Shown here piece by piece: positions 1-40,136 of a DNA stretch of 40,136 nucleotides. The notes beneath the pieces are model-generated. The model was not told the origin of the DNA and made no database searches. It saw only the letters and a list, made by a program, of their open reading frames with translations. Numbering within the stretch: position 1 is the first letter of the stretch; the number at the start of each line of letters is the position of its first letter. Source of the stretch: a virus (taxonomy: Duplodnaviria; Caudoviricetes). The translations under genes and the position numbers were made by a program. Location of the stretch: the IMG/VR virus record IMGVR_UViG_3300036797_000039, positions 1 through 40,136 of that record, one strand, 5' to 3'.

Positions 1-127
1 GCGGCGAGAAATCGCCCGACGACGCCGACTCGTTTGTGCTGACCTGGGCGCTCTCTGTGGCACCGCCGAAGAAGTCGAGCCGGCCGGCAGGACCGAAACG
101 TCATTCCGCCTGGGGTTAAACCGCCAT
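1..127. repeat. Terminal overlap, copy 1 (identical to 40010-40136); circular assembly
   Basis: Exact 127-bp identity between the two ends; it spans the terL 3' end. Confidence 0.97.
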
Positions 128-407
128 GATGCCCATGCAAAACATTTTCGCGCAACGCGCAGCCTTTACGCCGCAGATGCAGCCCGCGGCGCAACCGCCA
201 ATGCAGGGCGCAGCAATGCCGGCCGCGGGATCCGGAACGCCGGCAATGCCGGTTAGCACGCTCGCGCGGCCGGTGATGTCTCCCGGCGCCATGATGCCCG
301 GCCCGGCGCAAAACGGCGTGCCGGTGCGCCCGGTCATGCAGCCAGGGGTTAACCATCCGGTCATGCAAGGCGCGAATTTCCTTCGTCAACGCCTGGGGAT
401 GTATTAA
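126..407 (+). CDS. Pro/Met/Gln/Ala-rich low-complexity hypothetical protein
   Basis: ORF directly follows the terL stop; repeated RPVM/MQP motifs. Confidence 0.6.
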   Translation: MMPMQNIFAQRAAFTPQMQPAAQPPMQGAAMPAAGSGTPAMPVSTLARPVMSPGAMMPGPAQNGVPVRPVMQPGVNHPVMQGANFLRQRLGMY

Positions 408-409
408 GA

Positions 410-613
410 ATGGCAAAGCTCACATCAAAATCGCGCAACGCACTCGCCGATCGCGTTTTCGGTCTACCAGGTGAGCGAAAATTCCCGATGCCGGATCGAT
501 CACACGCGGCGGATGCGAAGGGGCGAGCAACTCAGGGAGTGAAAAACGGCACGCTCTCGCCGGCGAACGCCGCGCGGGTGCGCGCGAAGGCAAACAGGAT
601 CCTAGGGAAATGA
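410..613 (+). CDS. Small basic phage protein (DUF6582-like)
   Basis: MAKLTxxxRxAL..FGLPGERKFPMPDRSHA motif, common near phage head genes. Confidence 0.7.
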   Translation: MAKLTSKSRNALADRVFGLPGERKFPMPDRSHAADAKGRATQGVKNGTLSPANAARVRAKANRILGK

Positions 614-879
614 AAGCACCTTTTTCGCTTCTACTCGCCGACGGCCGTATGTACACGATTGCGCCAGAAGGCAAGACGATCGGCCCGCCGCCGGGTAAAG
701 AGATCGTGATCCTATGGCAAGGCGATGCTACGGAGCTCGAGGAAGTTCTCGCGGCTTGCTCACGCATCTGGGAACGAATGAAATCGGAACGACCCGCAAC
801 GCCACCGGACGACCCATGCACCGCACAACTAAAGCGGGAATGGCGAGAACGAATTCAGGAAAAGGACAAAACTTTATGA
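610..879 (+). CDS. Hypothetical protein
   Basis: ATGA overlaps with neighbours at both ends. Confidence 0.6.
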   Translation: MKAPFSLLLADGRMYTIAPEGKTIGPPPGKEIVILWQGDATELEEVLAACSRIWERMKSERPATPPDDPCTAQLKREWRERIQEKDKTL

Positions 880-1325
880 CACTACTCGCATTGATGTTCG
901 TCGCAAACCACGCGCTCGGCCTGGCCGCTCTTTTGGCAACGCTCGGCGCCCTCGGCACCGTGCAGCTCGCGCAAGGCGCCTTCACACCCGACGCGATCAC
1001 GAAACTACTCGCCGGCGATTTTCTAGCTATCGCTGCAAGCGGAGCCGTCAACCCGCACGTGTCGGCTCGCTACGTCATCACAAAGGCCGGCATCGCGGCT
1101 TTGACACTCGCCGCACCGATCGCCGGCGCCGAAGATGGCACGCTCATCGAGATCACATCGACGACCGCCTTCGCACACACCCTCACCGCGACTGGTTTAC
1201 TGCGCAACGGCGCCGGCACCGTGAACCTCGCGACCTTTGCCGCGAATGATGGCGCCGCAATCCTGCTCTGCGCTTACAACGGCAAATGGTACGTGCAAAT
1301 GGCGCAAGGCGTCACGATCACATAA
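876..1325 (+). CDS. Probable virion beta-sandwich protein with hydrophobic N-terminus
   Basis: Start reassigned to ATG 876 (ATGA overlap); Ala/Thr/Gly-rich, ending ...AYNGKWYV. Confidence 0.6.
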   Translation: MTLLALMFVANHALGLAALLATLGALGTVQLAQGAFTPDAITKLLAGDFLAIAASGAVNPHVSARYVITKAGIAALTLAAPIAGAEDGTLIEITSTTAFAHTLTATGLLRNGAGTVNLATFAANDGAAILLCAYNGKWYVQMAQGVTIT

Positions 1326-1423
1326 CAGTTTTCCGGCTCGTCTCCGCACACCAATCAGACCAACGCCGGAATAAAGGGCGGCGCGGCATCGCATCCCGCG
1401 CCGCCGTCTCCCTCAGCGAAAAT

Positions 1424-1606
1424 ATGTTTGAAGCTTTCTTACTATTTCTATTTCAGCCCTTTTGTCGGCATCAATGGCGGCCGTGCTTGTCGCGATCGGT
1501 CGGCGGCCCGGCGAAGCTCTGCCCGAAGTGCTGCAAGCTCGTCGCTCTGAGCGAAGCCGACTTTTACGCGCAGTTCGGCCGGATGCCTCAGATCGGTGCG
1601 GCATGA
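1424..1606 (+). CDS. Small Cys-rich protein
   Basis: CRHQW...CPKCC; ATG 1424; overlaps the next gene. Confidence 0.5.
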   Translation: MFEAFLLFLFQPFCRHQWRPCLSRSVGGPAKLCPKCCKLVALSEADFYAQFGRMPQIGAA

Positions 1607-1797
1607 GCGACCCGCGGCGCTACTACATCTCGCATCTCTACCGGTGCCCCGAGTGCGGGCGCATCTTAGAGTGGCAAAAACGCCCCGACGAGAAGCCGGA
1701 CAGTATGCTCCTACTCCACGACCCCGCGGCGAAGTGCAGCCGCGCCGGCAAGCGCTATTACGCGCCGCCGGTCGAGCTCACCGAATTCACGACGTAA
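1603..1797 (+). CDS. Small Zn-ribbon protein
   Basis: YRCPECG; ATGA overlap. Confidence 0.55.
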   Translation: MSDPRRYYISHLYRCPECGRILEWQKRPDEKPDSMLLLHDPAAKCSRAGKRYYAPPVELTEFTT

Positions 1798-1823
1798 CAA
1801 ATTCCGCAGACCACGAGGACACC

Positions 1824-2066
1824 ATGAAAAAAGTCGAAGGAAAGCTCCGCCGCATGGAAATCGAAGTCCACCGCGGCCCAACCATCAAAGGCAAACTCGG
1901 CGAAGTGACCGGGCACACCGTCCACCACTACATGGAGCCGACCCGATCGCCGAAGTCTGAATCGGGCGCATTCATGGACCACACCCATCACTCGCAGCCC
2001 TTCAGCAAGGACGAGCACGACGCGATGATCGATCACGTGAACGAACATCTCGAGGATGGCGAGTAA
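1824..2066 (+). CDS. His-rich hypothetical protein
   Basis: GAGGA SD before ATG 1824. Confidence 0.7.
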   Translation: MKKVEGKLRRMEIEVHRGPTIKGKLGEVTGHTVHHYMEPTRSPKSESGAFMDHTHHSQPFSKDEHDAMIDHVNEHLEDGE

Positions 2067-2069
2067 CCA

Positions 2070-2756
2070 ATGAGCAGCAACACCCTCAATCGCAACAAAG
2101 TCAATCACGAGCTGAAAAAGCTCGGCCTCGGCGGGCTCGAGGACCGAAACTTGATGCAGCAGCTCGCGTTTTTCATGACGAATCACAGCGTATTTCGCTC
2201 GCTCTTGATGTCGACAAAGCCCGATCAGCGACGCAACGCCTACGAGGCCTTGCGGCCGCATCTGAGCTTCGCGCCGAAGCCGCTCGAAGTGTACGAAATG
2301 GAAGGCCGGCAGAAAGCGGAGCGCGAGCAGCTCCCCGGCTACAACGCCGCCACCGGCGAGATTATCCCGTTCAAAACGGGCGAAGTTGGCGATCGGCTCG
2401 AGGAGCTCGCGCAGGACGCGATCCGCGAGACGGCCTTCGTCAAAGGCGGCGGCTTTTTGACTCTGGTTTGCAGGAAATGCACGCTCGAACAATCTTGGCG
2501 CGCGAAAACCCGCAAACAGGGCGACAAAGACGCGATGCGCGACGGTTGGCGGATGCAGGAAGGTAAAGCGTATTGCCCGAAACACGTTCCATCGCGCCTC
2601 ACAATGGGCCTCGAGTGTAGCGTGTGCGAGCGCCGCGAGAAGATCCGCGCCTGGGATGAGCAAGACGGCTACAGCCATGCCCGTTTGCTCGGTTGGATCA
2701 TTGGCGACGCGGCGACGTGCCCGCGATGTGCGGCGAAGCCGGTTCTACTGCAATAA
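2070..2756 (+). CDS. Hypothetical protein with two Zn-finger repeats
   Basis: CRKC..GW..CPKH and CSVC..GW..CPRC. Confidence 0.75.
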   Translation: MSSNTLNRNKVNHELKKLGLGGLEDRNLMQQLAFFMTNHSVFRSLLMSTKPDQRRNAYEALRPHLSFAPKPLEVYEMEGRQKAEREQLPGYNAATGEIIPFKTGEVGDRLEELAQDAIRETAFVKGGGFLTLVCRKCTLEQSWRAKTRKQGDKDAMRDGWRMQEGKAYCPKHVPSRLTMGLECSVCERREKIRAWDEQDGYSHARLLGWIIGDAATCPRCAAKPVLLQ

Positions 2757-2770
2757 CTCACCCCTTTTTT

Positions 2771-2935
2771 ATGCTCACCCTAAAAACGAAAGACGTTCGC
2801 GACACCGCGATCGCTATGCCGGCACGCACGCAGGAGCTCGCGTGCGGCAAATGCGGCCGCACCGTGCTCGTGTCGACGACGACGATTCTCGCTTTTTGCC
2901 GCGATTGCTCGGCGACGCTCGGAGTCAAGCGCTAA
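2771..2935 (+). CDS. Small Zn-ribbon protein
   Basis: CGKC...CRDC; fills the gap before the portal. Confidence 0.55.
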   Translation: MLTLKTKDVRDTAIAMPARTQELACGKCGRTVLVSTTTILAFCRDCSATLGVKR

Positions 2936-2938
2936 CCT

Positions 2939-5143
2939 ATGGCCGCCCCTGAAGCAAAAGAGATCCGCGACATTTACGCCGCTTACCGCTCGGACTGGCA
3001 AGACATCCGCGACGAGGCGAACACCGACATGCGTTACGTGCTCGGCGATCCCTGGGATCCGAAGGATCGCGAGGCGCGCGAGGACGCCGGCCGGCCGTGC
3101 CTCTCGCTCGACGAGCTCAATCAATATCTAAATCAGTATGTAAACAACCTTCGCCAGCAGCGCCGCGCGATCAACGTCACGGCGAAGGGCAACGGCGCGA
3201 CCGACGAAGATGCGAAGAAACGCTCCTCGCTCATCATGGGAATCGAAGAGCGATCGCAAGCGCAAGGCCCATATATTTGCGCCGGTCAAAGCGCCGCAGA
3301 GCGCAGTTACGGCTTTGCCGTTGTCCGCACCGAGTACAAAGACTTTGAGAGCTTCGATCAGGAGATTTTAATCAAGCCGGTTTTGAACCCGGATTCCATC
3401 CTCATCTCGCCGAACTACAAGCAGCCGGACGCTTCCGACATCCCAGACGGATTCATCCTCGAGCTGATGCCACGGGATCAATTCAAACGGCAACACCCGA
3501 AAGCGAAGATCACCGACTTCGTGGGCGACGCCGTGAGCGATGCGTCGACCGCGGACTGGATCAAAGAGAAATTCGTTCAACGCGGCGAATATTGGCGTGT
3601 CGAGTACGACACCGAGAAGCTCTTGCTCGTGCAAATGAAGGGCGGGCACGTCGTCATCGTCAAGGAATCGGAGTGGAAAAACCGCCGCGGCGGCGAAGAG
3701 GGCGAAGTCAAGCGCGAGCGCGATGTGCAACGGCCGCGCGTCGTGCAATACCTGACGAACGGGCTCGAGATCCTCGACGAGAAACCGTGGGCAGGAACGC
3801 GGATCCCGATTTGCACGTGCCTCGGCAAAGAAATGTGGATCACCGAAGGCGGCGTCGCGAAGCGCAAGCTCATTTCGATGGTGCGCCTGGCGCGTGATCC
3901 GCAAATGCTTTTTGCTTTCCTCGCGACGCAAGAGTGCGAAGAGGCCGGCCAGATCCCGAAAGTGCCGTTCGTCGGCTACACCGGGCAATTCCAATCGGAC
4001 GAGGAGACCTGGAAAGAGATCAACAAAGTTCCGCACGCATTCGTGCAAGTCGATCCTATTCCGGACGGCCAGGGCGGCATTTGCCCGCTTCCGCAGCGGC
4101 CGGCCTATCAGCCGAATTTCCAGCAATACGAGCTCGCAAAAGACTCCGCGCGGCGATCGATCCAAGCCGCTTTCGGTATCGTGCCACTCCCGACGGCCGC
4201 GCAGCGCTCTAACCAGAAATCAGGGATCGCGCTCGACAAGATCGAAGAGCAAGAGGCGATCGGGAGCTTCCATTTCGCCGACAATTTCAAGCGCTTTCTG
4301 CATAACGTCGGATGGCAAGTAAACGAGCTCATCACCCCGATCATCGACACACAGCGCGACCAGGCGATCTCGAAGCCGGACGGCACACGGACGACGCTGC
4401 AGCTCGTCGGCAAAACCTCACACCCGATCGACAAAGACGGCGCCTATGAAGTCCAAGGCCTCGACGACGGCCATTTGCACACCGGCAAAGGCGACTTCGA
4501 TGTCACGATCGGCGACGGCCCGAGCTACGCCTCAGAACGCGAGAAGCAATCCGACTTCAGCGATCGCTTACTCGATCGGCTCGAGACCTTGCCGATTCCG
4601 CCGGCGATCGCGCAGAAGATCCTCGCGCTCGCGATCAAGATGAAAAACGTCGGCTCACTCGGCGACGAGATCGCGCTCTTACTCAATCCGCCGGACCCGA
4701 AGAATCTCCCGCCGGCCGCGCAAGCGATCATCACGCAGCTACAGGGGCAGAATCAGCAGCTCACCCAGGAAAACTCGACGCTCCACATGGAGCGCGCCGG
4801 CCGCGTGCTCGAGCAGCAGACGAAGATTCATTTGAAAGAAATGGACGGGCAGCAAAAGCTCGACGCAAAGACGATCGATTACATCACGCAGATCGTCAGA
4901 GCGGAGCTCGCGAAAGGTTCGAAGCAGGACGCAACGAAGGCGCAGATCGACGCGCAGAAAGAGCTCACGCAACTCGGCTTCGATCACGATGCGATCGCCC
5001 GCGGGCACGAGGCCGCGCACGAAGTCGCGATGAGCGGGCTCGAGCACAACCGTACGAAAGAGCTCGCAGCTACAGCTCAGGCCGCACAGCCGGATCAGGC
5101 ACAACCCGATACCGGCGCGGCATCTGGAACACCGGCTGAATGA
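2939..5143 (+). CDS. P22-like portal protein
   Basis: 734 aa; RPCLSLDELNQY..NNLRQQR, MVRLARDPQ and SGIAL motifs; C-terminal coiled coil; position before scaffold and coat. Confidence 0.92.
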   Translation: MAAPEAKEIRDIYAAYRSDWQDIRDEANTDMRYVLGDPWDPKDREAREDAGRPCLSLDELNQYLNQYVNNLRQQRRAINVTAKGNGATDEDAKKRSSLIMGIEERSQAQGPYICAGQSAAERSYGFAVVRTEYKDFESFDQEILIKPVLNPDSILISPNYKQPDASDIPDGFILELMPRDQFKRQHPKAKITDFVGDAVSDASTADWIKEKFVQRGEYWRVEYDTEKLLLVQMKGGHVVIVKESEWKNRRGGEEGEVKRERDVQRPRVVQYLTNGLEILDEKPWAGTRIPICTCLGKEMWITEGGVAKRKLISMVRLARDPQMLFAFLATQECEEAGQIPKVPFVGYTGQFQSDEETWKEINKVPHAFVQVDPIPDGQGGICPLPQRPAYQPNFQQYELAKDSARRSIQAAFGIVPLPTAAQRSNQKSGIALDKIEEQEAIGSFHFADNFKRFLHNVGWQVNELITPIIDTQRDQAISKPDGTRTTLQLVGKTSHPIDKDGAYEVQGLDDGHLHTGKGDFDVTIGDGPSYASEREKQSDFSDRLLDRLETLPIPPAIAQKILALAIKMKNVGSLGDEIALLLNPPDPKNLPPAAQAIITQLQGQNQQLTQENSTLHMERAGRVLEQQTKIHLKEMDGQQKLDAKTIDYITQIVRAELAKGSKQDATKAQIDAQKELTQLGFDHDAIARGHEAAHEVAMSGLEHNRTKELAATAQAAQPDQAQPDTGAASGTPAE

Positions 5144-5261
5144 CGATTTTTTGTTCGAACTCTGAGCAGAGCGGGCACCAGATGCGCTCGATCGTGACAC
5201 CGTGATCGGCGTGCACCTTGTAGGTTTTGCCGGGTTCAAGGAACGGCGTGATGCATTTCAT
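5070..5261 (-). CDS. Small protein, possibly a degenerate capsid C-terminal fragment
   Basis: Coupled (TAAATG) to 5262-5489; weak similarity to coat FVKAWDPVRSMQINRF; overlaps the portal 3' end. Confidence 0.4.
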   Translation of the reverse strand: MKCITPFLEPGKTYKVHADHGVTIERIWCPLCSEFEQKIVIQPVFQMPRRYRVVPDPAVRPEL

Positions 5262-5489
5262 TTAAAGGGACGGCGCCGGCTTCCCCAGATCCGCCGCGCG
5301 CTGCTCGAGCAAGTAATCCTGCTCGCGCTTGAGCTGTTCGAACGCGGGTTGGATGTAGATCTCCGAAAACTGTTCGAACGGCAGCGCCAGATCCGACTCT
5401 TCGACCTTCACCAACACTTGAGAGATCGCGGCGTCGGGATCTTCGATCGCACCTTTTTGCAATTTGAGAAATAACCAGTTTTGTTCCAT
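5262..5489 (-). CDS. Capsid spine-helix fragment protein
   Basis: EQFSEIYIQPAFEQLKREQD vs coat aa101-120 EEIKEQYLEPAGVQIAQEID (8/20 identical); paralog of 10942-11130. Confidence 0.75.
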   Translation of the reverse strand: MEQNWLFLKLQKGAIEDPDAAISQVLVKVEESDLALPFEQFSEIYIQPAFEQLKREQDYLLEQRAADLGKPAPSL

Positions 5490-5495
5490 GCCCCG

Positions 5496-5504
5496 ACTTT
5501 AGCA
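5496..5504 (-). promoter_or_regulatory. Extended -10 promoter, leaderless mRNA for 5262-5489
   Basis: TGC-TAAAGT, then 6 nt, then ATG. Confidence 0.55.
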
Positions 5505-5554
5505 CCTTCGCCGGCTGAGGCGTCATTCAGCGAACCACCAAGGAAAACAAACAT

Positions 5555-6649
5555 ATGAGCACAACCGCCGTTACTCCGACCGCTTCGGCAGCGGTCACCA
5601 CACCTTCGAAATCGGAACGGCACGCGGAATTTCTCCCGAGCGGCAACGAATACCGCATGACGGGGAAAATGCCCGCCGAATCCGGCGACAACGCATCGGA
5701 CGAGTCGCAATCGTCCAACAAAGAAACCGCAGAGAAGAAATCGTCGCAAGAAGTCACGCCGAAAACGGATGCCTCGGCCGCATCCAGCGACGCCGAAAAA
5801 GCCGCGGCCTCGGAAACCGCATCCTCGCAGAAGAAAACGGCAGACACACCGGCAAGCGAAAACCGCTGGCAAAAACTCAGCCGCGAGAATAAAGAACTGC
5901 GCGAGCGCATAACGAAGCTCGAGACGGGATCTCCAACGCGTGAAACCACGGCCTCGCAAACCGTAACACCCGAAGCGAAGCCCGCCGCCGCGGCCGCGTC
6001 AGTTCCGAAGGCCACACCGAAACCGAAGATCGATGATGTCGATCCCGCCACCAAGCAGCCGAAATACAAAACCTTTGAAGAGTACGAAACCGCGAAAGAC
6101 GCGTGGACACTCGACGAAGCGGTGCGCAAGGTGGAAGAGAAAGGCGCCAAGACACAGCGCGAGCAGCAAATCGCGCAGTCGAAGCAAGTCGTCGCAACGG
6201 AATTCGGGAAACGCGTCGAAGCCGCGCGCACCAAATACAACGACTTTGACGAAGTGGCACTCCACAAGGATTTACCCATCAAGGAAGGCTCGGCCGTCGA
6301 CTTCTTCACCCTCGATTCGCCGATCGGGACTGATGTCCTTTACTTCCTCGGGAAAAATCCGACGGAGCTCGCACGCATTAACAAGCTGAACAATGTCGGC
6401 GCGATTCGCGAGCTCACGAAAATCGAGCTCAAGCTCACACCGGCCGACGCGGCAAAACCCGCCGCGGCCGCGGATGCCGCGAAAACTTCTGCTAAACCCG
6501 TAACCCAGGCCCCCGCGCCGGCGCACCAGGTTTCCGGAAACGGAGCCGTTGCCAAAGACACAGCGGCGCAAGCGGTCGAAGACGGCGACAGCGACACCTA
6601 TATTCGCGCCGAAAACGCGAAGGCGCTCGCACGTCGCAAAAAAGGATAA
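5555..6649 (+). CDS. Scaffolding protein
   Basis: Charged/disordered N-terminus; YKTFEEY and DVLYFLGKNPTELARI motifs; basic C-terminus; lies between portal and coat. Confidence 0.85.
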   Translation: MSTTAVTPTASAAVTTPSKSERHAEFLPSGNEYRMTGKMPAESGDNASDESQSSNKETAEKKSSQEVTPKTDASAASSDAEKAAASETASSQKKTADTPASENRWQKLSRENKELRERITKLETGSPTRETTASQTVTPEAKPAAAAASVPKATPKPKIDDVDPATKQPKYKTFEEYETAKDAWTLDEAVRKVEEKGAKTQREQQIAQSKQVVATEFGKRVEAARTKYNDFDEVALHKDLPIKEGSAVDFFTLDSPIGTDVLYFLGKNPTELARINKLNNVGAIRELTKIELKLTPADAAKPAAAADAAKTSAKPVTQAPAPAHQVSGNGAVAKDTAAQAVEDGDSDTYIRAENAKALARRKKG

Positions 6650-6655
6650 CCCGTC

Positions 6656-7891
6656 ATGGCAGACCAGTTCCTTAACACCGGATGGATTTCGATGGAAGTC
6701 CTCCGCAACCTGAAGAACGCGATGAAAGTCGCGGAATACTTCAATAATTCGTGGGAGAAGGATTACGAGAAAACCTTCGCCGTGGGCTCGACGATCACGG
6801 TGAAATTTCCGCAACAGTTCCTCATCCGCGACGGCCTCGCATACAACCCGCAAGGCATCAACCGCATTTCCACAACCGTTTCGCTCGACCAACCTTTCGG
6901 AATCGATTTTCAGTGGGACGATTACGAAGCCGCGGTCAAGGCGGAGCGCTCCGAAGAAGAGATCAAAGAGCAGTATCTCGAGCCCGCCGGCGTGCAGATT
7001 GCGCAGGAGATCGACTCGCGTGCAGCTCTGTTCGCCAAGAACAACACGTCACAGATCCAGGGCTCGCTCGGCGTCGATCCGACGAGTGTCGTGTTCTTAG
7101 ATCTCGCTCGAGCTCGCTTGCTGCAAAAGGCCGCTCCGCAGGGTAAGCGGTGCGCGCTGATCTCCTCGTCCATGATGACGAACTCCATCAATACCCCGGT
7201 CACTAGCTTGCTTCAGCCGAGCGACGAGATCACGATGGCGTTCAAAGAAGGAGCACTCGGCCGCCTGAAAGGCTTCGATCTATTCGAAGAGCAGTCGCTA
7301 TACACGCACGTCGCCGGCACCTGGGCGGCTGCGGTCACCGTCACCGGCGCCGGGCAGTCGGGCTCCACGCTCATCGTCACCGGCACCGCGAACGACACCA
7401 TCAACCAAGGCGACAAAATCGCGGTCGCGAACGTGAATTTCGTCAATCCACGTACGCGGCGCATTGCCGGCCCGAAAGTCGCGCAGACCTTCTCCGCGAC
7501 GGCTAACTATGTCCTCACGGGCGGAGCGGATGCGATCGGCATCGTGCCCGCGATCTTCGGACCGGGCAGCCAGTACCAGAACGTCGACGCTTTGCCGGCT
7601 AACGGCGCCGCTTTGACTCTGTGGCCTGGCACGAACAACCCGAACGGCGCTTCTGGCACCGTCGGACTCGCGCTCACGCGACAGGCCTTCGCCGTCGTCG
7701 GCATGCGTTTTTACAAGCCGAAGTCGGTCGAGGCTTGCAGCCAGGCCGAAGATAAGCAAACCGGAATCCCGGTGCGCTTCGTCAAGGCGTGGGATCCCGT
7801 CCGCTCGATGCAGATCAACCGTTTCGATACGGTCGTCGGCTTCGGAAACCTGTATCAAGACAACGGCGCAGTCGCGCTGCTCGGAGCCTAA
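6656..7891 (+). CDS. Major capsid protein, P22 gp5-like (HK97 fold)
   Basis: 411 aa; EVLRNLKN, GSTITVKFPQQF, YLEPA..IAQEID, GDKIAVANV..VNP and GIPVRF..RFD..GFG motifs. Confidence 0.92.
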   Translation: MADQFLNTGWISMEVLRNLKNAMKVAEYFNNSWEKDYEKTFAVGSTITVKFPQQFLIRDGLAYNPQGINRISTTVSLDQPFGIDFQWDDYEAAVKAERSEEEIKEQYLEPAGVQIAQEIDSRAALFAKNNTSQIQGSLGVDPTSVVFLDLARARLLQKAAPQGKRCALISSSMMTNSINTPVTSLLQPSDEITMAFKEGALGRLKGFDLFEEQSLYTHVAGTWAAAVTVTGAGQSGSTLIVTGTANDTINQGDKIAVANVNFVNPRTRRIAGPKVAQTFSATANYVLTGGADAIGIVPAIFGPGSQYQNVDALPANGAALTLWPGTNNPNGASGTVGLALTRQAFAVVGMRFYKPKSVEACSQAEDKQTGIPVRFVKAWDPVRSMQINRFDTVVGFGNLYQDNGAVALLGA

Positions 7892-7958
7892 GAAAAGGAG
7901 AATTCCCACTAGCAGATTTTGCGCATTCGTTTGGCAAATTTTTGCCGGGATCCCAAAC

Positions 7959-8759
7959 ATGAAAAACAAAATCTCGATCGCTCTCTCTTCTCTCGTCCTT
8001 CTGGCGTGCGCGCTCTTCGCGGAGCCCGCCTTCGGCCAGGCCACCTTGACGCAGACCACTTTGTCGGCGGCAATTCAAACTTCCGCAGCTAACAGCATGA
8101 GTGTCACTTCAGCAACCGGCTTCGTCGCCGGCGCTTCTCTCGCGTTCATCGTCGACGCCACCGGAGGCAACTCCGAGGCGGTATTCGTGAACACCGTGAG
8201 CGGCACTACGATCGGCATCACGCGCGGCTATAACGGGGCGGGCGTCTCTAACCCACACCCGAAGAGCTCGCTCGTGTTTGTCGGACCGCCGGCCTCGTTC
8301 TACTACGTGAACCCGTCCGGATCCGCGCCGTTCGTCAACGGCGTGGCCTCATGCGCAAACACCCCTGTGACCCCGTACATCAACATCATGAACGGGACGC
8401 AATGGTTATGCTCGCCGGTCACCCTCTCGTGGGTTCCTGGTTGGTTCAATGATGTGGCGACGCAAGGCATGACCGCGGCCGTCGCATCGGTCGCGGGCGC
8501 AACCTTGCCGTCCGGACCGCTGTTCCACATCACCGGCACGAACGCGATCACGGCCTGGGGCTCGAGCACAACCGTGTTCGGCACCGGCGCCGGCGGCAGC
8601 ACGACCGACGTAGTGGGTGCGCCGTTCTGCATCATTCCCGACGCGATCTTTACGACAACCGCGACGAACAACATCGCGCTCGCAACGACCGCCGTCGTGA
8701 ATAAGCAGCTCTGCTACGTGTTCGACCAAACAAATAAAAAGTACGTTCCAAACTACTAA
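7959..8759 (+). CDS. Putative capsid decoration/virion protein with Sec signal peptide
   Basis: Directly after coat; MKNK + hydrophobic stretch + AFG|Q; Thr/Ala-rich; TTLSAAI motif. Confidence 0.7.
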   Translation: MKNKISIALSSLVLLACALFAEPAFGQATLTQTTLSAAIQTSAANSMSVTSATGFVAGASLAFIVDATGGNSEAVFVNTVSGTTIGITRGYNGAGVSNPHPKSSLVFVGPPASFYYVNPSGSAPFVNGVASCANTPVTPYINIMNGTQWLCSPVTLSWVPGWFNDVATQGMTAAVASVAGATLPSGPLFHITGTNAITAWGSSTTVFGTGAGGSTTDVVGAPFCIIPDAIFTTTATNNIALATTAVVNKQLCYVFDQTNKKYVPNY

Positions 8760-8766
8760 CCGCGTT

Positions 8767-8842
8767 CCTCTCCAATCGAGAGGCGCCGAGGCCCGGTCCG
8801 CTCGCGACCCCTTGTGTGCCGGGCTTCGGCGAAATTCTTTTT
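8767..8842 (+). terminator. Tandem hairpins with a U-rich tail after the head genes
   Basis: cctctc/gagagg (8767-8783) and cgccgaggcccgg/ccgggcttcggcg (8784-8831), followed by aaattcttttt. Confidence 0.45.
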
Positions 8843-8985
8843 CCCTATATATGCCGCTCAACGAATCGCGCCGCAAAACCCGCGAGCGCTGGCCGCTCCA
8901 GTTTGATCTCGAGGGCGTTCCACGCGAAACGGCCGAGCGCAACCGGCTTTTAGAGCAGCTCAAATTCTCAATCCCCGAGGACACT

Positions 8986-9330
8986 ATGGCATCGAAAAAT
9001 AAATTCATCGTCGACACCACTCCAAAGACGGAAGAGCGCGATCTCAGCAAAGAAATTCGCGTGCAACACCGTCACCAGGAATACCCGCGCGCCGTCTATA
9101 ACCACGACAACGGGCACGTCGCCGAAGTCGCCGACGAAAAGCAGTTTAAGACGCTCGAGAAGCACGGCTATCAACTGAAGCCGGCGCTCGATCGCGATTA
9201 CTCGCAAATCCACCAGCGCACCGGCTGCGCTCCGCTGAAAGAAGCGAGCCCGATCCCCGAAGATGTGCAATCGGCGGAAGATGAGCTCCAAAAACTTCTC
9301 CGCGAAGAAGAAGAAGCGGGACAGGACTAA
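8986..9330 (+). CDS. Head-associated hypothetical protein (start may be 8851)
   Basis: GAGGA SD before ATG 8986; QEYPRAVY motif often seen after P22-like coat genes. Confidence 0.6.
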   Translation: MASKNKFIVDTTPKTEERDLSKEIRVQHRHQEYPRAVYNHDNGHVAEVADEKQFKTLEKHGYQLKPALDRDYSQIHQRTGCAPLKEASPIPEDVQSAEDELQKLLREEEEAGQD

Positions 9331-9335
9331 CTTAG

Positions 9336-10154
9336 ATGCCGATCGGTGGACCAAATCAGCCGCCCGCGCCGCTCTCGTACACCGTCGGAGACATTTGCAC
9401 CGACGCGCTCATCGAGATCGGCGCGCACCCGCCAGGGGAACCGCTAGATGCCGAGGAGGCGCAGTGGAGTTTGCGCAAGGCGAATTACCTTTTCGACGTG
9501 TGGGGAGCGCTACGCGGGAAGGTTTTCTCGTTCGCGTTCAACGTCTACACGCTCACGCCGGCACTCTCGCCGCACACGATCGGCCCGAGCGGTCAAGCAA
9601 CCTTCGCGACAACCGGTCCGCGGCCGGTCAAAATCGAATCGGCCGCGCTTCTCCTCCCCGGCTCGAACGGACCGTTCGATCAGATCATCAAAGTGCGCGA
9701 TGCGGCATGGTGGGCGGCGCAGCAAGCGAAGTCGATCCAAAACAACATTCCGACGGATCTCTTTTACAATCCGGCTTCGCCCGACGGGCAGATCTATTTC
9801 TGGCCGGTTCCAAACGCCGCCTCGCAGGTGCGTTTGCAGACATGGCAGAGCGTTACGCAGTTCGTCGCCATCACGGACCCGATCGGCGGCCCGAACGGCC
9901 CCGGCACGCTTCCGCCTGGCTACCGCGCGGCGATGATGTACTCACTCGCCGAAGAGCTTTGCCCAGGCGCGAAGAAAACTCCGTCGCCGGCACTCGTCGC
10001 CGCGGCTTTGCGCGCGCGAAACGCGGTTTTCGGGAATAACATGAAGTCGCCGCGCACGTCGACGCAAGACTCAGGAATGCCGCGAAGCGGCACAGGGCGG
10101 AGGAGTGATTTCAACTATCTCACCGGCGGAAAAGTCGGCGGGCGGCCGGAATAG
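9336..10154 (+). CDS. Head-tail adaptor (P22 gp4-like position)
   Basis: TVGDICTDALIEIGA..GE, RPVKI, IYFWPVP and LPPGYRAAMMYSLA motifs. Confidence 0.8.
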   Translation: MPIGGPNQPPAPLSYTVGDICTDALIEIGAHPPGEPLDAEEAQWSLRKANYLFDVWGALRGKVFSFAFNVYTLTPALSPHTIGPSGQATFATTGPRPVKIESAALLLPGSNGPFDQIIKVRDAAWWAAQQAKSIQNNIPTDLFYNPASPDGQIYFWPVPNAASQVRLQTWQSVTQFVAITDPIGGPNGPGTLPPGYRAAMMYSLAEELCPGAKKTPSPALVAAALRARNAVFGNNMKSPRTSTQDSGMPRSGTGRRSDFNYLTGGKVGGRPE

Positions 10155-10165
10155 GCAGAGGGCGA

Positions 10166-10657
10166 TCACTTATATCTGATCCCGAGCTCCTCGAGCGAGC
10201 CCATCGGAATAGCCATGTGAGGGTGAAGCGGTTCGCGCCAATGCACGCCCCGCATCTCGCAGGGCTCCGAAACAGCCAAGTACGAGGCGAGATTGTGAGT
10301 CGCTTCGTGGGGCACTAGAGTGCCCGTCGCGCGCTCGATCGCTGCGATTGCCGTTGCAAGTTCTAACGGCTGATTCGGGCTCGACATTAGGTATTCGCAC
10401 TCGTGCGCTAGCCGCGGCGACGGCGTCAAGTCTCCAACCCCGCGCAGGACATCAATTCGGCTGATGATGGAGCCCATGAATTCGGGCGACCAGGCGCGAA
10501 TAAAGCGCACGGTCGATCCGGCGGGCAGGATCACATTGCCGGGCACAATGATTTTCGACGGGAACGACCAGACGCGACCGAAGGGAATTTGCTCCGCGAT
10601 CGCGGCGCCGGCGAGGCCGGCGGCAAGCATTCCGAGAAAGCCTCGGCGGTTCACCAT
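10166..10657 (-). CDS. Tat-signal protein carrying a capsid C-terminal fragment
   Basis: NRRGFLG signal; GSTVRFIRAWSP..ISRIDVLRGVGDL vs coat aa370-399 (13 identities over about 30 aa). Confidence 0.8.
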   Translation of the reverse strand: MVNRRGFLGMLAAGLAGAAIAEQIPFGRVWSFPSKIIVPGNVILPAGSTVRFIRAWSPEFMGSIISRIDVLRGVGDLTPSPRLAHECEYLMSSPNQPLELATAIAAIERATGTLVPHEATHNLASYLAVSEPCEMRGVHWREPLHPHMAIPMGSLEELGIRYK

Positions 10658-10932
10658 CGCGCACCCTCGAGGGCGCGCACATACTCGCGCACGTACCAGC
10701 GCTGAGGGATCCGGAAATGCGCCTCGCTCACGAGCGGAGAGGCGTCGGCCAACCGCAGGTTTTCTTTGAGCACTCGCAAAACCTCGCGCGTCACGTAGTC
10801 GAAGTCAAGAGCGGGATCCGTGATCACGATCTCTTTTGGGAAAGACCACACGCGGCCGAGCGGGATCGTTTCCGCGATCGCGGCGCCGGCGAGGCCTAGA
10901 CCAAACAGTTTTAGAAATCTGCGACGCTCCAC
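10651..10932 (-). CDS. Tat-signal protein carrying a capsid N-terminal fragment
   Basis: ERRRFLK signal; LDFDYVTREVLRVLKENLRLAD..FRIPQRWYVRE vs coat aa6-27 and aa49-59. Confidence 0.8.
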   Translation of the reverse strand: MERRRFLKLFGLGLAGAAIAETIPLGRVWSFPKEIVITDPALDFDYVTREVLRVLKENLRLADASPLVSEAHFRIPQRWYVREYVRALEGARW

Positions 10933-10938
10933 AAAAAG

Positions 10939-10967
10939 ATTATGCCTGAAGATGTTCTAACTCTCAC
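10939..10967 (-). promoter_or_regulatory. Putative sigma70 promoter for the Tat cassette (leaderless)
   Basis: GTGAGA-17 bp-CATAAT, then 6 nt, then GTG start at 10932. Confidence 0.5.
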
Positions 10968-11130
10968 GCTCCGAATGCACGACCCCGACGAGAAGCAGGA
11001 TGCCTCGCTTTCGGCATCATGGGCAGTCGTGCGCGTTCCACGCTCAGACCTACAACTCGCGCACGCCGACTTCCTCGCGAAGTACGTCGTGCCGGCACTC
11101 GCCGAACTGAAGCAGTTGAAGCTCACCTAA
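10942..11130 (+). CDS. Capsid spine-helix fragment protein (paralog of 5262-5489)
   Basis: VRVPRSDLQLAHADFLAKYVVPALAELK vs VKVEESDLALPFEQFSEIYIQPAFEQLK (12/28 identical). Confidence 0.75.
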   Translation: MPEDVLTLTLRMHDPDEKQDASLSASWAVVRVPRSDLQLAHADFLAKYVVPALAELKQLKLT

Positions 11131-11134
11131 GACA

Positions 11135-12595
11135 ATGGCAAAAAAAGGCGATTGGGGTTTTTGCGGTCCGACCTACACGGCGGAATCGCCCGTCATCGAC
11201 GCGGAAGACGCAATGAACTGCTATTGTGAGCGCTCCGAGTCGAAGGGCGCGCGCGTGCCGATCGCGCTTCTGCATACGCCAGGCCTCAAGGGACTCGGAG
11301 CCGTCGGCGAGGGTTCGATGCCGGGCACCTTCAGCGTGAACGGCCGCACCTTTTTTGCCGCGTCGAATCTTTACGAGCTCGCCGCGGACGGCTCGACGAC
11401 AAACCGCGGCTCGCTCGGCGGCGTGCCATCGACGCCGACGCAGATCACCGCGAACCAGACGCAGCTCGTCATTTTGAACAATGGCAGTCTCTTCGTGCTG
11501 ACACTCGCGACGAATGTCCTCGTCGCCGTCAACATGGCGCAATTCAATGGCCCGGTCGCGCAGATGGATCATTGCGACGGCTACATTATCGCGACGCTGC
11601 AAAACTCGCACACCTTCCAGACTTCGAGCCTCGGCGATGCGACCACGTGGAGCGGCCTCGACATCGCGACGATCTCGTATTTTCCGGACAACATCGTCTC
11701 GTTCAAAGTCGATCACCGGCAACCCTGGTTTTACTCGAACAAAAAGGCGATCGGCTATTACAACGGCGGCGCCGGCTTCCCGGTGTTCATTCCCTACCCT
11801 GGCGCGGAGCTCACCGACGGAGCCGCGGCCGCGTTTGCCACCGTGTCGGCCGACAACACGCTATTTTTCCTCAGTCAAAACGAAGATGGCGCCATGATGG
11901 CGAAACGGCTTACCGGGCTCAACTCGAGCGAGAGGATCTCGACGCATGCGGTCGAGCTCGCCTGGCAGAAATATAAAGTTTGGTCGGACGCCGTCGCCTA
12001 TGCGTTCCAGGAAAACGGTCACACCTTCATCCATTTTTATTTCCCGACAGCGAACGCCTCTTGGCGATACGACGCTTCCACGGGCCTCTGGCACAAAGTC
12101 GGCTACTACGTCCCGGCGAGCGGGCAATACATCGCCCATCGCTCGATGTGCCACACGTTCAACTTCGGGATGCACATCGTCGGCGATTGGTCGACGGGAA
12201 AGATTTATCAAATGTCATCGCAGATCTATACCGACGATGGCAACCCGATCCGCGGCTATCGCCGCACGCCGACGATTTCGAAAGACAACGAGTTTGTGTA
12301 CTACGACGAGATCGAGATCGACTGCGAAACCGGCCTCGGACCGCAACCGGCGCTCGTCGACGGCGACGGGCAGCCGCGGGATCCGCAGCTCATGCTGCGA
12401 TGGTCAAACGATGGCGGGCGGAATTGGTCCAATACTTACTATCTCCATTGTGGGCTCGCCGGCGAGACGAAACGCCGCGCGCTGAAGCGCATGCTCGGCC
12501 GCGGCCGCAAAAGAATTTGGGAAGTCGCATGGACGGATCCCGTTCCCTGGCGCTTCGCCGATGCCTATCTGCGACTCGAGCCGGAAGCGGACTAG
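11135..12595 (+). CDS. Tail hub / packaged-DNA stabilization protein (P22 gp10-like)
   Basis: GFCGPTY..NCY, RISTHAVE, YAFQENGHTF, YDASTGLWH and MLRWSNDGGRNWS motifs. Confidence 0.9.
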   Translation: MAKKGDWGFCGPTYTAESPVIDAEDAMNCYCERSESKGARVPIALLHTPGLKGLGAVGEGSMPGTFSVNGRTFFAASNLYELAADGSTTNRGSLGGVPSTPTQITANQTQLVILNNGSLFVLTLATNVLVAVNMAQFNGPVAQMDHCDGYIIATLQNSHTFQTSSLGDATTWSGLDIATISYFPDNIVSFKVDHRQPWFYSNKKAIGYYNGGAGFPVFIPYPGAELTDGAAAAFATVSADNTLFFLSQNEDGAMMAKRLTGLNSSERISTHAVELAWQKYKVWSDAVAYAFQENGHTFIHFYFPTANASWRYDASTGLWHKVGYYVPASGQYIAHRSMCHTFNFGMHIVGDWSTGKIYQMSSQIYTDDGNPIRGYRRTPTISKDNEFVYYDEIEIDCETGLGPQPALVDGDGQPRDPQLMLRWSNDGGRNWSNTYYLHCGLAGETKRRALKRMLGRGRKRIWEVAWTDPVPWRFADAYLRLEPEAD

Positions 12596-12922
12596 ATGCC
12601 GACGAAGATCATCACACTCAACCCGCCGCCGGTGCGCGCTGCGGATATTCCCGAACCGCTGAGTAAGTGGCTGCTAGCGGTGCAAAACCTTTTGCCGCTC
12701 TACGAAGTCAACACGTCGGGCGGCCCCTATTCTGAAGCCGTGCCGCCGGCCATCTCGACCGGGCAGCCGAAGCAAGGGATGGAGATCACCTTCGTAAAAG
12801 TCTCGGCCGACGCGAATGTCTACACCCTCACCGGCGTGCAGCTCGGGAATTTGACACTCACCGCGCAAGGCGATCGCTTCAAAGTCAAATGCGACGGCAC
12901 GGTTTGGTGGAGAACCGGTTGA
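12596..12922 (+). CDS. Small tail protein (gp26 needle position)
   Basis: Synteny; beta-rich C-terminus ending DGTVWW. Confidence 0.6.
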   Translation: MPTKIITLNPPPVRAADIPEPLSKWLLAVQNLLPLYEVNTSGGPYSEAVPPAISTGQPKQGMEITFVKVSADANVYTLTGVQLGNLTLTAQGDRFKVKCDGTVWWRTG

Positions 12923-13374
12923 GCATCTTCAGAAGCCGCGACTGGAAGGCGATCAAAGCTCTCGCGTGCGATCCCGCAATCTTTCGCCACATTTCGGACG
13001 ACTACACGTCGGACCCGGCGAAGTGGGAGCCCATGCAGAGCGAGCAAATTTGCTATTTGCTCGCGGCCGACGATTCCGGCCTCTTCGGCTTCGGGATTTT
13101 CATGCCGACAAATTGGGTTTGCTATTCGGTGCACCTCGCCTTTCTCCCGCGCAGCTACGGAGCGCGATCGCTTGCTCATTTCAAACAAATGATCGAGTGG
13201 ATGTGGAAGCACACGAAGGCGGCGCGCATCGTCGGCGAGATCGACATCGACAACCGGCGAGCGATTCGCTTCGCGCGCGCGGCCGGCTTTGTCTCGTACG
13301 GCATCAACGCGAAAAGCATTCAGCGCGGCGGAATTTTACACGACCAGGTCGCACTCGGGATCTCGAGGCCTTAA
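12919..13374 (+). CDS. GNAT-fold protein, P22 gp14/DUF2824-like
   Basis: TTG start overlapping the upstream TGA, GGAG SD; VHLAFLP..YG and NRRAIRFARAAGF motifs. Confidence 0.8.
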   Translation: MSIFRSRDWKAIKALACDPAIFRHISDDYTSDPAKWEPMQSEQICYLLAADDSGLFGFGIFMPTNWVCYSVHLAFLPRSYGARSLAHFKQMIEWMWKHTKAARIVGEIDIDNRRAIRFARAAGFVSYGINAKSIQRGGILHDQVALGISRP

Positions 13375-13378
13375 AACT

Positions 13379-14110
13379 ATGTCTTTCATTTCATCATTAG
13401 CCGGCGGAATTCTCGGTGCGGGCGCCGCCAACGACGCGGCCGCGGTCGAGTCTCAGGCCGCGAAAAAAGCGCAGGATCTCAGCAAGTCGAACCAGACCGA
13501 CGCCATCAACATGCAACAAGGCGTATGGTCCGGCACCCAGGCGGCGGAGCAACCCTACCAGGAGCTCGGCGCAACTTCGGCGAACCATCTCCGCGACTTG
13601 CTCTCGGGCGGCTTCAAGGCACCGACGCTCGCCGAAGCGGAACAGACGCCAGGCTTCAAATTCAACATGGAGCAAGGCACGCGCGCGATCGATCAGAACG
13701 CGGCCGCCAACGGCACGCTGATGTCTGGAAACACCGGCACCGCGCTCGAGAAATTCGGCACCGGGCTCGCCGAGAACACGTATCAGCAGGACTATAACAA
13801 CGCGCTGAACTCGTACATGGCGAACTACTCGACGCTGAAGGGCGGAACCGATACCGGCCTCAGCTCGACCGGGCAGCTCGGGCAATTCGGCCAGGACGCG
13901 GCGACGAACACCGGGCGCATCGATCTCACGGCCGCCGACCAGCAAATGCAGCAGATCAATAACGCAGCCGCCGCGCGCGCTTCCGGCTATCTCGGCTCGG
14001 CGAAGGCCTGGGGCACGGCCGCGGGCGGAATGGCGGCAGGCGTCGACAACCTCGATCTCTCGGGCGGCTCGTCACTCTTCGAGAACGCTCAGAATCTTTT
14101 GATGGCCTAA
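13379..14110 (+). CDS. Ejection protein (P22 gp7-like)
   Basis: Gly/Ala-rich N-terminus; PY..G, TPGFKF..EQG..AI..AAA.G.L.SG.T..AL. Confidence 0.85.
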   Translation: MSFISSLAGGILGAGAANDAAAVESQAAKKAQDLSKSNQTDAINMQQGVWSGTQAAEQPYQELGATSANHLRDLLSGGFKAPTLAEAEQTPGFKFNMEQGTRAIDQNAAANGTLMSGNTGTALEKFGTGLAENTYQQDYNNALNSYMANYSTLKGGTDTGLSSTGQLGQFGQDAATNTGRIDLTAADQQMQQINNAAAARASGYLGSAKAWGTAAGGMAAGVDNLDLSGGSSLFENAQNLLMA

Positions 14111-14113
14111 ATT

Positions 14114-15682
14114 ATGGGAACCATACCCGCACCGAACATCGCAGACGAAGCCGGCCAGATCGCCGCGGCTCCCGTAAACGCTTACGCGGAGTACGCGCGC
14201 GCCGCGCAACTGAAACAGCAAACCCAGCTCGCCGCCGCGCAGACGCAAGGCGCGCAGCAGGAAAACCAGATTCGTCAACGTCAGATGCAGGATGCCGACG
14301 CACTTACGAAGGCGATGACGGTTTACGATCCCGCGAAGCACACGCCCGACGATATTCCGCGGCTTCTCGGCGAAGCGGGCGGATCCGGCCAGGCGCAACT
14401 CGCCGCGCAGAAATCCGTGATCGAGAAGAAAACGGCGCTCGCGACACTCGACAAAGATCAGTTGACGAACCTGTCCGCTCATCACGACGCCGCGCTCGGC
14501 GCGATCGATGCCGCGCGCCAGGTGCCAACCGAGCAACTCACACAACACATGCTCGACACCGCGAAGCAGCTCCAGGCGCAGGGGCATCTCACGCCGCAAG
14601 AAGCGCAGCAACTCACGCAGCACGCGCAGTCGATGCCGGCGGAACAATTCGCGCCTTGGCTCGACATCTACGAGAAGGGCCTGAAGGGCGAGAAGCAGCA
14701 GATCGCCGAACTCAAAGAAAAAAAGACGCAAGAAGTCGAGCAGCAAAAAGCCGACGCCGGCGACTGGAAAGAAACCGGGCAGGGGCAACTCACCAACACG
14801 AAAACGAAAGAGACGATCGGCACCGCGCGGCAACCCGTCGAATTGCGCGAACTCCAGGACTATCTCTCAGATCCGACGATCGATAAACAGATCGCGCACA
14901 AAAACGCCGCGACGTTCGCCGCGTGGAAGGCGAAGCAGTCGCCGAACGCGGTCATTCTCGGCAACCAACTCGGAGCAGGCGGCCAAGGATCCGCGCTCGA
15001 CCAGGCGGCGCAGCGCTACTCGCAAACGGGCGACCTTCCCGCGGGCTTCGCGCGCAGCCCCGGAACGACGGCCGCGATCATCAAGCGCGCCGCGGAAATG
15101 AACCCCGACGCGAACATCGCTTACAACAAAGCGACATTCGCCGCGGACAGTAACGCGCTGAAAAAAGTACAAGGGCAATTCGACCAGGTGACGGCATTCG
15201 AAGGGACCGCGTTAAAGAATCTCGATCTCTTCATCACGAAGGCAAAGGCGATCCCCGATCTGGGAATGCGCTTTGCGAATGTTCCGCTGCGCATGATTAC
15301 CGACAAGATGATCGGCGAGAAGAATTTTGCTGCGATGAACGCCGCGCGGCAAACCGCATTCACCGAAGCCGCGAAGGTGCTCAACTCCGCGACCGCATCG
15401 GGAGTGCTTTCCGATTCGGCCCGCAAAGAACTTAACGACGTAATGAGCGGCAATCTCCCGCTCGCGGCATCGATCGAAGTCGTGAACACCCTCAAGCAAG
15501 ATATGGGAAACCGTCATCAGTCCTACCAGGATGACATCGACGCGATCAAAGGGCGGCTCTCGCATCAACCGAAACCCGCCGGCGGCGGCAGTCTCACGTT
15601 CAAAGCTCCAAATAATAAGACGTACGTATTCAAAGACCAGGCATCACTCGACGAATTCAAAAAGGCCGCCGGGATCCAGTGA
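14114..15682 (+). CDS. Ejection protein (gp20 position)
   Basis: Gln/Ala-rich helical 522-aa protein after the gp7-like gene. Confidence 0.7.
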   Translation: MGTIPAPNIADEAGQIAAAPVNAYAEYARAAQLKQQTQLAAAQTQGAQQENQIRQRQMQDADALTKAMTVYDPAKHTPDDIPRLLGEAGGSGQAQLAAQKSVIEKKTALATLDKDQLTNLSAHHDAALGAIDAARQVPTEQLTQHMLDTAKQLQAQGHLTPQEAQQLTQHAQSMPAEQFAPWLDIYEKGLKGEKQQIAELKEKKTQEVEQQKADAGDWKETGQGQLTNTKTKETIGTARQPVELRELQDYLSDPTIDKQIAHKNAATFAAWKAKQSPNAVILGNQLGAGGQGSALDQAAQRYSQTGDLPAGFARSPGTTAAIIKRAAEMNPDANIAYNKATFAADSNALKKVQGQFDQVTAFEGTALKNLDLFITKAKAIPDLGMRFANVPLRMITDKMIGEKNFAAMNAARQTAFTEAAKVLNSATASGVLSDSARKELNDVMSGNLPLAASIEVVNTLKQDMGNRHQSYQDDIDAIKGRLSHQPKPAGGGSLTFKAPNNKTYVFKDQASLDEFKKAAGIQ

Positions 15683-17934
15683 GCGCTTTCGCACCTACTT
15701 TAACTTGGGAAGAGTATCAGCGGCTTCCGGCCGAGCAGCGTCGACGACCGCTCACGCCGGCGGAATATGCTGCGCTCAAAACTCCCGACGAGAGCGAAGG
15801 CGGAGCGCCGGCCGATTTCGCCGGCCCGGTTTTCCCGAACCCGAACCATATCCGCGTGAGCTCGGATCAGGATCCAGGCGGCGATCCGACGCGCTTACCG
15901 GACGGCGTCTCATTCCAGAAGCAAAATTTCTCGGGACCGACGCCGGCCGACGTTTCAAATCCGCCGGCGGCGCAGATCCTACCAGCGGCTGCGGTCACAA
16001 CCGGAAAGCCGATCGACTACGACGCGCTCGCCGCTCAACACGGCGGCACCGCGGCCGTCGACTATGACGCACTCGCCGCGGCGCATGGTGGCACGGCGGC
16101 CGCCGAAGAGAAGCACGAGCAGCCAACCCTCGGGCAGACGCTCACACAGCCGACCGACCAAACGGACAAGGATTATTTGTCGATGACCGGCCCGGCCGGC
16201 GTCGCCGCGGCAACGATCCACGGATTCAACCGCGTCGCCGACTCAACAAAAGACGCGATCAAAGGCACGTGGGATTCAGTAACCCAGGCGCCGCAGGATG
16301 ACCACGAGAAAACGGCCTTCAATGCGGCCGGCCCGGCCGGGCTCGCTATTTTTCGCATGCTGCGAGGCCTCGGGCATTCGGCCGCGGATTCGACGAAGAT
16401 CGCCGGCGCGATCCACGACATCAATCAATCGCCGGATCCGCTCGGCGTCTATGCCGGCGCCGCCGAGGATACCGCCGCGCAGGGCGCCGGCCAGGCGTTA
16501 ACCGCGCTCGGGACCGAAGGCGCCATCAAAGCCGCGCCGAAGGTCCTCGACACCGTCACGAGCCCGACCAAGATCACGGCGCCGATCCGCACGACGGTGC
16601 GCGCGGTCAATAAGGCGCTCGAGAAGGCACCCGGGACGATTGGAACGGCCATAGGGACCGCCGCGGGCGCCGCTACGGGCCTTCCCTTCGCCGCAGAAGC
16701 CGGCGCAGCGGTCGGCGGCATCATCGGCAAGGAAGTTTTGCCGGAAATCAGCCTACCAGGCGAAAACTTCGGGCTCCCGAAGCGAGTCACCGGCGGCGAG
16801 CCTGGCTCGCTCCCTGGACCGGTCGAGGCAGAGGCCTCGGGACCGTCTAAAGAGCTCCCAGCGGCCTTTAACCCGCCATATCGACCCCCTACAGGCACGG
16901 CCGACAACCCGGCAACGGGACCGAGGACCATCGTCCGGGATCCGGAAACCGGGCGCCCCGAATTCTCCGATGTCGTAGCAAAGCAAGCCGCCGCCAAGGC
17001 CACCCCGACGAAGCCAGCCGAAGTAAAGGCCGCGATCTCCGCGCCGCTCGATCGCGCACTCGGCAACGAGCCCGTGATCAAGCCCACAGTGAACATCAAG
17101 CCCGGCGTCAAGATCCGCAACCAGATCACGAAGAGCGCGACGCCGCTGCCCGAGGGCTTCACGCCGGCCGACTCGGAGCTACTGAAGGGCTACAAGTACG
17201 ATCCCGAAACCGAGCGCCTGGACGCGGTCCTGAACTCAGGCGAGCACTATGCCCACCAGGGCATCACGCCGGACCAATTCGCAAAGTTTGAAGCCGCTGA
17301 TTCACAAGGCCGCGCTTGGAACGCTCTCCGCAACGGACCAGGCGTCTCGCGCATCGAGAAGAACTTCGGACCATCGAAGCCGGGCACGATGCGATCGCCG
17401 ACAACGGGCGAGATCATTCCGAAGTCGAAAGCCGGCATGGAAACGACGCGCACCGTCGAGATCGATCCCGAAACTGGACGGCCGGAATTCTCAGATGTGA
17501 TCGAGGGGAAGAAAAACGCCGCGACGGCACGAACTGAAGAACCAAAAACTGCGGCCACTGACGAAGATCTCACTTCCCTGCTCGATCAATCTCTCGACCA
17601 GGCCAAAGTTGGCAAAGGCGGCGTAATGACGACGGCGGATCCGGCAGACCTTTCGAAGCGCTGGGGCGTGGATCCGGAAAGCTTGGCCTCCGGCCGCGAG
17701 CAGACGCGCGGCATGAGCCCCGAGCAGACCGAAGAATATATCGCGAAGCTCGCGGACTCGTACCGAAAAGGCCGGGCGGTCGAGCCGGTGATGGAAACGC
17801 GCGACGCTGAGAACAATATCGTCGGCGTCGATGGCAGGGCGCGCGCGATCGCGGCCGAACGGGCAGGGATTAAGCGGATCCGGATTATGATCCGGCGGGT
17901 TGAGCAAGCGGCGGCGGAGTCGCAAGAGAAATAA
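15679..17934 (+). CDS. Large ejection protein (gp16 position) with KTSC and ParB/Srx-like domains
   Basis: Hydrophobic Gly/Ala segment; KTSC-like DSELLKGYKYDPETERL..SGEHY..AADSQGRAWN; C-terminal LADSY..EPV..VDGRAR. Confidence 0.7.
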   Translation: MSAFAPTLTWEEYQRLPAEQRRRPLTPAEYAALKTPDESEGGAPADFAGPVFPNPNHIRVSSDQDPGGDPTRLPDGVSFQKQNFSGPTPADVSNPPAAQILPAAAVTTGKPIDYDALAAQHGGTAAVDYDALAAAHGGTAAAEEKHEQPTLGQTLTQPTDQTDKDYLSMTGPAGVAAATIHGFNRVADSTKDAIKGTWDSVTQAPQDDHEKTAFNAAGPAGLAIFRMLRGLGHSAADSTKIAGAIHDINQSPDPLGVYAGAAEDTAAQGAGQALTALGTEGAIKAAPKVLDTVTSPTKITAPIRTTVRAVNKALEKAPGTIGTAIGTAAGAATGLPFAAEAGAAVGGIIGKEVLPEISLPGENFGLPKRVTGGEPGSLPGPVEAEASGPSKELPAAFNPPYRPPTGTADNPATGPRTIVRDPETGRPEFSDVVAKQAAAKATPTKPAEVKAAISAPLDRALGNEPVIKPTVNIKPGVKIRNQITKSATPLPEGFTPADSELLKGYKYDPETERLDAVLNSGEHYAHQGITPDQFAKFEAADSQGRAWNALRNGPGVSRIEKNFGPSKPGTMRSPTTGEIIPKSKAGMETTRTVEIDPETGRPEFSDVIEGKKNAATARTEEPKTAATDEDLTSLLDQSLDQAKVGKGGVMTTADPADLSKRWGVDPESLASGREQTRGMSPEQTEEYIAKLADSYRKGRAVEPVMETRDAENNIVGVDGRARAIAAERAGIKRIRIMIRRVEQAAAESQEK

Positions 17935-18304
17935 TTTCGAACTCGCCGTAGGGCGCGACGATCGCTTGCGGCAGTAGCTTCGCCATCACGGCGGCTTGGT
18001 CCGATCGGGAGTGAATCACGACTTTGCCGGCGAATCGCGTGTAGGCGAGATAGCGGGCAACTTCCTTCCCGTTTCCGTGCTGGCGGTCCGGGTATCCCGC
18101 ATCCATCCAGTGCAGATCGTGATCGAGAAAGACGGCGTCAAACTTTTCAGCTGAAAGAATTGCAAGCGCGTCCTCGGCGGTTTTCGCCGAGCGGATCCGC
18201 GGCAGGCGCGAACGGAACCACTCTAAACGCTCCTCCGTGTCATCGAGCACAAACACCGACCAATCGGCAGGAATTTGAATACTTGAGGCGGAAATCCTTA
18301 CCAT
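17885..18304 (-). CDS. Stand-alone receiver-like protein, cyclic-phosphate processing (cREC) type
   Basis: FVLDD, FLDHDL, GxEVA and VVIHS motifs. Confidence 0.8.
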   Translation of the reverse strand: MVRISASSIQIPADWSVFVLDDTEERLEWFRSRLPRIRSAKTAEDALAILSAEKFDAVFLDHDLHWMDAGYPDRQHGNGKEVARYLAYTRFAGKVVIHSRSDQAAVMAKLLPQAIVAPYGEFEIISLATPPPLAQPAGS

Positions 18305-19829
18305 GATGACTCATTTTGACGTTCTCCCCGGCGCCCCGCAATGGCTCTTCCGGTCAGTTACTAAGCTCGTTTTTTCGCTGTTACTCACGAGTTACCTTTG
18401 TGTATTGGCCTTCGGCCAGGGTGTTTCCGTCTCGCTCGCGCCGACGCCGCAATTCATGCAGTTCGACCAAAGCGGGCGCCCGCTCGCCTTCGGCTGCGTC
18501 TTTACCTATGCGACCGGGACGACGACGCAGATCCCGACTTACACCGACGTGACCGGCATCACGCAGAATCAAAACCCGGTGATTCTCACCGCCGGCGGGA
18601 CCGCGAACATTTGGGTGCAATCGGGCATTGCTTACACGTTCAAAGTGAAGTCGGCCGGCGGCGTGCAATGCGCCTCGGGCGCGACCCTCTACACCGTGAA
18701 CGGCATCGGCGGCGGCGCCTCTTCGCTCGTGACCGTCGTCGCGTTTAACACGACGCTTACTTTTCAGGACGCATCGCAAAACCAGCTTTTTACGCTCACC
18801 CTTACGGGCAACGCCTCGAGCTTGCCGCTCACCGCGATCGGTGTCTCGCCGCCTGGAATCATCACCTGGCAGATCACGCAAGACGCGGTCGGCAATCGCA
18901 CCTTCGCATGGCCCTCGAACGTCATCGGTGGGTGCACGATCGCCGGCGGAGCGAATCAAGTCTCGACGCAAATGTTTATCTGGAACGGCACGAACGCAAC
19001 CGCGATCGGTCCGTGCGTCACCGGCACCGGCCCGGCACTCAATATCGGCAGCCTACTCGCTACGGGTGCCGTCATCGCGAATTCGTTCACTTCGGGCAAC
19101 CCGAATCCCGCGCTGAGTGGATCCGTGCGCCTGGCCTCGGCCGACTGGATCACATGGCGCAACAACGCGAACAGCGGCGACGTGATCCTCGCAAAAAACG
19201 CTGCGGACAATCTCATTTATCCGAACGGCTTATCGCTCGGCGGCGGGACCGCGCTCGCGACGACCAATCAGAGCGGGACCGGAAATATTTGCATGACGAC
19301 AAACTGCCAGCTCGTTACGCCGGCATTGAATGGCGTCACTGTTTCCGGCACGCCAGCCGCCGGCCAGGGCATTGTTGCAACTAGCCCAACCGCGGCCAGT
19401 TGGGGAAACATTGGATCTTTCAACGCGCCGCAACGCGTCGTACTTGGCTCGCCCGTCGCTCTTCCGATTAACACGCAAACGATCGTCCTCACCGAGAGCG
19501 TCACCTTCCCATCGACGGCCGGAACCTATCGCGCCGATGTGCGCTATGGCGCTTGGGCTACGGTCGGAGCGAATATTTGCTCGGCCGAAGTGATCGACAC
19601 GACGAACAGCCGCGCCTGGGCTTTGAGCGGACAGAACCCCAACGGCTCGGGCTTCGTCGGCTTGTCGGGCTCCGAGATTTCGTCGCAGACTTATGCGGCC
19701 GGCGCGACCGCGACTTTTACTTTGCAGCTCGCGTGCAACGCGGCAAGCACCGCCACGATTAACGGCTCTTTCAGCTTCTCGCCGCAGGAGCCGACCTATC
19801 TCTCTGTAACTCCAGTTTTGAGCAACTAA
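18303..19829 (+). CDS. Tailspike/tail fibre with podovirus head-binding domain and predicted signal peptide
   Basis: FDQSGRPLAFGCVFTYATGTTT..TYTD..NPVIL..ANIW; preceded by KLVFSLLLTSYLCVLAFG|Q. Confidence 0.8.
   Translation: MMTHFDVLPGAPQWLFRSVTKLVFSLLLTSYLCVLAFGQGVSVSLAPTPQFMQFDQSGRPLAFGCVFTYATGTTTQIPTYTDVTGITQNQNPVILTAGGTANIWVQSGIAYTFKVKSAGGVQCASGATLYTVNGIGGGASSLVTVVAFNTTLTFQDASQNQLFTLTLTGNASSLPLTAIGVSPPGIITWQITQDAVGNRTFAWPSNVIGGCTIAGGANQVSTQMFIWNGTNATAIGPCVTGTGPALNIGSLLATGAVIANSFTSGNPNPALSGSVRLASADWITWRNNANSGDVILAKNAADNLIYPNGLSLGGGTALATTNQSGTGNICMTTNCQLVTPALNGVTVSGTPAAGQGIVATSPTAASWGNIGSFNAPQRVVLGSPVALPINTQTIVLTESVTFPSTAGTYRADVRYGAWATVGANICSAEVIDTTNSRAWALSGQNPNGSGFVGLSGSEISSQTYAAGATATFTLQLACNAASTATINGSFSFSPQEPTYLSVTPVLSN
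18313..18341 (-). promoter_or_regulatory. Putative promoter for the cREC gene
   Basis: TTGCGG-17 bp-CAAAAT, 8 nt before the ATG. Confidence 0.45.
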
Positions 19830-19848
19830 AAGGAAAGGAATTTTCCCA

Positions 19849-20244
19849 ATGCAATTCCGCCGCATTCTCTCTTTGCTGTTATTCGTCGCGCTCGTCATCG
19901 CCTCGCCGAAGGGATCCGCGCAGTCGATGAGCACGGCCGGCCCCTTCGTCATCTCGAGCGGCACGAGTCGGTGCGCTCCGATCGACACAACCGCGGACGC
20001 CGTCGTCGGCATTTACGTGAGCGGAACCTTCGTCGCCACGTTGCAGCCCGAAGTCTCGATCCAGGGGCAGGCCGCAGTTAACACGCAAGTCACGCCGTCC
20101 ACTTCGTCGACGCCGCAAGCCACCATCACCGCGGCCGGCGGTTATACGGCGAACGTCGCCGGCTACGACAAATTTCTCGTGTGCGTGACCGCCTACACGT
20201 CGGGCAGCGCGACGATCTATCTCAACGCAACCCCGCGCCACTAG
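19849..20244 (+). CDS. Small virion-associated protein with Sec signal peptide
   Basis: MQFRR + hydrophobic stretch + GSA|Q; SGTFVATLQ and TAYTSG motifs; lies in the tail module. Confidence 0.75.
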   Translation: MQFRRILSLLLFVALVIASPKGSAQSMSTAGPFVISSGTSRCAPIDTTADAVVGIYVSGTFVATLQPEVSIQGQAAVNTQVTPSTSSTPQATITAAGGYTANVAGYDKFLVCVTAYTSGSATIYLNATPRH

Positions 20245-20276
20245 AAACACCGGAAAGCCCGATCGGATTCTCTTAA

Positions 20277-23066
20277 ATGAAAAAACTATTGTTGTCTTTT
20301 GTCGTGCTGCTCGCTGCGATCCCGGCCGTTGCGCAAAACGTGCGCTATGACGCTCCCTTCCCTTCCGTCTCGTCGACCACCGCGACGCCGTACTTAGTCG
20401 CAAACACCGCGCCGAATTCTCCGATCCTCGCAGTTTGCAACTCGCCGGCGAATGCCGTGCCTTGCACGAACTACGCGACGACGTACAACTCCGCCGGCGC
20501 CGCCTGTTCGAATGGTGCGCAAGATACGCCGCAACCGCAACCCTCGAGCTGTCAGCCGACGGGCGACGCGCAAGGCAACATCGGGTTTTGGGCGCCGGCC
20601 GGCAAATACGATTACACGGTCTGCATTTCGGGAACAGTCTCATGCTTCGGCCCCTACACCGTGACGCTCGGCCTCACGTCGACCGGCGGCGGCACTGTCA
20701 CCGGCGCGACCGCGGGCGGCGGCCTAGTTGCCGCCGGCGGCGGCACGACGCTCGGTTTGTCGAGTTGTAGTGCGAACCAAGTCCAACTATCGAACGGCTC
20801 CGCCTGGGCATGCGGCAAACAGATTCCCGTTACAACCGTCGCCGGCCTCGCGAGCGTGCTCGGATTAGGAAACGGCTCGCTCGCCGTCGTAACAGACGGC
20901 TCGAGCTCGAGCGATTGCACCGCCGGCAGCGGCAGCACTACCCTTCTCTGCAAATACAACGGTTCGGTTTGGTCGGCCGTCGGCGGCACAACCTTTGCGA
21001 CGCTCGGCCCCGGCACGAATAACTCAGCCGCGATGGTCACCGGCACCGGCTCGAATCACTCAACGTCGGGATCCGGACAGATCGCCGCAAGTCAAACCTG
21101 GGCGCCGAATATCAACATCCAAAAGCCGACCGTGACGACGAGCGGAACCGGCGCCGGCGGCAGTTTTGCGAACGGGCACTCCGCGCTCGTGCAGATTACC
21201 TTCAACACCGCGACGGGCGAAACCCTCGCCGGTCCGCTCGCTGCGGGCGTCGCCTGCGCCGCCGGCGGCGGATGCACCGCCACCGTGACCGCGCCAACGA
21301 TCCCGGCCGGCTATACCGGGTACACGGTTTACTCCTGCGACGAATCGAACAGCTCGACCTGCGCGATCGGTTCCCTCTCGCGCCAGACCGCGCTCGCCGC
21401 CTGCGTCAACATCACGACGAGCTGCGTGATTTCGACTCCCGGAGCTGGTTCGGCGGCGCCGACCGTGACGACCGCCTTCGTGCAGCCGCCGAATCTTCAG
21501 GCTTCCGATTGCCCGCCCTCGGTTTTGCCCACAGGATTCATCCAGACGAATGACGGCAACTACCACACACAATCGGGCGTCTCGACGCCCACCACGAACG
21601 GGCTCACCGGCGTTCTCGTCGATTGCCGGCAGCACTTCTTCACCGATTACGGTGCGGCGACGAATCCCGCGCGCGCCAGCTCGGAACCGATTGCCTACAA
21701 CAATTCGTTCATGGCGATCAACCACCTTTTCGGCCAGTACACATCGACCACAAACCAGGACCGGGCACTTTCCATCTGGGCGACGAACCCGGCAAATGAC
21801 TCCTCGACGCGCTACGCCATGGAAGGCTTGCAGATCGAGAACGACTTCAACTGCAACGGCTGCACGATCAACGGAAGCCCGGACGGCGAAGTCACGAACC
21901 TGAGCTTGCAGTTTCAGGACACCGCGGCAACCAACTTCACTCCGCCGAGTCTAGGCATGAACGTGATCCGGGCCGAGTACTACAAGGCAGGGCCGGGGGC
22001 GACGACCAGCGCAAACTACAACATCCTGAACGCGATCTTTCAGATCAACGACAACACCTTCCAGAACGGGGATATCCTCAGCGGCCTCAAATTTCAAGTG
22101 TCCTCGTCTACCAGCACGACGACGAACAACGTGGCGACGGCCGCGGTGCTGAATCTTTTCAACACCACGAAGCAGTTCACGAACGGGCAATTTGCGTTGT
22201 ACTCATCCGGCGTCCCGCTCGGCGCGAACAATTACTTGATCCGCAACGACGGCGCTGGAGTCCCGTCTTTACTGAATGGCCCGGCGACTCTCTCCGCCAT
22301 CCTCAACAATAATGCCGCCGCGCTGCCCGTCACCGGATCGACCGTCGTCACCCCTTCGGTCACGGTCAACCAAGCCTCGGTTCTCGCCCCTTTGAACGCG
22401 ACCTGCACCGGCGGCGCCAGCAGCTACTCCTACTTCTTTGTCGGAGTCGATGGGAACGGCGGGCAGTTCGTAAGTACAGCCGGCGCGAGTTGCAACACCG
22501 GTACGAACCCGCTCACGAGCGGGAACCCGGCATCGGTGAACAATAACCTTTTATCGAACGTCGTCGGGCAGTTTGTCCGCATCGATGTCTACCGCACCGC
22601 CGGCCCCATGGCACTCGGTAAAATCGGCAGCCTCACCTGCGCCGCCACGGCAGCCGCGACACCCCCTTGCGCGACGAACTTTCTCGACACCGGCCTCGCC
22701 GCCGGCGCCGCGATTCCAACCGCGAACACGACCGGCACGGTCGCAGCGCAGGGATATTTGACGACGACGAATTGCGCGGTCAATAGCGCATCGCCCGCCG
22801 CGTGCGGATCGGCGACTTCCGGCGCCGTCGTGATTCCGACGACGACGACGACCTACACCGTCAACACGACGCAGATCACGGCGGCGAGCCGCATCCAGCT
22901 CACCTGGCTCACCTTCGCTTCGAATCTTCCGAGCGCGCCGACGTGCGTCGCGCCCTCGACGACCACTATGCCCACGATCTCGAACATCGTCGCCGGGACG
23001 AGCTTTACTATCGCGCTCACTTCGACGACCGGACAGACCTGCCCGCAGTTCGAGATCTTCAACTAA
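20277..23066 (+). CDS. Cys-rich tail fibre/receptor-binding protein with Sec signal peptide
   Basis: MKKLLLSFVVLLAAIPAVA|Q; 929 aa, Thr/Ser/Gly-rich; about 28 Cys, mostly in close pairs. Confidence 0.8.
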   Translation: MKKLLLSFVVLLAAIPAVAQNVRYDAPFPSVSSTTATPYLVANTAPNSPILAVCNSPANAVPCTNYATTYNSAGAACSNGAQDTPQPQPSSCQPTGDAQGNIGFWAPAGKYDYTVCISGTVSCFGPYTVTLGLTSTGGGTVTGATAGGGLVAAGGGTTLGLSSCSANQVQLSNGSAWACGKQIPVTTVAGLASVLGLGNGSLAVVTDGSSSSDCTAGSGSTTLLCKYNGSVWSAVGGTTFATLGPGTNNSAAMVTGTGSNHSTSGSGQIAASQTWAPNINIQKPTVTTSGTGAGGSFANGHSALVQITFNTATGETLAGPLAAGVACAAGGGCTATVTAPTIPAGYTGYTVYSCDESNSSTCAIGSLSRQTALAACVNITTSCVISTPGAGSAAPTVTTAFVQPPNLQASDCPPSVLPTGFIQTNDGNYHTQSGVSTPTTNGLTGVLVDCRQHFFTDYGAATNPARASSEPIAYNNSFMAINHLFGQYTSTTNQDRALSIWATNPANDSSTRYAMEGLQIENDFNCNGCTINGSPDGEVTNLSLQFQDTAATNFTPPSLGMNVIRAEYYKAGPGATTSANYNILNAIFQINDNTFQNGDILSGLKFQVSSSTSTTTNNVATAAVLNLFNTTKQFTNGQFALYSSGVPLGANNYLIRNDGAGVPSLLNGPATLSAILNNNAAALPVTGSTVVTPSVTVNQASVLAPLNATCTGGASSYSYFFVGVDGNGGQFVSTAGASCNTGTNPLTSGNPASVNNNLLSNVVGQFVRIDVYRTAGPMALGKIGSLTCAATAAATPPCATNFLDTGLAAGAAIPTANTTGTVAAQGYLTTTNCAVNSASPAACGSATSGAVVIPTTTTTYTVNTTQITAASRIQLTWLTFASNLPSAPTCVAPSTTTMPTISNIVAGTSFTIALTSTTGQTCPQFEIFN

Positions 23067-23108
23067 GACTTACTAACCGCACTTACTAAGTGTCTTTCTC
23101 ACCTTTTT

Positions 23109-23522
23109 ATGTGGACCTACGTTCAACGCACCGGAGAGCTCTGGCACGGCGACATCGTCATCGGGCGCGGCTACAGCGGCGCGGGCGAGGGGAAAAACAA
23201 TCCCGCAAAAGAAGCGGTTCACGATGTCGGCCCGATTCCCTGCGGCAAGTGGGAGATCTGCGGCCCGCCCTACGACACCACGAAACACGGCCCCTATGTG
23301 CTTCGCCTTGAACCTGAGCCGGGAACGATCACTTTCGGGCGAACCGGATTTTTGATGCACGGCGATTCGATCGAGCGGCCCGGAACGGCGAGCGAAGGCT
23401 GCATCATTCAGGAGCGCCGGGTGCGCTCGATGGTTTGGCAGAGCGGCGACATCATGCTCGAAGTGGTTGCGGATCTCGCCCCGAAACTTCCCCCACAAAT
23501 TGCAGAGGAGAAAACTTTATGA
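23109..23522 (+). CDS. Tlde1/DUF2778-like L,D-transpeptidase-fold enzyme, probable endolysin
   Basis: GYSG..NNP..GPIP.G.W, GRTGFLMHGD...ASEGCI (His/Cys dyad); next to the holin. Confidence 0.85.
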   Translation: MWTYVQRTGELWHGDIVIGRGYSGAGEGKNNPAKEAVHDVGPIPCGKWEICGPPYDTTKHGPYVLRLEPEPGTITFGRTGFLMHGDSIERPGTASEGCIIQERRVRSMVWQSGDIMLEVVADLAPKLPPQIAEEKTL

Positions 23523-24064
23523 GCTTCACCGACGTTCTGAAAAAGAGCTTCCCTTTCATCTCGGCCGCGGCCTCGCTCGGCGGTCCGATCGGCACGATGG
23601 CAGCGACGCTCGTCGGAAAAGCGATCGGCGTCGACAAAGTCGCACCGACGGCCGAGGGGATCTCGAACGCGATCGCAACCGCGCTCGCGGATCCGGCGCA
23701 ACGCGCCGCGCTGATTCAAGCCGAGCAACAATTTCAAGCGCAGATGGCGGAGCTCGGCTACAAAGACGCCGAAGCACTGGCAGCGACGGCCGCGGCCGAT
23801 CGCGAGAGCGCCCGACAAATGCAGATCGTAACGCGCTCCTGGCTACCCGGCACGCTCGCGCTCGTCGTGACGCTCGGCTTTTTCGGGCTCTTGTCTCTCT
23901 GCGCGTTTCGCACCGTGCCGGTAGGCAGCGAGAAGATCCTCGACGTGATGACCGGCTCGCTCGGCACGGCCTGGATCATGATCGTGACGTACTACTTCGG
24001 GAGCTCCGCTGGCAGCGACCGCAAGACGGAACTGCTCGCCCAGGCGCCGGCGATCGCAAAATAA
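23519..24064 (+). CDS. Holin-like membrane protein
   Basis: GAGGAG SD; LGGPIG, DRESARQMQ, two TM segments, YYFGSS.GS. Confidence 0.8.
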   Translation: MSFTDVLKKSFPFISAAASLGGPIGTMAATLVGKAIGVDKVAPTAEGISNAIATALADPAQRAALIQAEQQFQAQMAELGYKDAEALAATAAADRESARQMQIVTRSWLPGTLALVVTLGFFGLLSLCAFRTVPVGSEKILDVMTGSLGTAWIMIVTYYFGSSAGSDRKTELLAQAPAIAK

Positions 24065-24085
24065 ATTCACTAGGAGAAAACAACC

Positions 24086-24289
24086 ATGTTCGCAGCTCTC
24101 ATCGCAATTTCCATCCTCTGCGCCTTCGCGGCCGGCGTCGTCTTCCATCGCTACGCAATCAGCGACGTGCAAAGCGCGAAGAATTACGTCGTCAACGCCG
24201 CCGACGAGATCAAGGCGCACGTGACCGCAGCCGAGACGCGGATCCGCGTCGACGTGCAATCCGTTGTCTCGACCACAAAGAAGCTCTAA
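24086..24289 (+). CDS. Small single-TM protein (possible lysis accessory)
   Basis: AGGAG SD; N-terminal TM followed by a helical tail. Confidence 0.6.
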   Translation: MFAALIAISILCAFAAGVVFHRYAISDVQSAKNYVVNAADEIKAHVTAAETRIRVDVQSVVSTTKKL

Positions 24290-24675
24290 CTCGCTTCTCT
24301 CAACCGTTTCGGAGGCGACAGGATCTCGGGCTCGGGCAGCGCTTCCATAATTTCTGCTTCCGAGATCCGGCCTTCGTGCTCGATCACGAGCTCGAACATG
24401 CGCCCCATTGCGACCTGGGTTTCGACGCGGTGCATCCCGACGAGATTGCGGATCATGTGGTAAGCCGCGAAGTTGAAAAAATCCATTTCGCTCGGGCTCG
24501 GCTTGACCGCCATCACCATGACGCACGACGGGCAAATGTAGACCGTCGGCGCGCCCTGTTTTCGGCGCGGCTTCACGCCGATCGTTTGGCAGAACATAAA
24601 AACCGAGATCCCTTTGTCGGAAATCTCGACCATCGACCCGCAGCGGCGGCATGTGGTACGGTCCCGATTTGCCAT
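24286..24675 (-). CDS. Zn-binding hypothetical protein
   Basis: CRRC...ICPSC; G-rich SD. Confidence 0.65.
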   Translation of the reverse strand: MANRDRTTCRRCGSMVEISDKGISVFMFCQTIGVKPRRKQGAPTVYICPSCVMVMAVKPSPSEMDFFNFAAYHMIRNLVGMHRVETQVAMGRMFELVIEHEGRISEAEIMEALPEPEILSPPKRLREAS

Positions 24676-24692
24676 CAAAACCCCCTCTAAGG

Positions 24693-24714
24693 CGTGCTAG
24701 CACGTGCTAGCACG
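24693..24714. promoter_or_regulatory. Perfect 22-bp palindrome, probable operator
   Basis: cgtgctagcacgtgctagcacg between divergent genes. Confidence 0.6.
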
Positions 24715-24911
24715 GATTAAACCACACAGATCGACGCCGGCGGAAGCCGGTGACTAAAGGCATCTTTCCAGTAAACAGCGGCGCGACTAGATTGACGCTC
24801 ATGTTTACCGATTGTGAAAAGACGCAAGCGCCGCCCGCCCTAGATCGCGATCGCATTATATCGCGTCGTGAATCTGATTCCGCTTGCGGACAGATCAGCA
24901 CCGCCCGCCCG

Positions 24912-25133
24912 ATGACCGATGCCGAAGTTTTGGCCGAGCTCTTCCGCTACCACCCGCCGACGGCCGAGACGCTTCCGAAATACGCCGCCATCAATCAAGC
25001 GGCGAAAAACTTCGCGGAAGTCATTTTGCAAAATTGCCGGCCAGGCGCCGACCGGAGCGAGGCGATCCGCTGCATTCAAAACGCGCGCATGACCGCGAAT
25101 CGCGCGATCGCGCTCAACGGCCTAAGTCTCTAA
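24912..25133 (+). CDS. Acb2/Tad1-hairpin-like protein (candidate immune-signal sponge)
   Basis: FRYHPP..YAAI..AK.FA.VI..C..DRSEAI..IQNARMTANRAIA. Confidence 0.7.
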   Translation: MTDAEVLAELFRYHPPTAETLPKYAAINQAAKNFAEVILQNCRPGADRSEAIRCIQNARMTANRAIALNGLSL

Positions 25134-25137
25134 CCGC

Positions 25138-25551
25138 ATGACAATCGCCGCCGCCAAAGAAACCGTCGTTGTCACGAAGGCCGAGCTCGAGGAGCTCGCC
25201 GAGTGGGAGAAAAAATACTCCGACGCGACGAAGAAGCAGACCGCGGCCGAAAAAGAACTGAAATTCCGCCGGCAGCAGCTCGCCGAAAAAGTTTTAGGCG
25301 TCACGTCGTCGGATGAATTGAAAGCGCTCTCGCCCGAACAGATCGCACGCCGCCAGGCGAAGCGACTCGAGGCCGGCGATTGGCGCCCTGGTGCCAATGC
25401 ACCGGAATTTCAATTCGTGAAGACAAGTTCCGGATCGTATCCGGCCTGGAAGAAGTTTTACATCGACGAACTCGGCGAGACCGCGGCCTCGCGGATCGCG
25501 GCCGACGCTCCCACTGTCTACTCCTACCGCGTTGAAGTTTCCGCGCAGTAA
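25138..25551 (+). CDS. Hypothetical coiled-coil protein
   Basis: ORF immediately after the Acb2-like gene. Confidence 0.7.
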   Translation: MTIAAAKETVVVTKAELEELAEWEKKYSDATKKQTAAEKELKFRRQQLAEKVLGVTSSDELKALSPEQIARRQAKRLEAGDWRPGANAPEFQFVKTSSGSYPAWKKFYIDELGETAASRIAADAPTVYSYRVEVSAQ

Positions 25552-25703
25552 GTCCCGTAATTCCCTCCCGCGCGACCCCTAGTTTTCCACTTTTGCACCG
25601 GGATAATCACCTCTCGCCGCGCATTTCCGTGTTCTCCGGCGCTCAGTGCGGGTGTACGATGCGGGCTGAAAGCAGTCAAATTCCAGTTTTGCGGAGGTAC
25701 GTT

Positions 25704-25922
25704 ATGGACGAAGGCACGACACCCACGATTCCCCTCAGCGACGTTGCGATGACGATCAAAAACGAGGCCAAGCGCACGACGGAGCCGCCGGGCAAGGCCG
25801 CACTCTACCGGCTCGCCGAAGGCATCGGCACGAAGATCGCCGAGCACAACCGCAAATTCGACACCGGCCAATGGCTCACGCAATGCGGAGTCGACAATTT
25901 CAAACCGGCCGTCGCCGCCTGA
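25704..25922 (+). CDS. Small phage protein (N.xFD..[FW]L..CG motif)
   Basis: GGAGG SD before ATG 25704. Confidence 0.7.
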   Translation: MDEGTTPTIPLSDVAMTIKNEAKRTTEPPGKAALYRLAEGIGTKIAEHNRKFDTGQWLTQCGVDNFKPAVAA

Positions 25923-25974
25923 AACCTCTGGGGCGTCTGACTCGGCAACTCGAACACAAAATCTAAATTTCCCG

Positions 25975-26017
25975 ACACCCGGCGAGGATCGCGACCTCGA
26001 CCGGGTGTTTTGTTTTT
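25975..26017 (+). terminator. Rho-independent terminator
   Basis: acacccggcgagg/cctcgaccgggtgt stem followed by ttTgttttt. Confidence 0.75.
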
Positions 26018-26159
26018 GGGGTTTGGTGTTGCAGTTGCTTTCGCGCTCCCCAGCGAGCCGTTGGGGTTGCTCCTCCAAAAAAATGCTTTTTTAGGGTTTA
26101 GATCGCGCGCGGGTTTTGCGCGCCGCCGTAGTGCTCTTGCGGTTGGTGTTGGGTTTGAA

Positions 26160-26290
26160 CTCCCGAGGGGGTAAGGGGGTGTTTTCAATCTTTCTTTAAA
26201 TCTAAAAGCTTTTTTGGGTGTGAATGTTACACCGGTACCCGATCGAAATTTTCACCGGTGCACACGTTGCACTGGTGTGAAAGTTGCACC
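26160..26290. other. Putative replication origin: four 17-bp iterons plus an AT-rich tract
   Basis: Repeats at 26217-26233, 26240-26256, 26257-26273 and 26274-26290; AT-rich 26181-26215; ggggtaaggggg motif. Confidence 0.7.
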
Positions 26291-26421
26291 CCTGTCACAG
26301 GAAAGCCGATCACTGCAGGCGATTTCGTGAAGCAGTTCGTTTTCTATCGGTAGTTAGCGGCGATCAACGAGTGGGGCGCGTTTTCTGTGCGGCGGCGAAC
26401 CAAGAGCGCCAACGAATAGGC

Positions 26422-26450
26422 TTGACAGAGTAAGTCCTTACGGATAGCGT
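26422..26450 (+). promoter_or_regulatory. Sigma70 promoter of the replication operon (leaderless)
   Basis: TTGACA-17 bp-TAGCGT, 7 nt before ATG 26458; gtaag-tc-cttac inverted repeat in the spacer. Confidence 0.65.
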
Positions 26451-26457
26451 TGCCCTC

Positions 26458-26781
26458 ATGAAATGTGCAGCCGAGGATTGCGACCACGTTTTTTCTCCCC
26501 GGGTTCGAACGCAACGCTACTGCTCGCAGAGATGCAGCAACCGTATAGCTCAGGCCCAATGGAGACGGAGGCACGGCTCCCAGGCCCCGCCTTCGCCAAA
26601 CGGCGGCGGCCCCGATGGCGGCGGCGGAAACGATCTCGTGCTCGAACTCGCCGAAGGTGTGAGCGCGAAAAAGTTTCGCATGATACCTGTTATCGGACCT
26701 GCCGAGTCCGAGCAACCCAAGCCCTCGAAGTCAGTCCGTTGTTACGAAAACGGGAGGCCGAGCCTTGCAGCCGCCGCCTAA
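26458..26781 (+). CDS. CGNR-type Zn-finger protein
   Basis: C....C...F......QRYCSQRC.NR...WRRR. Confidence 0.7.
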   Translation: MKCAAEDCDHVFSPRVRTQRYCSQRCSNRIAQAQWRRRHGSQAPPSPNGGGPDGGGGNDLVLELAEGVSAKKFRMIPVIGPAESEQPKPSKSVRCYENGRPSLAAAA

Positions 26782-26819
26782 CCCGTTTCCGGCCCTAGCC
26801 TTCCAACTCGGAGGGCTGA

Positions 26820-27194
26820 ATGGCCGAAGCCCGTTTGCGACGGGTAACAGAGCGGATTCTCTCGCACCTGCAGGAAGCCGAGAACCGCGAACCGAACCCC
26901 GATTTTCAGGACGCCTTTCGTCTCGCCTGGATCACCGTACTCCATGCCGCTCGCGGCGAAGCCCAGCCCTTCGTGAGCGCTCACTACCGGGTCTACGGAC
27001 TGCATCCGGACAAGCTTCGCATCGCAGTCGAAGCCCGACGACGCGCCCAGCTCGGCCCCCTTTACGAATTTTTCTACCCGGAGAGCCCGTTTCATTTTGT
27101 CGGCGATCTCACGGCGCTGCCCCCGAAAAAGCAGGTCGAGTCAGTAAGGTTTGAGAGCGGCCTGAGAGCAAAGAAAAACGGCACAGAATCGTAA
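26820..27194 (+). CDS. Hypothetical protein
   Basis: GGAGG SD. Confidence 0.7.
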   Translation: MAEARLRRVTERILSHLQEAENREPNPDFQDAFRLAWITVLHAARGEAQPFVSAHYRVYGLHPDKLRIAVEARRRAQLGPLYEFFYPESPFHFVGDLTALPPKKQVESVRFESGLRAKKNGTES

Positions 27195-27233
27195 GTTCCG
27201 TGCCGCTGCAAAACGCGTTGATATGGCCTCAAC
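27170..27233 (-). ncRNA. Predicted antisense sRNA over the start of the replication gene
   Basis: Minus-strand TTGGAC-17-TATGCT (27268-27240) and a hairpin at 27179-27205 followed by a U-tract. Confidence 0.5.
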
Positions 27234-28128
27234 AGCAAGAGCATACCGCGATTCCGGCGAGAGTCCAAGTGGGAAAAACTCCCGCATTGCCTCGTTTAGT
27301 GTGCTCGATCAGGTACGCGCTTCGGACCTCATCGAGCGCCACAAACGGCTGATCATCGCCATGCTGTCGAAGAACCGTTTCGGCGATGATCTTTGGCTTT
27401 CAACTGAGAGTTTGCAGGTCATCATCGGCCGCGTTTCGCGACGTCGAAAAACCGCCGGACAGGACACGCGGGGACGAAAGCTCGGCAACTGCGAACGCGC
27501 CTCGCGCCGCGCCGTACAGAACTGGATCGATGAAGCGGTGCGGGATGAAGTACTGAATCCTGTTTACGGTCCGAATGTCTGGGTGGGCCGCGGCCCGAAC
27601 CATCGAGTATTTCGTCGCAGCGCGACCTACGAACTCAACCGCGCGAAACTGACGCGAGCTGAGACGTACGACCAATGGGCCGCGAGGAAACGCACGTCGC
27701 AGCCGCTCGCCCGACGATTCCCCCCGCGCAATTCTTCCCCCGCACCGGAAGCCGCAACCCCCGCCCAGCCAGCGGTTGCGGCTTCCGCGCCTGTCCCACA
27801 ATCCCCTGCCGAATCTCAGCACCGCACCCTCCCCCGCACTCCGATTGCGCGAGCATTGAGTTCCCGGCAAGCACAGACGTTCGTCAATAAAGTCGGGGAG
27901 TTGATGCTCGGCTGTAACCGCATCGTCGCCCTCGACGGGATGGGAGTGCAACTACAGCCGCAGGATGCTCGGTACCGCGCTCCGATGTCGAAAGAAAAAG
28001 CCCTCGTTTCAGCGTGCATGACTCTAGGGGTTCGCCTGCAGGACGGAGAACAGCACCTGAAAGAGTGTTGCTGGAACTTCGACGACTGGAAGCGAGCGCA
28101 CGGAATTCAGGGGGGAGAGAGCCCATGA
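27223..28128 (+). CDS. Putative wHTH replication initiator
   Basis: WLSTESL..., SRRAVQNWIDEAVRDEVL, SATYEL wing; Pro/Ala linker; no other replication gene found. Confidence 0.6.
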   Translation: MASTARAYRDSGESPSGKNSRIASFSVLDQVRASDLIERHKRLIIAMLSKNRFGDDLWLSTESLQVIIGRVSRRRKTAGQDTRGRKLGNCERASRRAVQNWIDEAVRDEVLNPVYGPNVWVGRGPNHRVFRRSATYELNRAKLTRAETYDQWAARKRTSQPLARRFPPRNSSPAPEAATPAQPAVAASAPVPQSPAESQHRTLPRTPIARALSSRQAQTFVNKVGELMLGCNRIVALDGMGVQLQPQDARYRAPMSKEKALVSACMTLGVRLQDGEQHLKECCWNFDDWKRAHGIQGGESP

Positions 28129-28379
28129 AATCTCTCGACAAGCAAACTCCGAAGGAATGGCAGGACGCGGTCAATGCTGCCGACTTCGCGGTGCGCTTTA
28201 CTTCCCCGATCCAGTCTGCGACCGGCGGGCGCATAAAACTCGACCGCGCGCGTGAAATTCTCGGACGCGGTCTGCAACTCGGATTCGTGCCCGAATCTAC
28301 AGTTGCGCAGAACGCGCGCTACGAGCCGGTCACCGATCGCGAATTCAACGAGCTCTGCGAATCGACGGAGACCCTATGA
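28125..28379 (+). CDS. Hypothetical protein
   Basis: ATGA overlap; PKEWQDAVNAA. Confidence 0.6.
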   Translation: MKSLDKQTPKEWQDAVNAADFAVRFTSPIQSATGGRIKLDRAREILGRGLQLGFVPESTVAQNARYEPVTDREFNELCESTETL

Positions 28380-28585
28380 GCACTCCCTCCCCCTGCGACT
28401 CCGATTCCCTTCTCGCCCGCGAGCTCGTCGGCTGCCGTGTCCGCTTCCGCCATCTGCCAAGCGCGATGGAGCCGAGATCGATTCTCGTGACCGCCGCGGA
28501 GAAGAACATGATCCGCTTGTGCGGCTGGGCCGGGCTTTTCGCGCCGCATCTTTTTGTCGTCGTCGAAAGGAAGGAACAGCGATGA
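28376..28585 (+). CDS. Hypothetical protein
   Basis: ATGA overlaps at both ends. Confidence 0.6.
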   Translation: MSTPSPCDSDSLLARELVGCRVRFRHLPSAMEPRSILVTAAEKNMIRLCGWAGLFAPHLFVVVERKEQR

Positions 28586-28764
28586 GCGCGCAGAGCACGA
28601 TTCTCCCGACGACGGTGCAATTTATGCGCTACTGCCTACGCTGCGACTCGGAACAGATATTCACCGCGGGCTGGGAGTGCGCCGAAGGCCTGGTCGGTTG
28701 CTGCCTGAATTGCGGCGACGAGCGGATCGCGCCGTTCACGAGAACGATCGACGAGGCCGCATGA
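28582..28764 (+). CDS. Small Zn-ribbon protein
   Basis: CLRC...CLNCG. Confidence 0.6.
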   Translation: MSAQSTILPTTVQFMRYCLRCDSEQIFTAGWECAEGLVGCCLNCGDERIAPFTRTIDEAA

Positions 28765-29594
28765 TGCAGCCAATTCGAGTTTTCCCTGGTCGCACAACGA
28801 TGACGCCGGATGATCCTCTCGCGTTCGTGGGGTTCCCTCCTTTCGCCGAGTTTCGTCCCGCGGATCCCGCTACGCCGGTGCTTGTGAGTGTCGTTTTCAA
28901 ATGGCTGCGCGAGCGAGCGGAGCGAATTGCGGATTCGTGGCGGATGTATTACCGCGATGTGCGTGTCGGCGGCCCGGCCTACGGCGACTTGGGATCGGAG
29001 TTTACGCCTGGAATGTTTCTCAAAAAGGGCTGCACTATCACCAGTCGCGGCTGCGTGAAGCACTGCGGTTGGTGTCCGGAACGCTTTAATCCTCTCCGGG
29101 AGTTGGAAATAAAACCCGGCTGGATCGTGCAGGATTCGAATCTTCTCGCGTGTTCCGAGCCTCACGTGAGAAAAGTTTTTGAGATGTTGCGCGAGCAGAA
29201 TCGCGGAATTTATTTCAACGGTGGACTCGACAAGCATTTTCTCAAAGACTGGCATCGCCCACTGTTCGACTCGATCAAAATCGGCGAGTTGTGGTTCGCT
29301 TGCGACCGCACGGACGAATTGCCTTGGATTGAACGCGCGGCGAAGATCCTCGACGGGATCCCGCAGAGAAAACTCCGTTGCTACACCATGATCGGCTACG
29401 ACACTGAAAGTTTGCGTGATGCCGAATGGCGCAACGAGCGCGTGCTGCAGTTGGGGTTTATGCCCTTCTGCCAGCTCTATCAGCCCGACGATCGCGTGAA
29501 GGTGTATTCCGACGAGTGGCGGAACGTTCGTCGAAAATGGGCGCGACCGGCAGCTTATATGCCGGCGGCGCCGCCGGACGCAGAGGCGGCATGA
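28761..29594 (+). CDS. Radical SAM protein
   Basis: TSRGCVKHCGWC (CxxxCxxC), GGP, DSNLLA and FNGGLD motifs. Confidence 0.85.
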   Translation: MMQPIRVFPGRTTMTPDDPLAFVGFPPFAEFRPADPATPVLVSVVFKWLRERAERIADSWRMYYRDVRVGGPAYGDLGSEFTPGMFLKKGCTITSRGCVKHCGWCPERFNPLRELEIKPGWIVQDSNLLACSEPHVRKVFEMLREQNRGIYFNGGLDKHFLKDWHRPLFDSIKIGELWFACDRTDELPWIERAAKILDGIPQRKLRCYTMIGYDTESLRDAEWRNERVLQLGFMPFCQLYQPDDRVKVYSDEWRNVRRKWARPAAYMPAAPPDAEAA

Positions 29595-29597
29595 GTT

Positions 29598-29641
29598 GAA
29601 AAACTAAAAAACCGCGAACCCGAGTAGAAGCGAGTTCGCGG
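29598..29641 (-). terminator. Minus-strand terminator-like hairpin
   Basis: ccgcgaacccg/cgagttcgcgg stem with an A-tract on the left. Confidence 0.5.
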
Positions 29642-29668
29642 CCCAGTGCGATTAAGGAGTTCTAGCAG

Positions 29669-29866
29669 ATGACAGCATATACCAACGCCGCTTTCGCGGA
29701 CGTTTACCTTTTCGCTTACGCCATCGCGAAAGCCGCCATACTGACGGGATTCGCGCCCTGGCTCGTCGTCGTTTCGATTCTCTGGCCGCGCCGGGCCGCG
29801 AAACGCAGAGCACAAATCCTCGTGATGCCGATCCGATCTCCGTACCGGAAAGCGAGCCGACGATGA
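29669..29866 (+). CDS. Small membrane protein
   Basis: AAGGAG SD; hydrophobic segment and basic tail. Confidence 0.6.
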   Translation: MTAYTNAAFADVYLFAYAIAKAAILTGFAPWLVVVSILWPRRAAKRRAQILVMPIRSPYRKASRR

Positions 29867-30054
29867 CGCAACATTTCACGCGCAACACCGTCTCCGCCGA
29901 ATTCTATTGTGGCAAGTGCGAGAAGTTCACGCAGCACCGCATCTCGGGCGGCCGCAAGGGACCGTGCCTCGACTGCGTCGCCCGACTCGAAAAAGCGCAT
30001 GCCGCAAAACCGAAGCCCGAAGCGGAGAAGCAGCAGGAGTTGTTCCATGTGTGA
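29863..30054 (+). CDS. Small Zn-binding protein
   Basis: CGKC..TQH..GPCLDC. Confidence 0.65.
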   Translation: MTQHFTRNTVSAEFYCGKCEKFTQHRISGGRKGPCLDCVARLEKAHAAKPKPEAEKQQELFHV

Positions 30055-30325
30055 GCACATCGATCTTCCGGGCGGCGACCACGCCATCATCTGCGGCCTT
30101 CGCGCCTTCAAAAAGTTCTGCGCCTGCGGACGCCGCGCGGATCTCCTCTGCGACTGGAAAGTCTCCGCGCGAAAATCCGGCACCTGCGACAAACCGATCT
30201 GCGCCGCGCACGCCCTCGAAGTCGCACCCGGCAAGCATCTCTGCCCCGAACATCAGGGCAAATGGGACGAGTGGAAACGCCTGCACCCGCCGGCGCAAAA
30301 ACCTTTGTTCGGAGAGGCCGCATGA
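30047..30325 (+). CDS. Cys/His-rich protein
   Basis: AIICG..LLCD..TCDKPIC..H..LCPEH; AGGAG SD. Confidence 0.7.
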   Translation: MCEHIDLPGGDHAIICGLRAFKKFCACGRRADLLCDWKVSARKSGTCDKPICAAHALEVAPGKHLCPEHQGKWDEWKRLHPPAQKPLFGEAA

Positions 30326-30552
30326 AATGCAAGTTTTGCGGGTGCACGGATGAACGCCCATGCCGAATTCCAATCGATGTCGACGGGCAGATTACGAACG
30401 CCGCGCCCGGTTCCTACGTCACCGCTTACGCCGCGTGCGGTTGGCTGATCGACAATGTGTGCTCGGCTCCGCCGTGTGTCGAAAAAGCTTATGCCGAAGC
30501 GGAGTTGCTCGCTTCGCAAATTCAGTTTTGGCTGGAGAGGGAGTCCGCATGA
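30322..30552 (+). CDS. Cys-rich protein
   Basis: CKFCGCTDERPC..C.W...VCS. Confidence 0.65.
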   Translation: MKCKFCGCTDERPCRIPIDVDGQITNAAPGSYVTAYAACGWLIDNVCSAPPCVEKAYAEAELLASQIQFWLERESA

Positions 30553-30746
30553 TCGCACAGGAAGATGAACCCGAGATGATGGACTGGCTGCAGAACGCAG
30601 CCTCGCGCGGCGGCGGGTTTATTTCGCTCCTCGCGGTCGCCGCGCTGCACGCGGATTCTGAGAACTACCCCATTCTGCGGCCGGCGCTCCTCGAGCTCCG
30701 CCGGAAGTATCCCAAGTACGATCGCCTGCGAGGGGTTGCGTTGTGA
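30549..30746 (+). CDS. Small phage protein
   Basis: GGGF..LA.AA..AD..N..IL motif; ATGA overlap. Confidence 0.65.
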   Translation: MIAQEDEPEMMDWLQNAASRGGGFISLLAVAALHADSENYPILRPALLELRRKYPKYDRLRGVAL

Positions 30747-31072
30747 CCGCCCGCGAGCTCGTCTCGACCTTCCGCCCTCTGAGCTTCCCCGCAACGGAAG
30801 ATTTTTTTCTCTACCTCGCCGCCCACATCCCGGAAATGCGTCTCTCAGACGGGCAGCGCTTGAACGACGCGACCGACTTCGCCGCCTTCCTCCGCGAACT
30901 GGCCGACGTGCTCGAGTCGCAGCGCACCTGCCGTGCCCCCGCAGCCGAAGCACGAGAGAAGCTGGATCACACCTGCCCGCGTTGCGGACACATTCACGAA
31001 GGCATCTTAGAGTGCGGCATGGAAATCGGCAGCGGAAGGATCTGCCGCTGCGAAATGAGTGTGCCCGTATGA
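30743..31072 (+). CDS. Hypothetical protein with C-terminal Cys/His cluster
   Basis: CPRCGHIH..C..CRC. Confidence 0.65.
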   Translation: MTARELVSTFRPLSFPATEDFFLYLAAHIPEMRLSDGQRLNDATDFAAFLRELADVLESQRTCRAPAAEAREKLDHTCPRCGHIHEGILECGMEIGSGRICRCEMSVPV

Positions 31073-31305
31073 GACCGCTTTTCGTCCTCCTCTTCATCCT
31101 CGTCTGGGATGTTGCCATGTTCCTCGTCTTTCGCGCGTGGGGCTACCGGCGCGGCCACAAAGAAGGGGCGGAAGATGGCTACCAGCGCGGCTATGACGCA
31201 GGCCACATCGCCGGCCGCAGGGACGCCGACAACTGGTGGATCGAAGTCGAAGCGGAAGCGGACCAGGCGCGGCAGAAAATCTGGAAGGAGGAAATGGAAT
31301 CGTGA
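31069..31305 (+). CDS. Single-TM protein with GxxxG repeats
   Basis: GYRRGHKEGAEDGYQRGYDAGHIAG. Confidence 0.65.
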   Translation: MRPLFVLLFILVWDVAMFLVFRAWGYRRGHKEGAEDGYQRGYDAGHIAGRRDADNWWIEVEAEADQARQKIWKEEMES

Positions 31306-31526
31306 TGACGCGAGAGGAACACTTGGAGTGGTGTAAGAAGCGAGCGCTCGAATACGTTGACGCGGGCGACGTGCGGCAGGGCTTCACATCGATGCTCTCC
31401 GATTTAACGAAACACCCGGAGACGAAAAAGCACAAAGGCGGAGAAATTGGCGTCGGCTTCATGCTGATTCCGGGATGGATCGACAACCCCGTCGAAGTGC
31501 GTCGCTGGATCGTGGGGTTCAACTGA
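31305..31526 (+). CDS. Phage hypothetical protein
   Basis: MTREEHLEWCKKRALEY..SDLTKHPET..WIVGFN. Confidence 0.75.
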   Translation: MTREEHLEWCKKRALEYVDAGDVRQGFTSMLSDLTKHPETKKHKGGEIGVGFMLIPGWIDNPVEVRRWIVGFN

Positions 31527-31780
31527 TGATCCCGACCACCGAGAAGCTCGCACTCGCCCTCGAAAAGATCAACGCCCCGGCGGAGATGATCCGCGCCGCC
31601 CGAGCCGGCCGCTATGACGATTTCAAATCGGAATCGACAACCCCGATCCTCGACCTCATGCGCGATTTGAAAAAGATCGGAGCCCTCGGCCTCGCAACCC
31701 GCGCACTGAAGGGCGAATTCGACGCCACGAAAGAAGAAGCGGATGCCTGGTACGAGAAGGAAGGCAGGCACGTGTTGTGA
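31526..31780 (+). CDS. Phage hypothetical protein
   Basis: TGATG coupling; A.AG.YDDF.S..GEFDATKEE..AW. Confidence 0.75.
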   Translation: MIPTTEKLALALEKINAPAEMIRAARAGRYDDFKSESTTPILDLMRDLKKIGALGLATRALKGEFDATKEEADAWYEKEGRHVL

Positions 31781-31899
31781 GGGATCGCTTCCACTGGGTG
31801 TGGCTTAAAATCGCGACGTGGTGGTGGACGCGCAAGGTGGCCCGACTGCTGAAAGAAAATCGCCGACTGAAGCAGCGAGTGAAAGGCAAGGCCCGATGA
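31777..31899 (+). CDS. 40-aa Trp-rich cationic peptide (not in the ORF track)
   Basis: GTGA and ATGA overlaps at the ends; MRDRFHWVWLKIATWWWTRKVARLLKENRRLKQRVKGKAR. Confidence 0.55.
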   Translation: MRDRFHWVWLKIATWWWTRKVARLLKENRRLKQRVKGKAR

Positions 31900-32132
31900 G
31901 CGAGCGCGAAAACGCAATTTTCTTGGCGAACAAAGCTCTTGAACGAAACAATGCCGATCCCGACGACGATCTCGCGGTTTTGGCGCGCCAGTTTTTGCGG
32001 TCGAGAGAACGTGAACTGGCAGTTTATGCGAGGGCGATCAGGCTGGCGAGCGACAACAATCAGGTTGTCGGCGAAAAGTGCGACTACTACGTGACGATCC
32101 AGCAACTCGAAGCGCTGATCGGAAAATCTTAG
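31896..32132 (+). CDS. Hypothetical protein
   Basis: DPDDDLAVLARQFLR motif. Confidence 0.65.
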   Translation: MSERENAIFLANKALERNNADPDDDLAVLARQFLRSRERELAVYARAIRLASDNNQVVGEKCDYYVTIQQLEALIGKS

Positions 32133-32473
32133 CCCTTCTCCGAATTGCAAATCCAGTGCGCCGCCCCGTTCCACGGCTGCCCGTCCCGCTCGATCCGGTC
32201 GTCCCTAAAGGCCGCCGCCATCCCTCGCCGTCGCTGGTGCTCAAAAGTCGCGTTTGCGAGCGCCAGGCGGCGATTACAGAGGCAGCAGCGGAACCTCTGG
32301 CGCTCGACCATCCCCTGGACGCGGCGCGTGTATTCACGGTGGCCCGCGGGCGTGTCCTGGCAGACTTCCCTTCCGTCCCGATATCTCCGCACGGCTCCGT
32401 CGAGGATCAACTCGTAGTGCTGGGAGACGGGCGGGTGGAGCTTGAAACGCGGGATCGGGCGGCGGCGGATCAT
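32129..32473 (-). CDS. HNH-type endonuclease
   Basis: RQ..RCCLC..ATFEH...N.AAH..CN.EKG. Confidence 0.75.
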   Translation of the reverse strand: MIRRRPIPRFKLHPPVSQHYELILDGAVRRYRDGREVCQDTPAGHREYTRRVQGMVERQRFRCCLCNRRLALANATFEHQRRRGMAAAFRDDRIERDGQPWNGAAHWICNSEKG

Positions 32474-32664
32474 GATTTTTTATCGCGGCGGTGACGGAGC
32501 ATCTCTTCGAACGGAGTTTCGAGTTCGGGAAAAACTTCGCAGAACTCAAGCAGATGGCCCTTGAGTCCGATTTTGTCGAAGCCGTCCTCTCCGCAGAAAG
32601 GGCAGGTCAGATTTTCAGCGGTCGCCACGTGGTCCTCATTTCCGGTCGAAAAGCGGCTGATCAT
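32470..32664 (-). CDS. Small Zn-finger protein
   Basis: CPFCG...L.GHL..C. Confidence 0.6.
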   Translation of the reverse strand: MISRFSTGNEDHVATAENLTCPFCGEDGFDKIGLKGHLLEFCEVFPELETPFEEMLRHRRDKKS

Positions 32665-32843
32665 TGCTCGTTTCGTACGCGAATACATCCGGGATAGGCG
32701 CCCGCGCCCTTGTCGACGACTTCCTCGACAACTTCATTGATCGCATTCAGGGCTACGCGGACCTCGCGCAGTTCTTTGGTGAGCTCGTGGATCGCATCGC
32801 GGATCTCGGCGGCGACGTCCATTATTGATTCCTGTGTTGCCAT
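32661..32843 (-). CDS. Small coiled-coil protein
   Basis: GAGGAG SD. Confidence 0.65.
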   Translation of the reverse strand: MATQESIMDVAAEIRDAIHELTKELREVRVALNAINEVVEEVVDKGAGAYPGCIRVRNEQ

Positions 32844-32907
32844 CTTGATCTCCTCAGTGCACGCTTCACGTGCAGACCGGGTTGCCCCGGTTTCGACCTG
32901 GACAAAA

Positions 32908-34185
32908 CTAGAACGCCTCCATCCTCTCCGCCGCGGCGACGACCGGCTGCGGCCCGCGCTTCCCGTTCACTCCAGCGACCGACTCGCCGAGCTTCGCTTC
33001 GAGGAACGAGATTTGTTTGTGTTCGGGATTCTCGACGTCCTTCACGGCCATTGCGATGAGGTTCGCGAGATCCCGATCGGTTGCGGGCGGGTCGAGCTTC
33101 ATGCGCTCTTCGAGGGCTTCGATGATTGACACCTGGCGCTCGATTACGGTGAGCGACTGGCGCTCGAATTCCGTCTGCGATTTTGTTCCGGTGATCGAGA
33201 CGCCGACCGCGGTCCGCATCTTTTTATCGGCAGCGGTTTGCCCCGGCGCAATCATGTTCATCGTGGTGACCCACTTTTCGAGCGCGATCTGGCGCTTGAT
33301 CGTGAGCTCGTGCGAGGACTGCTCGTTGAAATTCTCAAAGAGCATCGCCGTGTTGTGGTCGGTGCGCGTGATGGCCTGCCCGCCGCCGATGCCGATCGAA
33401 TCAAAATACGCCTGAAAAGGCTCGGCGACTTTTTTGTAGTAGTCGGCTTTGTAGGCGGTTAAATCTTTCCAGGTAAAAGCTTTTCCGTTCAAGGCCCACA
33501 CGCGGCACTTCTTCACCGTGGCGACGTGGATCATCTGCGATTTAAAATTTCTGCGCACCCGGCCCTGGACGCGATCGAACTTCACGAGATCCGGGTCGTC
33601 GATCTGCGCCGTCTCGATCTCGAGATCCGGCTCGTGTCCGAAGTCGCCCTCGGCTTTAATTTTCGTGCCGCCCTTCGAGAGCTCTTTCACCATCTCGCCC
33701 TTCTCGTCCGGCATCTCGACCTCATCCCAGACGAAGCCCATGCGCCCGGTGACGAGGAAGTGAATCGCCGAGTCCTGGAAATCCTGCGCGAACGGAGCCC
33801 ACTCTTCTTTGATCCGCCCGATGCGCTGCAGCCGCGGCCCGCGCTGCTTCATGCCCTCGGTGAATAGATCCTGCCAGAAGTGCGAAACGGAATCGACGCC
33901 GACCGCGCACGCGCCCTCTTTCAGCGCCTCGCGCGAAGCCGATCTCAGATCGAGAAACGATCGCGATCGGTTCAAGAGCAGCGGCACGCCTTCGGTTTTG
34001 AAGATGTCGAGCACGAAATCGACGCCCTTTTCGGACGCGAGCCAGGCGACGGGCGCCGAGTTGTGATACGTCTTTGAGAGATGGATGAGCAGCATCGCCA
34101 TCAGGGTAGTTTTTCCCGTTCCCTTCGGCCCGAACATGCTGCCTTTTACGAAGCCAACTTCCTTGGTTGCTGGTTTGAACGGCAT
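32908..34185 (-). CDS. AAA_24/Sak4-like P-loop ATPase (recombination)
   Basis: GPKGTGKT Walker A, VGVDSVSHFW Walker B, HEPDL. Confidence 0.8.
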   Translation of the reverse strand: MPFKPATKEVGFVKGSMFGPKGTGKTTLMAMLLIHLSKTYHNSAPVAWLASEKGVDFVLDIFKTEGVPLLLNRSRSFLDLRSASREALKEGACAVGVDSVSHFWQDLFTEGMKQRGPRLQRIGRIKEEWAPFAQDFQDSAIHFLVTGRMGFVWDEVEMPDEKGEMVKELSKGGTKIKAEGDFGHEPDLEIETAQIDDPDLVKFDRVQGRVRRNFKSQMIHVATVKKCRVWALNGKAFTWKDLTAYKADYYKKVAEPFQAYFDSIGIGGGQAITRTDHNTAMLFENFNEQSSHELTIKRQIALEKWVTTMNMIAPGQTAADKKMRTAVGVSITGTKSQTEFERQSLTVIERQVSIIEALEERMKLDPPATDRDLANLIAMAVKDVENPEHKQISFLEAKLGESVAGVNGKRGPQPVVAAAERMEAF

Positions 34186-34433
34186 GGCGATTCTCCTCTT
34201 TGAATTTGGATTTGTGATTTTTGTTGCAGGTGCGTTCTGCGAAATTCGTTGATCCGCCGATCGGCGAGCTCGTACTCGGCGTGCGCGCGCTGCAGCTTGA
34301 CAAGAGAAACGGCGAAGTCCTCGGCTTCCCAGAAGCGGAGAACCAGGCCGACCGCCGAGACCACGCGATAGGCAGCCAGATCGCGGCGGTTGCAGAGCTC
34401 CTGAAATTCGAGCGCGAGGGAGCCGTTATCCAC
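34146..34433 (-). CDS. Hypothetical protein
   Basis: GTG start overlapping the upstream gene's end. Confidence 0.5.
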   Translation of the reverse strand: MDNGSLALEFQELCNRRDLAAYRVVSAVGLVLRFWEAEDFAVSLVKLQRAHAEYELADRRINEFRRTHLQQKSQIQIQRGESPCRSNQQPRKLAS

Positions 34434-34680
34434 GGCGCACATCCTCGAAGTGATCGAGACAGAATTCGAGGCCGCTTGCGAGCTCGTGCACCGTCGCCCG
34501 CTCGGAACAGGGGAAGCCGCCGTCGCACGCGCCCCGACGTGACTCTGGGGATTCGTAGGCGCAGGCGGAGAGATTTTCGGCGGCGGCGAGTATCTGATCG
34601 ACGCGCGAGATTTCGCGGTCGATGAATTCAAACTGTGGAAATCTGAAGGGTGGGGGGAGCGGTATAGTGGGAAAAGCCAT
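34426..34680 (-). CDS. Hypothetical protein (Cys/His)
   Basis: AGGAGA SD; first gene of the leftward early operon. Confidence 0.6.
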   Translation of the reverse strand: MAFPTIPLPPPFRFPQFEFIDREISRVDQILAAAENLSACAYESPESRRGACDGGFPCSERATVHELASGLEFCLDHFEDVRRG

Positions 34681-34758
34681 GATCAGTCTCCTATTGGCTG
34701 ATTTGGTTAGGGTCGGGTCGCGGGTGCGAACCGCGTTCCGGCCCGGTGTACAATTCAT

Positions 34759-34838
34759 ACCTTACCGCTAAGGTGAGTGAGAGTCAAGCGGAATCTGTAA
34801 AATAACCTTGCAATCTTGGCGCTAAGGTGTCATATTTT
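34759..34838. promoter_or_regulatory. Divergent promoters with two related 16-bp operators
   Basis: Leftward TTGACT-17-TAAGGT; rightward TTGCAA-17-CATATT; operators accttaccgctaaggt (34759-34774) and atcttggcgctaaggt (34813-34828). Confidence 0.7.
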
Positions 34839-34845
34839 GGCTCGT

Positions 34846-35001
34846 ATGACCGAGAAAAACGCCGCCGCCGTGGCGCTGGGAAGGGCTGGGGGCCTCGCGC
34901 GGGCGAAAAACCTCTCCGAGAAGCAACGCCGCCAGATCGCCACCAAGGCCTCAAAGGCCGCCTCCGCCGCCCGGAAGAAGAAAGCCCAGAAGAAAGGCTG
35001 A
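34846..35001 (+). CDS. Small basic GGxARA/KGG-like protein, candidate regulator
   Basis: KNAAAVALGRAGGLARAKNLSEKQRRQIA. Confidence 0.7.
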   Translation: MTEKNAAAVALGRAGGLARAKNLSEKQRRQIATKASKAASAARKKKAQKKG

Positions 35002-35006
35002 TTTCC

Positions 35007-35495
35007 ATGCACAAGACCACCCCTCAGCCCTTTTTGCGCGGCCTCCTCGACCGCGATGCGGCAATGCTCCTGCGCTGGCGCAACGACCCTGAAACCCGCC
35101 GCAATTCGATCCGCACCGAGGAAGTCTCCCAGGAAGAGCACGCGAAGTGGGTGCAAGACAGAATTCTGATCCACACCGGCTCCGTCTTAATCGCCGACAT
35201 CGATAACGTCTCGGTCGGCGTCGTGCGGATGGACTGGAACGATTCCGACGATGCCTGCGACCTGTCCTTTACCGTCGCACCCGAACATCGAGGCAAGGGG
35301 TACGGCTTCGCGATGGTCGCTCGCGCACTGGAGCAGATCCGCGGCGACGTGCGGGTTACGGCACTCGTGAAACTCTCGAACGAAGCCTCGCGCCGCATCT
35401 TTGAAAAGCTCGGGTTTCAGGTGATCGACAGCGAAGGCGAGCTTTTGATGTACGCCAAGGACCTGCCAGGGGAACAGACCGCTTTGCGGGCCTAG
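35007..35495 (+). CDS. GNAT N-acetyltransferase (RimL/PseH-like)
   Basis: WRNDPETRRNS..EEH..W, VAPEHRGKGYG and NEASRRIFEKLGF motifs. Confidence 0.85.
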   Translation: MHKTTPQPFLRGLLDRDAAMLLRWRNDPETRRNSIRTEEVSQEEHAKWVQDRILIHTGSVLIADIDNVSVGVVRMDWNDSDDACDLSFTVAPEHRGKGYGFAMVARALEQIRGDVRVTALVKLSNEASRRIFEKLGFQVIDSEGELLMYAKDLPGEQTALRA

Positions 35496-35911
35496 AACTC
35501 CTCTTTCGTCTCCAGATCCTCGGTGAGCTTGTAGCGTTCCGGGATCTCGATCGCGGAGAGTTTCATTTTCTGCACCGCGTTCCCTGGCCCGCCGCTCGTG
35601 TCGGTGGCAAAGATCCGCACGAGGTACCGGCCCGGCTCTTTGAACGTGTACGTCGTCGTGACGGCACCTGTTCCGCTCGCGAGAACCACCCGGCACAACT
35701 CTTTTGGATGCTTCAAGGCCAGGCAACTCCCGGTTTTCGTCTGGTTCTCGATCGCCCAGCCGGAATGGGCCGGATCGACGCGGAAGTCTTTGTCGAGAAC
35801 TAGGTTAAATTTCATGGTGATCGGCGCCGCCGCGGCCAGTGAGAGAACGTCGATTTTCTGCGCCAGGGCGAGGCTCGAACAGCAGAGCAAAATGAGAGAA
35901 ACGAGTTTCAT
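35492..35911 (-). CDS. Secreted Ig/PKD-like protein (moron)
   Basis: Signal MKLVSLILLCCSSLALA|Q; TYTFKEPGRYLVRIFATD; own promoter ATGACG-17-TAGAAT, 6 nt before ATG. Confidence 0.7.
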   Translation of the reverse strand: MKLVSLILLCCSSLALAQKIDVLSLAAAAPITMKFNLVLDKDFRVDPAHSGWAIENQTKTGSCLALKHPKELCRVVLASGTGAVTTTYTFKEPGRYLVRIFATDTSGGPGNAVQKMKLSAIEIPERYKLTEDLETKEEF

Positions 35912-36076
35912 GCCGACATTCTAAGCCGCGCCGCTCCGCCCGTCATAGCACCGCCGTAACCTTCGCAATTCCCTTCCCGACAGGCACAATGCGGACTGCG
36001 CACGCTCCAGGCTGCAGGCACTCCTCGGCCATCAAGAGGAAGCCCCGTTACCCCTGCCACATGTGTCTCTAAACCC

Positions 36077-36412
36077 ATGAAGATTGCTTTCCTAGGCCAC
36101 ACTCAGGACGTTCACGACCTGCGCCCATCGGGCGGGTATTTGACGCGCGAGGATGCGGACCGCCTGGTGCGCGAGCTCGCCGCCGAACGCGTCTCGAAAA
36201 AGAAAATCCGCGCCTTCGCTCCCGATTCCGCCTTCCGCCGCCTCGCCTCGCCGAACGCCCCGGCTCCCGCTAACAACAAACTTGGTTCCCCGGAAATACC
36301 GGGACTGCGTTTCAGTCATTGGCCTTCGCAGGCCGGGCGCTACGTGGCTGACATGCACCGCCTCGCGCTGAAGTCGTTTCAACACCAGCTGGCGAACCAG
36401 GCGACGCTGTGA
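36077..36412 (+). CDS. Hypothetical protein
   Basis: First gene of a coupled rightward series. Confidence 0.6.
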   Translation: MKIAFLGHTQDVHDLRPSGGYLTREDADRLVRELAAERVSKKKIRAFAPDSAFRRLASPNAPAPANNKLGSPEIPGLRFSHWPSQAGRYVADMHRLALKSFQHQLANQATL

Positions 36413-36681
36413 CACCGTCGGACCTTTTGCGCGACCCTGAGCTTCGAAAAGCGATCGAAGCCTACGACAACCCTAGGGGGCTGCCGGAAGGGTGGATTGT
36501 GGGGTATCTGACCCGCAATCGACTGCAACTCGCAATCGATGTCATGCGGGCTTTCGACGAGAATGCAAGAGTCGAGCGAATCAACAAGCGCTACCGTTTT
36601 GAGATCGTCGCGCTGACCTCGATCATCACGAGCCTCGCCTGGGAAGGCCTGAAGGCCCTGATGGGCCTCTTGCACCACTAG
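36409..36681 (+). CDS. Protein with C-terminal TM helix
   Basis: GTGA overlap; hydrophobic C-terminus. Confidence 0.6.
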   Translation: MTPSDLLRDPELRKAIEAYDNPRGLPEGWIVGYLTRNRLQLAIDVMRAFDENARVERINKRYRFEIVALTSIITSLAWEGLKALMGLLHH

Positions 36682-36683
36682 TC

Positions 36684-36842
36684 ATGCTCACGGAAGATCA
36701 ACGCTACGAGCGCTACAAAGCCTGGTGCCAGATGCTCGGAGTCGAGCCCGCCGGCTTTTACGTGTGGCGCAGCGCGGTCGGAAAGATCAGCGAGCGCCAC
36801 GACCCGGACCGCTTTCCCGTAGTTCTGCAGCACGCAGGATAA
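36684..36842 (+). CDS. 52-aa hypothetical protein (not in the ORF track)
   Basis: MLTEDQRYERYKAWCQMLGVEPAGFYVWR...; fills the gap between neighbours. Confidence 0.55.
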   Translation: MLTEDQRYERYKAWCQMLGVEPAGFYVWRSAVGKISERHDPDRFPVVLQHAG

Positions 36843-36848
36843 AATGCC

Positions 36849-37058
36849 GTGGTCCAACTCGTGCTCAACGATGTGTATGTGATCGGCGCAGCCGGATTTT
36901 GGCTGAATCGTTGGCGCGCGCCTCTGACGCCGGCGCCGATCGCGCTCGGCCGACGCGCGAAAATCGAACACGAAGGCATCGGCCGCTCGATCCGCGCGAA
37001 TCGCTTGCGCATTGCAACTGTGATCGATGTCGTCGTACCTGAAGAAACGTCGCTGTGA
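36849..37058 (+). CDS. Hypothetical protein
   Basis: Stop overlaps the next GTG. Confidence 0.45.
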   Translation: MVQLVLNDVYVIGAAGFWLNRWRAPLTPAPIALGRRAKIEHEGIGRSIRANRLRIATVIDVVVPEETSL

Positions 37059-37228
37059 AACTTTTGCAAATCCCGATTCGCGAGAAGCTCTTCCACGAGC
37101 TGATCGATGCCGCGGCCGAGTGCTATCAGCCGGACGAGACGCCGCGGTTAACGCCGGAGCAGTTCGCGCTCGAGGCGATCGAGACAACTCTCGCGCAGCG
37201 CCGGCTCGAACGGATCGGCGCGCTGTGA
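37055..37228 (+). CDS. Ribbon-helix-helix-like protein, 57 aa (not in the ORF track)
   Basis: MKLLQIPIREKLFHELIDAAAE..LTPEQFALEAIETTLAQ; GTGA overlaps at both ends. Confidence 0.6.
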   Translation: MKLLQIPIREKLFHELIDAAAECYQPDETPRLTPEQFALEAIETTLAQRRLERIGAL

Positions 37229-37770
37229 AAATCGCTCTCTACGCTCGCGTCTCGAAGCCGCCGAAAGGTGAGCTGAACGATCTGCAGCGCCGCGACCAGG
37301 ATCCCGAAGTGCAACTCCGCCAGTTGCGGGAGTGGGCAACAAAGAACGGGCACACGATCGTCGAAGAGTACGTCGACCGGATCTCCGGAAAAACTATTTC
37401 GCGGCCTGGCTTCGACCGCTTAATGTCGGACGCGACGCGCGGCACGCGAGACATCGAAGCCGTCGTCGTGTGGCGCCTCGATCGCTTCGGCCGATCGATG
37501 CAGCATTTGCAGAATTCGGTCGCCTCGCTCCGCGACGCGAACGTCGCATTCGTGAGCCTGAAAGAAGGCTTCGATCTCACAACCCCGATGGGTAAAGCGT
37601 TTTTCGGCATGCTCTGTGTGTTCGCCGAGTTTGAGCGCGACATCATCATCGAGCGCACGAAGGCCGGCATGGCGAATGCGCGCTCCAAGGGGCATCTACC
37701 AGGCCGCAAGGTGGATCCGTCCCGCGGCCCGAGCCGTACGACCATTTGGCGCCGCAGTCGCGCCTCTTAG
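37225..37770 (+). CDS. Small serine recombinase (resolvase/invertase family)
   Basis: IALYARVS, Q..QL, SG...RPGF, WRLDRFGRS, FAEFER..I.ERT.AG; start reassigned to GTG 37225. Confidence 0.92.
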   Translation: MKIALYARVSKPPKGELNDLQRRDQDPEVQLRQLREWATKNGHTIVEEYVDRISGKTISRPGFDRLMSDATRGTRDIEAVVVWRLDRFGRSMQHLQNSVASLRDANVAFVSLKEGFDLTTPMGKAFFGMLCVFAEFERDIIIERTKAGMANARSKGHLPGRKVDPSRGPSRTTIWRRSRAS

Positions 37771-37774
37771 CCTC

Positions 37775-37870
37775 TTGATTTTTCAGCGTTTACGCGGGTA
37801 CAGCACTGTTTCATATCGACCGTTGTGAAACATCAACGACTTACGAGGCATTTGAAACGTGTTTTTGAGC
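37775..37870. promoter_or_regulatory. Candidate res site
   Basis: AT-rich; tgtttca-N12-tgaaaca (37807-37832) and a further tgaaac at 37853. Confidence 0.45.
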
Positions 37871-37990
37871 TCGAGCTGGCCACTTTTCGCTTTTCTTACC
37901 CTCTACTTGCTCGAACCTTTCCATTTGTGACCCTCATGTTGCCAATTCTTAGCCGCGGCCGCGCGAAAGCGCGCGTTTTGGGGGTGTTTT

Positions 37991-38611
37991 GTGGCTAATA
38001 AACGCGCAGACCTTACCCCGAAGGAACAGATCTTCATCCGCGAGTATTTGATCGATGGAAACGGCACAAGGGCAGCCGTTGCAGCGGGTTACGCAGCCGC
38101 GAGCGCAGGGGTGGCGGCTTCCAAGCTGCTAAAGAAAGCTAAGGTCCGGACAGAACTAGACGGGCTCCGCGCCGGCATGTGCGAGAAGCTCGAGATCTCC
38201 GCCGAGCGCGTTCTGCAGGGCCTCGCACAGCTCGCCTGGTTCGACCCGCGGAAGTTCTATGAGAAGGAAGTCCGCGTCGAGGACGGGAAGATCGTCGAGC
38301 AGCGCGGTGCATTGAGACAAGTGATCGATCTCGACGACGCCGAGGCCTTCGCGCTCCAGGGCATCGACGTGCAAAAGCTCTTCCGGCATTACGGCAAGGG
38401 CGCCTCGGAAGAGATCGGCACGCTCACGAAAATTCGATTCGCCGATCGAGGCCTCGCCCTCGAGCGCCTCGGCCGCTACCTGAAACTATTCACCGACAAA
38501 GTGGAGCTCACTAACACCGATGCGGTGATGCAGAAGCTCAAAGAAGGCCGCGCGCGCGTCGCCGCCGCGAAGGCCGGCAAACAGATCCCAGGGAAAACCG
38601 CGACCAAGTGA
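37991..38611 (+). CDS. terS: Terminase small subunit
   Basis: LTPKEQIFIREYLIDGNGTRAAVAAGY..ASKLL..ISAERVL..ALERLGRYLKLF. Confidence 0.92.
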   Translation: MANKRADLTPKEQIFIREYLIDGNGTRAAVAAGYAAASAGVAASKLLKKAKVRTELDGLRAGMCEKLEISAERVLQGLAQLAWFDPRKFYEKEVRVEDGKIVEQRGALRQVIDLDDAEAFALQGIDVQKLFRHYGKGASEEIGTLTKIRFADRGLALERLGRYLKLFTDKVELTNTDAVMQKLKEGRARVAAAKAGKQIPGKTATK

Positions 38612-40128
38612 GCGCGGCCGCCACAATGCCGCTCGTCGTCGATCCGGATGTCGCGCTCGCCGCGGAGCTCGCGCAGTTCTATGACGACCCGCTCGGCTTC
38701 GTCATGTTCGCGTATCCGTGGGGCGTGCCTGGTACCCTGCTCGAGAACGAGACGGGACCGGATGACAATCAAAAAGAATTCTTAAACTCGATCGGGATGG
38801 AAGTCCGCGAGCGCGGCTTCGATGGCATGAATCCGGTGATGCCGATCCGGATGAGCGAGACGAGCGGACACGGCACCGGCAAAAGCGCGCAAGGCGCATG
38901 GATCACGGATTGGATCCTCTCCACGCGGCCGCACTCGATCGGCACCGTCACCGCCGGCACGTTTACACAGCTCATGGATCGCACATGGGCGGCGATCCGC
39001 TACTGGACGAAGCTCTGCGTCACGGCGCATTGGTTTGAGATCCAGGCGCGATCGATTCACCACAAGAATTATCCGGAGAGCTGGGCGGTACGCGCGCAAA
39101 CCTGCAAAGAGCAGAATGCGCAGTCGTTCGCCGGCCAGCATGCGCGCACGTCGACCTCGTGGTATTTGTTCGACGAAGCAAGCGAAGTGCCCGACAAGAT
39201 TTGGGAGACGGCCGAAGGCGGCCTCACCGACGGCGAGCCGATGATTTTCGCCTGGGGGCAGCCTGTCAGAAACAGCGGCGAATTCTACGTTATCAACTTT
39301 GGGAAGAAGGAAGTCCGGTGGAACACCCGCCGCGTCGACTCACGCACGAGCCGTTTTACGAGTCAAGAGCTTATCAAACAGTGGCTCACGGATTGGGGAC
39401 CGGACAGCGACTTTTGCAAGGTTCGAATCTTCGGGCAGCCGCCATCGGCGAGCGAGCTTCAGTACATCGACCGCGCGCGCATCGAGGCAGCTCGTAAACG
39501 GCGCGCAGCAGTGCTCGGCGACGAGCCGCTCGTCGCCGGCTTCGACGTTTCAGGCGGCGGCACAGCCTGGAACGTGATTCGATTCCGCCGCGGCCTCGAC
39601 GGCAATCCGACCGACGCGAGCGGGCAACCGATCTTGCCGATCCGGATCCCAGGCGAGCACGATCCCGAGCGATCGCAGCGCGTCGGAATATGCGCCGAGC
39701 TCTTGAAAGATCGCCGGCCAGGCCGGCAGCTCGCCGCGATCTTCATCGACGCGGCCTTCGGAGCTCCGATCGCCGTGCGCCTCAAAGGCCTCGGCTTTGA
39801 CAATGTTTACGAGGTTAACTTCGGCGGCGCGAGCCCCGACGCGCATTTTCTCAACATGCGCGCGTATATGTACGGCAAGGCGAAAGAGTGGCTGCTCCTC
39901 GGCTCGCTTCCCGATGACGATCTTCTCTGCGACCAGCTCGCCGTACCCGGCTACCACATCAACAATTCCGGAAAGCTCGTCATCGAGTCGAAGGAAAGCA
40001 TTATCGGCCGCGGCGAGAAATCGCCCGACGACGCCGACTCGTTTGTGCTGACCTGGGCGCTCTCTGTGGCACCGCCGAAGAAGTCGAGCCGGCCGGCAGG
40101 ACCGAAACGTCATTCCGCCTGGGGTTAA
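38608..40128 (+). CDS. terL: Terminase large subunit
   Basis: SGHGTGKS Walker A, LFDEAS Walker B; nuclease motifs GFDVSGGG and SPDDAD. Confidence 0.95.
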   Translation: MSAAATMPLVVDPDVALAAELAQFYDDPLGFVMFAYPWGVPGTLLENETGPDDNQKEFLNSIGMEVRERGFDGMNPVMPIRMSETSGHGTGKSAQGAWITDWILSTRPHSIGTVTAGTFTQLMDRTWAAIRYWTKLCVTAHWFEIQARSIHHKNYPESWAVRAQTCKEQNAQSFAGQHARTSTSWYLFDEASEVPDKIWETAEGGLTDGEPMIFAWGQPVRNSGEFYVINFGKKEVRWNTRRVDSRTSRFTSQELIKQWLTDWGPDSDFCKVRIFGQPPSASELQYIDRARIEAARKRRAAVLGDEPLVAGFDVSGGGTAWNVIRFRRGLDGNPTDASGQPILPIRIPGEHDPERSQRVGICAELLKDRRPGRQLAAIFIDAAFGAPIAVRLKGLGFDNVYEVNFGGASPDAHFLNMRAYMYGKAKEWLLLGSLPDDDLLCDQLAVPGYHINNSGKLVIESKESIIGRGEKSPDDADSFVLTWALSVAPPKKSSRPAGPKRHSAWG

Positions 40129-40136
40129 ACCGCCAT
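40010..40136. repeat. Terminal overlap, copy 2
   Basis: Identical to 1-127. Confidence 0.97.

Follow-up and report, generated by a model that had tools for sequence, protein, structure and literature searches.

Why would a phage carry, against the direction of its late genes, two small genes in which a twin-arginine leader is joined to pieces that look like a capsid protein? The question is raised by positions 10166 to 11130 of IMG/VR record IMGVR_UViG_3300036797_000039; the window analysed is that whole virus record of 40,136 bp, which has direct terminal repeats and is rated 100% complete. The phage is a complete P22-like podophage from soil. Its portal gene (2939-5143) is of P22 type, as are the scaffold, adaptor and gp10-like genes, and the major capsid (coat) gene (6656..7891, + strand) was assigned to the P22/Sf6 type by family profile (PF11651 / PHROG 283, E 3.6e-20) and by a structure model (pLDDT 80.9) that matched the Sf6 and P22 coats at E about 1e-20 (Foldseek, 7e-21 for Sf6). 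The head-tail adaptor gene (9336..10154, + strand) flanks the locus on the left, with 11 nt between its end and the stop codon of ORF B, and the gp10-like head-closure gene (11135..12595, + strand) flanks it on the right. The original prediction, which described three capsid-mimic mini-genes at this site, two of them Tat-tagged, was correct in coordinates, strands and placement between the adaptor and gp10-like genes.

ORF A (10651..10932, − strand) encodes 93 aa, a twin-arginine leader followed by two stitched coat N-terminal pieces. The leader (aa 1-37; 10822..10932, − strand) consists of RR-x-F, a hydrophobic stretch of about 12 residues and then IP-L/F-G/N-RVWSFP. The first piece (10744..10806, − strand) resembles the coat N-arm helix at coat 7-27, where the coat model has a helix at residues 8-22, with 4.1 bits reached by 0/1000 shuffles. 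The second (10675..10719, − strand) resembles coat strand 48-61 at the F-loop/E-loop boundary, with 22.6 bits and 0/500 shuffles on a profile built from 41 fragments of other family members, which also matches coat 41-61. Some 20 residues that separate these stretches in the coat are missing from ORF A. The proposed equivalence of ORF A with the coat N-terminus was thus borne out for both pieces on profiles and not by pairwise BLASTP, which gave no match to the coat (best E 1.7). In the ESM Atlas the best value for ORF A was 0.89, to viral clusters without a name, and the recognition score was low.

ORF B (10166..10657, − strand; 163 aa, or 162 from the GTG at 10654) has a leader (10544..10657, − strand), a piece resembling coat 370-401, the C-terminal P-domain hairpin (10421..10516, − strand), and then a helical region. 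Its likeness to the coat C-terminus was confirmed by BLASTP (E 1e-4) and by the coat profile (9.0 bits, reached by 0/1000 shuffles), and so was the paralogy of the two leaders, which are identical at 23/37 residues (E 6e-7). The stop codon of ORF A is overlapped by the start of ORF B (ATGGTGA), with GAGGG upstream. Each piece matches only 15-32 coat residues, and a near full-length HK97 fold is not present in A or B. ORFs A, B and C, each searched alone, did not match Pfam PF11651 or PHROG 283, and the pieces in A and B showed no DNA similarity to the phage's own coat gene (best blastn E 0.042, off target). PADLOC 2.0 (2023), which perhaps lacks Tab/Tai, gave no match for ORFs A, B, C or D or for 5070-5261.

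The leader is the most constant part of these proteins. The RR pair is kept in 88/88 untruncated sequences with the core motif (four more are truncated), RR being absent from the pattern used in the scan. Like the Tat signal peptides of PF10518 and TIGR01409, the phage leaders have RR-x-F-L near the N-terminus, seen in both A and B, and then a hydrophobic stretch; they differ in having just two residues before RR, a short h-region of about 12 residues (best 15-residue Kyte-Doolittle mean 1.77 over 91 aligned leaders), an invariant RVWSFP downstream and scores below the curated cut-offs, which were missed by ORF A with 15.3 against 16.7 bits (TIGR01409) and by ORF B with 12.2 against 22.7 bits (PF10518). 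TIGR01409 was matched at E 0.1 or better by 12/18 family members. At the putative signal peptidase site (A-x-A), both window proteins have A-I-A, the family mostly G-I-A. A divergent leader variant joined to the coat C-terminal hairpin was found in a phage of the second coat subfamily (L168:1829, + strand), so the scan pattern does not span the whole leader family.

Scans with the leader alignment found 53 viral, 62 metagenome and 4 genome loci, which together with 41 coat-selected loci and the window gave 97 distinct leader proteins. The 37-residue leader was found in at least 257 protein clusters (7,997 scored candidates). The cargo behind it was surveyed in the 120 listed clusters of these 257 together with earlier matches, 205 cargos that collapsed to 172 at 70% identity. 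Among the matches listed, the coat profile was matched (E 0.05) by 79/172 cargo clusters, against 0/172 reversed and 0/516 shuffled controls. Other matches among the 172 were to the adaptor (3), the portal (3), an ejection protein (2) and the ORF C profile (2), and 84/172 had no match in the profile panel used. A module recurring in seven cargos matched the adaptor at E 4e-5. A PHROG scan of 93 cargos gave mostly weak matches, the best to the major head protein phrog_1357 (E 7e-5). The terminase profile matched 0 of the 172 cargos; a G-x-D motif occurs in 15/172 (shuffle mean 0.9), its profile reaching terminase at E 2.0, and a Walker-A-like motif occurs in 2/172, so that terminase-derived cargo is a lead only. 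By motif search, 44/172 cargos end in the antisense of the adaptor 3′ end, which indicates that much of the tail is unconstrained. Leader pairs of at least 85% DNA identity carried unrelated cargo in 6/10 cases, showing that cargo is exchanged behind the leader. Family member P0004 and ORF C had no match among 50,697 GenBank phages.

The family also occurs on four GTDB contigs, of which one belongs to a Betaproteobacteria bin and the other three to bins of Terriglobales or Acidobacteriaceae. TatC is encoded in three of the four bins holding relatives (G001, G003 and G004), one of the three TatC matches and one family member (L159) coming from the unpublished genome G003; G002 is a 1.9 Mb bin. 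In G001:C44 and G002:C25 bacterial housekeeping genes lie on both sides of the phage, so these relatives are integrated prophages. Near one prophage end in both lies a miaB-like gene with UPF0004, radical SAM and TRAM domains (L209:9437-10762 and L212:8029-9399), where the two may have integrated at a common site. In the window genome neither an integrase nor a repressor was recognised, and the sole recombinase seen is a 247-aa serine recombinase; the phage's own lifestyle and host we therefore infer. Other window genes on the + strand are radical-SAM-like (28677-29594), acetyltransferase-like (34827-35495 and 12889-13374) and the small serine recombinase (37027-37770). The gp10-like gene lies in two overlapping blocks by tblastn (about 5-131 and 55-485 or 121-485) in L004-L006, L009, L017-L019, L022-L025 and L029, which suggests an internal duplication or insertion absent from the window.

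Are these proteins maintained by selection? Over 88 leader sequences pS was 0.72 and pN 0.27, and third codon positions were least conserved. The identities at the three codon positions (0.66/0.78/0.39) ruled out that what is conserved is a DNA element or an RNA structure. In 74 aligned cargo fragments, positions deeply conserved in the coat were kept at 0.70 against 0.35 elsewhere, whereas neutral decay simulated to equal overall identity and passed through the same detector gave 0.46-0.48 against 0.38-0.43, with stop codons in 65-68% of the copies. Hydrophobic retention was 0.74 as observed and 0.51-0.52 as simulated, and the mean BLOSUM score −0.04 and −0.56, respectively. Two cargo pairs sharing derived junctions had pS 0.60 and pN 0.21, and pS 0.56 and pN 0.23 (Fisher p 3e-6 and 1e-4), the pairs having been chosen for a protein identity of at least 50%, a choice that depresses pN. 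All 5 changes in four nearly identical cargo pairs were non-synonymous, with 0 synonymous, a number too small for a verdict. Selection acts on the leader at the protein level, and simulated decay fails to reproduce the cargo pattern, so the genes are probably not decaying duplications. The idea of selected capsid mimics behind Tat-like leaders is therefore supported for A and B, by family-wide profiles, codon statistics and the decay simulation; the three-part cassette does not hold up. Such fused-leader capsid-fragment genes are a real, selected and widespread design with a function here proposed from sequence; a full-text literature search, with most subscription papers outside its reach, found no description of them.

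The coat pieces are confined to coat 1-70, 82-130, 237-283 and 369-404, and mostly to 1-60. Coverage is highest at 1-60 and rises again, less strongly, near 100-120, 245-270 and 370-400; residues 140-230 and 290-360 are not covered at all. The structural elements copied are the N-arm and F-loop, the start of the spine helix, part of the I-domain and the C-terminal P-domain hairpin. As controls, windows from seven distant coats were best detected at 211-280 and about 291-320 and rarely at the N-terminus, and mutated coat windows were detected throughout (0-8 of 10 per position, starts 301-321 left out). Uncopied regions were thus detected as well as or better than copied ones, and the uneven choice of source regions is not due to detectability, though shared descent can explain part of it. 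The N-terminal helix is likewise copied from three unrelated capsid families (phrog_1357, phrog_9953 and phrog_14242). The excerpted account of the P22 coat places the N-arm at 2-30, the F-loop at 34-50, the P-domain at 79-127 and 358-416 and the D-loop at 239-254, and has the scaffold hook binding coat D14, E15, E18 and R101 (PMC9965877). On this approximate numbering, the copied regions correspond to the P22 N-arm, F-loop, P-domain and D-loop area, which carry contacts with scaffold and between subunits.

Whether the pieces imitate the resident or a foreign capsid was addressed with 23 fragments that had a coat in the same locus, of which two were dropped for a partial coat. The resident coat subfamily gave the best mean score in 16/21 fragments, in a set where most phages come from one subfamily and two rows are near duplicates. 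The resident coat itself was the single best match in 2/21, both among the five subfamily misses. In three loci with unrelated capsid families (L076, L135 and L082) the cargo matches the resident family. The fragments are about 42% identical to the subfamily majority, and in one strand R..R is found in 30/43 fragments and in 6/7 coats of other subfamilies, while 40/45 coats of the own subfamily have K..Q. The R..R pattern would be expected from an old origin or foreign targets no less than from self-mimicry. Judged by the identity of about 42%, the lack of DNA similarity to the own coat and the R..R strand, the coat pieces appear to be old.

Each of the 62 distinct leader genes in a P22-type context, spread over several insertion sites, runs against the late genes; the other 35 of the 97 have no recognisable P22-type context. 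Of these 35, six from other phage families (L068, L071, L074, L090, L135 and L145) have the gene co-oriented with the structural genes, and two have it opposed. The pattern TAnnnT stands 6-7 nt before the start codon in 44/85 upstream regions, 25 of them with the extended TG, against at most 12 in shuffles and 0-1 of 34-51 for five core late genes. ORF A has a predicted sigma-70 promoter (10939..10967, − strand; GTGAGA, 17 nt, CATAAT; 1 site found, 0.2 expected), which ends 6 nt before the start codon and whose CATAAT is one base off the family pattern. This spacing of the −10 box predicts, from consensus match, a leaderless mRNA made by host polymerase independently of the late operon. The ATG of ORF C, read as its reverse complement, lies within the −10 box (10939-10944), and the same overlap with a divergent ATG is seen in many relatives. 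A terminator-like site at 10048-10064 was rejected, being at chance level.

ORF C (10942..11130, + strand; 62 aa), which had been taken as the third capsid fragment, is a separate conserved gene in the late-gene direction just before gp10, with a predicted beta-hairpin and two helices. More than 30 distinct sequences were found, 30 of which give pS 0.72 and pN 0.30. As a fragment of the phage's own coat it failed, with no BLASTP alignment and −1.3 bits on the profile, reached by 64/1000 shuffles. Its C-terminal half is weakly similar to the spine-helix start of the second P22-coat subfamily, to which HHalign gave the ORF C family 54% (E 1.3e-4, 30 columns), against 0.7% for the own subfamily and at most 0.23% for twelve other phage protein families. 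The hairpin-helix-helix order of its model (pLDDT 89) is that of coat 72-120. Foldseek of the model against viral models found nothing at E 0.001, and its best Atlas row by query TM was a P22-coat-family cluster at 0.57, under the tool's bar. Profile and models suggest that ORF C may be a mini-domain of older descent from the coat, serving a late function. In 24 coat-selected loci the interval from adaptor to gp10 held both a leader gene and ORF C in 6, ORF C only in 7, a leader gene only in 4 and neither in 7 (Fisher p 0.70), and two leader genes in just 1/24. Leader genes and ORF C are thus independent, the split cassette of three is not upheld, and ORF C is a neighbour with its own history and no third subunit.

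Coat look-alikes also occur without the RR leader. ORF D (5262..5489, − strand; 75 aa), counter-oriented between portal and scaffold, resembles the spine-helix start of the second coat subfamily (6.8 bits, 0/1000 shuffles). Coupled to it is a gene at 5070-5261 (− strand) with a CxxC motif, which overlaps the portal 3′ end and matched no coat on profiles. A second leader type with a hydrophobic start, H-x-W and CxxC, presumably resembling DUF1660, is joined to a coat 30-61 piece in L006:4654-4977, L032:8604-9050 and L033:8132-8434 (all − strand). Leaderless 170-aa proteins ending in coat 347-395 were found on the + strand (L113:367-888, L003:4505-5029, L030:4232-4744 and L032:4342-4869), in the first of which the chain also includes a spine-helix-start piece, much as a minimal P-domain would. 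Since coat pieces occur without the RR leader, in ORF D and others, Tat is not required for every mimic.

What, then, would the proteins do? The reading we prefer, held with rather less than even confidence, is that A and B are optional genes joining a conserved twin-arginine leader to swappable, selected coat look-alikes, which would act as Tat-linked decoys for capsid sensors. From the predicted own sigma-70 promoter and leaderless mRNA, they would be switched on in lysogens and early during infection, ahead of capsid protein synthesis. The cargo would bind host defence proteins that sense unassembled capsid protein, the leader would take the bound sensor to or across the membrane via Tat, and removal of the sensor would let the phage finish its cycle. 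Bound partners are co-exported by Tat in the excerpted account of hitchhiker export (PMC4273604), and among known sensors, as excerpted, a predicted complex places CapRel on the P-domain sheet and spine helix, with escape mutants at 114-115, and Lit is activated by the short Gol capsid peptide (PMC9712102). A decoy role fits a self-like cargo that is harmless to its owner, needs no antidote and works in either orientation; it would also account for the fast turnover of cargo, as the outcome of an arms race, and for the use of Tat, which would export a folded bound partner. One decoy exported per partner would suit low-copy sensors better than thousands of coat subunits. Against the decoy, a mimic could trigger a sensor and not silence it, the segments copied double as assembly interfaces, and the layout, counter-oriented with a promoter of its own, is that of Tab and Tai. 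Of the functions offered in the original prediction, the immune decoy would fit best and the assembly inhibitor remains; the procapsid tether would be the poorest fit, since the genes are optional and a promoter of their own sets them apart from the late operon. In a bolder form, which we regard as rather doubtful, the genes would be a recombining decoy library, the Tat leader serving as export tag and recombination handle for those capsid, adaptor and other virion pieces that host immune sensors recognise, with sensors dragged out of the cytoplasm before structural proteins appear.

The strongest rival, a serious one though on balance unlikely, holds that the genes are prophage-made assembly poisons. 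When a related phage superinfects, their pieces would attach to its coat, scaffold or portal and stop head assembly or send it astray, the leader would hold the complex at the membrane, and late transcription would silence the genes on the prophage's own induction. The uniform counter-orientation in P22-type context with a predicted own promoter, the integrated relatives in G001:C44 and G002:C25, the coincidence of the copied regions with scaffold and subunit contact sites in the excerpted P22 account (PMC9965877) and the residues typical of other coat subfamilies would all suit such poisons. The cargo is, however, most like the resident capsid family, which carries a risk of self-poisoning, and no linked antidote was seen, ORF C, the sole candidate examined (by position), being independent. 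The co-oriented gene in six phages of other families means that antisense silencing is not general, export would take the inhibitor out of the cytoplasm at a one-for-one cost against abundant coat, and the window genome has only its serine recombinase and no identified integrase.

We give distinctly less credence to a selected role of another kind, in which the leader or RVWSFP acts, for example as a ligand of an envelope receptor or by clogging TatBC, or in which procapsids are anchored by the proteins, the coat pieces being secondary. That the leader is far more conserved than any cargo, that cargo is freely exchanged and that about half of the cargos have no assignable source speak for such a role, but it leaves unexplained why coat structure-determining residues are kept in 79/172 cargos, and why the same structural elements recur in four capsid families and behind other N-termini. 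A procapsid tether, moreover, should be a core late gene, and the leader genes are optional (10/24 loci at this site).

It is improbable that the genes are by-products of illegitimate recombination, with coat pieces landing behind the leader and persisting or decaying without function. Tails that are often the antisense adaptor end, patchwork cargos and the purely non-synonymous changes (5) of the nearly identical pairs would agree with by-products, and capture, if recent, from unsampled coat lineages could mimic the cargo conservation pattern. The neutral simulation nevertheless differs from the cargos in stop codons, hydrophobic retention and BLOSUM score, the two shared-junction pairs, chosen on protein identity, have pN far below pS, and the source regions are strongly non-uniform, without DNA similarity to the own coat gene. 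That A, B and C assemble into one P-domain mimic, the split capsid first proposed, is very improbable: the three elements are P-domain neighbours in the excerpted P22 domain map (PMC9965877), the unrelated L113:367-888 has spine-start and C-terminal pieces on one chain, and the ORF C model follows coat 72-120 in order with its sub-threshold P22-coat Atlas row, but the genes are unlinked and run in opposite directions, and C has no match to the own coat subfamily. A complex prediction for A cargo, B cargo and ORF C scored 0.01 (mark 0.32) and weighs neither way.

If the proteins are decoys, they would give phages a general way to counter pattern-sensing immunity by means of a host export machine, with cargos marking the capsid surfaces that sensors read; should the decoy library be true, the copied segments would chart the parts of virion proteins that bacterial immunity detects. 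As assembly poisons they would be a modular, self-derived defence of phage against phage. The family in either case accounts for a class of small phage genes called 'hypothetical' or 'twin-arginine'.

Among known proteins, the P22/Sf6 coat (PF11651, PHROG 283) is the family that the pieces resemble, and A, B and C are without nearly all of its fold. Ccm is a full-length subunit built into shells. As excerpted, SaPIbov5 Ccm is alike in being a capsid-protein homologue that acts against or upon another capsid assembly, and differs in being satellite-encoded and redirecting capsid shape (PMC8569155), the cargos of A/B type being pieces of 20-55 residues behind an export-type leader. Tab/anti-Tab of Pseudomonas phage JBD26, in its excerpted account, shares the layout of a small optional minus-strand gene in the late operon with its own promoter; Tab acts on virion assembly through the tape measure protein, has a linked antidote and shows no similarity to known proteins (PMC10884400). 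In A and B, unlike Tab, the cargo copies capsid segments, stands behind an RR leader and is swapped, and no linked antidote was found. Tai/Ati is likewise a divergent moron in the late operon, Tai being expressed from the prophage and reduced by late transcription; it targets tails, and the excerpted account describes no export leader or copied virion segments (PMC11364771). The excerpted account of CapRel-SJ46 and Lit/Gol describes no phage decoy made from capsid pieces; these are host sensors, the kind of target that a decoy would face (PMC9712102).
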